Assembly: GCF_963921235.1 (NCBI RefSeq)
Contig: NC_086097.1
Location: 113,896,001-113,960,000 of the forward strand
Origin: Mobula hypostoma
Lineage: Eukaryota
Direction: 5' to 3'
Length of the DNA stretch: 64,000 nucleotides
How positions within the stretch are numbered: position 1 is the first letter of the stretch; each line of letters opens with the position of its first letter. The notes under the pieces are model-generated. The model was given only the letters and a program-made list of their open reading frames with translations, ran no database searches and was not told where the DNA came from. Below are positions 1-64,000 of the stretch, piece by piece. The translations under genes and the position numbers were made by a program.

Positions 1-313
1 TTTTTCCCACAGAACTACCACTGATTGGATGCTTCTTGCTTTTTCTACCCTTCTCTGCAAACTCTAGAGACTGTGGAGCATGAAAATCCCAGGAGAACAG
101 CATTTTCTGAGATACACAAACCACCCCTTCTGCCACCAACAATTATTCCACAAAGTCACTTAGATCACATTTCTTCCCCCTTTCTGATATTTGGTCTAAT
201 CAACAACTAAACCTCTTGACCATGCAAACAGTTGTTACCATATGATTGGGTGATTAGATATTTACATTAACAAGCAGGTGTACAGATGCACCTAATAAAA
301 TAGCCACTGAGTG
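1..313. mobile_element. End of a Tc1/mariner-type DNA transposon (probably non-autonomous), truncated by the window edge
   Basis: Ends ...GCACCTAATAAAATAGCCACTGAGTG followed by TA (314-315). The reverse complement resembles the CACTCAGTGGCCACTTTATTAGG Tc1-type TIR. No transposase is seen. Confidence 0.5.
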
Positions 314-440
314 TATAATCTGAATATTCAGTTAGGAATGTTATAGATTGACATGAAGTAAAGGTATAGATCAACTTTGTTCTCAATTGCAAAATGAACA
401 TTTCTTTCCTCATAAAAATGTACAACATGTTCTTTGTCTA

Positions 441-1012
441 CAACACACACAGCAGGTCAGGCACAAATAGTCAACTATGTGGGCTGAGGACTGGAAAGGA
501 AGAGGATGTAAGCCAGAATAAGAAATGGGGGAGGGGAAGGAGAACAAGTTAGAAAGTGATAGGTAAAACCTGGTGAGGAAGGTGGTGTGTGGGTGAGGAA
601 AGGGGGATAAAGTGAGAAGCTGGGAGGTGATAGGTGGAAGGGGTAAAGGGCTGAAGAAGAGTGATTCTAATAAAAGAATCTAGAAAAAAAAGGAAGGAGG
701 GGCATCAGAAGCAGGTTATGAGCAGGTGAGAAGAGAGGAGAAGGTGTAAGATGGGAGACAGAATAGGGAATTGAAAAGGAGAGAAGAGGGAGGGGAGGGT
801 AATTACAGGAAGTTAGAGAACTCAGTGTTCATGCCATCAGGTTGGAGAAGGCTACCCAGATGGAATATGAGGCGATGCTCCTCCAACCTGGGAGTAGCCT
901 CATTGTGGTCGTAAAGGACTGATATGTCAAAATGGGAAAGGAGTGTAGAATTAAAATGGGTAGCCACTGGGAAAGCTTGCCTATTGTGATGGACGGAAGC
1001 TGCTTGACAAAG
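441..1012 (-). mobile_element. Penelope-like element (PLE) 3' fragment
   Basis: Minus strand reads PRLEEHRLIFHLG, matching the GIY-YIG C-terminus of the PLE at 37-38.9 kb (LRLEEQHLIFRLG), followed by the same pyrimidine-rich 3' UTR. Confidence 0.7.
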
Positions 1013-1606
1013 TTATTAGTTTGTAAAATACTGCATGATAAATATTTAGCTGAAGCTCAAAGAGATTCAGTACCAGCTATTCCTGCAGGTGGGGCTGTTG
1101 AGGCTTAAACATATCTCACAGGATGTAAATTTAATTGAAAATATAACATTTAGGGATTGCAGTCTTTGTGCTGGATTGTTATCAATTATTTAAATTCCCT
1201 GCTGTAAATGCTTCATCCAGTTTCCTTTTATCAATGATCTTACAAGAAAAATTTGTACTTGGGTTACAACTGGACTTAGAGTGTGAGTTAGGAGCAGTAA
1301 CAGGTAGTGACGTAAGTGAACAGCATCAGTGGATGAATAACAGTGTGAGGTGTGATAATTAGGTCCTTTAGTTGTGCAAGAACCCCCATATTCAACTCTA
1401 CTGTATACCTGCTCTTGTTGCCTGAACTTCATTATTGCAAGTCAGTGTCTTCTCAATTTCTGTTGCAACAGAAAAATTATTAGGCTGGTAACAATACTCC
1501 AATCTACACTTAGAGAAAATAAATTTTGCATTTTTCCCATTGTAATTTGATCTAAGTGTCTTACTTTGTCTCAGGACATCTGTTATATCTTGGTACAAAT
1601 ACCTCT

Positions 1607-1757
1607 TCAGATGCTGGAAATCCAGAGCAACACAAACATAAAATACTTGAGGAACTCAGCAGGTCAGGCAGCACCTATTGAGAGGAATAAACAGTTGACA
1701 TTTTGAGCTAAGATATTCTGATGAAGTATCTCAACCTGAAACGTTAACTGCTTTTTC
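1607..1757. mobile_element. Short PLE-terminus-derived insert with an inverted junction and hammerhead core
   Basis: GGAACTCAGCAGGTCAGGCAGCA terminus motif. ACAGTTGACATTTT...GAAACGTTAACTG is an imperfect inverted repeat. CTGATGA at 1718-1724 and GAAAC at 1738-1742. Confidence 0.65.
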
Positions 1758-1774
1758 CTAAGGGTAAGGATTCA

Positions 1775-2933
1775 TAGGGAAATGACGAATTGTTGTGTTC
1801 TGTGTTTTACTGAGACGTGGCTTTCACAGAGTACACCGGGTCTGGTGATCAGACCCAAAGGCTTCTTGATACACAGGATGGATTGAGCTGCTGATTTGGA
1901 AAAGGCATGATAAGCTCTGTGGTGCTCTCATGTGGTGGTTTTGTCGTACTTGTGCTCCCCTGACCTTGATCAAATGTCAACTATTCTAATTACCAAGAGA
2001 GTTCTCCTCCGTGATCTTGACCACAGTTTACATATCACCAGTGACCAACTATAAACAAGCGCTTGAAATACTGCATGATGCTGCCAAAAAACAAGAAACA
2101 GTCCACCCAGATGCATTTCATGTCATAGTTAGTTATTTGAATCAGGCTTGTTTGAAGAAATCCCTAGCCAGTCACCATCAGCATATAACCTGTAGCACCA
2201 GAGGTCCCAACACGCTAGACTACTGCTACAGGAAGGTAAGGAAGGCCTACCATTCCATGCCCAGACTGCATTTCAGAAAATATAATTACTTGGCTATCTT
2301 TCTCTGTAGTGGCGAGTATATTGACTGGCTGAATTACAGCCTGGTATGGAGCACCGATGCCCTTTAATGGAAAATCTTACAAAAAGTAGTGAATACTGTC
2401 CAGTCCATCATTGGTGAAGCCCAACCCACTAATGAGCAAATCTGCCTGGAGCATTGTCGCAGGAAAGCAGCATCCATCATCAGGGACCCCCATCACCCAG
2501 GACATGTTCTCTTGCTGCTGCCATTAGGAAGAAGATAAAGGAGCCGCAGGACTCACAACCAGCAGGTTCAAGAACAGTTATTACCCCTCAACCATCAGGC
2601 GCTTGAATTAGAAGGGATAACTTCATTCACCCCATCACTGAACTGTTCCCACAACCTATGGACTCACTTTCAAGGACACTTCATCTCAAGTTCTTGATAT
2701 TTATTGCTTATTTATTTATTATCATTCTTTCTTTTCATTCTTTCTTATGTTTTTACACAGTTTGTTTTACAGATTGGTTGTCCACCCTGTTGGTGTAGTA
2801 TTTCATTGATTCTATTATGATTACTGGATTTATTGAGTATGCCTGCAAGAAAATAAATCTTAGGGTTGTATATGGTGACATATGTGTAAATTATTAATAA
2901 ATTTACTTTGAACTTTAATCTTTGGACTTTGAA
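1775..2933 (+). mobile_element. Rex1/Babar-type LINE, decayed and internally deleted (APE fragment plus 3' end)
   Basis: FTETWL and ILTTVYISP...HITCSTRGPNTLDYCY are APE motifs. RKAASIIRDPHHPGH is the C-terminus. Tail resembles (TTTGAAC)n. Confidence 0.75.
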
Positions 2934-3464
2934 CCGAACGTCCCAGATGACCTCCCATAGTGCTCAGGAAGTGACAAAGAGGGCAGTATTGTCCCTGATC
3001 AGCATCTACAACCACGTGAAGCTCCACCAATAGACAGCCACTTAGGAAAACATCATACTCGACTCAAGTGATAACACTGCTGCTGCCGCCACACAACAAC
3101 AAAGTTTACATTGTTTAACATAGTGATCCTGATTCTCATTCTGAACCCCAACTGGCCATGACTGGGATCTCCAGTAAGGATTGGGACAATTTAAACAATT
3201 TTCTAACAGCTGCAAATGGGACTGAGCCCTCTACACAATAAACGATTGATGAAGTAAGTTATATTATGAATCATTTTAAGTTAAAGGTGAACAACAGTTA
3301 AAATTTAAAAGGATATCTTGCAAGGAATGTGGATCACCTGCAATAATTAGGATTTATTGGAGTGAGCTGTGGTTAGAGTCAGAGACAGAAATATGCATTA
3401 AGGGTAAAGCATAGTACAGAATCTGTATTAATGTATAATATTTAGAGTATTTTACATTATACTC

Positions 3465-3815
3465 AGCCAGCTCCATGGACACAAGCCTCCCTACTATCAA
3501 GCACATCGTCAAGAAGGCAGCATCTATCATTAAGGACCCTCACCACCCAGGACATGCTCTTTTCCTATGACTATCATCTGGGAGAAGAGACAAGAGCCTG
3601 AAGACCCACACGTAGTGTTCTAGGAACACCTTCTTTCCCTCTGGCATTAGATTTTGGAATGGTCCTTGAACCGATAAACACTACCTTGCTATTCCTTTTT
3701 GCGCTATTATTTATTGTTGTAACTTATATTAATATATTCTGTCTTGCACTGCTACCACAGAACAATTTTTGTCACATACTTTATGTCAGTGATAATAAAC
3801 CTTATTCTAATTCTG
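3465..3815 (+). mobile_element. Rex1/Babar LINE 3' fragment
   Basis: KAASIIKDPHHPGHALF C-terminal motif; ATTCTA/ATTCTG-type tail. Confidence 0.7.
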
Positions 3816-4995
3816 TTTAATATCTTCCAACTTTCATATAATGTGTTATTTTATTTGTCATCTTCCTATAATGTTAATTTTCTTCTGTTATAATTTATTT
3901 AAATTATAATAAACTTTTAAGAGTTCTAGAGTGTGCTGCTTGATAAGCCCTGACTATTTTAAACTTGCCTGCACAGATTTGGGTGCAGATGAGGACAGGT
4001 GCGAGAAACCACTGCAGATCCCAAACTGCTTTATCTACACGTGTGAAGTCTGCAACATCCACCATCTCCCACACATGACAGAATGGTGACAATATGAGAA
4101 AGAATCAAACTGCATTCATCCTGATGACCAGCAGAGGGAGAAATTATACTGTATTTAGCTGTTCCTATTATGGCTTTATGTTTGTTGGAGGATTATTTGC
4201 ATCAACTTTAACGTGGGGAGAAGTTTTGCTCGTTGTGACTCTGTACTTTGATTCATTCCAACCTCCTTTTCCTCTATGCTCAGCTCAAATATCCTCCACT
4301 AAGCCATAAACAATATCCTCGGAGAACTCAACAGGTCAAGCAGCATCTGTGGGAGGAAAAGAAATTGTCAACTTACAATTCTTTTTAGAATGTTTTAAAA
4401 GAGTATTTTTTAATTTAAAAAAATTGTAAGACCTGCATAGCCACGGGTGCCCATGATCATGCCTTTGATTTGTAGGAAATGAGAGGAGTTATGTGAGAAA
4501 TTCTTCAGAGTAAGAACATTAACAATTTGTTTGCCCCCCGCACTGATTCTGTTTATCCTGCCAAGTTCCTCCAGCAAATTGTTGGTTGCTTCGGATTCCA
4601 GCATCTGAAATCTCATACATTTCCTTTTTTTAATAAATAAAAGGGATGTCTGTCCAAATTTTAGCAAGTTCAGGATTGAACCTGCAGGCAGAGATTTCCT
4701 CCAGCAACTAATGTTGAAAACATTCTGGAAGCAAAATGTCCATAATCCAATGATTGCAGATAAGGAATCTCCAGGCCAAATCAATAGGGACAGAACATTA
4801 CAGCACAGTACAGGCCCTTCATTCCACTACATTCTGCTGACCTTGTGACCTACTCTGAGATCAATCCAACATGTGGCACTTTCTAGATGTGGTACTTTTT
4901 CCAAGGAGAAGTTGATGGTATCCTTGAATAAATGGCAAACTATGCAAGCTGAAGTAAATGAAGATGGTTTTCAGAAGCATGTTATAAACGTAGTG

Positions 4996-5289
4996 GAGCC
5001 ATGGTAGTGTAGCGGTATGGTGCTAGTATAGCTTGGGGTGAAGGAGTTCAGAATTCAATTCCAGTGGCGTCTCCAAGGAGTTTGTACAACCTCCCTATGA
5101 ATGCGTTGGTTTTCACCGGGTGCTCTGGTTTCCTCTCACATTCCAAATACGTACTGGTCAGTAGGTTAATTGGTCATTATAAATTGTTCTGTGTTTAGGC
5201 TAGGGTTAAATTGGTAGGTTGCTGAGTGGTGTGGCTCAGTGGCCTGTTCCACACTGTATCTCTAAATAAATAAATAATACATAAATAAA
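4996..5289 (+). mobile_element. tRNA-derived V-SINE (HE1-like)
   Basis: A-box-like GGTAGTGTAGCGG, B-box-like AATTCAATTCC, central GGGTGCTCTGGTTTCCTCTCACATTCCAAA V-domain, CR1-like tail and (TAAA)n. Confidence 0.75.
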
Positions 5290-6099
5290 GTATTGTTTGT
5301 TTAGCAAAAGTGAAACTGATGCCCAGATTTACATTCCCCAATCAGGAGAAACAGCCTCTCAGTATCTTCCCCGTAATGTCCTGTGAGAATTGTATAACTT
5401 GCATTGAAATCACATCCACTCTCCATAGATTATAGGTTTGTGTCGTACTTCTCTCTCCATATTACACCAGGCTTCTCCTTTCAGGAATTAATCTGGTGAA
5501 CCGCTGCCACATTCCTCCTCAGGCAACCAACCAGCAAAACTCTAACCACTACAGCTTAGCAACACTAAGACCACTTAGATTACTATCCACCCAAATGGAC
5601 TTGGTCTTATTTGTTCCAATTGCGTTCATTCTTGTAAAACTTACGTTTATGTCTTACTCGTGAATGATGCACTGTGCCCGCGATGCTACTTCAGGGAAGT
5701 TTCTCCATTGCACCTGTGCATACAGATGATCCTAAACTCAAATTTGACTTCGACTATTCACGTTGCTCCACCAGCAATGTTACCAAACTTTATTTGCAGT
5801 CTTGCTCCTCGTTTAGTTTTTTAACAGTCTAATTGATAAATTCTGCCAAGTCAAGATTTGAGACATAGCCATGCTATAAACATTACTGCTGTGCTTTCAC
5901 GCCTCTTTCCGCACTGCATTGCTTCTGAAGTTCTTAGAGGAGGTCAGGGATAACGTGACCCTGGAAGTACACACATCGTTTGTACATTATAGTCCGATTG
6001 ACTGTCATTTGTGCCTTAATCATTGTTGGGTTAGAAAATATATGCACTTGTACTCTTTGAATGGCTTCAATGCAAATTCCAGAAGCAGAATTCAATGCA

Positions 6100-6490
6100 T
6101 CCCAAGCATTGAGGACATCGCATCGAGGACATCTTCAGTGGGTGATGCCTCAAAAAGGTGTCACCCATCATTAAGGACCCCCATCATTCAGGGCATACTC
6201 TTTCCTTATTGCTACCATCAGAGAGGAGGAACAGGAGCCTGAAGACACACACTCAATGTTTTAGGAACAGCTATTTCCCCTGTATCATCAGATTTCCGAA
6301 TGGACAATGATCCAACCCATGAACACTAGCTCATTAATTTTGCCCTCTTTTTGCTTTACTTACTTAAATTATTTTTATATATATTTCTTAATGTAATTTA
6401 TATTATTTTCATATATATTGCATTGTACTGCTGCTACAAAACAACAAATTTCACTACAAATGTTAGTGATATTAAACCTGATTCCGATTG
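6100..6490 (+). mobile_element. Rex1/Babar LINE 3' fragment
   Basis: CCATCATTAAGGACCCCCATCA...AGCCTGAAGACACACACTCAATGTTTTAGGAACAGC, then AAACCTGATTCCGATT tail, as in the other Rex 3' ends here. Confidence 0.65.
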
Positions 6491-7029
6491 AATGGTATGT
6501 AATATACCAAGCACACACACATCAGAAGGCAGGCATCTACTCTGAGATTTTCCATACACTTTGAGATCTGTAGAATTAACAGCCAAATTATACTTACTGG
6601 CAGCTTGTTATTATTTAGCGAATCACTGGCTTTTAGTGGACAGATGTCCACATATGCACGTTGAACATGGGAGCCTGGGGCAAGTTGGAAGTTGGATGCC
6701 AGTGCCTCTGACCTTTTACTCTGTAGATGATCTCACCATTATGGTGGGACTCCAGTTGTATAAAGAAAGGGGCCCGGTGCAGCTCACATGAAGTCACTCA
6801 GCTTCATACCAATTGGAACAAAAACTCACAGATCTGTGAAATCTGAAACAGCAAATGCTGGGTATGACCAGCACGTCAGGCATCAGTAGCTAGCGAATGG
6901 TTACCCAAGGACGAGAAACCATGGCTATAATTCTAATAGATATATCTCCTGGTAGTTACTGAGTTTTGTCTGAATGTAAAGGGGCAGACTCAGCTAATTT
7001 ACCCAATGTTACACCTATAGGAGACATAA

Positions 7030-7965
7030 CTCTTGTCCCTCCTCCATCACCACCATCTAGGGACCAAAATAACCCTTCCAGGTCAAACTAAGATTCACCT
7101 GCACCTTCTCCAACCGTCTCTGCTGAACTTGGTGCTCTCATTATGGCTTCTCCACATCGACAAGGCCTCAAACGCAGACTAGGTGACCCTTTTGTGTAAC
7201 CCTCACTTACGCTATGTTTGTGATGTCCATCTTGATCTCCCCTTTCAATTTCCATTCCCATTCGCACACCAACACCAACCTTTCAGTCCTTGGCCTCTTC
7301 CACTGCCAGGGTGATGGCTATCACAATCAAAAGAACAGCATTTCATACTCCACATGGGTAGTTTACAATCCAAAGATATGAACATTGAATCTTCAAAATC
7401 CAGGTAATCCACTCTCCCCGTGGTCCTTTCTTCACAATCTGCCTTCTGACTTTCCCACCACCAGTCTGTCACAAAGAATTATCCCCTTCCCACCACCAGT
7501 CCATCACAAAGAATTATCCCCTTCCCACCACCAATCCGTCACAAAGATTTATCCCCATCCCACCACCAATCCGTCACAAAGATTTATCCCCATCCCACCA
7601 GCAGACAGTTAGATAAGTTTATTCCCACCACCACCCCATCACACAGATTTATTACCTTCCCCTGGCTAGTTTCATCTGCCCTCATCCCTTCCATATCAGT
7701 TTCCAGGATTTTTAGCCTTTTGTTTATACTTATCACCTTCTGGCTTCTGTCTCTACCTCCATCTTTCACTCTCCCCAGCCTGGCTCCATCTACCTTTTTT
7801 ATCTCGATCCTTATCTTTCTACCTATCAGCCAGTAATCGCTGTTTCCCAGTTCCATCTCTCCTCCCCCACTTAGATCCATCTGTCTATCATGTCCCTGCT
7901 CATGATGTAAAACAGGATCATCCTTTTGCCTCTACAGATGCTGGTGGACCCAATATGGTCGTTCA
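7030..7965 (+). mobile_element. Decayed Penelope-like element 3' fragment
   Basis: Colinear with the GIY-YIG region and 3' UTR of the PLEs at 14.4-15.5 kb and 37-38.9 kb (TTCCAGGT...TTCACCTGC, EQHFILHMGSLQSKDMNIE). Confidence 0.6.
7452..7600. repeat. 35-bp tandem repeat, 4 good copies plus decayed copies to about 7660
   Basis: Unit TTCCCACCACCAGTCTGTCACAAAGAATTATCCCC repeats directly inside the PLE 3' UTR. Confidence 0.9.
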
Positions 7966-7969
7966 GTTG

Positions 7970-10750
7970 AGTGACACTGGTAGACTTTCAAAGAAAGTTT
8001 TCACAGTGTTTAACAACAAGTACATTCCAGTTCAAAGCAAGGACAGTAAGGGTGGGGACAGAAGCTTTGGATAACTAAGGAAATAAAAGAAGGCATCAAA
8101 CTAAAAGTTCATGCATATGAAGTCACCTAGAGTAGTGGGAAACTGGAAAATTTGGAAAACTTTAAAAGGGAACAAAGAACCACAAGCAAGTAATGAGGAA
8201 AGGGAATATAAATTATGAAAGTAAACTAGCACAAAATATAAAAATAAATGTTTAAAGGTTTTATAATTATATAAAGCAGAAAAGCGTGGCTAAAATGAAG
8301 ATAGGTCCCTTGTAAGATGAGAAATAGGTGAGGCCTTGAACGACTATTCTGCATCAGTTTTCACGGTGGAGGACAAGTCTAATATGCAAAAGAGAGATGT
8401 TATGGATGTGATGCGAGGTGAAGACTTTGATACAATTATTGTCACTGATGAGCAAACTAGTGAGCCTAAAAGTAGAGAAGCTCCCTGGTCCTGATGGGTG
8501 CATTCCAGGGTAGTTATAGTAGATACATTTGTGATAATTTACCAAGATTCACTGGACAGGTTGCAGTGAATTGGAAGATGGCAAATGTCATGCTACTGTT
8601 TAGACAAGGATGTAGGCAAAAGGCAGGTAACTATTGGCCAGTTAAAGTACCATCTGTCTTCAGGAAAATGCATGAAGCAATCATTAAGAAAGAAATAGCC
8701 AGTCTTCTGGATAGAAGTGGTTCCATCAGGCAGAATCAGCATGGATTCATGAAGAGTAAGATCAGTCTGACAAACTTAGTGGAGTTCTTTGGGGATATAA
8801 TGACAGAAGTAGATAGGTAGGAACAGATAAATGTTGTCTACTTGGATTTCCAGAAGGTAAAGATACATGGAGTTGGGGATAACGTGTTAGGACTGGTTAA
8901 CCAACGGAAGGCAGAAAGTTGGGATAAATGGGTGTTTCTTTTGTTGGTGGTCAGTTGTAAATAGTATGCTGCAGGGGTTGGTGCTTGGCCCACAATTGTT
9001 TACAATATTCATTAATGATTTGGAAGAGGGGATTGAGTGTAGTATATTTAAGTTTGCTGGGGACACTAAAGGAAATTGAAAAGTAAATTGGGCAGAGAGA
9101 TTTAGATAGGTTAATGGTCTGGCAGATCGAATGCAACATTGGTAAATGAAGGGTCATCCACTTTGGAAGGAAAGATGGAAGCTGTGCAGAGGGACTTGGG
9201 GTGATTGTGCTTGAAATGTAGAAGGTTGGTTTGCAGGTGCAACAAGCTGTCATGAAGGCAAATAGAATGTTGACCTTCAGTGCTAGTGATTGAATTTAAT
9301 ATCAGGGAAGTTATGCTGCAACTGTTCAGGGCATTAGTGAGGCCTCACCTGCAGCATTGTATGCATTTCCGTTCTCCTTACTTGAGGCAGAGCGGAGGAG
9401 GTTCACCAGATCAACTCCGGAGATTGAGGTGGTTGGAATATGGGGAGAGGTTGACTCATCTGGGACTATACTAACTGAAATTCAGAGGAATTGATCATAT
9501 AGAAACATTTAAAATTATGGAAGTGTTAGTTTAGAGGCAGGAAAGTCATTTCTATTGGCAAGTGAAATTAGAACTAGGGGACATAGTCTCAAGATTTAGG
9601 GGAGTAGATTTAGGATAGAGATGAAAAGAAATTACTTTTCCCAGGGTGTGGTGTATCTGTGGAATTCTCTACTTTTTTGATAATGTGCAGTGTTTGGCTT
9701 ATGCCAAACATAACATATAGTCTGATGTCAGAAAGCTCAATTTTGGTTTCATCAGACCATAGCGCCTTCTTCCAGCTGACCTCAGAGTCTCCCACTTGCC
9801 TTCTGATAAACTCTAGCTGAGTCTTCATTTGAGCTTTTTTTCCCAACAGTGGCTTTCTCTTTTCCACTCTCCTGTAAAGTAGCAACCAGTGAAGCACTCA
9901 CCCAGGCCACAGTTGTTTGCACAGCCTCTCCCATCTCAGCCACTGAAGCTTGTAACTTCTCCAGAGTTGTCATAGGCCTCTTGGTGGCCTTCCTCACTAG
10001 TCCCCTTCTTGCACGGTCACTCAGTTTTTGAGGACAGCCTGCTCTAGGCAGATTTACAGCTGTGCCATATTCTCTCCATTTCTCAATGATTGACAACTAT
10101 ACTCCAAGGGATAGTCAGTGACTTGGAAATCTTCTTGTATCCATTTTCTGACGTGCTTTTTAGTAACCTTTTCCCAGATTTGCTTGAAGTGTTCCTTTTT
10201 CTTCACGGTGTAGTTTTTTCCAGGATACTGCCTCACCAGCATGTGGACCTTCCAGATACAGGTGTATTTTTACTACAAACAATTGAAACACCTTGACTGC
10301 ACAAAGTGATCTCCGTTTAACTAATTATGTAACTTTTGTAACCAATTGGCTGCACTAGTGATGATTTGGTGTGTCATGTTAAGGGGTGAACACCTATGCA
10401 ATCAATTATTTTGTATTTTATATTTGTGATTCATTTAGATCACTTTGTAGAGATCTGTTTTCACTTTGACACGAAAGAGCCTTTTTCTGTTGATCAGTGT
10501 CGAAAAAAAACCAAATTAAATCCATGATTCAATGTTGTAAAACAATAAAACATGAAAACTTCTGGGGGGGGGGATACTGTTACAGGCACTGCATTTTAGG
10601 GACATTTAAGAAACTGTTAGATATGCCTGTGGATGATAGAAAAAGAGGGAAGGACAAAGGGTAGGAGGGAAGGGTTAGATTGGTATTAGAGTAGATTAAA
10701 ATGTAGATGTAACATTGTAACAGAAGGGGTTGTACTATGTTCTATGTTCC
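7970..10750 (+). mobile_element. Old CR1 LINE ORF2 and 3' end, interrupted by Tc1 at 9672-10591
   Basis: NWKMANVMLLF...GNYWPV...QHGFMKSKISLTNLVEFF and REVMLQLFRALVRPHL, with many stops. (TTCTATG) tail at about 10735-10750. Confidence 0.85.
9672..10591 (-). mobile_element. Tc1-family DNA transposon, 5' half (TIR, HTH, start of DDE domain)
   Basis: SIIEKWREYGTAVNLPRAGCPQKLSDRARRGLVRKATKRPMTTL and WKKALWSDETKIEL (first catalytic D). TIR begins CAGTGCCTGTAACAGTATCCCC at 10591 on the minus strand. Confidence 0.9.
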
Positions 10751-12289
10751 ACTTACAAAGAGTAATAACATTTTACTTTCATATGTGAGTGTTTATGTTG
10801 AACTTCCCAGCTGCCTTTTAAAGATAATTCCATTAGCAGTCTTCCGATTCAAGGTGGGATGCTCACTGTGAGAATTGATATTTTTTATTGGCATGTCCTG
10901 TTCTCACAGGCCTGAGCAAAGCCATTCCTGTTCTTAAAGAAAAATATGCTGTGATGTGATAAAGTCCCACCATGACCAAAAGAACAGCTCGTCTTATTAA
11001 TGGTGATGACTCAGTACTGTTTACTGTTCATTCCCTTTTCATTCTGACTCCCTCAATCAGGATTGCTTTGGAAGAGTACATTTAACAAAATATTTTCAAA
11101 TGATATACATTTACATTCTCATTGGTAGAATACCTGCAAGTCTTACAGAATATATACATTAATAAAATATTATCATTTCAATACCTGTTGATGGGCCTGT
11201 GGAGAGTTAAATTGCTTTCAGCTGCTGTGTTCCAATATGCTTTTGAATCATGCTTAATTTTGATTTTTAACACCCATGGTCAATACCCTGGTACTGACCT
11301 GAGAAGTGTCTGGCAAGGTGAATTAATTCTTTTTTTTTGCTACACGTGTTTTTGGTTTGGCTGGGAATTGCCTCATGCAATTCTTGAAATTCTCCAGCTG
11401 GGCCTGGGTTAACTCTTGGTTTTCAGCCTCTCTCCATGTGTGGTAAGTTCTCTGTGTCGTTCACCACTCATTCCAACTCCACTGAGGTGAATCTCAGGGA
11501 CAGGGAGAGCATGAGGTTCTAAACTCCTTTTCGGAGGTTCCCACTGAGTAGGTGCCCTGCAGAATTTCCAGCCTGTTCTTTTTTTTCCATTAATTCAAGT
11601 TTTTAAGACCATGTCACCCACACTCAGTAAAATACAGCCAGTAACACATTTAATTTTCATACTGATGAGGATGTAGAAAATTGTCATTATTTACATCTGC
11701 TGAACATTAAGTATCGGGGTGCAAGCCTATTTTACTTCATGTGTGAAACCCTAATTCCATTGACTTTAAAATACGAGCTTGTTCTCTTATATTTTCTTCT
11801 AAGCTTAACTATCCAGCACCTACATAAACAATGCTGTACATTTTGGTTGTCTATTTTTAAAATCATTTTTGATCATTTCAGCTGCCTATGTAAGATTATG
11901 TCCTCCGATTGAAAGAGATCTTCAATGTGAAGCCAGCTGTCTATTATTGTGTAAGCATAGTCAAAGATAAGAAACAGTGCCTCAAGATCTTTGAATTCAT
12001 TGCATGTACACATTGCTGAAAAGTAGAAAAAAGCAGTGGGGCCCTAATGCAGAACTCATTGGCATTTCCTTTAGTAAAGAAATATATTAATAGTTGCATT
12101 GAAGAAAGAATATGGCATCTGTGTTTCCAAAGCATGCCTGAAGTAAGTTATTATTTAAACTGCTTCCTTTCCTCTGAGGCCAAGCTTAGATTTTGTTATC
12201 ATTCAGAATCAGAATCAGCTTTATTATCACTCACCTACGGCATGGAAGTTGTTTTGAAGCAGCAGTACAGTGCAATGCATGAAAGATTA

Positions 12290-12470
12290 TAATCGAATGT
12301 GCACAGTATACAGAATAAGGTAGATGAACTTGTAGCACAGTTGCAGATCAGAATGTATGTTGTAGGCATCACTGAATCATGGCTGGAAGAAGATAATAGC
12401 TGGAAGCTCAAAGCCCAGGGATACGCATTATATTGAAAGGACAGGCAGGAAGGCAGAGGGGGTAGTGTTG
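12290..12470 (+). mobile_element. CR1 APE endonuclease fragment
   Basis: IQNKVDELVAQL...VVGITESWLE...KDRQEGRGG. Confidence 0.7.
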
Positions 12471-12549
12471 TCCACTATGCTTAGAGCTAACAATTGTTAA
12501 CTAACATCATTTGTGTGTGCTTGTGTTCAAAAAGGCAGTGATTTTTGTC

Positions 12550-13068
12550 AGATTCAGAATCAGAATCAGGATTATTATCACCAGAATGTGAAGTGAAATT
12601 TGTTAACTTAGCAGCGGCAGTTCAATACATACATAATATAGAAGAAAAAAAGTACAGTATATTACAGTATATATATTGAATAGATTAAAAATTGTGTAAA
12701 AACAGAAATAATATATATTAGAAGTGAGGCAGTGTTCATGGGTTCAATGTCCATTTAGGAATCGGATGGCAGAGGGGAAGAATCTGTTCCTGAATCGCTG
12801 AGTGTGTGCCTTCAAGCTTCTGTACCTCTTACCTGATGGTAACAGTGAGAAAAAGGCATGTCCTGGGTGCTGGAGGTCCTTAATAATGGACACTGCCTTT
12901 CTGAGATACCGTTCCTTGAAGATGTCCTTTGTAGGCTAGTACCCAAGATGGAGTCGATTAAATTTACAAATCTCTGCAGCTTTGTTCGGTCCTGTGCAGT
13001 AGCCACCACCCTCCCCCCACCCCATACCAGACAGTGATGCAGCCTTTTAGAATGCTCTCTACCGATAG
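12550..13068 (-). mobile_element. Rex1/Babar LINE 3' fragment
   Basis: AQDRTKLQRFVNL on the minus strand, C-terminal KAVSIIKD, and an (ATTCTG)n tail at about 12550-12570. Confidence 0.75.
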
Positions 13069-13069
13069 T

Positions 13070-13592
13070 TGACAAGAAATAAGCAGTAAGACAATTCAGA
13101 ATTGTTTTGCTTTCTGCAGTTTCAAGCGTTAAGGCTTGGAGATGCCACTAACGGCTGAAAGTGAAAATAAAATGATTCCACTTCTTCAACAAATTAGAAA
13201 CTATGAAGAATTTGAAGATATCGACAATCATCTCGACTGAGAGGATGCTGTTGTTGATAGTGTTGTATAAATGTAGTCCATTATCTGTTCTAGGTATCTG
13301 TGCTGACTTTGTTCATTTACAGACAATCAAAGGAACATGGCAGTGCAAAATGGATGAATTCCTCCATCGATAAAGAACTAATCCACAGTTTTATTGTAGT
13401 GTAATAGTATTGGTAGTGTTCTAATTTGTTCAGTAGTTCATTTAAGTACATAATTTGTTACTCAGTTAAACAGTAGTTAGTCTTTTTAAACTATTTTAAA
13501 GATTTCCACGAAACTTCAGCTCACTGGAATAGCCGCTTAACTGGGTCAAAATGTATCATCTTTGATATGTTGCCATTAGTGGGAATCCATTA
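13070..13592 (+). mobile_element. pogo/Tigger-like DNA transposon 3' relic
   Basis: ISSKTIQNCFA resembles a pogo transposase C-terminus. The end GCCATTAGTGGGAATCCATTA resembles a decayed CAGTGGATTCC-type TIR. Confidence 0.5.
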
Positions 13593-14384
13593 AATATATA
13601 TGTACAATTAAATTAAATAAATACTGCAGAAAGAGAACCCAAAAAATTGCATGCTAAGAGCCAAAAAATAGTCATGCACAAATTACCATTTTCCATTTCT
13701 CACTGTTGGCTCCAGAGACTGGAAGAGCTTGCAGGGGAGGGGGGAGGGCGGAGGGAGGCAGAAAGATGATTTTTTAAAACATTTAATTAAGAACAAACAA
13801 TAGGTCCTTGGGCAAGGTTCTTGAGCTGAGATGAACTTTCCCAAGATGCAGGAACACTCACCCATCAATAATGTGAACATGATTCCACTTCAAAATGGAA
13901 TGCAATTTGCATAAATAGAGAGTTAATCCTGCTCTCTTACAGTCAAGGTGCAGCCTTGGGGAAAAGTATAGAGCTCACTTCCATCACCCCGTAGTAGATC
14001 ATTTTAGTAGAGTCAACTAAAAGCAGGCGGTTCTCAAAAAGCAGTAAGAGAGGCAAATGAAGACTCTTCACTGAGCCTTTTAGTATGTTTTCTAATCAGC
14101 AGCTATGAAAATTTACTTCATAAAAGGATGGCCTGCATCCTATTTTGTGTTCACAAAGATGTTAGTCCCTCTGAGTATCTTTGAAATTCACTGACATCAC
14201 TGTGGATGAGTCCTGCACCATTAAAATCCTGGGGGTTCACCGTAGACCTGAAAATTCACCGGACAAACCACATAAATACCGCAGTCCCAGAGCAAGTTGG
14301 AGGCAGGGTAAGGGTGTCGTGGGTAACTTACTGTCTGCTTAAACTCATTAGAAGACCTAAACACACACAAGTCAGGACACGTCA

Positions 14385-15460
14385 CCACCATTGATGCTGC
14401 CCTCACCTGCATCACCTCCATTTTCAGGACAGTTGCTCCTCTTCCTGTCACCTTAACAGGGACAGAGTTCCTTGTGTCTTCACCTGCTAACTTTAGAGCC
14501 TCTACACTCCAGCCCGTCATTCCTGACAACTTCTGCTAGCTTCAACAGGACTCTACCTCTAAACACAATTTTTTTACCTGCCCCTCACTCTCCACTTTCC
14601 AAAGGGAACGCTGCCTCCAGGATTCCCTTGTCCATTCATCCCTCCGCACTGATCTCCTTCCTGAACTTATCTCTGCAAGCAGTAAAAGTACTACACCGGC
14701 CTATTCACCTCCTCCCTCACCTCCATTCAGGGCCCCAAACAATTCTTCCAGGTGAGAGAACATTTCACTTGCAGATCTGTTGGGGTTGTCTACTTTATCC
14801 AGTGCTCCCAATGCAGCCTCCTCGACATTGGTGAGACATGATGTAGATTGGGAGCCCACTTTGTTGAGACCTTCACTTCATCCACAAAAAGTAGGATTTC
14901 CTGGCGGCCAGCCGTCTGAATTCCAACCTCCATACCCATTATGGTATGTTGGCTAATGGCCTCCTCTACTGCCAAGATGAGGCCATTTTCCAGTTGGAGG
15001 AGAAACGCTTCATATTCTGAATGGGTACCCTTCAACCTTATAGCATCGATTTCTCCAACTTCTGGTCATTTTCCTCCTCCTCCATTCCTCTTCTTCAGTT
15101 CTCCATTATGGCTTCCCTCTTGCCTCTTCTTTTCCTCTCACCTGCCTATCAACACCCCTCCTCCCAGTGCCCCTCCTCCTTCCATTTCTCCCATGATCCA
15201 CTCTCCTCTCCTATCAGATTCCTTCTCCTGCAGCCCTCCACCTTGTTCATGTATCACCTCCCAGCTTCTCACTTCACCCCCGTTCCCCACCTGGCTTCAC
15301 CTATCACCTTCTAGCTCCTACTCCTTCCCCTCTCCCACCTTCTTATTCCGGCTTTTCCACCTTCCTTTCCAGTCCTGAAGAAGGGTCTCGGCCAGAAATG
15401 CTGACTGTGTATCCCTTTCCACAGAAGATGCTGACCCACTGAGTTCCTCTGTGTATGTTA
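14385..15460 (+). mobile_element. Penelope-like element 3' fragment (GIY-YIG region plus terminus)
   Basis: Colinear with the 37-38.3 kb PLE (NRDRVPCV, IQCSQCSLLDIGET, QLEEKRFIF). Hammerhead-like terminus at 15370-15407. Confidence 0.8.
15370..15407 (+). ncRNA. Degenerate minimal type-I hammerhead ribozyme motif (PLE terminus)
   Basis: CAGTC-CTGAAGA-AGGGTCTCGGCCA-GAAA-TGCT-GACTG. Stem I (CAGTC/GACTG) is intact; stem III and the cleavage triplet are mutated. Confidence 0.6.
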
Positions 15461-15904
15461 CAGTGAATTGTGTCAACGACCAACAGAGTCTGAGGTTTTA
15501 TAATTGCTTATTAATGCCAAGAAGGCACAAATCAGGAATATCCTCCATTTGCTAATTGAGTGCTGTTCAAATAACACTTTAAAAAAGATGCTTTCCACAT
15601 TCCAGGATCAAGGCTGCTACCATGTTCCTTCCAACATGGCTGCAACATTTACCACTTACAGGTTGACACCAAGGCTACTCTGACTGCTCCTATCAACATG
15701 TGGCCTCTACCACTGCCCCCCCAGACAGACAAGGGCTTCAAACACATGGGAATACTACCATTTGCAGATTCCCCCCAAGCTGCATATAATCACTGATTTC
15801 TCAGTGTTGTCGAGTTGAAGTTCTGGAATGGGCATCCCAGCACTACTGTGGAGTATCTTCACCAAGAGCCTCAAGTAAGCAACTCACTATCATTTTCTCA
15901 AAAA

Positions 15905-16085
15905 CACAGCGATGCAGTAGTTGGCACTGGAGCTCACATCTCTAGAGTCCTGGGTTCGATCCTGAGCTCAGGTGCTGGCTGAGAAAAACTTGCACAATCT
16001 TTTGTAACCATGAGGGCTTCCACAATATATTCTGGTTTCCTTCTTCATCTCAATGAGGTGCTGGTGGGTTATTTGGCTAACGTAG
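15905..16085 (+). mobile_element. V-SINE fragment
   Basis: B-box GGGTTCGATCC and a decayed V-domain (TCTGGTTTCCTTCTTCATCTCAA). Confidence 0.55.
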
Positions 16086-16134
16086 CTTCATACTTCAATC
16101 AGGTTATTGGCTAAAATAAACCTAAAGAGAACAG

Positions 16135-16635
16135 TCAGAGTCCTAATTATATTGATGACCGATCATTATTAGTGATAGGAAAATCCATAATAACTGAATA
16201 GATATAACATTACAGGATAAACAACTAAGGACAACTTAATTAATAGATTTAGCATTCTAAACACACATAACATGCAGAAATCAAAAAGTGAAAAATACCA
16301 AAAATATTCTGAATTAAAAGAGGAAATCGAAAGACTATGAAAAGAATTAAAAGACTATGGAACATGAAGTGGGTAATTTTGTTCCAGTAGTAATATCCAC
16401 TGGTATCATCCCAAAGTCGCTAAATAATAGCATTAAACAATCAGATTTACCCAGCAATATTTATGTAAATCTCCAGAAAGCCACAATACTAAACATCACC
16501 AGAATAGTCCAAAAGTTCCAAACAATTGAGAAATGAGTGTGCTTGGCTATGCTCATACCTCAGGTTTTACCAGCTTGAGCTGAGAAAAAATAAAGATACA
16601 ATAATAATAATAATAATAATAATAGTAATAATAAA
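16135..16635 (+). mobile_element. R4/Dong-clade non-LTR retrotransposon 3' fragment (restriction-like endonuclease) ending in (TAA)n
   Basis: Frameshifted RLE: DITLQDKQ...LIDLA...EKYQKYSELKEEIERL...VPVVISTGIIPKSL...LQKATILNITRIVQKF. A short 3' UTR is followed by (AAT)n at about 16600-16635. Confidence 0.8.
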
Positions 16636-16680
16636 TGCATAAATAAATAAAACTGAGAACATGAGGTGTAGTAATCCAAT

Positions 16681-16813
16681 CACAAACAAGAGAAAACCTG
16701 CAGATGCAGGAAATCCAAGCAACACACACAAAATGCTGGAGGAACTCAGCAGGCCAGGCAGCATCTATGGAAAAGAGTGCAGTTGACGTTTCAGTCCAAG
16801 ACCCTTCAGCAGT
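16681..16813 (-). mobile_element. Short PLE-terminus fragment with variant hammerhead core
   Basis: Minus strand CTGCTGA-AGGGTCTTGGACT-GAAAC-GTC-AACT, followed by TGCTGCCTGGCCTGCTGAGTTCCTCCAGCATTTTGTGTGTGTTGC. Confidence 0.75.
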
Positions 16814-19640
16814 CCTGATGGTGGGAGTCTTTGATGATGAATGCTGCTTTCTTGTGGCAGGGCTCTTTATAAATGTGCTCAATGCTGCAGAGTGCTTTTC
16901 CTGTAATTGATGTTTCCATACCAGACTGTGAAGCAACCAGTCAGGATACTTTCCACGGTGCATCTATTGAGCTGTGTCAGAGTTTTAGATGACGTACTGA
17001 ATCTGCACAAACTTCAAAGAAAGCAGAGGCACTGCTGAGCTTTCTTTGTAATGGCATTTATGTGTTAGTCCCAGGACAGATTCTCTGATATGATAATGCC
17101 CAGGAATTTAAAGTTACCGACCCTTTCCACCTCCAATGCTCTAAAGAGCACTGGCTCATGCACCTCAAATTTCTTCCTCCTGCCGTCAATAATCAGCTCT
17201 TGGGTTTTACTGAAGTTGAGTGAGAGTTATTGTTGTGACACCCTTTACTAAATTTTCAATCGCCCTCCTATTTGCTGATGCATCACCACCTTTGATTTGA
17301 CTAATGACAGTGGTGTCGTCAGCAAACCTGAATATGGCATTGGAACTGTACAGTCATTAGTGTAAAACAAGTAGAGCAGGGGTCTGAGCACACAGACTTG
17401 GGTGCACCTGTGCTGATGGTGATTGTGGAGGAGAAGTTGTTTCCAATCCGAACTAATTGTGGTTTGCAAGTGAGGAAATCGAAGCTCCATTTACACAAGG
17501 AGGTACCGAGGCCTAGGTCTTGGAGCTTACTGATTAGTTTTGAGGGCGTGATAGTGTTAAATGTTGAGCTGCAGTCAATGAAAAGCATTTTTGTCTATGT
17601 GTCTTCACTCTCCAGATGTTCCAGAGCTGAGTAGAGAGCCAGTGAAATAGCAACTGCTGTGGAACTTTTGTGACAATGGGCAAATTGGAATGGATCCAAG
17701 TTGCTCTGTAGGCCTGAGTTGATGTGCTTCATGGCCAAGGCCAACCTCTCAAATCACTTCATCACAGTGGATGCAAGTGCTGCTGATGATAGTCAGTGAG
17801 GCAGGTTACCACGTTCTTCTTGGGCACTGGTATGACTGAAGCCTGTGTGAAGTAGGTGAGCATCTCAGATTGCTGAAATGAGAGCTTAAAGATATCAGTA
17901 AGCACTCCAGCCAGTTGCTTAGCAAAAGTCTTTAGTAATCAGCCAGGTACACTGTCTGGGCCAGATACTTTCATGGGTTCACCCTCGGGATCAGAATCAG
18001 GTCTAATATCAGAAGCATACATCATGAAATTTGCTGTTTTGTGGCAGCAGTACAGTACAATACGGAATAAAATAGACTATAATAATATATATTAAACAAG
18101 TAGCGCAAAAAGAGAAAAAATAATAGTGAGGTAGTGTCCATGGGTTCTTTGTCCATTCTGAAATCTGATGGCGGAGGGAAAGAAGCTGATACTAATGTGT
18201 GTTTTCAGGCTCTGTACCTCCTCTCTGATGATAGTAATGAGAAGAGGGCATGTCCTGGGTGATGTGGACCTTAATGATGGATGCCACCTTTTTGAGGCAT
18301 CACCTTTTGAAGATGTTATTGATGCTGGGAAGGCCAGTGCCTATAATGGAGCTGGCTGAGTTTGCAACTTTCTCCAGTTTTTTTCAATCCAGTGCAGTGG
18401 CCCTTCTATACCAAACAGTGATACAACCAGTTAGAATGTTTTCTATGATACGGCTGTAGAAATTTGCTTGGGTCATTGGTGTCATACCAAATCTCCTCAA
18501 ACTCCAATGAAGTTGTGTCTTGTTTGCAATTTTATCAGTGTGTTGGATAGATTTTCAGAGATGTTGACACCCAAGAACTTGAAATTGCTAACCCTTTTCA
18601 CTGCCAATCACCTGATGAGGACTAGCGTATGTTCCTTCGACTACCCCTTCCTGAAATACACAATCAATTCCTTGGCCTTACGGAGTATGACGTTGTTGCC
18701 CCATGTCACTCCTGATGAAGATGCTCTCACGTCAGCCTCAGAGACTGAAATCACAGAGTTGTCGGGAGTTGCAGGAGTTTGTGAAGGTGCTTCTGTGTTT
18801 TGCCGGTCAAAGCGAGCATAAAAGGCAATGATCTCATCTGGGAGCAAAACCTTACTTTTATTTCTATCTCCCGGTTTTTTTTGTAGGAGGTGATAGCATT
18901 CAAACCCTGCCATAGCTGTCCGGTATCCTTCTGTGTTTCATGTTTGATCTGGAGTTGCCACTTCGGATGTGAGAAGGCTTTCTGGAGGCCATACCGGGAC
19001 CTCTTGTACTTTCCTCGGTCACCAAACTTGAATGTCACTGTTCTAGCCCTCAGCAGAATGCGGACCTCTTGGTTCATCCAGGGCTTCCAAAAGGGGAAGA
19101 CTCTGATTGATGTTGTGGGTACACACTGGCCCACGAGTGTCTTTATAAAGTCCGTGACAGCCATGGCATGTTTATTGAGGTCCTCTGATGAGTCCCTGAA
19201 CATGGCCCTGCCCACTGACTTGAGCAATGCCACAGCTACTTTTCAGCCCCCGTGACCACCTCTTTCTTGTCCTTACCTCTGTTGCCTTGCTCTTTAGCCA
19301 CTGCCTGTATGCAGATCGGAGGAGGACAGCCAGATGATCAGATTTCCGGAAATGAAGTCTAGAGATGGAATGGTAGGTATTTTTGAGGGTAGTGTAACTG
19401 GTTGAATGTGTTGGGACCCCTGGTGCTGTAGGTGATATGTTTGATAATTGGGCAACAATTCTTCAAACAAGCCAGATTGAAGTAATCGGCAATGATATGA
19501 AAAGCTGTTTCTTGCTTGCTTACCGCGGCACTCAATACATTGAATACTTGCTTAACGTCTGCCTTTGGTGATAAGTAAACTACAGTCAGAATCTAGGAGA
19601 ACCCTCTTGATAGGTAGAATGGCTGGCACTTTAGCATTAG
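16814..19640 (-). mobile_element. Rex1/Babar LINE (APE to RT, decayed), interrupted by a second Rex fragment
   Basis: AVTDFIKTLVGQCVPTTSIRVFPFWKPWMNQEVR and [26 protein letters not shown]. The sequence rejoins across 17986/18711. Confidence 0.85.
17990..18710 (-). mobile_element. Nested Rex1/Babar 3' fragment
   Basis: [34 protein letters not shown]; tail CAGAATCAG at about 17992. Confidence 0.75.
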
Positions 19641-19995
19641 ATTAGACTGGAGGGATTGAGTTATAAAGAGCTTTTAGACAGCGGTGACCCTATAGAGATT
19701 TATAAAATTACCAGGGGTAATTTCCTGGGGTAGGGATGTGTAAATCTAGGGGGCATTGATGTAAGGTTGGAGGGGGAAAATTTAGAAGGAATCTGGAGGG
19801 CGAACTTTTATGGAGTGGATGGTGGGTATGTGGAATTACCTGCCAGAAAAGGTGGTATAGGCAAATACAATTACAACATTTAAAATACTTTCAGACAAGT
19901 ACATGGGTCAATTTCAGGCCAATGGGATTTGCTTAAACAGGTACTTTCATTGGCAGGGATGAATGGGCTATAGGGCCTGTTTCTATGCTGTGGAG
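19641..19995 (+). mobile_element. Old CR1 3' fragment
   Basis: GDPIEIYKI-like CR1 C-terminus; GGGCCTGTTTCTATGCTGT 3' UTR end. Confidence 0.6.
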
Positions 19996-20468
19996 CTCAT
20001 GTATCAGCTCCCATTCACATCTGACCCCATTCAAGTGCTCTGGCCATAGTCCACGGATAACATACTCGATTTAGAGTCAGTGCCACTTAGCATCCATGCC
20101 AGTAGTTACCTTCCTGGGAGAACTGTTGATCAAAGATTGTCATAGTCCTTTTCCTGATTAAATCAGAGTGGATTACTTTTGTTAGTAAATTTCTTCCAAA
20201 TACTCAAGATTTTAAGATTCATGTTCAGAAGCCCTTGAGTTTGTGACCCAATCTGATAAAAATAATCAGCGTCGTCATTATGAAAATATTCCTATATGAC
20301 ATTAATATTTTATTCTCAGGATACTCTACCACTAATTAAACCTTACAAACTTACAGCACATAGTATGCAGATAACTCAAGTGAAATTGTCAATCACAGAT
20401 CGTAAAATTTCCTTGAGAACTGAAAACTGATAATATTTTGTAAAGATTTGCAACAACATTGCAGTTGT

Positions 20469-21596
20469 ATGGGTATGGTATTGATGTGGATAGAAAATTG
20501 GTTGGCAGACAGGAAGCAAAGAGTAGGAATAAACGGAACCTTTTCAGAATGGCAGACAGTGACTAGTGGGGTACCGCAAGGCTCAGTGCTGGGACCCCAG
20601 TTGTTTACAATATGTATTAATGACTTAGACGAGGGAATTAAATGCAGCATCTCCAAGTCTGCGGATGACACAAAGCTGGGCGGCAGTGTTAGCTGTGAGG
20701 AGGATGCTAAGAGGATGCAGGGTGACTTGGATAGGTTAGGTGAGTGGGCAAATTCACGGCAGATGCAATTTAATGTGGATAAATGTGAAGTTATCCACTT
20801 TGGTGGCAAGAACAGGAAAACAGATTATTATCTGAATGGTGGCCAGTTAGGAAAAGGGGAGGTGCAACGAGACCTGGGTGTCATTGTACACCAGTCATTG
20901 AAAATGGGCATGCAGGTACAGCAGGCGGTGAAAAAGGCGAATGGTATGCTGGCATTCATAGCAAGAGGATTTAAGTACAGGAGCAGGGAGGTACTACTGC
21001 AGTTGTACAAGGCCTTGGTGAGACCACACCTGGAGTATTGTGTGCAGTTTTGGTCCCCTAATCTGAGGAAAGACATTCTTGCCATAGAGGGAGTACAAAG
21101 AATGTTCACCAGGTTGATTCCTGGGATGGCAGGACTTTCATATGATGAAAGACTGGATTGATTAGGCTTATACTCTCTGAAATTTAGAAGATTGAGGGGG
21201 GATCTGATTGAAACGTATAAAATTCTGAAGGGATTGGACAGGCTAGATGCAGGAAGATTGTTCCCGATGTTGGGGAGGTCCAGAACGAGGGGTCACAGTT
21301 TGAGGATAAAGGGGAAGCCTTTTAGGACCGAGATGAAGAAAAATTTCTTCACACAGAGAGTGGTGAATCTGTGGAATTCTCTGCCACAGGAAACAGTTGA
21401 GGCCAGTTCATTGGCTATATTTAAGAGGGAGTTAGATATGGCCCTTGAGGCTAAAGGGATCAGGGGGTATAGAGAGAAGGCAGGTACAGGGTTCTGAGTT
21501 GGATGATCAGCCATGATCATACTGAATGGCGGTGCAGGCTTGAAGGGCCGAATGGCCTACTCCTGCACCTATTTTCTATGTTTCTATGTTTCTATG
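20469..21596 (+). mobile_element. Young 5'-truncated CR1 LINE (RT C-terminal half plus 3' UTR)
   Basis: [14 protein letters not shown]...[12 protein letters not shown]...LVRPHLEYCVQFWSP; (TTTCTATG)n tail. Same family as the copies at 22.7-26.4 and 47.1-50.2 kb. Confidence 0.95.
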
Positions 21597-22094
21597 TTTC
21601 CAGTGACAGAGTTGGAAGATTATCAAAATGATTAAAGTGATCATTCAGGCAAAATGAAATGCTGCTTATTTCTTGTCTATTTATGCTCCTATGCAGTACG
21701 CTGGTCTTTCAGTTACTGAATAAACATTAAAGGTCATTTGTTTTTCTCCCCTTTGGTTCGTGCTGATAGTTCTGTCAATGTGCAAATGAGGCTGCAGTAA
21801 CCTGATACACACACAGCTGCGGAGGAAGCAAATATGCTATGGCTTGTTGACACTGGTTTCAATAGTACTGGTTAATTAGTTCAATGGCGACCTCTGTTAT
21901 TCTGAAAATCCTATTCCTGTTCCAATCATATGTTTGAGTCTTAAAGTTCCCTTCGAATGAATTAATAAACTATTAGTTCTGATGGCAATTAGGAATAGGT
22001 AATGGATGCCCTTGCCATAACCCGTAAACAAAAAAAGGGGAAAATAAGCATCAAACCTTAATTGACATAAAAATTGAATTCTTCCACTCCTAAA

Positions 22095-22366
22095 TTGAGT
22101 CCAACCTATGAACAGATTCCACAACCTATGGGCTCACTTTTGAGGACCCTACAATTCATGTCCTCAACATAATTAATTTATTTATTATCTTTTTTTGTAT
22201 TTGCATAGTTTATCTTCTACATCTCATTTGTTTGTCTGTCTTTGCGTGTAGTTTTCTATCGATTTTATTGTATTTCTTTGTTCTACTGTGAATGCCTCAA
22301 AGAAAATGAATCTCAGGGTTAATATATCGTGACCTACTGTATCCGTACTTTGCTTTGACCCTTGAA
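22095..22366 (+). mobile_element. Rex1/Babar 3' UTR fragment
   Basis: Matches 2640-2933 (CACAACCTATGGGCTCACTTT...GAATCTCAGGGTT...TTGAAC). Confidence 0.7.
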
Positions 22367-22823
22367 CATTTTTCTCAGTTAGAATCAAATAGGTTGCTGG
22401 ATTAAATGTGAACCATTGGCCAGAATGGGAAATAATGGCTGAGTTCCTTCTCTGAACAATGTGAACTTCTATGAAAATAATTTTAGTAATCTAATAGTAA
22501 TTTTAGTAACTTGTAACTTGTATTTTCATTGCCTATTGTTTGTATTCCAAATATTGCTCCAGATCAATAATCTGGGCTTCCTACCACCATGTTACCATCC
22601 TCTCTGTGAACATTATGGGATTGGGCTGAGGGAAGTGCATGGCTATCCCTTCATGTACAGGGTGGACCAGTAACCTGGTTGAGTATTGGTTTATATAAAA
22701 TGTCCCTATATAAGAATTAACTCTTTTAGAAACATAGAAACATAGAAAATAAGTGCAGGAGTTGGCCATTCGGCCCTTCAAGCCTGCACCGCCATTTATT
22801 ATGATCATGGCTGATCATCCAAC

Positions 22824-25800
22824 TCAGAACCCCACCCCAGCCTTCCCTCCATACCCCCTGAGCCCCGTAGCCACAAGGGCCATATCTAACTCCCTCTTAA
22901 ATATAGCCAACGAACCGGCCTCAACAGTTTGCTGTGGCAGAGAATTCCACAGATTCACCACTCTCTGTGTGAAGAAGTTTTTCCTAATCTCGGTCCTAAA
23001 AGGCTTCCCCTCTATCCTCAAACGGTGGACCCTCGTTCTGGACTTCCCCAACATCGGGAACAATCTTCCTGCATCTAGCCTGTCCAATCCCTTGAGGATC
23101 TTATACGTTTCAATCAGATCCCCAAGTACAAGCCCAGTTCATCCAGTCTTTCTTCATATGAAAGTCCTGCCATCCCAGGAATCAATCTGGTGAACCTTCT
23201 TTGTACTCCCTCAATGGCAAAGATGTCTTTCCTCAGATTAGGGGACCAAAACTGCACACAATACTCCAGGTGTGGTCTCACCAAGGCCTTGTACAACTGC
23301 AGTAGTACCTCCCTGCTCCTGTACTCGAATCCTCTTGCTATAAATGCCAGCATACCATTCGTCTTTTTCACCGCCTGCTGTACCTGCATGCCCACTTTCA
23401 ATGACTGGTGTATAATGACGCCCAGGTCTCGTTGCACCTCCCCTTTTCCTAACTGGCCACCATTCAGATAATAATCTGTTTTCCTATTTTTGCCACCAAA
23501 GTGGATAACTTCACATTTATCCACATTAAATTGCATCTGCCATGAATTTGCCCACTCACCCAACCTATCCAAGTCACCCTGCATCCTCTAGCATCCTCCT
23601 CACTGCTAACACTGCCACCCAGCTTCGTGTCATCCGCAAACTTGGAGATGCTGTATTTAATTCCCTCATCCAAGTCATTAATATATATTGTAAACAACTG
23701 GGGTCCCAGCACTGAGCCTTGCGGTACCCCACTAGTCACCGCCTGCCATTCTGAAAAGGTCCCGTTTATTCCCACTCTTTGCTTCCTGTCTGCTAACCAA
23801 TTCTCCACCCACACCAATACCTTACCCCCAATACCGTGTGCTTTAAGTTTGCACACTAATCTCCTGTGTGGGACCTTGTCAAAAGCCTTTTGAAAATCCA
23901 AATATACCACATCCACTGGTTCTCCCCTATTCACTCTACTAGTTACATCCTCAAAAAATTCTATGATATTCGTCAGACATGATTTTCCTTTCACAAATCC
24001 ATGCTGACTTTGTCCGATGATTTCATCGCTTTCCAAATGTGCTGTTATCACATCTTTGATAACTGACTCCAGCAGTTTCCCCACCACCGATGTTAGGCTA
24101 ACCGGTCTATAATTCCCCGGTTTCTCTCTCCCTCCTTTTTTAAAAAGTAGGGTTACATTAGCCACCCTCCAATCCTCAGGAACTAGTCCAGAATCTAACG
24201 AGTTTTGAAAAATTGTCACTAATGCATCCACTATTTCTTGGGCTACTTCCTTAAGCACTCTAGGATGCAGACCATCTGGCCCTGGGGATTTATCTGCCTT
24301 CAATCCCTTCAATTTACCTAACACCACTTCCCTACTAACATGTATTTCGCTCAGTTCCTCCATCTCACTGGACCCTCTGTCCCTTACTATTTCTGGAAGA
24401 TTATTTATGTCCTCCTTAGTGAAGACAGAACCAAAGTAATTATTCAATTGGTCTGCCATGTCCTTGCTCCCCATAATCAATTCACCTGTTTCTGTCTGCA
24501 GGGGACCTACATTTGTCTTTACCAGTCTTTTCCTTTTTACATATCTATAAAAGCTTTTACAGTCTGTTTTTATGTTCCCTGCCAGTGTTCTCTCATAATC
24601 TTTTTTCCCCTTCCTAATTAAGCCCTTTGTCCTCCTCTGCTGAACTCTGAATTTCTCCCAGTCCTCAGGTGAGCCACTTTCTCTGGCTAATTTGTATGCT
24701 TCTTCTTTGGAATTGATACTATCCCTAATTTCTCTTGTCAGCCACGGGTGCACTACCTTCCTTGATTTATTCTTTTGCCAAACTGGGATGAACAATTGTT
24801 GTAGTTCATCCATGCAACCTTTAAATGCTTGCCATTGCATAACCACCGTCAATCCTTTAAGTGTCACTTGCCAGTCTATCTTAGCTAATTCACGTCTCAT
24901 ACCTTCAAAGTTACCCCTCTTTAAGTTCAGAACCTTTGTTTCTGAATTAACTATGTCACTCTCCATCTTAATGAAGAATTCCACCATATTATGGTCACTC
25001 TTACCCAAGGGGCCTCTCACGACAAGATCGCTAATTAACCCTTCCTCATTGCTCAAAACCCAGTCCAGAATAGCCTGCTCTCTGGTTGGTTCCTCGACAT
25101 GTTGGTTCAAAAAACCATCCCCCATACATTCCAAGAAATCCTCTTCCTCAGCACCTTTACCAATTTGGTTCACCCAGTCTACATGTAGATTGAAGTCACC
25201 CATTATAACTGCTGTTCCTTTATTGCACACATTTCTAATTTCCTGTTTAATACCATCTCTGACCTCACTACTACTGTTAGGTGGCCTGTACACAACTCCC
25301 ACCAGCGTCTTCTGCCCCTTAGTGTTACGCAGCTCTACCCATATCGATTCCACATCTTCCTGGCTTATGTCCTTCCTTTCTATTGCGTTAATCTCTTCTT
25401 TAACCAGCAACGCCACCCCACCTCCCCTTCCTTCATGTCTATCCCTCCTGAATATTGAATATCCCTGAACGTTGAGCTCCCATCCCTGGTCACCCTGGAG
25501 CCATGTCTCTGTGATCCCAACTATATCATAATCATTAATAACAATCTGCACTTTCAATTCATCCACCTTATTACGAATGCTCTTTGCATTGACACATAAA
25601 GCCTTCAGGTGCTCTTTTACAACTCTCTCAGCCCTTGTACAATTATGTTGAAAAGTGGCCCTTTTTAATGCTTGCCCTGGATTTGTCGGCCTGCCACTTT
25701 TACTTTTCTCCTTTGTACTTTTTGCTTCTACCCTCACTTTACACCCTTCTGTCTCTCTGCACTGGTTCCCATCCCTCTGTTGTGAACTAACCTCCTCACG

Positions 25801-25833
25801 CCTAGCCTCTTTAATTTGATTCCCACCCCCCAA
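22824..25833 (-). pseudogene. CR1 ORF2 (APE endonuclease plus reverse transcriptase), disrupted
   Basis: 789-aa ORF at 23464-25833 with [43 protein letters not shown] and FADD. A frameshift near 23590 and a short deletion near 23122 break the C-terminus. Confidence 0.92.
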
Positions 25834-25838
25834 CCATT

Positions 25839-26339
25839 CTAGTTTAAAGTCACCTCAGTAGCCCCCGCTAATCTCCCTGCCAGGATATTGGTCCCCCTAG
25901 GATTCAAGTGTAACCCGTCCTTTTTGTACAGGTCACGCCTGCGCCAAAAGAGGTCCCAATGATCCAAAAACTTGAATCCCTGCCCCCTGCTCCAATCCCT
26001 CAGCCACACATTTATCCTCCACCTCATCGCATTCCTACTCTCACTGTCGCGTGGCACAGGCAGTAATCCCGAGATTACTACCTTTGCGGTCCTTTTTCTC
26101 AACTCCCTTCCTAGCTCCCTATATTCTCCTTTCAGGACCTCATCCCTTTTCCTACCTATGTCATTGGTACCTATATGTACCACGACCTCTGGCTCCTCAC
26201 CCTCCCACTTCAGGATATCTTGGACACGATCAGAAATATCCCGGACCCTGGCACCAGGGAGGCAAACTACCATCCGGGTCTCTGGACTGCGTCCACAGAA
26301 TCGCCTATCTGACCCCCTTACTATCGAGTCCCCTATCAC
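25839..26339 (-). CDS. CR1 ORF1 C-terminal SGNH/GDSL esterase-like domain (5'-truncated)
   Basis: IGDSIVRG...CLPGA...[10 protein letters not shown]...DGLHLN correspond to SGNH blocks I, II, III and V. Confidence 0.85.
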
Positions 26340-26654
26340 AACTGCCCTCCTCTTCCTTGCCCTACCCTTCTGAGCTACAGGGCCAGACTTTTATCCTCAT
26401 TAGTACTCAGCCACTAACTAAATTCTAGAAAAAAACACATATTATGCAGCTAACTCAATGAAATTTCAATCACGGGTGATCAGAATTCCTTGAAATCTGA
26501 AAACTGATAACATTTTTTTTAAAGGTTTGCAATGGTATTGCAATTGCTTTCAGTATCGGAGTTCGAAGAAGATCAGAATGATTGAAGTAGTCACTCAGGT
26601 GAAATGAAATGCTATTGTTTATTCCTTGTCAGTGTACTGCATGTACAGGAGTCC

Positions 26655-27030
26655 TGGTTGAGTCTTCTTCAAGGATTATTACTTTGTCATGGTGGAGAGG
26701 TTTCTGAGTTCCTGGGATCCCAAGGGCGTTACGATCTGGAGTTTAGCTCCTGTAGGGTCACCCATGGTGGTAAGGTCAAGGGAGAGGTTCCAGACAGAGT
26801 GATCCAACCAAGACCTCAACAGTAGAGCTGGTGGAAGGTGATGATTCATCACAACGACAGTGAACAACGGTGAAGGCAGAGGAAGGCTGCAGCAGTAAAG
26901 GGTCTGCAGTTGTTTTGCATTCCACGCCACTTGACTCTGACGCCAATCTATCAAGGACTTTGGGGTGGCTGCCTGTACAGCAGCCTCTCCATGTTAAACA
27001 AAGTCATGCATAGGTGAGGGAATACACCCT
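26655..27030 (+). mobile_element. RTE-clade (BovB/Rex3-like) 5' UTR-derived element
   Basis: TTGTCATGGTGGAGAGG...GTAGGGTCACCCATGGTGGTAAGGTCAAGGGAGAGGTTCCAGAC resembles RTE 5' heads as I recall them; no ORF. Confidence 0.45.
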
Positions 27031-27099
27031 AACATCCTGGATATGTGGATCCCGGATCGGCCTCTACAGTCACCTGAGGACCCACCCCACACTCAGTGT

Positions 27100-27735
27100 C
27101 AGCAAGACCAAGAAATTGATTGCGGACTTCAGGAAGGGGAAGTCACCAAGTCTCATCTGAATGCTCAGTGGTGGAAATATTGAGAAAATCCCAGTTCCTA
27201 GTGTCAACGTTTTGGAGGATCCATCCTGGGTCCAACACATTGGTGTAACCTCGAAGGCGGCACGCTAGTGAATCTTTTTCACTAGGGCTTTGGCAAGAAT
27301 TGGGATGTCGCCAAAAGCTCTTATAAATTTTGCATATGTACAGTGGAGAGCAATCTAACTGATTGCAAGTGTCTGCAGAGGGTCCTTCGGTACAATCTAC
27401 CCCACCATCGAGAACATCTTCAAGAGTCGGTGACTCAAGGCGGCTCCATCCATCACTATGGACCTTCACCATCCTGGACATGCCATCTTCTTGTTACTGC
27501 CATCGGGGGAGGAAGTACAGGTGCCTGAAGACACATACTCAATGATTCAGAAACAGCTTCTTCCTCTCCGCTGACAAATTTCGGAATGGTCCATGAACTC
27601 ATGAAAACAATCCCATTATTTCCTTTCCTTTGGCTCTACCTATTTATTTATTTATGTAACTTATTCTCTACACTGCTGCTACAAAACAGCACATTTCACA
27701 TCATAGGAGATAATGGAAAGAAACCTGATTCTGAG
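27100..27735 (+). mobile_element. Rex1/Babar 3' fragment
   Basis: KTKKLIADFRK, VESNLTDC, AAPSITMD; AAACCTGATTCTGA tail. Confidence 0.7.
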
Positions 27736-29072
27736 TGCACCCTAGGATTGTGAATGATGGGGACGTTAGTGGTGTGCAGAGAATCAGAGTCAGGTTTAGT
27801 ATCGCTGACAGGTGGCGTGACAATTTCTTGTTTAGCAGCAGCAATGGAGCGGATAGTATCAAGGGTAACGGGGAGGAGGCAAGAGAAAGAGGGTGAGAGG
27901 GTTAATAATCAGCTCTGATGGAATGGAGGAGCAGACACAGTGCTTTGAATGGCTTAGTTCCGCTCCCGTGTCCTGGTTTTACAGTCTAACTTGATGCACC
28001 CTGAATGACCCATTATGGAAAAGGAGAAAACTGTGGCCAGGATGACAGGCGTCTTTGAGCAAAAATCTGTAATCTGACTAAAAATGATTATTATATCAGA
28101 GGAATGAATTGGAAATGATAGAGGTTTGGCATTAATAGAGGCATTAAATGTCTTAGATTTACAGCTAATTGCACTCAATCAGGTGTTCATAGACTCATGC
28201 CAAGTTTTTACAAAATTCCTGTATGTTTTACAAAAATGGAAGTTTTAAATCATTTAAAATTTATTGACTTAGTTCTTTCTTAACATTGAGAAACAGTGGA
28301 CAGTTAGATGAACATGACCATTTAAATGCAAATGTGGTACTCAGGTAAATTCTAGATTTCAATATTTGAATGGATATTCTTAAATATAAAGAGATATTCT
28401 ACACACAAAAGATTGTGCAGATGCTGGAAATCCAGAGTAACACAGACAATATGATATAGGAACTCAGCATAAGACCACAAGACCATAAGACACAGGAGAA
28501 GAATTAGGCCATTCAGCCCATCGAGTCTGCTCCGCCATTCCATCAAGGCTGATCCTGGACCCCACTCAAGCCCATACACCTGCCGTCTCACTATATCCTT
28601 TGATGTCCCAGCCAGTCAGGAAACTATCAACTTCTGTCTTTAATATACCCATAGACTTGGCCTCCACTGTAGTCTGTGGCAAAGCATTCCACAGATTTAC
28701 TATACTCTGGCTAAAAAAATTCCTCCTTACCACTGTTCTAAAGGATCACCCCTCAATTCTGAGGCTGTGCCCTCTAGTTCTGGATACCCCCACCATAGGA
28801 AACATCCTCTACACATTGACCATATCTCTTCCTTTCAACATTCGGTAGGTTTCAATGAGATCCCCCGCATTCTTCTAAATTCCAGAAGGGAAACATCTAA
28901 AGCTGCCAAACACTCTTCATACGTTAACACCTTAATTCCTGGAATCACCTTCGTGAACCTCCTCTGGACTCTCTCCAATGACAATACATCCTTTCTGAGA
29001 TATGTGGCCCAAAACTGTTGACAATAAGTGTGGCTTGACAAGTGTCTTATAAAGGCTCAGCATTATTTCCTT

Positions 29073-29243
29073 CAACACACATCAAAGTTGCTGGTGAACG
29101 CAGCAGGACTAACCTGACGAAGGGTCTCGGACTGAAACGTCGACTGCACCTCTTCCTACAGATGCTGCCTGGCCTGCTGTGTTCACCAGCAACTTTGATG
29201 TGTGTTGCTTGAATTTCCAGCATCTGCAGAATTCCTGTTGTTT
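29073..29243 (+). mobile_element. Short PLE-derived insertion with inverted termini and a 12-13 bp TSD
   Basis: GCATTATTTCCTT at 29060-29072 and 29244-29256. CAACACACATCAAAGTTGCTGGTGAAC is inverted against GTTCACCAGCAACTTTGATGTGTGTTG. Confidence 0.85.
29113..29146 (+). ncRNA. Minimal type-I hammerhead ribozyme core (PLE terminus)
   Basis: CTGACGA (29114-29120)-AGGGTCTCGGACT-GAAA-C-GTC-GACTG. The core, ACGU palindrome and GUC triplet are intact; the 5' strand of stem I is lost at the inversion junction. Confidence 0.7.
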
Positions 29244-30429
29244 GCATTATTTCCTTGCTTTTTTATTGTATTCTCCTTGAAATAAATGCCAACATTGCAT
29301 TTGCCTTCTTTACCACAGATTCAACCTGTAAAATAACCTTCTAGGAGTTTTGTACAAGGACTCCCAAGTTCCTCTGCATCTCTGATGTTTGAACCTTCTC
29401 CCTGTTTAGATAATAGTCCACATTATTGTTTCTTTTACTAAAATGCATTACCAACACTGTATTCCAGCTGCCACTTTTTTGGCCATTCTTCCAAGTTGTC
29501 GAAATCCTGCTGCAATCGCATTGCTTCCTCAGCACTACCTACCCCTCAGGCTTTACCCCGTCCCTGTGACTGGGTATAGCCGCAAGGCAATGGAAGTGTG
29601 ATATCAGAGTTTTCCTTCTCCGAGGTGCGCTGCCAACCACAGCTGACAAGCTCCATCTGCCAGAAGTGACTGGTTTTAAGGTGCCACTAACTCACTTTTC
29701 CCCCTTCTCCTCTCAGCAGAAATGGTTCTGCCAGGGTTAATAGCTAAGCCACACGTGAAAGCCAGGAGCTGGACTTGGTTGTCAGAGGCTTTTTGAGGTG
29801 CTTGCCATTGGGAGTATTTAATAGGTATTTAAAGGTGTATTACAGACATAATATTTAGTGGATTCTGCATCTAGATGCACAACACAACAAAGGCAGAAAA
29901 TAGAGTCCAGATATTCCAAGATTCGGCTATTCCTCAGTGCCTAAGGTTCAGTCACTTCTCATGTTGTTTTTAAAGACCCGTGGAGATTTAACATTCCCTG
30001 TAGATGAAGGAAGAAAGCCTGTCAGTGACACCAAGAATAAATGGTTGAAGGTTGCTGTAGGTGTGACCAGGTGGAATGTGATTCCATTTAGTGCCATAAA
30101 TAATTTAATGATGTTATCAGTGAACTTCTAAGTATCCAACATCTGCAGATGAGGAGACCCTGGAGGAACTAGCATGATGGAAAATTAGGAGCTACAGCAA
30201 TATAATAATGACTTCTCCTCTGGGGAGACCACAAACCCTGTAACGCCACAGGGCTCATGACTACTGTGTGTTACCCATGATACTTGAACTTTAACGAGGC
30301 CTCAAAAGAAGATCATTTCCATTCTATGAGCCTTTACATTTCTCACACAGCCAAAGTGAGCAGGTGTAGATGGTAGACACAGGCAGGCTTGGAAAGTCCA
30401 ATTTAGAGAATGGACAATCTCCTTGACTA

Positions 30430-30695
30430 GGTTAGGCATGCACAAGCTGGCACCTCACTGTCTCCACCCAGTTAACAGGAGTCACCTGCCACTCATGTCT
30501 AACTCATCATCTGCAGCCTATTTCTACCCAGCTCTCACCCACCATCTTTGTTCCCACATCGAACCAGCAAGCCTCAGCAAGTTGCTCCTAGCCTTTAATT
30601 ACCTTGTTGCTCTATCACATTAAGCATCTGTTCTCTCCTTTATTGGTGGTGCCTTGTTATTTTGCAGTTCAATAGTAAAATATTGTTTACTGCTA
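30430..30695 (+). repeat. 5' LTR (3' part deleted together with the PBS and gag start)
   Basis: GGAGTCACCTGCCACTCAT...CTGCAGCCTATTT...AACCAGCAAGCCTCA is homologous to 35126-35433 and 61036-61364. Confidence 0.75.
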
Positions 30696-33344
30696 TGTCA
30701 TCTCTGCAACCTACGCCAGTCAACTTCCTCACTCGGAGCCCTGGATTATGGTGCCCAGTTCACCGGATCCCCAGCCCGATGCTGTAACTTCTTGTTTCAG
30801 TGTGTCTTACACGTTGAGCTTAAGCCATCTCCGTATCCTACAAACAAGCCAAAATTGCCTTTGTTATTTCTCTCCTGACTGGGCAAGTTCTGACCTGGGC
30901 CACTGCTAACTGAGTCAATAAGACCACCAACTGCAATAAATATGAGGAATTCACTGCAGAGATGTGGTGAATTTTTGACCATCCGGGAATTGGAAGGAAC
31001 ACATCCGATGCTCAGTGCTCGATTTTACCGTGAAGTTCAGGACCCTTTTGGTTGAGTCTGGCTGGAATCCAGAAGTGCTGCTGTCCCATTTTCATCACGG
31101 CTTCTCAGTGTGCTGAAAGATGAGCTGCCCACTTGATAGATGCCCACCGAACTCGAAAGCATTATCACTCTGGCCCTCTGAATTCAGAAGCGTATTATGG
31201 AACGACCCTGCAGATAATCAGCCAGAACCCCAGTTGCATTGCCAGAGACATTTCAGGCTGCAAGACCTTCATCAACACTCCAGGACTCATGCAGGTAGGC
31301 AGAGCTCACTTAACTACCAACCCCCCCCCCCCCACCAAGAGCATGAGCATTGGTGGAGAAACAGCTTGTGCATTTACTGCAGAGTGACCAATCATTCGTG
31401 CATTAATTGTGCACTGCGGTCTGGAAAATGGCACCACCAAGTAGAGACGAGGGGCCTTCTAAGTGGTAAGCTCCCCCTGGCCTCTCATTCCAGCACCATA
31501 GCCCAACTCACAGTCTCTGTCCTCCTACACACTCTGACAGTTCGATGCGCAGAGGAGGCTCTGGTGGATTTCAGTGCAACAGGCAACTTTCTGGTCCGGA
31601 CGCTGTGTGTGGAGCATCGAATTCCACCTGAACCTTCTCTCACCCCTTCTGCATCACAGCCATTGACAGACATTCCTTGGGGTCTGGGATGGTCAGAGTT
31701 CTCACACAACGCCTGTGTACATCAGCATTGGACAGCACCGTGAGTCCATCCAATTCCTCCTGATTGATTCACCCAACCCTCCATCGATCATGGGTTAATC
31801 TGGCTCTCCACTCATGACCCTCACTTCACCTGGTCGTCTGGTGACTGCTGAGTTGGGCACCCGCCTGCCGGCCCACCTGTCTGAAACCTTAGCTGACTTC
31901 ACCCCGTAAAACCAGAGAGATACAGTGAACCTTTGATCTCTCCAAGCATCCACAGGAATACCACGATTTGGCCATCGCCTTCAGTAAAATGGAAGCCAGC
32001 ACCCTGCAGCCTCACAGACCACACGGCTGTAGGATCAACTAACCCCAGGCAGAATCCCTCCCCTAGGTTATCTATTCTCCCTCTTCCCTCCTGAGACCCA
32101 AACCATGAATGACTTTGTCAAACAGAAAGACGGGGGTCTTCATCTCTGCATCAACTACTATGGACTCAACAAGATCACCATTAAGAACCGCTAACCACTT
32201 CACTTGATGGTTAGCTCATTTTTAACACTCCACCTCTGATCTGCATCCACCAGGGAGAAGTGTGGAAGACATAGCGTTCATAACACCCACTGGCCTCTAT
32301 GAACACTGGTGATGCCTTTTAGATTTTCCAATGGACCAGCCATTTTCCAAGCCTTTATTAATGAGGTCCTCCAAGACATACTACACAGGTATGTGTTCAT
32401 CTATCTTGGTGACATCCTCCTCTTTTTCAAGGACTCCCAAGACCACACCTGTTGCATCCGTTCAGTTCTTCAGCATCTCCTCAAGAAAAATCCGCTATTC
32501 TGAAAGTTAGAAAAATGCCAGTTCCACACCCCAGTCATTTCCTTTCTGGGTTATACTCTTCTACCCCAGGGTGCAACTATGGACCCAGTGAAATTGTGCG
32601 CAGTGATTCAATGGCCCCGACCATGCTCCCTCAAACAGCTACAGCACTTTTTGGGCTTTCCAATCTTCTAGCACCATTTCATCAGGAACTACAGCCAAAT
32701 CAGTGCTCCTCTCACCTCCCTCTCCAAATCACCTACCTCACAAGTTATCAGGTCTTCCACAGCGTACTACATTTTCAAGGAGCTCAAGATGCTCGCCCAC
32801 CATTCCCATTCAATAGCATCTGAACCCCTCCGGAGTTTTTGTGGTAAAGTTTGACACATCTGACATGGGCAGTGGGACCATCCTCTCCCACTGGATGGGA
32901 AGACAAAATCTTACAGTTCTTGCCCAAGTTCAACGCTGCATAGCACTCTACTGAGACCAGGAGCTACTTGTTCATAAATGGGTCTTGGAGGAATGAAGAC
33001 ATCGAGCCCTTCCTGGTCTGGACTGATCACCAGAACTTCATATTGATACAACAGACCCACCAACGCAAGTCAATCCAAGGCAGGGTCACAGGGCCCTCTT
33101 CTTCTTGCAATTCAACTTCGCCATCTCCTGTTGACCCAGCTCCAACAATACTAAGGCAGAGATGCCCTGTCACAAAAGTTCAATCCAGCTGAAATGAAGA
33201 TCGACCCTTAGCTCATCACTCTATCCTCGCAGATTCTCCCAGATTGTCAGGGACCTTGAGAACCAGATCCACCCGGCCCTTCAGCGTGAGCCTGCTCTGG
33301 CTGACACACCCGATGACTCCACGTTGCAGTGCACTCTGAGGCAT

Positions 33345-33922
33345 GCCAGCCAGCCCACTCCTAACCCTTCGCCAGCCAGCCCACTCCTACCCCTTCGCCA
33401 GCCATCCCACTCCTACCCCTTCTTCAGCCAGCCCACTCCTACCCCTTCTTCAGCCAGCCCACTCCTACCCCTTCTTCAGCCAGCCCACTCCTACCCCTTC
33501 GCCAGCCAGCCCACTCCTACCCCTTCGCCAGCCATCCCACTCCTACCCCTTCTCCAGCCAGCCCACTCCTACCCCTTCGCCAGTCAGCCCACCGCTACCC
33601 CTTCGCCAGCCAGCCCACTCCTACCCCTTCGCCAGCCAGCCCACTCCTACCCCTTCTTCAGCCAGCCCACTCCTACCCCTTCTTCAGCCAGCCCACTCCT
33701 ACCCCTTCGCCAGCCAGCCCACTCCTACCCCTTCGCCAGCCATCCCACTCCTACCCCTTCTCCAGCCAGCCCACTCCTACCCCTTCGCCAGTCAGCCCAC
33801 CGCTACCCCTTCGCCAGCCAGCCCACTCCTACCCCTTCTTCAGCCAGCCCACTCCTACCCCTTCGCCAGTCAGCCCACTCCTACCCCTTTGCCAGTCAGC
33901 CCACTCCTACCCCTTCTTCAGC
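33345..33922. repeat. 26-bp minisatellite, 22 units, with a higher-order 208-bp duplication
   Basis: Unit CAGCCCACTCCTACCCCTTC(GCC/TTC/TCC)AGC counted from 33351 to 33922. Confidence 0.97.
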
Positions 33923-34929
33923 CATCTAGGCACATGACTAACTCTGGATGCTGTTTCTGTTGGTCCACCATAACCACAGATACATGTCAGCTTGTCGCTG
34001 CCTGCCCTCAATGTGCCCAGTCCAATTCTTCCAACCAGTGACCCTCTAGGTTCTTGCAGCCTCTACTGGTCCCCCGATGCCCCCAGTCTCACATCACCAT
34101 GGATTTGCCACATTCAATGGGGCCATGGTGATCATGATAGTGCTGGACCGGTTCTCTAAGGCGGCCCAATTCATTGCCATCCCTAAACTTCCATCACCCA
34201 TTGAGATGGTGGACCTGGTACTTCGAGATGCTGTTTGCCTCCAAGACTCCCCCCATGATATTGTGTCAGACTAGGGCCCACGATCCATCTTTCACTTCTG
34301 TTGAGCCTCCTGCTCCCTCCTCCTCACCTCAGTGAGTTTGTCCTCTGGCTATAATCCGCAGACCAACAGTCAATCAGGAAAAGCCAGTCTGCAAGTGGGG
34401 GAGTTTCTGCGACGCTTTGCCGCCTCTAACCCTTCCACATGGAAGATGTCTCTGCCCTGGGCTGAACTGTCCCACAATGTACACCACTCCTCTGCCAAAG
34501 ATATGTCACCATTTGAAATGCTCCATAGTTACCAACCACCATTGTTCCCACCGAGGAGCCAACGGTGGAGATCCCATCTGCCAGGGCCCCAGTTTGCCTT
34601 TGCCAAAATGCTTGGAAGAGGTTATGGAGAGCCGTTCAAGCAGTTAAGCTTTCCTGCCACTGCCAGGCTAACCGCCATCGGTGCCCACCAGACTATTCCA
34701 GCCTGGGGACACGACATCTGTCCCAGAGCAACAACACCCACCAGCTCTTGCCCCGGTTCATTGATCCCTTCAAGGTCACCCACCACATCACCTCATTCAC
34801 TTAGGGTCCCCTGTTGCCACCATCCCTCAGGATCACACCTACCTTCACCATGTCTTGCCTCCAGCCCATTGTCCATGGACCACTCAACCCACCAGAGACT
34901 GTACCTCCCGACCTAGGATGGAGGGAGGT

Positions 34930-35105
34930 TTCCCAATATACACGGTTCACTGGTTGATGAATTCATATCATTGCGGACGGGGTGTGCAGTACCTGGTCGT
35001 CTGGGAAGGTCATGGCCCGGAGGAGAGGTCTTGGGTGATGTCCAGTTTCACCTTGGATTCATCGCTCATCGAGGAATTTCCCCAGACTCATCCAGATTGT
35101 CCTAG
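34930..35105 (+). pseudogene. Integrase C-terminal chromodomain of the Gypsy element
   Basis: YTVHWLMNSYHCGRGVQYLVVWEGHGPEERSWV...LIEEF. Confidence 0.85.
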
Positions 35106-35125
35106 CCGTCAGGCAGGAGGGGTCC

Positions 35126-35433
35126 TCTCAGGCCTGCCCTGGCAGGCACCTTCCAGTCTCCAGCCAGCTAATAGGAGTCGTCTGCCACTCATTTCCAACT
35201 CATCATCATTATCTGCAGCCTATTTATATACAGTTCTCATCCACAATCCTTGTTCACTCATCCAACCAGCGAGCCTCAATCTGTTACTACAATCCTCCCA
35301 ATTAACTATCAGTTCACTCTTATTTTGAGGCCCCTCGTAGCTTGTCATTTTGCCATTTATTAATAAAATATCATTTGCTGCTAAATTGTCTCCACTGCTC
35401 TACTCTAGGGTCAAGCCTCTGCGTTTTCTGACA
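35126..35433 (+). repeat. 3' LTR preceded by a polypurine tract
   Basis: PPT AGGCAGGAGGGG at 35111-35122; LTR runs T(C)TCA...TGACA and contains AATAAA. Confidence 0.85.
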
Positions 35434-36002
35434 CTGGAGCATAGGAGAAAAAGGGCAGATTTGATAGAAGTATACAAAATTGAGTGGTATAGGGAAGGTA
35501 AATGCAAGCAGTCCATTTCCACTGAGACTACAACTAGAAGTCATAGGTTAAAGGTGAAAGGTGCAATACTTGTGCTAATGAACAGTATACTTGGAATGAG
35601 CGATATCCTTACAGACTGTGCACATCATTTAGAGAGATCAGAAGAGACCTAATTAGGCATAATGCTTTGTTATTTCTTCATCCAAAGAATGATGACTTTT
35701 TGGTGCAAACTGATTGCAGTTGTTCAACAGCTCATGGAGAACTGCCAGCGGTTGTGAGAGAGGTGTAAGGACTGGGGACATGGAAGTGTAAATTTTAATC
35801 CACCCCAATGGATAAATATTTCCCCACATGGCCATTCATAACTCTCTTCAGTCATTATCCCACATGTTACCTCCAGTCTTGATTGTTGAGTCCTCCCTTG
35901 AATGGGAATCTTATACATACCCGATGTTCCTCTCGAAGCTTGGTAGTCCTTACGTGGAAAATATTACAACAAAGTTGTCAGGTAAGATCTTCCAGGGTTT
36001 AC

Positions 36003-36285
36003 ACTCACAAACATATGGAGGAACTCAGCAGATCAGGCAGAATCTATAGAGGGAAATAAACAATCGACATTTTGGGATGAGACCCTTTGTCAGGGTTACA
36101 TTGGAAAGGGGTAGAAGCCAGGGTCAGAGGGTGAATGGAGGGGAAGGAGTACATGCTGTAATCCTGTCAGATTCCTTCTTCAGCTCTACCTTGTCCACCT
36201 ATCACATCCAAGCTTCTCACTTCATTCCCACTTCACCACCCATCCACTTTCCCCTCACCTGGTTTCACCTATCAGCTGCCAGCGT
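36003..36285. mobile_element. PLE 3'-UTR/terminus fragment with an internal inversion
   Basis: A minus-strand terminus (decayed CCTGACAAAGGGTCTCATCCCAAAATGTCGATTG) is joined to plus-strand 3' UTR sequence from about 36160. Confidence 0.65.
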
Positions 36286-37048
36286 TGCTAGACTTCTGGT
36301 GCCCTTGTTCTTGCTGATAAAGATCATGTCCTTGAGATGTGCCATCAGAGTAGCCAACATCAGTAACTGCAGTAGATTTTGGTGATGGTACACACTGCAC
36401 CTACAGTCCGCCATTGGTAGAAGGAAAGAGCATTTGGAGTGACAAATGAGATGAATGGGATACCAATCACTGGACTGCTTTGGTCAGGGTGGTGTTGAAC
36501 CCCTTGACCATTGTATATGCCCTTATTCAGGCAACTGGAATATTCCAACACACTCTAGACTTGTGCCCTGTAGATGGCCGTCAGGCTCAGGTACGTCACG
36601 AGAGCTATCCAGGTTCTGACCTGCTCTGTTAATCACAATATTAATGTGGTAGTTCCAAATGAGTCTTCATTCAATGGCGATCTCCAGGATATTTGTCTTA
36701 ACCATGAACTGAACTCGTTACTTGCCACAGTAGCCCATGCCTGAATGAATTTTTAGCAACAGACATTGACTCAAAGGTTCAAAGGTCCAATGTAATGTCA
36801 GAGAAATGTATACAATATACATCCTGAAATGCTTTTTCTTCGCAAAATATCCACAAAAACAGAGAAGTGCTCCAAAGAATGAACGACAGTTAAATGTGAG
36901 AACCCCAAAGTCCCCCCCAGCTCCACCCTCCCGCGCGTAAGCGGCAGCGAGCAACGATACCTCCCCCACCCCGGCAAAAAAAAGCGCACCCGCTACCGAG
37001 CACAGGCGTGAGCAAGGCGATAGCAAAGACACAGACGTTGTAGTTAAA

Positions 37049-38878
37049 GCAACACACATAAAAGTTGCTGATGAACGCAGCAGGCCAGGTAGCATCTCTA
37101 GGAAGAGGTACAGTCGATGTTTCGGGCCGAGACCCTTTGTCAGGACTAACTGAAAGAAGAGCTAGTAAGAGATCTGAAATTGAGAGGGGGAGGGGGAGAT
37201 CTGAAATGATAGGAGAAGACAGGAGGGGGAGGGATGGAGCCAAGAGCTGGACAGGTGATTGGCAAAAGGGATATGAGAGGATCATGGGACAGGAGGCCCA
37301 GGGAGAAAGAAAAAGGGGAAGGGAGGAAGCCCAAAGGATGGGCAAGGGGTATAGTGAGAGGGACAGAGGGAGAAAAGGGAGAGAGAGAAAAAGAATGTGT
37401 GTATATGTGTATATAAATAAATAAACAACGGATGGGGTACGAGGGGGAGGTGGGACATTAGCGGAAGTTAGAGAAGTCAATGTTCATGCCATGAGGTTGG
37501 AGGCCACCCAGACGGAATATAAGGTGTTGTTCCTCCAACCTGAGTGTGGCTTCATCTTTACAGTAGAGGAGGCTGTGGATAGACACGTCAGAATGGGAAT
37601 GGGACATGGAATTAAAATGTGTGGCCACTGGGAGATCCTGCTTTCTCTGGCGGACAGAGCATAGGTGTTCAGCGAAATGATCTCCCAGTCTGCGTCGAAA
37701 CTCGCCAATATATAGAAGGCCGCATCGGGAGCACCGGACACCCCAGCCAACACACAGGTGAAGTGTCACCTCACCTGGAAGGACTAAATGATAGTGAGGG
37801 AGGAAGTGTAAGGGCATGTGCAGCACTTGTTCCACTTACAAGGATAAGTGCCAGGAGGGAGATCAGTGGGGAGGGATGGGGGTTATGAATGGACAAGGGA
37901 GTCATGTAGGGAGCGATCCCTGCAGAAAGCCGGGGGTGGGGGGGAGGGAAAGATGTGCTTAGTTGTGGGATCCCGTTGGAGGTGGTGGAAGTTACGGAGA
38001 ATTATATGTTGGACCCGGAGGCTGGTGGGGTGGTAGGTGAGGACAAGGGGAACTCTATTCCTAGTAGGGTGGCAGGAGGATGGAGTGAGAGCAGATGTGT
38101 GTGAAATGGGGATGATGCGTTCGAGAGCAGAGTTGATGGTGGAGGAAGGGAAGCCCCTTTCTTTAAAAAAGGAGGACATCTCCTTCGTCCTGGAATGAAA
38201 AGCCTCATCCTGAGAGCAGATGCAGCGGAGACAGGAATTGCGAGAAGGGGATGGCATTTTTGCAAGAGACAGGGTGAGAAGAGGAATAGTCCAGATAGCT
38301 GTGAGAGTCAGTAGGCTTATAACAGACATCAGTAGATAAGCTGTCTCCAGAGATAGAGACAGAAAGATCTAGAAAGAGGAGGGAGGTGTCAGAAATGGAC
38401 CAGGTAAACTTGAGGGCAGGGTGAAAGCTGGAGGCAAAGTTAATGAAGTCAACGAGCTCAGCATGCATGCAGGAAGCAGCGCCAATGCAGTCGTTGATGT
38501 AGCAAAGGAAAAGTGGGGGACAGATACCAGAATAGGTTTGGAACATAGATTGTTCCACAAAGCCAACAAAAGGCAGGCATAGCTGGGACCCATATGAGTG
38601 CCCATGGCTACACCTTTAGTTTGGAGGAAGTGGGAGGAGCCAAAGGAGAAATTATTAAGAGTAAGGACTAATTCCGCTAGATGGAGCAGAGTGGTAGTAG
38701 AGGGGAACTGGTTATGTCTGGAATCCAAAAAGAAGCGGAGAGCTTTGAGACCTTCCTGATGGGGGATGGAAATATATAGGGACTGGACATCCATGGTGAA
38801 AATAAAGCGGTGAGGGCCAGGGAACCTAAAATCATCAAAAATTTTCAGGGCGTGAGAAGTGTCACTAACATAGGTAGG
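37049..38878 (-). mobile_element. Penelope-like element (RT plus GIY-YIG), 5'-truncated and frameshifted
   Basis: FTMDVQSLYISIPH, LNNFSFGSSHFLQTKGVAMGTHMGP, YINDCIG (YIDD position), YKPTDSHSYL, and GIY-YIG RCSRCGLLYIGE...FAEH...RLEEQHLIFRLG. Confidence 0.93.
37109..37148 (-). ncRNA. Minimal type-I hammerhead ribozyme motif with two CpG-type mutations
   Basis: Minus strand AGTC-CTGACAA-AGGGTCTCGGCCC-GAAA-C-ATC-GACT. Stems I and II are intact; the core G and the triplet G read A. Confidence 0.7.
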
Positions 38879-39499
38879 TGTCAGGAACATATATAATAAG
38901 AGGCATTGATCAAGCGGATACCTAGAAACTTTTTCCCAGAGTGGAAATGGCTTATGAGGGGGAATCATTTTAAAGTAATCAGAGGGAAGTATGTGGGGGC
39001 GGGGGAAGAAATCATGATCCTATCAACATCTGCTTTAAATAAATACAATGTCTTGGCCCCCAGAGCCATCTGTGGCAATGAATTCGACAGACTGGCCACC
39101 CTCTGGCTAAAGAAATTCCTCCTCATCTCTGTTCTAAAGGGGCATCCTTGGATCTTGGGGCTGTTCCTTCTGCTCCTTGATTCCCTCACTTTGGGAATTA
39201 TCCTCTCCATGACCACTCTATCTAGGTCTTTCAATGTTCAATAGGTTTCCATGAGATCTCCTCTCCCCCTGCCCCTCACTCTTCTAAATTCCAGTGAGTA
39301 CAGCCCCAGAGCTCATAAATGAACCCTTCCATCCCTGGGATCTTTTAAAATGGACTTCCTCAATATTGATACAATATTGATACTGTCATGTTATTAACGC
39401 CCTGGAGCTTCTGATCGCAGTATAATCATGACGCAAGTATTCTAAGCTCCTGATGCAGAGTATGACTGTACTGCTTCGGCTGCTAGATGGGATTCCTTC

Positions 39500-39995
39500 C
39501 AAAGGTCAAAGTATGTTTGTTATCAAAGTACATATATGTCAGCACTCAATAACTTGAGATCCATTTTCTTGCAGATATTTACAGGAAACTACAGTAATAC
39601 AATAGAATTTATGAAAAACTATATACAAAGAAAGACGGGCAAACAACCAATGTGCAAAAAAGATAATATTTTTGAACAAAATAAATGTTATTTTTAATAA
39701 AAGAAATTTACAAGAACAAACCATTCAATGACTTTTCATTCTTTACTTTCATAGTCAATTCTCTTCCTACTGTTCTTATTTCATTCATACACATCAACAG
39801 CACTGCTCCCAATCATGTGACGCTCTGGGGGTGGTATACTGATACAATAATTGTACAAATAAAAATATAATACTGAGTACATGAGTTGTAGAGTCTTTGA
39901 AAATGAGTCTGCAGGTTGTGGAATCACTTCAGAGTTGAGGTGAGTGAAGTTATCCACACTGTTATAGGAGCCTCATAGTTGTAAGTTAGTAACTA
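39500..39995 (-). mobile_element. Rex1/Babar 3' UTR relic(s)
   Basis: CAAAGGTCAAAGTATGTTTGTTATCAAAGTACATATATGTCA is the reverse complement of the tail type seen at 2870-2933. Confidence 0.55.
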
Positions 39996-40937
39996 TATCT
40001 ATTTCTATCACTATCTGTATGATTTCTATCACTGTTTTCACTAACTTTGGTCAACCATGTGAAGCCATTAAGCTTTTTTGGGCACTGATCCTCAAGGCAC
40101 TTTTTTGTTGGGGATTAGGGAACTTCTGAACACCGAGGCTTCAGGGCTTTGTCTAGATTTTGCTTGACTTAGTAAGTGTGTTTGCAGGTAAGTAGGTTCC
40201 TACTCTCTTGTCTACACAGCTTCCTTTACAGCCAAGGCTTCACAGGTTTTGCAGGAGTGGTCACTAGCCCTACATAAAGGGCAAGATATTGGTTGGCAGG
40301 GGTTAATTTCAGAAGGTGTACAGGACCATCAGTATTGATTGATCTCATCTGCTACTAGGGAATATGTTGGGATTGGCATTTACAAAGTATGCAAGTGCTG
40401 AAACCTCTCCATATGCTTTTATGGGCTTATGAATTTCTGGTGCAATATGAAGAGCTGAGTGACATTACCTTCTGACCTGTCATATATTCTGTGATGAGGA
40501 TGTACCCCAAATGTACCTTTGTGTACATCTATATGTACCCCTAATGGAAGAGCAAAACTTGAGTATGGTTTTGGACTTTCAGCTATTGTCTGACCTTCGC
40601 CATCTTTCAGAGGAAGAATTGGAACAGCACAATCTTGTTTATTAAACCACGGCCAAATATCCTCTTAAGAAGTTTGTGTTACTTTTACTGAACTTGGTAT
40701 TAACAGACTAGTACTTTGCCAATCCTGCAACATCGATTATTCTACTGACAATTTTCTTACAAAATGTTTTCAAGCAAGTCGGCATTGCCAACAAAGCTGC
40801 TATTTATTATCAGTTCCACTTGGGCTTGAGAGTCGTGGCTACAAAAGCTTGCTTGTTATGGCTGTCAAGCCCAAGTGGAAAGGTGCTCCACCACAGTGCT
40901 TCTGGATGGAGGGCTCCAGTCTGAAGACTCAAGTGAA

Positions 40938-41195
40938 GGCACAGTAGCATAGTGGTTAGCACAATGGTTTACAGTACAGGCGACCTGGGTTCAATTCCTG
41001 CTGCTGGCTTACAGGAGTTTGTAGGTCTCTGTGGGTTTCCTCGGGGTGCTCCGGTTTCTTCCCACAGTCCAAAGAAGTACCAGTTGGTAGATTAATTGAT
41101 CTTTGTAATCTGTCCCATGATTAGGCTAGGATTAAATCAGAGGGGTTGCTCGAAGGGCTTGAAGAGCCTACTCCATGCTGTGTCTAATAAATAAA
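40938..41195 (+). mobile_element. tRNA-derived V-SINE (HE1-like)
   Basis: GGCACAGTAGCATAGTGGTTAG (A box), GGGTTCAATTCC (B box), GGGTTTCCTCGGGGTGCTCCGGTTTCTTCCCACAGTCCAAAGA V-domain, (TAAA)n. Confidence 0.85.
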
Positions 41196-43139
41196 CAACT
41201 TGCGTGGTGTAAGACTCGGAATTGGTGACGCTCCTGTGATGGCTGCTCCTTATTCTTCTTGGGAGGTTTGGGAGGCACTTGAAAGACATTGCATCAACAT
41301 CTTTTGCCCATATTTCTGTGTAAAACCATAAGACATGGGAGCAGAATTAGGCCCTTCGGTCTATTAAGTCTGCTCCGCTATTTGATCATGTCTGGTTTAT
41401 TAATCCCTCTCAGTCTTTCTCCAGCCTTCTCCCCATAACCTTTGACACCCTTACTAATCAAGAACCTGGATTACCAAGAATATTACATATCATATATTTG
41501 TACTTTCTGGAAAGAAGGCAGGTATTCGTCTGCCATTTGTTAATATGTTCATTCAAATAGCGAGTTGTCTCTACTTACCTAGATAAAGTGCAACGCAGTT
41601 TGCCTTTAGGTTGCATGCATCATATATAAGGGGCTAGACCATTATCGCTACTGCATGAGCTGGAAATATGCTATAGTGTATGGTATTAATATTAGCTGTT
41701 TCCCCTCAAGACTGAGAAAGCTCCTTGCCAGAAATCGTGACATGTCAGTTGTCTTGTTGAGATTTCTGTCTTTTCTCTTAATCCAAATTGCACACTCAGC
41801 ATTATTTTCATAGAGGATGACGTTAGTGCTTTATGGATTTTTTTTATATCAGTGTAGACCAGAGGTCCTTGCAAATGCTAAATATGGCATTCATCCAATG
41901 CTAAATTACTATATTATTGTTTACTTTGCAACATCCCTGCAGCTGAATCAATTGGTTAACTGTTTCATGTGGGTTGATAATGGTCTGAATTATACAGAGA
42001 AACAGATCTGCGTGAGTCTAACAGAAATAGTCCTCACGAAGACATGAACCTGCTTGCATTCTCCTTTTTTGAATTTGTCCATCCCTGGAAGATCATAAGT
42101 AACAGATTCCACAAACGAAAACACAAACGAGCCTGCAATACATTATTTATGACAGTGCCTGTAGCATTATACTGCTGTCTATTTAACTAGATGTACTTTA
42201 AGTCAACTTGTACATCTACGGAGTTTTTAAATTATCTGCCAATATTATTGTCTTAATACTATTTTTTATGTGTATGTGATAAATGTATGTGTTTTACACC
42301 TTGGATCCAAAGGAATGTTGTTTTGATTAGCTGTATACATGTGTATGGTTCAATGACAATCAACCTGAACTTGAAATTGAAATACTGTGTAAAGTAAGAA
42401 TTTGTCAGTCCAGTTGAAGGTGCACTGTATCGGAAAGTAAGCTGGGGCAGCATTTGTGGAGAAAGCGCCAATTTAATGTTTTAGATCAAAGCTGTTTCAG
42501 CATTGAACTGTCCAGATGAGCGTTCTTTGTTTACTCCATTTCTGTTTCCATAAATTCTGTTTGACTTGCGTGAGTGATCTCCATCACTTTCATCATTTCC
42601 ATTGTTTCGGATTTCCCATATTTGATGTCAATTAAAGTGATAGATTTTTAAAGTTTTTTTTTAATGTTACTGCAGAATGTAACGACATATCACTTAAAAG
42701 CACATTCTCCTGTTGAGGAAAAGATATAAAATACAAATGCTATTTATGTGTAGCACTGCTATGTAGAATAATGTGAAAAAGGAAATAGAATTCTGTTTGA
42801 GTTCTCTAACAACAATACAAAGTTATAATAGTGTAAAGTGCTCCGTATGCTTTCTGGTTGGTTTATGTGATCAAATTAATGACCTATTTTACACAATTTT
42901 GCTACATTTTATTTCCTTCCATTAGAGGAAGCCAGTCGAACAGGCCATAAATTGTGCAGAATCTGTAATAAGTAAAGCTTCGACATAAAAGTCTATCATG
43001 CTTGTAATCTGAAAATTGCTAGCATAGAGACCATATTTCCATTCTACCTCTATAACAATGTTTCTGTGCAACTTTCCACTCTCTTTCACTAATATTCAGA
43101 TGCAGAGGGAGTTTGGAAAACTAAAGATGAAGATTAAAG

Positions 43140-45831
43140 GTTACTTGCATCATACACTGGAGTGCTGTCTTCAGTTACCTGATGAGGTAACTGTAGCCTT
43201 TGGCCAGGAGCAGATGTCATCAGGAGCTGCCCAACTTTCATAGAGTGTTTCAACCCTTAACCACTACACTCGCCAGTTAGCAGGTCAGCAGTGGTGGCCA
43301 TGTCACTGGCCATCTGCTCCAGACTTCCAGCTCAACTCCTCTCACCTGCTTCATATCCAGCAAGAGCTCTTTCTGCTTCCTCCTCCATCCTGTGAGCTGC
43401 TTGGTTCTTGCTCTTCTCATCAAGGCCCAGAACAGACAGCAACCTTGCAAACCAACAACCCTCTATAGCCGAGATCCACAGGGAATAGAATAGCCACATC
43501 TGCCATCCTTCGTCCCCGCACTCCTGGACTATGGATTAGTACTTCAGGGCCTTCCTCCCATGGTACTGTGAGCTCCTCCAGGATGATTTTCTTGTCTTCG
43601 GTGGACCATAGTACGATGTCTCGTTGAAGTGTGGTTTGCAGCACCTCTGGGAACTGCAGCTTCCTCCCCACATTGACCCTCATCTTCCATGATTTGGCAG
43701 TTTGCAGCGGACTGGATTTAGGCCTCTTTGACATGACTGGCATGGTTCTCTCCTTGATGAAAATGGCTGCCCTGTTTGCCTCTCTGCCAGCCGGTCTCAT
43801 TTTATACCTTTCCTTCTCCGGTGTGTCAGCAAGGGACAGAGGACCTTGTTGTGGCGCCACATATACCGTCCTTGTGTTAAAACTGTTTTGTATCCTGACA
43901 GTATGTGTGCCAGTGAACCCCACTGACCACAAAGCTTGCAGTTAGAGTCCTCTCTCAGCCCCCATGTGTGCAGCTTTGATGGTGTAGGGAGAGTCTCATA
44001 CAGGGATTGCAGAAGGAAAGAGATGCTGAAGGGATCCATTCTCCAAAGCTCTGCCCAAGTGATCTTGTACTTGGGAAGATCCCATTTTGTCTCGGTGCCC
44101 TGTGACCCCAACTCCACCGCCCGCCTTTTCTCCTCGCAGTTCTGTACCTCTGCCAGGACCATGTCACGCCTATCCCTTGCACTTGCACTCCCCCATCTTT
44201 GGAAATGTGCTGAGCTGAGACCTTGCTGTCCCAGACACGGGTTGCCGATGATGTCTCTCAATTCCAGGGAGCTCACTGCCTGGTCTACGGCTGAGTAGGT
44301 GGCCCACTTTTGGCCCGATCTTGTTGTGATTCCTACTTGATTTAGTAGCTTGTCATTGGAACCCTTCAATGTTAACACAACTCTACATTTTGCCACCTTG
44401 AACTCCTCCACTACAGGAGCTGTAGCTGGCCTGATCTAACGTAGAGCCCCACTGAAGAAAAACTTGGGGAGATCCACAGACACCTCCACAGGTACTTGTT
44501 AGCTTTCTTCTTAAGGCCTTCCACAGTAGTCACGGGGAACCCGTACACCATGAAAAGCCACAGCAGCCTTGGTAAAAGACCATGTTAGTACAACCATGTC
44601 TTAAGTTTACCAGGGGTTCCGGTTTCGTTGATCTTCTTCTGCCACTCTTCAGTCTGCTTTACAGTGTCAGTGATGTTGGCGCTCTCCCTTATCGCTGCAT
44701 TAAACTTCTTTCTGAGTAAACTGAGTTGCCCTCTATGGATGGAATGACTTCTCACTGTACTTGAAGACTGAACTTGCTAGTAACCTTGCCCTTTTTGATC
44801 ACCGTGCATCTGGACTTCCTGGCTTTGGAGGTCATTCTAGCCCAGGTAGCTACATTGCCCAGCGTTTCCAATACCCATCTTGCTTGGACATGGGTTACAG
44901 TGGTCACTGCGATGTATTCCATGAACCCCCATATTGCAAGTTGTTAGATTCCAAGCTCCAACACTGGACCCTGGGTGACGTCTGCTGCTGCAGATATGAG
45001 GAGGTTCATACGCATGACAAACAAGATGGGGAAGGTGGTACAGCCGGTTGGAATCCCTTTTTGGAGGACTTGCCACCCGGTTGTAAAGTGGTCTGAAGTG
45101 AAGTGTGGCTTGAATCCTTCTAGGTAGCTGGTGATCATGTCTCATGTTACTAGCAGGATATGGTAATGGTCTGGGCCAACCTGGATGAGGACGTGTGGAA
45201 CTGATCCGTAGGCGAATGCTAGTTCTAACCAGATGACTGTTAGGTCGCCTTTTTTCTGTCTGGCCTCACGGATCAATTGGCTGATTATTGAGATGTGTTC
45301 AAGGCACCCAGGGAAACCCGGGATGCCACCTTTCTGAATGGATGTAGTGATTTAGCTGTTCTCCATTAAGTAAGAGGTCAGCCTTCTCACAAGCACCAAG
45401 AAGAATATCTTGCACTCCCTGCTAAGGAGGGAGATTGTCCTAAACTTGATGATTATGGAGGAATTTTCTTCCTTGGGAACAAAGCATCCATCAACCATTT
45501 TCCAGCTTGGTGGGATAGAGCCTTTGGTCCAAATCTTCCTCATTATCTTCCACAACCTCCAGAGGAGTTTTGAAAATTTCTTATATACCTTGTAGGGTAT
45601 ACCACTTGGTCCTGGGGTGGCAGATGACTTTGCTCTTTTGATGATATCCTGGACCTCCTGCCACTTCAGTTGTTTGGATTCTTGTTTGGGGGACTTTTGG
45701 ATTGAATTCTAGTCCCTGATTCCTACAGGAATCGCTGTGTGATTCCCACAGAAGTTCTTCCACCTCCTACTTTAAGCCCATTAGGGTGCCAGATTTCTGC
45801 TGGCTGAGAAGAGCTCTGGTGAACCTGAATG
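43140..45831 (-). mobile_element. HERO-like RLE non-LTR retrotransposon, 3' part (RT, CCHC, restriction-like endonuclease, 3' UTR)
   Basis: FRTISLLSRECKIFF, QKGGIPGFPGCLEH, WLELAFAYGSVPH, KGIPTGCTTFPILFV, EEFKVAKCR, CKLCGQWGSLAHILSG, DIVLWSTEDKKIILEELTVPWEE; many frameshifts. Confidence 0.85.
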
Positions 45832-47113
45832 CGTCGGTGCGGGAGCAAGGAGTGCTCGAGGTCGACGGACGACTGGAGATCATTAGGGAACTGGAGCAGG
45901 AGCTGGATGACCTGTGGATCATTCGGGAGAATGAGGAGATTATAGATCGCAGCTACAGGGAGGTAGTTACGCCAAAGGAGCAGAGGACAGGAAATTGGGT
46001 CACTGTCAGGCGAGGGAAGAGGAAAGGGCAGGCAGAGCAGGGTTCCCCTGTGGCCATTCCCCTCAACAACAAGTATACCGCATTGGATACTGCTGGGGGG
46101 GATGACTTACCTGGGACTAGCTGCGGTAGCCGGATCTCTGGCACTGAGTCTGGCTCTGCAGTGCAGAAGGGAGGGGGGGGGGGAAGAGGAGAGCAATAGT
46201 GATAGGGGACTCGATAGTTAGAGGTGCAGATAGAAGGTTCTGTGGTCGTGACAGAGAATCCAGGATGGTTTGTTGCCTCCCAGGTGCCAGGGTCAAGGAT
46301 GTCTCTGATCGATTGCATGACATTCTGAAGTGGGAGGGTGACCAGCCAGATGTCGTGGTGCACATCGGTACCAATGACATAGCAAGGAAGAGTGAAGAGG
46401 TCCTGGACAGTGAGTATAGAGAGCTTGGTAGGAAGTTGAAAAGCAGGACCTCAAGGGTGGTAATCTCAGGATTGCTACCTGTGCTAGGTGCCAGTGAGGG
46501 TAGGAATAGGATGCTCTGGAGGAGGAACAAGTGGCTGAGGAACTGGTGTAGGGGGCAGGGTTTCAGATTTCAGGATCATTGGGACCTCTTCTGGGGCAGG
46601 TGGGACCTGTACAAGAGAGACGGGTTACATTTGAACCACAGGGGGACCAATATCCTTTCAGGGAGGTTTGTTAGTGCTATTGGGGGGGCTTTAAACTAGA
46701 TTTGCAGGGGAATGGGAACCAGAGTGCCAGAGCTGACAGTGTGGCTGGGGTGAAAATAAATGATATTGAAAGTTTAAGCAAATCTGCTGATAGAAAGGTT
46801 GTGAGTGGTGGTAAAAATCTTCTGAGGTGTATATATTTCAATGCTAGGAGTATTGCGGGGAAGGCAGATGAGTTGAGGGCATGGATTGACACGTGGAATT
46901 ATGATGTTGTAGCAATTAGTGAAACTTGGCTACAGGAGGGGCAGGACTGGCAGCTTAATATTCCAGGGTTCCGATGTTTCAGATGTGATCGAGGCAGAGG
47001 AATGAAAGGTGGGGGAGTAGCATTGCTTGTTAGGGAAAATATTACAGCAGTGCTCAGGCAGGACAGATTAGAGGGCTTGTCTACTGAGTCCTTATGGGTG
47101 GAGCTGAGAAACA

Positions 47114-50100
47114 TAGAAACATAGAAACATAGAAAATAGGTGCAGGAGTAGGCCATTCGGCCCTTCGAGCCTGCACCGCCATTTATTATGATCATGGCTG
47201 ATCATCCAACTCAGAACCCCGCCCCAGCCTTCCCTCCATACCCCCTGACCCCTGTAGCCACAAGGGCCATATCTAACTCCCTCTTAAACATAGCCAATGA
47301 ACTGGCCTCAACAGTTTGCTGTGGCAGAGAATTCCACAGATTCACCACTCTCTGTGTGAAGAAGTTTTTCCTAATCTCAGTCCTAAAAGGCTTCCCCTCT
47401 ATCCTCAAACTGTGACCCCTCGTTCTGGACTTCCCCAACATCGGGAACAATCTTCCTGCATCTAGCCTGTCCAATCCCTTTAGGATCTTATACATTTCAA
47501 TCAGATCCCCCCTCAATCTTCTAAATTCCAATGAGTACAAGCCTAGTTCATCCAGTCTTTCTTCATATGAAAGTCCTGCCATCCCAGGAATCAATCTGGT
47601 GAACCTTCTTTGTACTCCCTCTATGGCAAAGATGTCTTTCCTCAGATAAGGGGACCAAAACTGCACACAATACTCCAGGTGTGGTCTCACCGAGGCCTTG
47701 TACAACTGCAGTAGTACCTCCCTGCTCCTGTACTCGAATCCTCTTGCTATAAATGCCAGCATACCATTCGCCTTTTTCACCTTCTGCTGTACCTGCATGC
47801 CCACTTTCAATGACTGGTGTATAATGACACCCAGGTCTCGTTGCACCTCCCCTTTTCCTAATCGGCCACCATTCAGATAATAATCTGTTTTCCTATTTTT
47901 GCCACCAAAGTGGATAACTTCAAATTTATCCACATTAAATTGCATCTGCCATGAGTTTGCCCACTCACCCAACCTATCCAAGTCACCCTGCATCCTCTTA
48001 GCATCCACCTCACTGCTAACACTGCCACCCAGCTTCGTGTCATCTGCAAACTTGGAGATGCTGCATTTAATTCCCTCATGCAAGTCATTAATATATATTG
48101 TAAACAACTGGGGTCCCAGCACTGAGCCTTGCGGTACCCCACTAGTCACCGCCTGCCATTCTGAAAAGGTCCCGTTTATTCCCACTCTTTGCTTCCTGTC
48201 TGCTAACCAATTCTCCACCCACACCAATATCTTACCCCCAATACCGTGTGCTTTAAGTTTGCACACTAATCTCCTGTGTGGGACCTTGTCAAAAGCCTTT
48301 TGAAAATCCAAATATACCACATCCACTGCTTCTCCCCTATCCACTCTACTAGTTACATCCTCAAAAAATTCTATGAGATTCGTCAGACATGATTTTCCTT
48401 TCACAAATCCATGCTGACTTTGTCCGATCATTTCACTGCTTTCCAAATGTGCTGTTATCACATCCTTGATAACTGACTCCAGCAGTTTCCCCACCACCGA
48501 CGTTAGGCTAACCGGTCTATAATTCCCCGGTTTCTCTCTCCCTCCTTTTTTAAAAAGTGGGGTTACATTAGCCACCCTCCAATCCTCAGGAACTAGTCCA
48601 GAATCTAACGAGTTTTGAAAAATTATCACTAATGCATCCACTATTTCTTGGGCTACTTCCTTAAGCACTCTAGGATGCAGACCATCTGGCCCTGGGGATT
48701 TATCGGCCTTCAATCCCTTCAATTTACCTAACACCACTTCCCTACTAACATGTATTTCACTCAGTTCCTCCATCTCACTGGACCCTCTGTCCCTTACTAT
48801 TTCTGGAAGATTATTTATGTCCTCCTTAGTGAAGACAGAACCAAAGTAATTATTCAATTGGTCTGCCATGTCCTTGCTCCCCATAATCAATTCACCTGTT
48901 TCTGTCTGCAGGGGACCTACATTTGTCTTTACCAGTCTTTTCCTTTTTACATATCTATAAAAACTTTTACAGTCCGTTTTTATGTTCCCCGCCAGTTTTC
49001 TCTCATAATCTTTTTTCCCCTTCCTAATTAAGCCCTTTGTCCTCCTCTGCTGAACTCTGAATTTCTCCCAGTCCTCAGGTGAGCCACTTTCTCTGGCTAA
49101 TTTGTATGCTACTTCTTTGGAATTGATACTATCCCTAATTTCTCTTGTCAGCCACGGGTGCATGACCTTCCTTGATTTATTCTTTTGCCAAACTGGGATG
49201 AACAATTGTTGTAGTTCATCCATGCAACCTTTAAATGCTTGCCATTGCATATCCACTGTCAATCCTTTCAGTGTCATTTGCCAGTATATCTTAGCTAATT
49301 CACGTCTCATACCTTCAATGTTACCCCTCTTTAAGTTCAGAACCTTTGTTTCTGAATTAACTATGTCACTCTCCATATTAATGAAGAATTCCACCATATT
49401 ATGGTCACTCTTACCCAAGGGGCCTCTCACGTCAAGATCGCTAATTAACCCTTCCTCATTGCTCAAAACCCAGTCCAGAATAGCCTGCTCTCTCTTGTTG
49501 GTTCCTTGACATGTTGGTTCAAAAAACCATCCCGCATACATTCCAAGAAATCCTCTTCCTCAGCACCTTTACCAATTTGGTTCACCCAGTCTACATGTAG
49601 ATTGAAGTCACCCATTATAACTGCTGTTCCTTTATTGCACACATTTCTAATTTCCTGTTTAATACCATCTCCGACCTCACTACTACTGTTAGGTGGCCTG
49701 TACACAACTCCCACCAGCGTCTTCTGCCCCTTAGTGTTACGCAGCTCTACCCATATCGATTCCACATCTTCCCGGCTTATGTCCTTCCTTTCTATTGCGT
49801 TAATCTCTTCTTTAACCAGCAACGCCACCCCACCTCCCCTTCCTTCATGTCTATCCCTCCTGAATATTGAATATCCCTGAACGTTGAGTTCCCATCCCTG
49901 GTCACCCTGGAGCCATGTCTCTGTGATCCCAACTATATCATAATCATTAATAACAATCTGCACTTTCAATTCATCCACCTTATTACGAATGCTCCTTGCA
50001 TTGACACATAAAGCCTTCAGGCGCTCTTTTACAACTCTCTTAGCCCTTGTACAATTATGTTGAAAAGTGGCCCTTTTTAATGCTTGCCCTGGATTTGTCG

Positions 50101-50227
50101 GCCTGCCACTTTTACTTTTCTCCTTTGTACTTTTTGCTTCTACGCTCACTTTACACCCCTCAGTCTCTCTGCACTGGTTCCCATCCCTCTGTTGTGAACT
50201 AACCTCCTCATGCCTAGCCTCTTTAAT
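47114..50227 (-). mobile_element. Young CR1 LINE (family A) inserted into CR1-B with TSD TGAGAAACA
   Basis: TGAGAAACA at 47105-47113 and 50228-50236; near-identical to 22729-25815. Confidence 0.96.
47211..50227 (-). pseudogene. CR1 ORF2 (APE-RT), open except for one frameshift near 49495
   Basis: ORFs 49463-50278 (APE) and 47211-49541 (RT to stop). CTCTCTTGTTGG here versus CTCTGGTTGG in the 25-kb copy is +2 nt. Confidence 0.92.
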
Positions 50228-52827
50228 TGAGAAACAGGAAAGGTATGGCCACATTAGTGGGATTGTATTACAGGCCACCCAATAGTCAACGAGACTTGGA
50301 AGAGCAAATTTGCAGTGAGATAGCAGGCAACTGCAGGAAACATAAAGTTTTGGTGGTAGGGGATTTTAATTTTCCATACATTGATTGGGACTCCCATACT
50401 GTTAGGGGTCTAGATGGTTTAGAGTTTGTAAAATGTGTTCAGGAAAGTTTTCTAAATCAGTATATGGAGGGACCAACTAGAGGGGATGCAATATTGGATC
50501 TCCTGTTAGGAAACGAATTAGGGCAAGTGACAGAAGTCTGTGTAGGGGAGCACTTTGGTTCCAGTGATCATAACACCATTAGTTTCAATTTGATCATGGA
50601 CAAGGATAGATCTGGTCCTAGGGTTGAGGTTCTGAACTGGAAGAAGGCCAAATTTGAAGAAATGAGAAAGGATCTAAAAAGCGTGGATTGGGACAGATTG
50701 TTCTCTGGCAAAGATGTGATTGGTAGGTGGGAAGCCTTCAAAGGGGAAATTTTGAGAGTGCAGAGTTTGTATGTTCCTGTCAGGATTAAAGGCAAATTGA
50801 ATAGGAATAAGGAACCTTGGTTCTCAAGGGATATTGCAACTCTGATAAAGAAGAAGAGGGAGTTGTATGAAATGTATAGGAAACAGGGGGTAAATCAGGT
50901 GCTTGAGGAGTATAAGAAGTGCAAGAAAATACTTAAGAAAGAAATCAGGAGGGCAAAAAGAAGACATGAGGTTGCCTTGGCAGTCAAAGTGAAGGATAAT
51001 CCAAAGAGCTTTTACAAGTATATTAAGAGCAAAAGGATTGTAAGGGATAAAATTGGTCCTCTTGAAGATCAGAGTGGTCGGCTTTGTGCCGAACCAAAGG
51101 AAATGGGGGAGATCTTAAATAGGTTTTTTGTGTCTGTATTTACTAAGGAAGCTGGCATGAAATCTATGGAATTGAGGGAATCAAGTAGTGAGACCAAAGA
51201 AACTGTACAGATTGAAAAGGAGGAGGTGCTTGCTGTCTTGAGGAAAATTAAAGTGGATAAATCCCCGGGACCTGACAGAGTGTTCCCTCGGACCTTGAAG
51301 GAGACTAGTGTTGAAATTGCGGGGGCCCTGGCAGAAATATTTAAAATGTCGCTGTCTACGGGTGAAGTGCTGGAGGATTGGAGAGTGGCTCATGTTGTTC
51401 CGTTGTTTAAAAAAGGATCGAAAAGTAATCCGGGAAATTATAGGCCGGTGAGTTTAACGTCAGTAGTAGGTAAGTTATTGGAGGGAGTACTAAGAGACAG
51501 AATCTACAAGCATTTGGATAGACAGGGGCTTATTAGGGAGAGTCAACATGGCTTTGTGCGTGGTAGGTCATGTTTGACCAATCTGTTGGAGATTTTCCGA
51601 GGAGGTTACCAAGAAAGTGGATGAAGGGAAGGCAGTGGATATTGTCTACATGGACTTCAGTAAGGCCTTTGACAAGGTCCCGCATGGGGGGGTTAGTTAG
51701 GAAAATTCAGTTGCTAGGTATACATGCAGAGGTGGTAAATTGAATTAGGCATTGGCTCGATGGAAGAAGCCAGAGAGTGGTGGTAGAGAATTGCTTCTCC
51801 GAGTGGAGGCCTGTGACTAGTGGTGTGCCACAGGGATCAGTGCTGGGTCCATTGTTATTTGTCATCTATATCAATGATCTGGATGATAATGTGGTAAATT
51901 GGATCAGCAAATTTGCTGATGATACAAAGGTTGGAGGTATAGTAGACAGTGAGGAAGGTTTTCAGAGCCTGCACAGGGACTTGGACCAGCTGGAAAAATG
52001 GGATGAAAAATGGCAGATGGAGTTTAATACTGACAAGTGTGAGGTATTGCACGTTGGAAGGACAAACCAAGGTAGAACATACAGGGTTAATGGTAAGGCA
52101 CTGAGGAGTGCAGTGGAACAGAGGGATCTGGGAATACAGATACAAAGTTCCCTAAAAGTGTCGTCACAGGTAGATAGGGTCGTAAAGAGAGCTTTTGGTA
52201 CATTGGCCTTTATTAATCAAAGTATTGAGTATAAGAGCTGGAATGTTATAATGAGGTTGTTTAAGGCATTGGTGAGGCCGAATCTGGAGTATTATGTTCA
52301 GTTTTGGTCACCAAATGACAGGAAGGATATAAGTAAGGTTGAAAGAGTGCAGAGAAGGTTTACAAGGATGTTGCCGGGACTTGAGAAACTCAGTTACAGA
52401 GAAAGGTTGAATAGGTTGTGACTTTATTCCCTGGAGCGTAGAAGAATGAGGGGAGATTTGATAGAGGTATATAAAATTATGATGGGTATAGATAGAGTGA
52501 ATGCAAGCAGGCTTTTTCCACTGAGGCAAGGGGAGAAAAAAACCAGAGGACATGGGTTAAGGGGTGAGGGGGGAAACGTTTAAAGGGAACATTAGCGGGG
52601 GCTTCTTCACACAGAGAGTGGTGGGAGTATGGAATGAGCTGCCAGATGAGGTGGTAAATGCGGGTTCTTTTTTAACATTTAAGAATAAATTGGACAGATA
52701 CATGGATGGGAGGTGTATGGAGGGATATGGTCCGTGTGCAGGTCAGTGGGACTAGGCAGAAAATGGTTCGGCACAGCCAAGAAGGGCCAAAGGGCTGTTT
52801 CTGTGCTGTAGTTTCTATGCTTCTATC

Positions 52828-55800
52828 TGAGGATCGGAGGATCAGCCGTTGTAGGTAGGCCGAGGAAGATCGGGACTACCTAGGCATTACCTGAGGAGGA
52901 AGGTAAAACTGCGCGGGCACGGGTGATGTCAGCGGCGAGCGCGGAGTTTAAAAAGAGGCCCACTTTCAGGTGCCGGCAGCGGAGTGTGCGGGAGCAGAGT
53001 GCTGGGCTTTGGCTCAGTGGGCTTCGGCGTAAGGGGATCTACGGTGAGAGGTAATCAGTGAGCCTGAGTACGTGCTTGCTGAGGAAAAAAGGTAAGGTCG
53101 GTAGGTACTTTTTCATTTATTCTGATTAATCTGGGATCAGGTAATGGGGGAGACAGTTAGAGCAGTGGTGTGCTCCGTATGCAGTATGTGGGAGGTCAGG
53201 GTCAATGCAGTTGTCCCTGATGACCACACCTGCAGAAGGTGCATCCAGCTGCAGCTCCTATCAGAGCGAGTTAGGGAATTGGAGCTGGAGCTGGATGAAC
53301 TACGGATCATTAGGGAGGCAGAGACAGAGAAAGATAAGAGTTATCGGGAGGTAGTCACACCGAAAAGACGGGAGGTAGGCAACTGGGTGACTGTCAGGAG
53401 ATCGAGTGGGAGCAGGCAGAGAGAGCAGAGCACCCCTGTGGCCATTCCTATCAACAATAAGTATACCGTTTTGGATACTGTTGGTGGGGATGACCTACCA
53501 GGAACAAGTTGCAGTGGTCCTGTCTCTAGCACTGAGGTTGGACCCTCGACTCAGAAGGGGAGGAGGGAAGAGAGGACAGCGGTAGTGATACGGGATTCTA
53601 TAGTCAGGGGGGCAGATAGGAGATTTTGTGGGGGAGATCGGGAGTCTCGGATGGTATGTTGCCTCCCTAGTGCCGGGGTCCGGGACATCTCAGATTGGGT
53701 GCAGGTTATTTTCGAGAGGGAGGGCAAGAATCCAGATGTTGTGGTCCATGTAGGGACCAACGACGTGGGTAGGAAGAGTGAGGGGGTCCTGCGTAGTGAG
53801 TTCAGGGAATTAGGTGCGAAGCTGAAGGGCAGGACCTCCAGGGTAACAATCTCAGGATTGCTACCTGTGCCACGTGCGAGTGAGGCGAGGAACAGAAGGA
53901 TTATACAGATCAATACATGGCTGAGAGGATGGTGCAGGAGGGAGGACTTCAGGTTTTTAGATAATTGGGCTTTGTTCCAGGGAAGGTGGGATCTGTTCCA
54001 AGGGGACGGTTTACACCTGAACTGGAGGGGTACTAACATTCTTGCAGGAAAGTTTGCTGGTGCTGCTTGGGGGGGGTTTTAAACTAAATTTGCAGGGGGC
54101 AGGGATCCAGAATGTGAGAGAGGTTAGCGAGATGAAGTATAAAGGACAGGTGGGGACTACACGGTTCTGGAATATTAAGTGTGAAGTAGAGAAAGGTGAG
54201 GCGGAACGAGTGATAAGGAGGATACATGTGCAGAGGGATGGTCTGATGGAGCATGGAGTTAAATGTGCAGAAAGAGTAAGTAAATTTAAGAAGGACAACA
54301 AAATTCAAGGGGCGTATAGCCCGGTTGAGAGTTTAGGGAGCTGGGTTATGCACAACAGGCAGCGATTTAAACAAAGAGAGGAGAAATGGGTTAAAAATTC
54401 TATATCTGAATCCGCGAAGTGTCAGAAATAAGGCGGATGAGCTTGAAGCTCAGGTGCGAATGGGTAACTATGATGTTGTTGGGATAACGGAGACATGGCT
54501 GCAGGGGGATCAGACCTGGGAATTGAATGTACGAGGGTATACGTGCTATTGAAGGGACAGAAAGGTGGGCAGTGGGGGTGGGGTGGCCCTGTTGGTGAGG
54601 AATGAGATTCAGTCCCTTGCAAGGGGGGACATAGAATCAGGAGAAGTAGAGTCAGTGTGGATAGAACTGAGGAAGAGTAAGGGCAAAAAGACCCTAATCG
54701 GTGTTATCTACAGGCCCCCAAACAGTAGCATGGATATTGGGTGCAAGTTGAATAGGGAGTTAACAATGGCATGTGGCAAAGGAAACGTCACAGTAGTTAT
54801 GGGGGATTTCAACATACAGGTGAACTGGGAAAATCAGGTTGGTACTGGACCCCAGGATAGGTAGTTTGTAGAGTGCCTACGGGATGCATTTTTGGAGCAG
54901 CTTGTACGAGAGCCAACCAGGGATAAGGCTATTCTGGATTTAGTGTTGTGCAATGAACAGGACTTGATAAGTGATCTTGAAGTAAAGGAGCCATTAGGAG
55001 GTAGTGACCATAATATAATAAGTTTTTATCTGCAAGTTGAGAGAGATAAGGGCAGATCAGAAGGGACAGTATTGCAGTTGAACAAAGGAGACAATGGAGC
55101 CATGAAGGAGGAGCTGGCCAAAGTTCACTGGTCGGATATCCTAGCAGAAAAGACAGTGGAACAGCAATGGCAGGTATTCTTGGGAATAATGCACAAGGTG
55201 CAAAATCAGTTCATCCCCCAGAGAAGGAAGGATTCAAAGGGGGGAAAGTGGCCACAGTGGTTGACAAAGGAAGTCAGAGATAGCATAGCATTAAAAAAGA
55301 AGTATAACAGAGCTAAGGTGAGTGGGAAGACGGATGATTGGGAAATTTTTAAGGAGCAACAGAACTTAACTAAAAAGGCAATATTGGGAGAAAAAATGAG
55401 GTATGAACGCAAGCTAGCTAGGAATATAAAGGAGGATAGTAAAAGTTTTTTTAGGTATGTGAAGAGAAGGAAGATAGTTAAGAACAATGTTGGGCCCTTG
55501 AAGAATGAATTGGGAGAAATTATTATGGGAAACAGAGAAATGGCAGACGAATTTAATAAGTACTTTGGATCTGTCTTCACTACGGAAGACACAAGCAATC
55601 TCCCAGATGTATGGATGAGCCAAGGACATAGGGTAACAGAGTAACTGAAACAGATTGACATTAGGAAGGAAACGGTGATGAGTAGACTGATGGGACTGAA
55701 GGCTAACAAATCCCCAGGTCCAGATGGTCTGCATCCTGGGGTACTAAAGGAGGTGGCTCTGGAAATTGTGGATGCATTGGTGATCATTTTCCAATGTTCC

Positions 55801-57291
55801 TTAGATTCAGGATCAGTTCCTGAGGATTGGTGAATGGCTAATATTATCCCACTTTTTAAGAAAGGAGGGAGGGAGAAAACAGAGAACTATCGCCCTGTTA
55901 GCCTAACATCAGTAGTCGGGAAGATACTAGAGTCCATTATTAAAGATGAAATAGCGACATATCTTGATAGCAGTGATAGGATTGGGCCGAGCCAGCATGG
56001 ATTTACCAAGGGCAAATCATGCTTGACTAATCTATTGGAGTTTTTCGAGGATGTAACCAGGAAGATAGAGGCGGGAGATCCAGTGGATGTGGTGTACCTT
56101 GACTTTCAGAAGGCATTTGATAAGGTACCACATAGGAGATTGGTGGGTAAAATCAGAGCTCACGGCATTGGGGGGAGGATATTGACATGGATAGAAAACT
56201 GATTGGCAGATAGAAAGCAAACGGTAGCAGTGAATGGGTGTTTCTCGGAATGGCAGGTGGTGACTAGTGGGGTGCCACAGGGCTTGGTATTGGGACCACA
56301 GCTGTTTACGATTTACATCAATGATTTAGAGGAAGGCATTGTGAATAACATCCGCAAGTTTGCTGATGATACTAAGCTGGGTGGCAGTGTGACATGTGAT
56401 GAGGATGTTAGGTGTGTTCAAGGTGACTTGGATAGGCTGGCTGAGTGGGCAGAAACTTGGCAGATGGCATTTAATGTGAATAAGTGTGAGGTTATTCACT
56501 TTGGGAGCAAGAACAGGAAGGCAGATTATTATCTGAACGGTGTGGAGTTAGGTAAGGGAGAAATACAAAGAGATCTAGGAGTACTTGTTCATCAGTCTCT
56601 GAAGGTGAATGAGCAAGTGCAGCAGGCAGTGAAGAAGGCTAATGGAATGTTGGCCTTTATTACAAAGGGTATTGAGTATAAAAGCAAGGAAATCCTTTTG
56701 TATTTGTACAGGGCCCTGGTGAGACCACACCTGGAGTATTGTGTGCAGTTTTGGTCTCCAGGGTTAAGGAAGGACATCCTGGCTGTGGAGGAGGTGCCGC
56801 GTAGGTTGACTAGGTTAATTCCTGGGATGTCCGGACTGTCTTATGCAGAGAGGTTAGAGAGACTGGGCTTGTACACGCTGGAATTAAGGAGATCGAGGGG
56901 GGATCTGATTGAGACATATAAGATTATTAAGGGATTGGACAAGATAGAGGCAGGAAATATGTTGCAGATGCGGGGAGAGTCCAGTACCAGAGGGCATGGT
57001 TTAAGAATAAGGGGTAGGTCAGTTAGGACAGAGTTGAGGAAGAACTTCTTCTCCCAGAGAGTTGTGGAGGTGTGGAACGCGCTGCCTCAGAAGGCAGTGG
57101 AGGCCAATTCTCTGGATGCTTTCAAGAAGGAGCTAGATAGGTATCTTATGGATAGGGGAATCAAGGGTTATGGGGACAAGGCAGGAACCGGGTATTGATA
57201 GTAGATGATCAGCCATGATCTCAGAATGGCAGTGCAGGCTCGAAGGGCCGAATGGTCTACTTCTGCACCTATTGTCTATTACTATTACTAT
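52828..57291 (+). mobile_element. CR1 LINE (family C), essentially full length (5' UTR, ORF1, ORF2 with stops, tail)
   Basis: CpG-rich 5' UTR; ORF1 at 53144-54082; ORF2 motifs to 57198 with in-frame stops (e.g. 54862, 55642, 55831, 56200); CTATTACTATTACTATT tail. Confidence 0.93.
53144..54082 (+). CDS. CR1 ORF1 protein: Cys zinc-finger/leucine zipper plus SGNH esterase-like domain
   Basis: ATG-initiated 312-aa ORF: CSVC...CRRC, LQLLSERVRELELELDEL, VIRDSIVRG (G>R at the GDS block), HVGTNDV, DGLHLN. Confidence 0.88.
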   Translation: MGETVRAVVCSVCSMWEVRVNAVVPDDHTCRRCIQLQLLSERVRELELELDELRIIREAETEKDKSYREVVTPKRREVGNWVTVRRSSGSRQREQSTPVAIPINNKYTVLDTVGGDDLPGTSCSGPVSSTEVGPSTQKGRREERTAVVIRDSIVRGADRRFCGGDRESRMVCCLPSAGVRDISDWVQVIFEREGKNPDVVVHVGTNDVGRKSEGVLRSEFRELGAKLKGRTSRVTISGLLPVPRASEARNRRIIQINTWLRGWCRREDFRFLDNWALFQGRWDLFQGDGLHLNWRGTNILAGKFAGAAWGGF

Positions 57292-57710
57292 TAACAAACT
57301 GTACTCTCCTTCTCCCTCTCTCCCCTCTTCACTTTTGCAGCAGCTCCACCTTCCTGAGCTTCATGTAACTGTTCCCGCAGTTTGCTGGTTAGATCGTTAA
57401 GACCTTCTGTTTCGTCAGGTGAACTATTTTTGAGTTGTTTGTTCAGGGTCCTTATCTCGCTTCTCAGGTGGTGAATCTTCCTTTCCTTTCTGTTTGGTTG
57501 CTGTGATGGTTTAAGATCCACCTTCTTCTCCATTGCGCCGAATCGCTCTTTAGCAAAGTTGTGAGGGAGTCAATTTATCTGCAGACAGGTCCTGACAGTG
57601 TAGCTTCCAAGATGCAATCCAGGTTGTCATCAAACTGCTACCGAGATACATTGCCTGATGATCTAGGCCATCAGATCCACGCTTCCCTTGATGACTGGAT
57701 TACTTCACTT
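57292..57710 (-). mobile_element. HERO-like element, middle fragment
   Basis: FAKERFGAMEKKVDLKPSQQPNRKERKIHHLRSEIRTLNKQ... leads into ...VQFV, which continues as PFRFTRALL at 45831. Confidence 0.8.
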
Positions 57711-59916
57711 TATACTTTATTGTCACCAAACAATTGATACTAGAATGTACAATCATCACAGCGATATTTGATTCTGCGCTTCCCACTCCCTGGATTACAA
57801 ATATTAAATATTAAAAATATTAAAGATTAGTAAACATTAAAAATTTAATTTATAAATCATAAATAGAAAATAGAAAAATGGAAAATAAGGTAGTGCAAAA
57901 AAACCGAGAGGCAGGTCCGGATATTTGGAGGGTACGGCCCAGATCCAGGTCAGGATCCGTTCAGCAGTCTTATCACAGTTGGAAAGAAGCTGTTCCCAAA
58001 TCTGGCCATATGAATCTTCAAGCTCCTGAGCCTTCTCCCGGAGGGAAGAGGGACGAAAAGTGTGTTAGCTGGGTGGGTTGTGTCCTTGATTATCCTGGCA
58101 GCACTGCTCTGACAGTGTGCGGTGTAAAGTGAGTCCACAGACGGAAGATTGGTTTCTGTGATGTGCTGCGCCGTGTTCACGATCTTCTGCAGCTTCTTTC
58201 GGTCTTGGACAGGACAACTTCCATACCAGGTTGTGATGTACCCTAGAAGAATGCTTTCTACGGTGCATCTATAAAAAATAGTGAGGGTTTTAGGGGACAG
58301 GCCAAATTTCTTTAGTTTTCTCAGGAAGTAAAGGCGCTGGTGGGCCTTCTTGGCAGTGAACTCTGCTTGGTTGGATCAAGTCAGGTCATTTGTGATATTG
58401 ACCCCAAGGAACTTAAAGCTTTTGACCTGTTCCACTTGCGCACCACCAATGTAAATTGGGTCGTGAGGTCCGCTACTCCTTCTGAAGTCAACAACCAATT
58501 CCTTCATCTTGCTGACGTTGAGGGATAGGTTATTGTCTTCACACCATGCCACTAGGTTCTTAATTTCCTCTCTGTACTCAAACTCGTCATTACCTGAGAT
58601 ATGGCCTACAATTGTTGTGTCATCAGCAAACTTATATATTGAGTTTGATGGAAAATTGGCTACACAATCATGGGTGAACAGTGAGTACAGCAGGGGGCTG
58701 AGTACACAGCCTTGTGGGGCACCGGTGCTCAGAGTGATTGTAGAGAAGAGCTTGTCCCTTATTTTTACAGCCTGGATCCTGTCTGTGAGGAAGTTGAAGA
58801 TCCAGCTGCAGATCTGAGTGCTAAGGCCCAGGTTCCGGAGCTTAGGAATCAGTTTGTTTGGAATGATGGTATTAAAGGCAGAGCTGTAGTCAATGAAAAG
58901 GAGTGTTACGTATGCGTCTTTATTCTCCAGATGTTCTAAGGAGGATCGTAGGGCCAGAGAGATGACATCTGCCGTTGTTCTGTTGCTCCGGTAGGCAAAT
59001 TGCAAAGCGTCGAGGTTGACTGGTAGGCTGTGGTTGATGTGTGCCATAACTAATCGCTCGAAGCACTTTATAGCAATTGATGTCACAGCCACAGGTCGAC
59101 AGTCATTCAGGCATGCCACCTTACTCTTCTTCAGCACTGGGATTATCTGTTGCCTTCTTAAAACACGAGGGGATCTTACACTGAAGCAAGGAGCAGCTGA
59201 AGATGTCAGCAAACACTCCAGCTAGCTCGCTTGCACCGGCCCGGAGAACCCATCCTGGGACGCCATCTGGGCCCGTCACCTTCCTTGGACTTAGCTTCAG
59301 GAAGACCCTTCTAACATCCTCCTCAGTGATGATGAATCTCGATGCCACCAGGTCCGGTTCATCCGAAGGGAGCGGGATGCTCCTCTTCTGTTCGAATCTT
59401 GCGTAGAATACGTTGTTCATCAGGAAGAGAAGTGCCACAGTTATTGTTATTCCCAGCCTTTTCTTTGCGGCCAGTGATCTCATTTAGACCCTGCCATAGT
59501 CTACTGGCATCCCTTTGGTTAAGCTGGGCTTCCAACTTGGCTCGATATTGCCTCGGCGCCCTTAATGGCTTTCTGGAGTTCACGCCTGGATTCCGTGTAG
59601 CGACTGGTATCCCCGGACCTAAAGGCCATAGCTCTAGCCTTTAAAAGGGACTTGACCTCATAATTCATCCAAGGTTTCCGGTTGGGGAATACCCGGATTG
59701 TCTTGCGAGACACGCAGTCCTCCGTGCATTTCCAAATAAAGTCCGTGACAGCTGACGCATACTTATCGAGGTTGATCTTGATCTTGCTAGATTGGAGGTT
59801 TAGAAGGGTTTCTCGGGTATAGGATAGTGGAGAGGGCAGTTTGCTCGGGAGAGCCCGCGCAAAGTCACCAGTTACTGGCCCCATCTTTAAATACATTAGG
59901 GTGTCAGAGAGCGCAC
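57711..59916 (-). mobile_element. Rex1/Babar LINE with both ends and an internal deletion of the endonuclease; TSD TCACTT
   Basis: TCACTT at 57705-57710 and 59917-59922. 5' AAGATGGGGCC...YTRETLLNL is joined near 59773 to DKYASAVTDFIWKC. RT motifs [29 protein letters not shown] and KFADD. Confidence 0.92.
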
Positions 59917-59922
59917 TCACTT

Positions 59923-60425
59923 GGTCTCGCCTTTGGCACTGGGGTGGTTCAGGTGCAGAGAGGTCTTCAGCTCTGTGGGGTGCTTCCTGGCTGCAGATCT
60001 CCATCATCTCACCAGATGTTGAGTCCATGTGTTGCTCTTGAGTTGCCTTCGTTCCGCAGCTGGATGTGATTTAGTGTATTTTGAGGCCTGTAATGTTTTT
60101 GCAGAATTTGCCAAAATGGCACTTTGCAATGAATGCCTCCCCAATCAGTGTTGTTTATTTGAGTCTTCTTCTTATCGTATTTCCAGTTCTGGCCATTGTC
60201 ATTATGTCTGTCCTATTGAGTCTCTCATCCTACCCCCCTCTCCAGAGACTCTGGGGGTATTGCACATTTAGTTCATCCGTAGCTTGTATGGTGCCCTCTT
60301 GCGGGTGCTGCACATAAGTTTGCAAGCTTTTTGAGCCCATACCAGTCTTTCCTGGAGATCGGTTGTCTATCCAACATCACCAACCTTTCTCGGTTGCCAT
60401 CTAGTCTTTCCTGGAAGTCACTGGC
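59923..60425 (-). mobile_element. HERO-like element, 5' fragment (5' UTR, N-terminal zinc finger)
   Basis: YPQSLWRGG...KCHFGKFCKNITGLKIH...SQEAPHRAEDL; contiguous with 57710 across the Rex TSD. Confidence 0.75.
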
Positions 60426-60429
60426 AAAC

Positions 60430-60765
60430 CAGATTATTTGTCACATGTATATTGCAACATCAAACACACTGTAAAATGTTTCATTTTCTGCATCAAATCA
60501 AATCAGTCACAATTTTGCTGAGCAGACTACAAGTGTCACCATGATCTGTCACCAACATAGTATGCCCACAGACCAGTACTCACTAACCCTAACTGTTGGT
60601 CTTCTGAATGTCCCCAGCAGGAAACTGGAGAACCTGGAGGAAACCCCTGCAGTCATGAGGAGACCATAGAAACTCCTTACAGGCAGCAGTGGGAATTGAA
60701 CCCCAATTGGTAAAAGCTGGTGCTATAATAGCGTTACATTAACCACATAGCGACGCTACCATGTC
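60430..60765 (-). mobile_element. V-SINE-like element
   Basis: Minus-strand B box GGGTTCAATTCCC and V-domain GGGTTTCCTCCAGGTTCTCCAGTTTCCT. Confidence 0.65.
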
Positions 60766-61035
60766 CACCGTCCTAGCAAAACATTATAGATAATCTCAAT
60801 TAGAATCAAGATTTCTCTAATTCTTTTTGCCCCTTCATTTCATTGAAAAGATATTGCATTTTCATTTAGACTTACCTCATAACTAATGCCTCTCAAGTGT
60901 CAAATACTAATATCACTAATATCTCAGTAATTTATAACTACATTCACGCCCACTTCAGAACCTCTCCTAACAATTTACACTAAGTATAATTCATATTGCA
61001 ATGTAGAAAATATAGCAGATCAGTTAAGTACAGTA

Positions 61036-62335
61036 GGTTTCATGCCAACACAAGCAGACTCCTTCCAGAGTCCATTCAGCTAATAGGAGTCACCTGCCAC
61101 TCATTTCTAACTCATCACCTGCAGCCTATTTAAACCCAGCTCTCATTCGCAGCCCTTGGTTCACTCACCAAACCAGCCAGCCTCATTCAGTCACTTGTAG
61201 CTTTCTGTTAACTTTTGCCTGTGAGTTTAATGTCTGTTCTCTCTTGTTTTGTGACCCTGGTGGCTTTTTTTATTTTGCAGTTGATTATTAAAGTAATTGT
61301 TCATTGTTGAATTGTCTCCAGTGCTCTGCTTTTGGGTCTTGAGGCTCCTCTACATTTTCTGACAGGATAAGTGAACTACTGATTGACTCAGCAAAGTATT
61401 CTTGCCTAAAGGAAGTTGTCTGCCGACATGAGCAACGATTCAGAAGCAGCAAGAAATCACTGACCGTCTGCTCACCACTCTCTTCCAACTCTCGTCTCAA
61501 TACAGCTGCAATGTGCCAGTCAAACTCCTCCCTGAGTCCTGGATACTAAATCCCCAAAACGATGCTGCAACTTCCTATCCCTCTGCATCGCACACTTAGT
61601 GCTCAAGCTATCTCTGTATTCTACAGATTGAGCCAAGATTGCCTTTGTCATCTCCCTATTGACTGGGTCAGCTCTGAACTGGACCGACATGAACTAGGAC
61701 AACAAATCCACCATTTGCAATAAATATGAGGAACTCAGTGCTGAGACGTACCAGGTTTTTGACCATTCGGGAAGTAAATGTGGGGCAGTAGATTGGGTAC
61801 TTTGCCAGCGCTGGATTTCACTGTAGAATTCCCTTGCAGCAGAGTGCATTTGAAATGCAGAAGTGTTGCTGCTTGAAAGATAAGCTATCTACCTGGGAGA
61901 TGCCCACTGACTTCTAAAGCCTCATCATGCTGTCCCTCCGAATTGACAAGCATCTTATAGAACAACGCTCCAGAAACCCAGTTCTGTTCCCAGAACCATT
62001 ACAGACTACAAGACCCTCATCACCAATGCCTCCAGAACCTATGTAACTAGGGAGAGCTCCCTTAATGCTGCAAGAGTACGAGCATCAGTGGTGAAGCAAC
62101 TTACGTACGACCAATCATCAAAAGCTCATTGCATCCGGGAAAGGGCACCACCAGGTAGAGACGAGCACCCATCTACCTGGTAAACTCCCCCGGCAAACTC
62201 CCCCGGCCCCTCATTCCAGCTCCATAGCCCGAGTCATTCTCTCTGTCCTCCTCCATACCCTGATGGCTCTATGCACACATGAGGCTCTGGCAGATTACAG
62301 GGCTGCAGGCAACTTTCTGGACTGGACAGTGTGTG
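61036..62335 (+). mobile_element. Second sushi-type Gypsy relic: 5' LTR (61036-61364), gag and protease start
   Basis: The LTR ends TGACA and is homologous to 35126-35433. AKIAFVISLLTGSALNW. Colinear with 30750-31600. Confidence 0.85.
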
Positions 62336-62757
62336 TTCAGCTTGGTCTCCCTACCAAGCTTTTGTCTTGTCCACGTTGAGACTCAGATTGTTGTTATCAC
62401 ACTATTTGACAAGACCCTCTACCTCCTCTCTGTATGCCAACCCATCATTGTGGCTGATGAGGCCAGTCACTGCCGTACCATCAGTGGACTTGATGATGAG
62501 GTTTGAAGTGAATCTGGCAGTGGTCGTGGGTCAGCTCTGTGAACAGCAGCAGACTCAACCGCTAATCCTGGGGGGCACCAGTGCTCAGCGTGACCGAGCC
62601 TGAGGTGTTGCTGCCAGCTCGGAATAACTGCGGTCCTTCCATCAAGAAGACAAAGATCCAGTTACAGAGAGCGTAGCTGAGTCCCAGCAAGGACCAGTGT
62701 ACTCACCAGCTGCTGATGGATGATCATTTTAAATGCTGAGCTGAAGTTGATGAATAA
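62336..62757 (-). mobile_element. Rex1/Babar RT fragment
   Basis: Minus strand [32 protein letters not shown]. Confidence 0.7.
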
Positions 62758-64000
62758 TATAAGAGCATAAAGTATCGGAGCAGAATTAGGCCATCTGGCC
62801 CATCGAGTCTGCTCCACCACTCAATCATGGTTGATAGTTTTTTTTCTCCCCCTCAACCGAGGTTTCCAACCTTCTCCCCGTTACCTTTGATGCCATGTCC
62901 AGACAAGAACTTATCAATCTCTGCTTTAAATACACACAATGACCTGCCTCCACAACTGCATGTGGCAATGAATTCCACAAATTCACAACCCTTTGGTAAA
63001 GAGATGTCTCCATATCTCTGTTTTGAAAGGGTGCCCCTCTATCCTGAGGCTGTGCCTAGACTCCCTACCATGGGAAACATCCTTTCCACATCTACTTTGT
63101 CTAGGCCTTTCAACATTCGAAAGGTTTCAACGAGATCCTCCCTCATCCTTCTGAATTCCAGTGAGTACAGACCCAGAGCCTTCAAACGTTCCTCATATGA
63201 TAACCTTTTCTCTCCTGGAATCAGCCTTGTGAACCTCCTCTGGACCCTCTCCAATGCCAGCACATCTTTTCTAAGATGAGGGGCCCAAAACTGTTCACAA
63301 TACTCAAGGTGAGGCCTCACCAGTGCCTTATAAAGCCTCAGCATCACATCCTTGTTCCTGTATTCTCGACCTCTTGAAATGCTAAGTATTGCATTTACCT
63401 TCCTCACCACCAACTCAACCTGCAAGTTAACTTTTAGGGTGTTCTGCATATGGACTCTCAAGTCCCTCTGCATCTCAGATTTTTGGATTTTTTCTATTTA
63501 GAAAATAGTCCGCACATTTACTTCTACTGCCAAAGTGCATGACTATGCATTTACCAACACTGTATTTCATTTGCCATTTTCTTGCCCATTCTCCAAATCT
63601 GTCTCAGTCCTTCTGCATCCTAACTATTTCCTCAACACTACCTACCCCTCCACCAATCTTCGTATCATCTGCAAACTTGGCAGCAAAGTCATCTATTCCA
63701 TCAACTAAATTGTTTGTATACAGCATAAAAAGAAGTGGTCCCAACACCCTCCGTGCAGAACACCACTAGTCACTGGCAGCCAACCTGTAAAGGATCCTTT
63801 TATTCCCGTTCACTACCTCCTACCAATCATCTAATATTCTAACCATGTCAGTAACTTTCCTGTAATACCATGGGCTCTTAACTTGGTAAGCAGACTCATA
63901 TGCGGCACCTGTTCAAGGGCCTTCTGAAAGTCCAAATATACAACATCCAATGCATCCCCTTTATCTATCCTACTTGTAATTTCCTCAAAGAATTCCAACA
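62758..64000 (-). mobile_element. CR1 LINE 3' part, running off the window
   Basis: LYKALVRPHLEYCEQFWAPHLRKDVLALERVQRRFTRLIPG, AAKFADDTKIGG, LDFQKA. Confidence 0.9.

Follow-up and report, generated by a model that had tools for sequence, protein, structure and literature searches.

A decayed HERO-type retrotransposon in the window (the whole 64,000-nucleotide stretch of Mobula hypostoma DNA analysed here) carries in its 3′ untranslated region (UTR) what, on comparison with its relatives, is a real and conserved RNA structure that combines a new hammerhead topology with a new setting. The motif as a whole, a split-core hammerhead-like RNA present here in a decayed copy, occupies 43207..43320 on the minus strand, as delimited by a covariance model and by helix evidence, and we regard it as nearly certain that the double-pseudoknot fold described below is conserved in the 3′ UTRs of HERO-type retrotransposons. 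Because the upstream strand of stem II lies ahead of the cut site, the core nucleotides A9 and G10.1 are not adjacent; they are held together by a covarying stem X and a hairpin termed P0. A first-pass annotation of this DNA had read the 3′ UTR of a HERO-like long interspersed element (LINE) with a restriction-like endonuclease (RLE) as a candidate for a non-standard hammerhead that requires a pseudoknot. That reading, with its order of cut site, GAAA and CUGANGA and with its stems I and III, is borne out by the comparisons reported below; its stem II is not.

The host retrotransposon and its relatives

All features discussed here lie on the minus strand. A tblastn search with a full-length relative (P0002), whose closest solved relatives are R2 proteins, delimited a broken open reading frame (ORF) of a HERO-type LINE at 43306..45835, encoding a reverse transcriptase (RT), a zinc knuckle and an RLE; a zf-RVT match within it (E 0.0002) stays below Pfam's cut-off. 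A middle piece of an element of the same type (57345..57701) and a piece with a 5′ UTR and ORF start (59915..60440) likely belong to the same copy, the middle piece having been separated by later insertions, and the 5′ end of the latter shows little or no terminal redundancy. The architecture is that of HERO-type elements, with one ORF containing an RT, a CCHC zinc knuckle and a C-terminal RLE. Assignment to the HERO clade would rest on similarity to P0107 (AAN12398.1, clustered with BAC82599.1), which shares 41% identity with the ORF piece in the window across 196 amino acids and is presumably Zebulon / HEROTn of Tetraodon. Among protein relatives with a named source, bony fish, amphioxus and bivalves are represented.

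Comparative material was drawn from two sources. A search of the host genome returned 1444 candidates, of which 40 were scored and 30 fetched; only 2 of these 30 copies retain the core together with stems I-III whole. From metagenome contigs, an alignment of 13 C-terminal protein parts recovered 279 relatives, the best of which gave 79 loci, selected solely by their protein. In 58 of the 79 the motif could be located by a parser that used CUGANGA and GAAA as anchors, and these 58 represent 34 families at 80% identity. A sequence-only MAFFT alignment comprised 32 rows (31 of the 34 representatives plus the window, three having been dropped for contig ends), and a covariance model trained on 31 of these metagenome loci and the window matched 70 of the 79, every match falling on the sense strand. 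Among its nine misses, four loci have at most 46 nt after the ORF and one has 119. In the window the model has a sole match, at 43202-43329 with 97 bits, the window itself being one training row. The bare motif pattern also matches once there, against 0.1 matches expected per shuffled 64-kb window (40 shuffles), so that the single copy is weak evidence when taken by itself. Fourteen matches to the pattern in viral contigs included no relative, and an Rfam scan of 42000-49000 gave five weak matches, among them no ribozyme and no hammerhead at E up to 5. When the window copy was folded by a nested energy method, which is blind to pseudoknots, stem X and part of stem III were kept.

Architecture of the motif

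Read 5′ to 3′, the strands follow one another as stem X, hairpin P0, stem II beginning with G10.1, one base, helix P4, stem III, H17, stem I and a linker of 2-8 nt across families; after the linker come the second strand of stem II, GAAA, stem III, a bulge, the second strand of P4, that of stem I, CUGANGA and finally that of stem X. The 5′ strand of stem X (43311..43320) lies in the last codons of the ORF and forms 10 of 10 pairs with 43216-43207 in the window copy. Hairpin P0 (43288..43309) encloses the stop codon (43305-43303) and carries in its loop the self-complementary hexamer TGGCCA (43300-43295). The 5′ strand of stem II (43282..43286, with G10.1 at 43286) pairs with 43256-43252, and the 5′ strand of P4 (43275..43280) forms 6 of 6 pairs with 43236-43231. 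These are followed by the non-bulged strand of a kink-turn-like motif (43272..43274), which reads GGA in the family and has an A-to-C change at 43272 in the window copy, and by the 5′ strand of stem III (43265..43271), which includes U16.1 (43266) and H17, here an A (43265). By analogy with hammerheads the cut is predicted between 43265 and 43264, at the start of the 5′ strand of stem I (43260..43264), which is identified by pairing and covariation.

Downstream of a 3-nt linker, the 3′ strand of stem II (43252..43256) leads to G12-A13-A14 and the 3′ strand of stem III beginning with A15.1 (43243..43251), to the bulged strand of the kink-turn-like motif (43237..43242: a 3-nt bulge, GA and one further base), to the 3′ strand of P4 (43231..43236, supported by pairing in the window copy and by the alignment) and to the 3′ strand of stem I (43224..43228), where the window copy has two substitutions relative to the family sequence ACCAC. 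The core strand C3-U4-G5-A6-N7-G8-A9 (43217..43223) is followed without a gap by the 3′ strand of stem X (43207..43216), whose first base stands directly after A9. The remaining 3′ UTR (43143..43206) reaches the constant 3′ boundary of insertions, which lies about 120 nt beyond the predicted cut, and agreement among the 30 host copies collapses at about 43143.

The letters quoted in the first-pass annotation are indeed those of the minus strand just past the ORF, as are its stem III (GAGUGU/ACACUC, 6 of 6 pairs, with H17 an A at 43265 and GAAA at 43251-43248) and its placement of CUGAUGA downstream of GAAA (43223-43217, after 14 nt). Its stem I forms three of five pairs in the window copy, and the majority sequence of the 30 host copies restores all five (GUGGU/ACCAC). 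The true partner of stem II and three further helices lie outside the segment to which it had assigned the motif, the full extent being 43320-43207.

Covariation supports this fold. Stems I and III covary across the 34 families, with 97% and 94% Watson-Crick pairs, respectively, versus 45% and 66% when partners are swapped. A perfect 5-bp stem II forms with the upstream strand in 28 of the 34 families, as compared with a mean of 19% and a maximum of 38% for swaps given equal register freedom. In 26 of 31 families stem X forms 7 or more of 8 pairs, as compared with a mean of 8.2 and a maximum of 14 under the null. In the 32-row alignment, helices X, II, P4, III and I together have 88.7% of their cells paired versus 63.4% when shuffled and 36-43% for slid controls (93.7% for the upstream pairing of stem II and 82.1% for P4), and 25 of the 27 model pairs change on both sides, a level reached by none of 500 shuffles. 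When column pairs were ranked by compensatory events on a tree built from coding DNA, all of the leading 13 among 7062 belonged to the model, one of them in P0 (column pair 39-59, ranked sixth). Helices I, II, III, P4 and X are thus shown by covariation, and P0 is supported by one top-ranked column pair together with folding. The first-pass annotation had asked for covariation in stems I-III around the core, and the outcome was divided: stems I and III covary, and the stem II drawn from GGGU and the AUCU after CUGAUGA does not, its real partner lying upstream at 43286-43282.

G10.1 lies about 70 nt upstream, and the base after A9 is paired in stem X, so that a direct A9-G10.1 link, or one of 1-2 bases, is absent. 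Between P4 and stem III, GA occurs on both strands beside a 3-nt bulge in 23 of the 34 families. A kink-turn consists of a helix, a 3-nt bulge, tandem G.A / A.G pairs and a second helix, and the motif that extends stem III matches this consensus; 22 families have at least 4 of 5 flanking pairs, and 11 of 34 lack one or both GA steps. The 28 nt preceding G10.1 contain a self-complementary hexamer in 25 of 34 families (shuffles: mean 11.5, maximum 21), mostly TGATCA or TGGCCA in the P0 loop, with a few lying in stems and nine families having none. In three dimensions, the kink-turn would bend stem III so that P4 could clamp stems I and II, and stem X with P0 would bulge out at the A9/G10.1 step.

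Evidence bearing on catalysis

The hammerhead core is present in its entirety across the 32 rows (C3-U4-G5-A6-N7-G8-A9, G12-A13-A14, A15.1-U16.1 and an H17 that is not G), and the invariance of CUGANGA stems in part from its use as the selection anchor. G10.1 is kept in 30 of 32 rows and C11.1 in 29 of 32. On the tree, N7 takes all four bases with 11 changes, and H17 changes 13 times among U, C and A without a G in any row; H17 was constrained in the parser, and seven unparsed degenerate copies, inspected by eye, also lack G at this position. Degenerate copies were recovered by the covariance model. Stems I, II and III of the hammerhead class, with the G10.1-C11.1 pair, are present and supported by covariation, and sequence and helices together place the motif, as far as they can be judged, within the hammerhead class. 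A freely varying N7, an H17 that is never G and a retained G10.1-C11.1 pair form the pattern of active hammerheads, and the motif is predicted, with a high degree of probability, to self-cleave after H17 and to be catalytic in active elements.

The window's own copy is likely inactive. As the first-pass annotation had cautioned, it is old and imperfect: stem I has two substitutions, C11.1 has become U and one kink-turn base is altered. Intact natural copies are found at L031:4574-4700, L034:2333-2461 and L066:364-494. The change at C11.1, read as T in the DNA, likely reflects CpG decay; this column holds T in 18 and C in 12 of the 30 host copies.

Three other accounts of the motif deserve consideration. 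It could be an ordinary type-SGC or dimer-dependent hammerhead whose stem II is formed by the strand right after CUGAUGA, as first drawn, and indeed the S-G-C order and 3-nt linker match type SGC and 4 of 5 pairs, mostly G-U, can be drawn in the window's family. This stem II, however, forms fully in none of the 34 families even with offsets of 0-2 nt allowed; it has 47.5% of cells paired versus 43.0% when shuffled and 50-55% for two slid controls, and so does no better than the latter, its core-adjacent pair is present in 3 of 32 rows, and each of its pairs has 0-1 compensatory events on the tree. The strand after CUGAUGA sits in a separate covarying helix, stem X, and the core forms without the trans or dimeric arrangement that had been envisaged. 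Covariation already contradicts this account, which we consider very improbable. A plain type-SGC fold with the helix GGGC/GCUC, our initial candidate, was dropped. Least probable of all is that a decayed repeat resembles a hammerhead by chance or holds a box C/D-like motif, in favour of which one might cite the occurrence of the bare pattern in 10% of shuffled windows and the likeness of UGAUGA and CUGA to boxes C and D; against it, 70 of the 79 loci match the model, all on the sense strand, N7 varies freely and covarying helices surround the core, and at the family level it is already refuted. A hammerhead-shaped, non-catalytic recognition element for the element's own RT is improbable to a lesser degree. 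It would accord with the true placement of the strand after CUGANGA in another helix and with the passage of nearly all cDNA through the cut site, but an upstream strand does supply stem II, including the canonical G10.1-C11.1 pair, H17 has changed 13 times without becoming G, and N7 is free.

Insertion structure and a possible circular template

Insertions in the host genome share one 3′ end about 120 nt beyond the predicted cut, and in 27 of 28 ordinary 3′ copies the sequence continues through the cut site for over 100 nt. An RNA that was linear and cut at that position could not have been their template. The element's own 3′ end lies directly upstream of 25 of 30 sister-subfamily 5′ starts in the host genome and of 22 of the 30 loci found with the 5′ start of the window family. 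This upstream 3′-end segment varies in length, and its head-to-tail junction is essentially fixed and without added bases. Among the metagenome contigs, several close as cycles, and in 8 of the 25 family representatives with enough sequence the 5′ start motif comes after the ribozyme. Tandem or terminally repeated DNA with a predicted ribozyme in each unit, one feature of the retrozyme-type life cycle, is thus present.

The two ends of one insertion share private history. In the 14 of 20 full-length copies in which both ends could be compared, they have 19 non-CpG variants in common, against a mean of 7.2 and a maximum of 15 in 5000 mismatched pairings. A single target duplication of 36-64 nt surrounds redundancy and unit in 3 of the 14 insertions and none was seen in the other 11; for these three copies the shared duplication rules out that the redundancy arose from two independent insertions. 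Mapping of 5′ ends retained 42 copies from the two host-genome sets of 5′ starts above after two duplicates, three rearranged loci and 13 copies without measurable redundancy had been dropped, and 26 new copies were added; five 5′-end values of 691, traced to a break in the reference, were handled as censored. Of 48 redundancies that reach the cut site, 39 overrun it by more than 15 nt, one of them for about 2.2 kb, and in one insertion the sequence carries on into the 5′ UTR for 100 nt after the usual 3′ end. Four 5′ ends within 5 nt of the cut were found among the first 42 copies versus 0.5 expected, and one versus 0.4 among the 26 further copies (pooled, 5 versus 0.9); we treat this excess as a hint only, since the further copies did not reproduce it. 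A cluster 30-49 nt downstream of the cut (8 versus 1.7 expected), noticed post hoc, was discarded after the second set gave 1 versus 1.4.

In the best reading of these patterns, which we judge slightly better than an even proposition, tandem transcripts self-cleave, circularise and undergo rolling-circle reverse transcription. Head-to-tail transcripts would be cut into unit-length RNAs, ligated to circles and reverse-transcribed from an internal start. The transcript of a redundant copy would be cut at both of its ribozymes, a host RtcB-type ligase, or the ribozyme itself, could seal the resulting 5′-OH and cyclic-phosphate ends, the RT would start at a constant internal position, primed on the target DNA, and an RT that ran past one round would renew the terminal redundancy. 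A circular template with an internal start would explain the insertion 3′ ends, the upstream 3′-end segments, the shared variants and the redundancies that read through the cut. If the motif is catalytic, such a template seems reasonably likely; taken overall, a circular RNA intermediate is a plausible prediction from sequence whose chances we put at about even.

Alternatively, an active ribozyme might serve as a 5′-end processor on linear RNA, as the HDV-like ribozyme does in R2. Read-through transcripts would be cut by the upstream redundant copy, which would release the element, the downstream copy would often escape cleavage, and the RT would prime at the true RNA 3′ end. Redundancy would then be passed on by inheritance or restored by jumping from one RNA to another, the two possibly held together by their P0 loops. 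Several observations are in keeping with this proposal, among them the self-complementary hexamer before G10.1, the pooled 5′-end excess at the cut site and the short CAAG duplications at some 3′ ends, which also fit priming at a real RNA end. To these may be added three discordant insertions, namely L175 and L184, whose subfamily variants differ between their two ends (L184 being a single insertion by its target duplication), and L031, whose upstream 3′ end belongs to another family and is only 78.5% identical to the element's own; these discordances suggest template switching or non-circular sources in some events. The junction observed here, however, is essentially fixed and without added bases, unlike the end-to-end jumps known for R2. 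Moreover, the passage of 39 of 48 redundancies beyond the cut site means that most templates were continuous there, and the private variants common to both ends also weigh against the proposal. On this balance we think it unlikely, though the most serious of the alternatives.

Should the circular route hold, HERO elements would be autonomous LINEs that transpose via a ribozyme-made circular RNA and that embody a seventh natural hammerhead wiring, with the core split at A9/G10.1. The kink-turn could then allow control by L7Ae-family proteins, the palindromic loop could pair two RNAs, and, since the end of the ORF, stop codon included, falls within stem X and P0, a translating ribosome could switch cleavage off. 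We advance this larger picture tentatively, as somewhat less than an even chance.

The related Zebulon / HEROTn elements of Tetraodon have been described (Bouneau et al. 2003; Kojima and Fujiwara 2004), and Zebulon reportedly retrotransposes as a partial tandem array; these reports are not known to describe a ribozyme. The tandem habit of HERO-type elements is therefore probably known already, the open literature searched had neither the ribozyme nor its link to that habit, and reverse transcription of a circle would supply a testable cause for their partial tandem insertions.

Relationship to known hammerheads and self-cleaving retroelements

The motif is not nested in the CGS, GSC or SCG order of hammerhead types I, II and III, and its helices cross. 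Its nearest counterpart is the type-SGC hammerhead (HRIMA-1 and variants), which was found in metatranscriptomes and shown to cleave (Eckert et al. 2023, PMC10085705). In that report, each of the blocks S (cut site), G (GAAA) and C (CUGANGA) is assumed to be uninterruptible, leaving six possible orders (PMC10085705). As in type SGC, the HERO motif follows the order S, G, CUGANGA, forms stems I and II as two pseudoknots and has a short I-II linker, and its helix P4 is the counterpart of the SGC 'interaction' helix that joins the far sides of stems I and II (PMC10085705). The assayed SGC-1 oligonucleotides, as described there, show the same connectivity, with the 5′ strand of stem II followed by a purine and a helix and with a 3-nt I-II linker, and SGC-1 has a bulged U at A9/G10.1, the very step at which the HERO motif is opened (PMC10085705). 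The two differ in that the type-SGC stem II strand comes directly after CUGAUGA or after one U, whereas in the HERO motif it lies upstream of block S, with stem X and P0 filling the gap, and in that the HERO motif has a kink-turn-like joint between P4 and stem III, unlike type SGC as the report presents it (PMC10085705). Lacking a direct A9-G10.1 link, the HERO motif belongs neither to types I-III nor to type SGC; it is a circular permutation of type SGC opened inside a block assumed to be indivisible, and in this sense it breaks the published six-permutation limit (PMC10085705). The SGC searches, as set out there, allowed an extra U between A9 and G10.1 and required CUGAUGAG or CUGAUGAUG, patterns that the HERO motif fails; because of that requirement, these earlier searches would have missed it (PMC10085705). 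The same report raises a geometric puzzle, how the far end of stem III is joined to the interaction helix (PMC10085705); a kink-turn bend would answer it.

In the open literature, which was the scope of our search, no hammerhead in HERO elements was found, the term 'type-SGC' occurred in one paper only, and there was no report of an A9/G10.1 split, of a helix junction at that step or of a kink-turn in a natural hammerhead. Measured against that literature, what is new is the A9/G10.1 split, the kink-turn-like joint and the retrotransposon setting, the S-G-C order having already been published (PMC10085705). The motif places a pseudoknotted hammerhead in animal-type genomic DNA. As a hammerhead that has helices at A9/G10.1 and a kink-turn of its own, it would offer RNA switches a natural scaffold.

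With respect to the setting, Penelope-like elements and retrozymes likewise carry a ribozyme within a terminal or tandem repeat, and for them unit-length RNA, circles and tandem cDNA have been proposed or shown (PMC4209133, PMC7229834, bioRxiv 10.64898/2026.07.22.740005). Animal retrozymes in particular offer a precedent for the circular route, including RtcB ligation in vitro (PMC7229834). The circle route has so far been proposed for retrozymes and Penelope-like elements, whose hammerheads are of type I or III and reside in Penelope-like or non-coding elements (PMC4209133, PMC7229834, bioRxiv 10.64898/2026.07.22.740005), whereas the HERO element is an autonomous LINE with RT and RLE and its motif has a different topology. 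The HDV-like ribozymes of R2 and other non-LTR elements are comparable in being self-cleaving RNAs that could free an element from a longer transcript, but they belong to a different class and lie at the 5′ end (PMC13725137); the HERO motif resides in the 3′ UTR and comes to stand upstream of a 5′ start only through the redundancy. Should it be catalytic, the self-cleaving RNAs of RLE LINEs would no longer be limited to HDV-like ones at the 5′ end.

Natural variants of the motif and its overlap with the ORF

The kink-turn-like joint between helix P4 and stem III is absent from the 3' UTRs of three HERO-type relatives on metagenome contigs (L044, L051 and L097) and of their families, in which a short segment of 9 nt connects stems III and I. 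These lineages retain P4 and the core despite the absent kink-turn-like motif, and constitute natural variants suited to structure tests. In one family (L063:2283-2407 and the L060 3' UTR), the GAAAC-stem III segment is repeated by a short duplication within the motif. In the HERO copy of the window, the end of the ORF, stop codon included, is shared with stem X and hairpin P0 (43320-43303), so that translation could unfold the predicted ribozyme junction.

Element organization and insertion sites

At another metagenome locus, a full-length element is immediately preceded by a 3' end belonging to a different HERO family (L031:300-1060; UTR 78.5% identical), an arrangement possibly reflecting template switching from one family to another, or else a chimeric assembly. 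At the protein level, some HERO-like relatives (P0102, P0110 and P0112) carry an extra Pfam PF08719 domain, which in P0102 forms a C-terminal extension.

Target-site duplications were not found in 11 of 14 copies examined; those of the host-genome copies L176, L179 and L184 are unusually long, at 39, 36 and 64 nt, respectively. The host copy L175 looks like an insertion into a CR1 copy accompanied by a target deletion. Another, L254 (G000:C45:87651779-87652421), contains a tandem array derived from part of the element's 5' UTR, with a period of ~59 bp.

The HERO copy itself appears to be unit-length and split by later insertions (window 45832-59914 region), which total ~13.5 kb and are for the most part CR1-like LINEs. 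Within them lie the RT ORF of a CR1-like insertion (47211-49559, minus strand) and an ORF (46148-46699) similar to an SGNH esterase. A short distance upstream of the HERO 5' start is SINE-like sequence (about 60600-60770, minus strand); it resembles SINEs of tRNA origin and has a central domain like that of V-SINEs.
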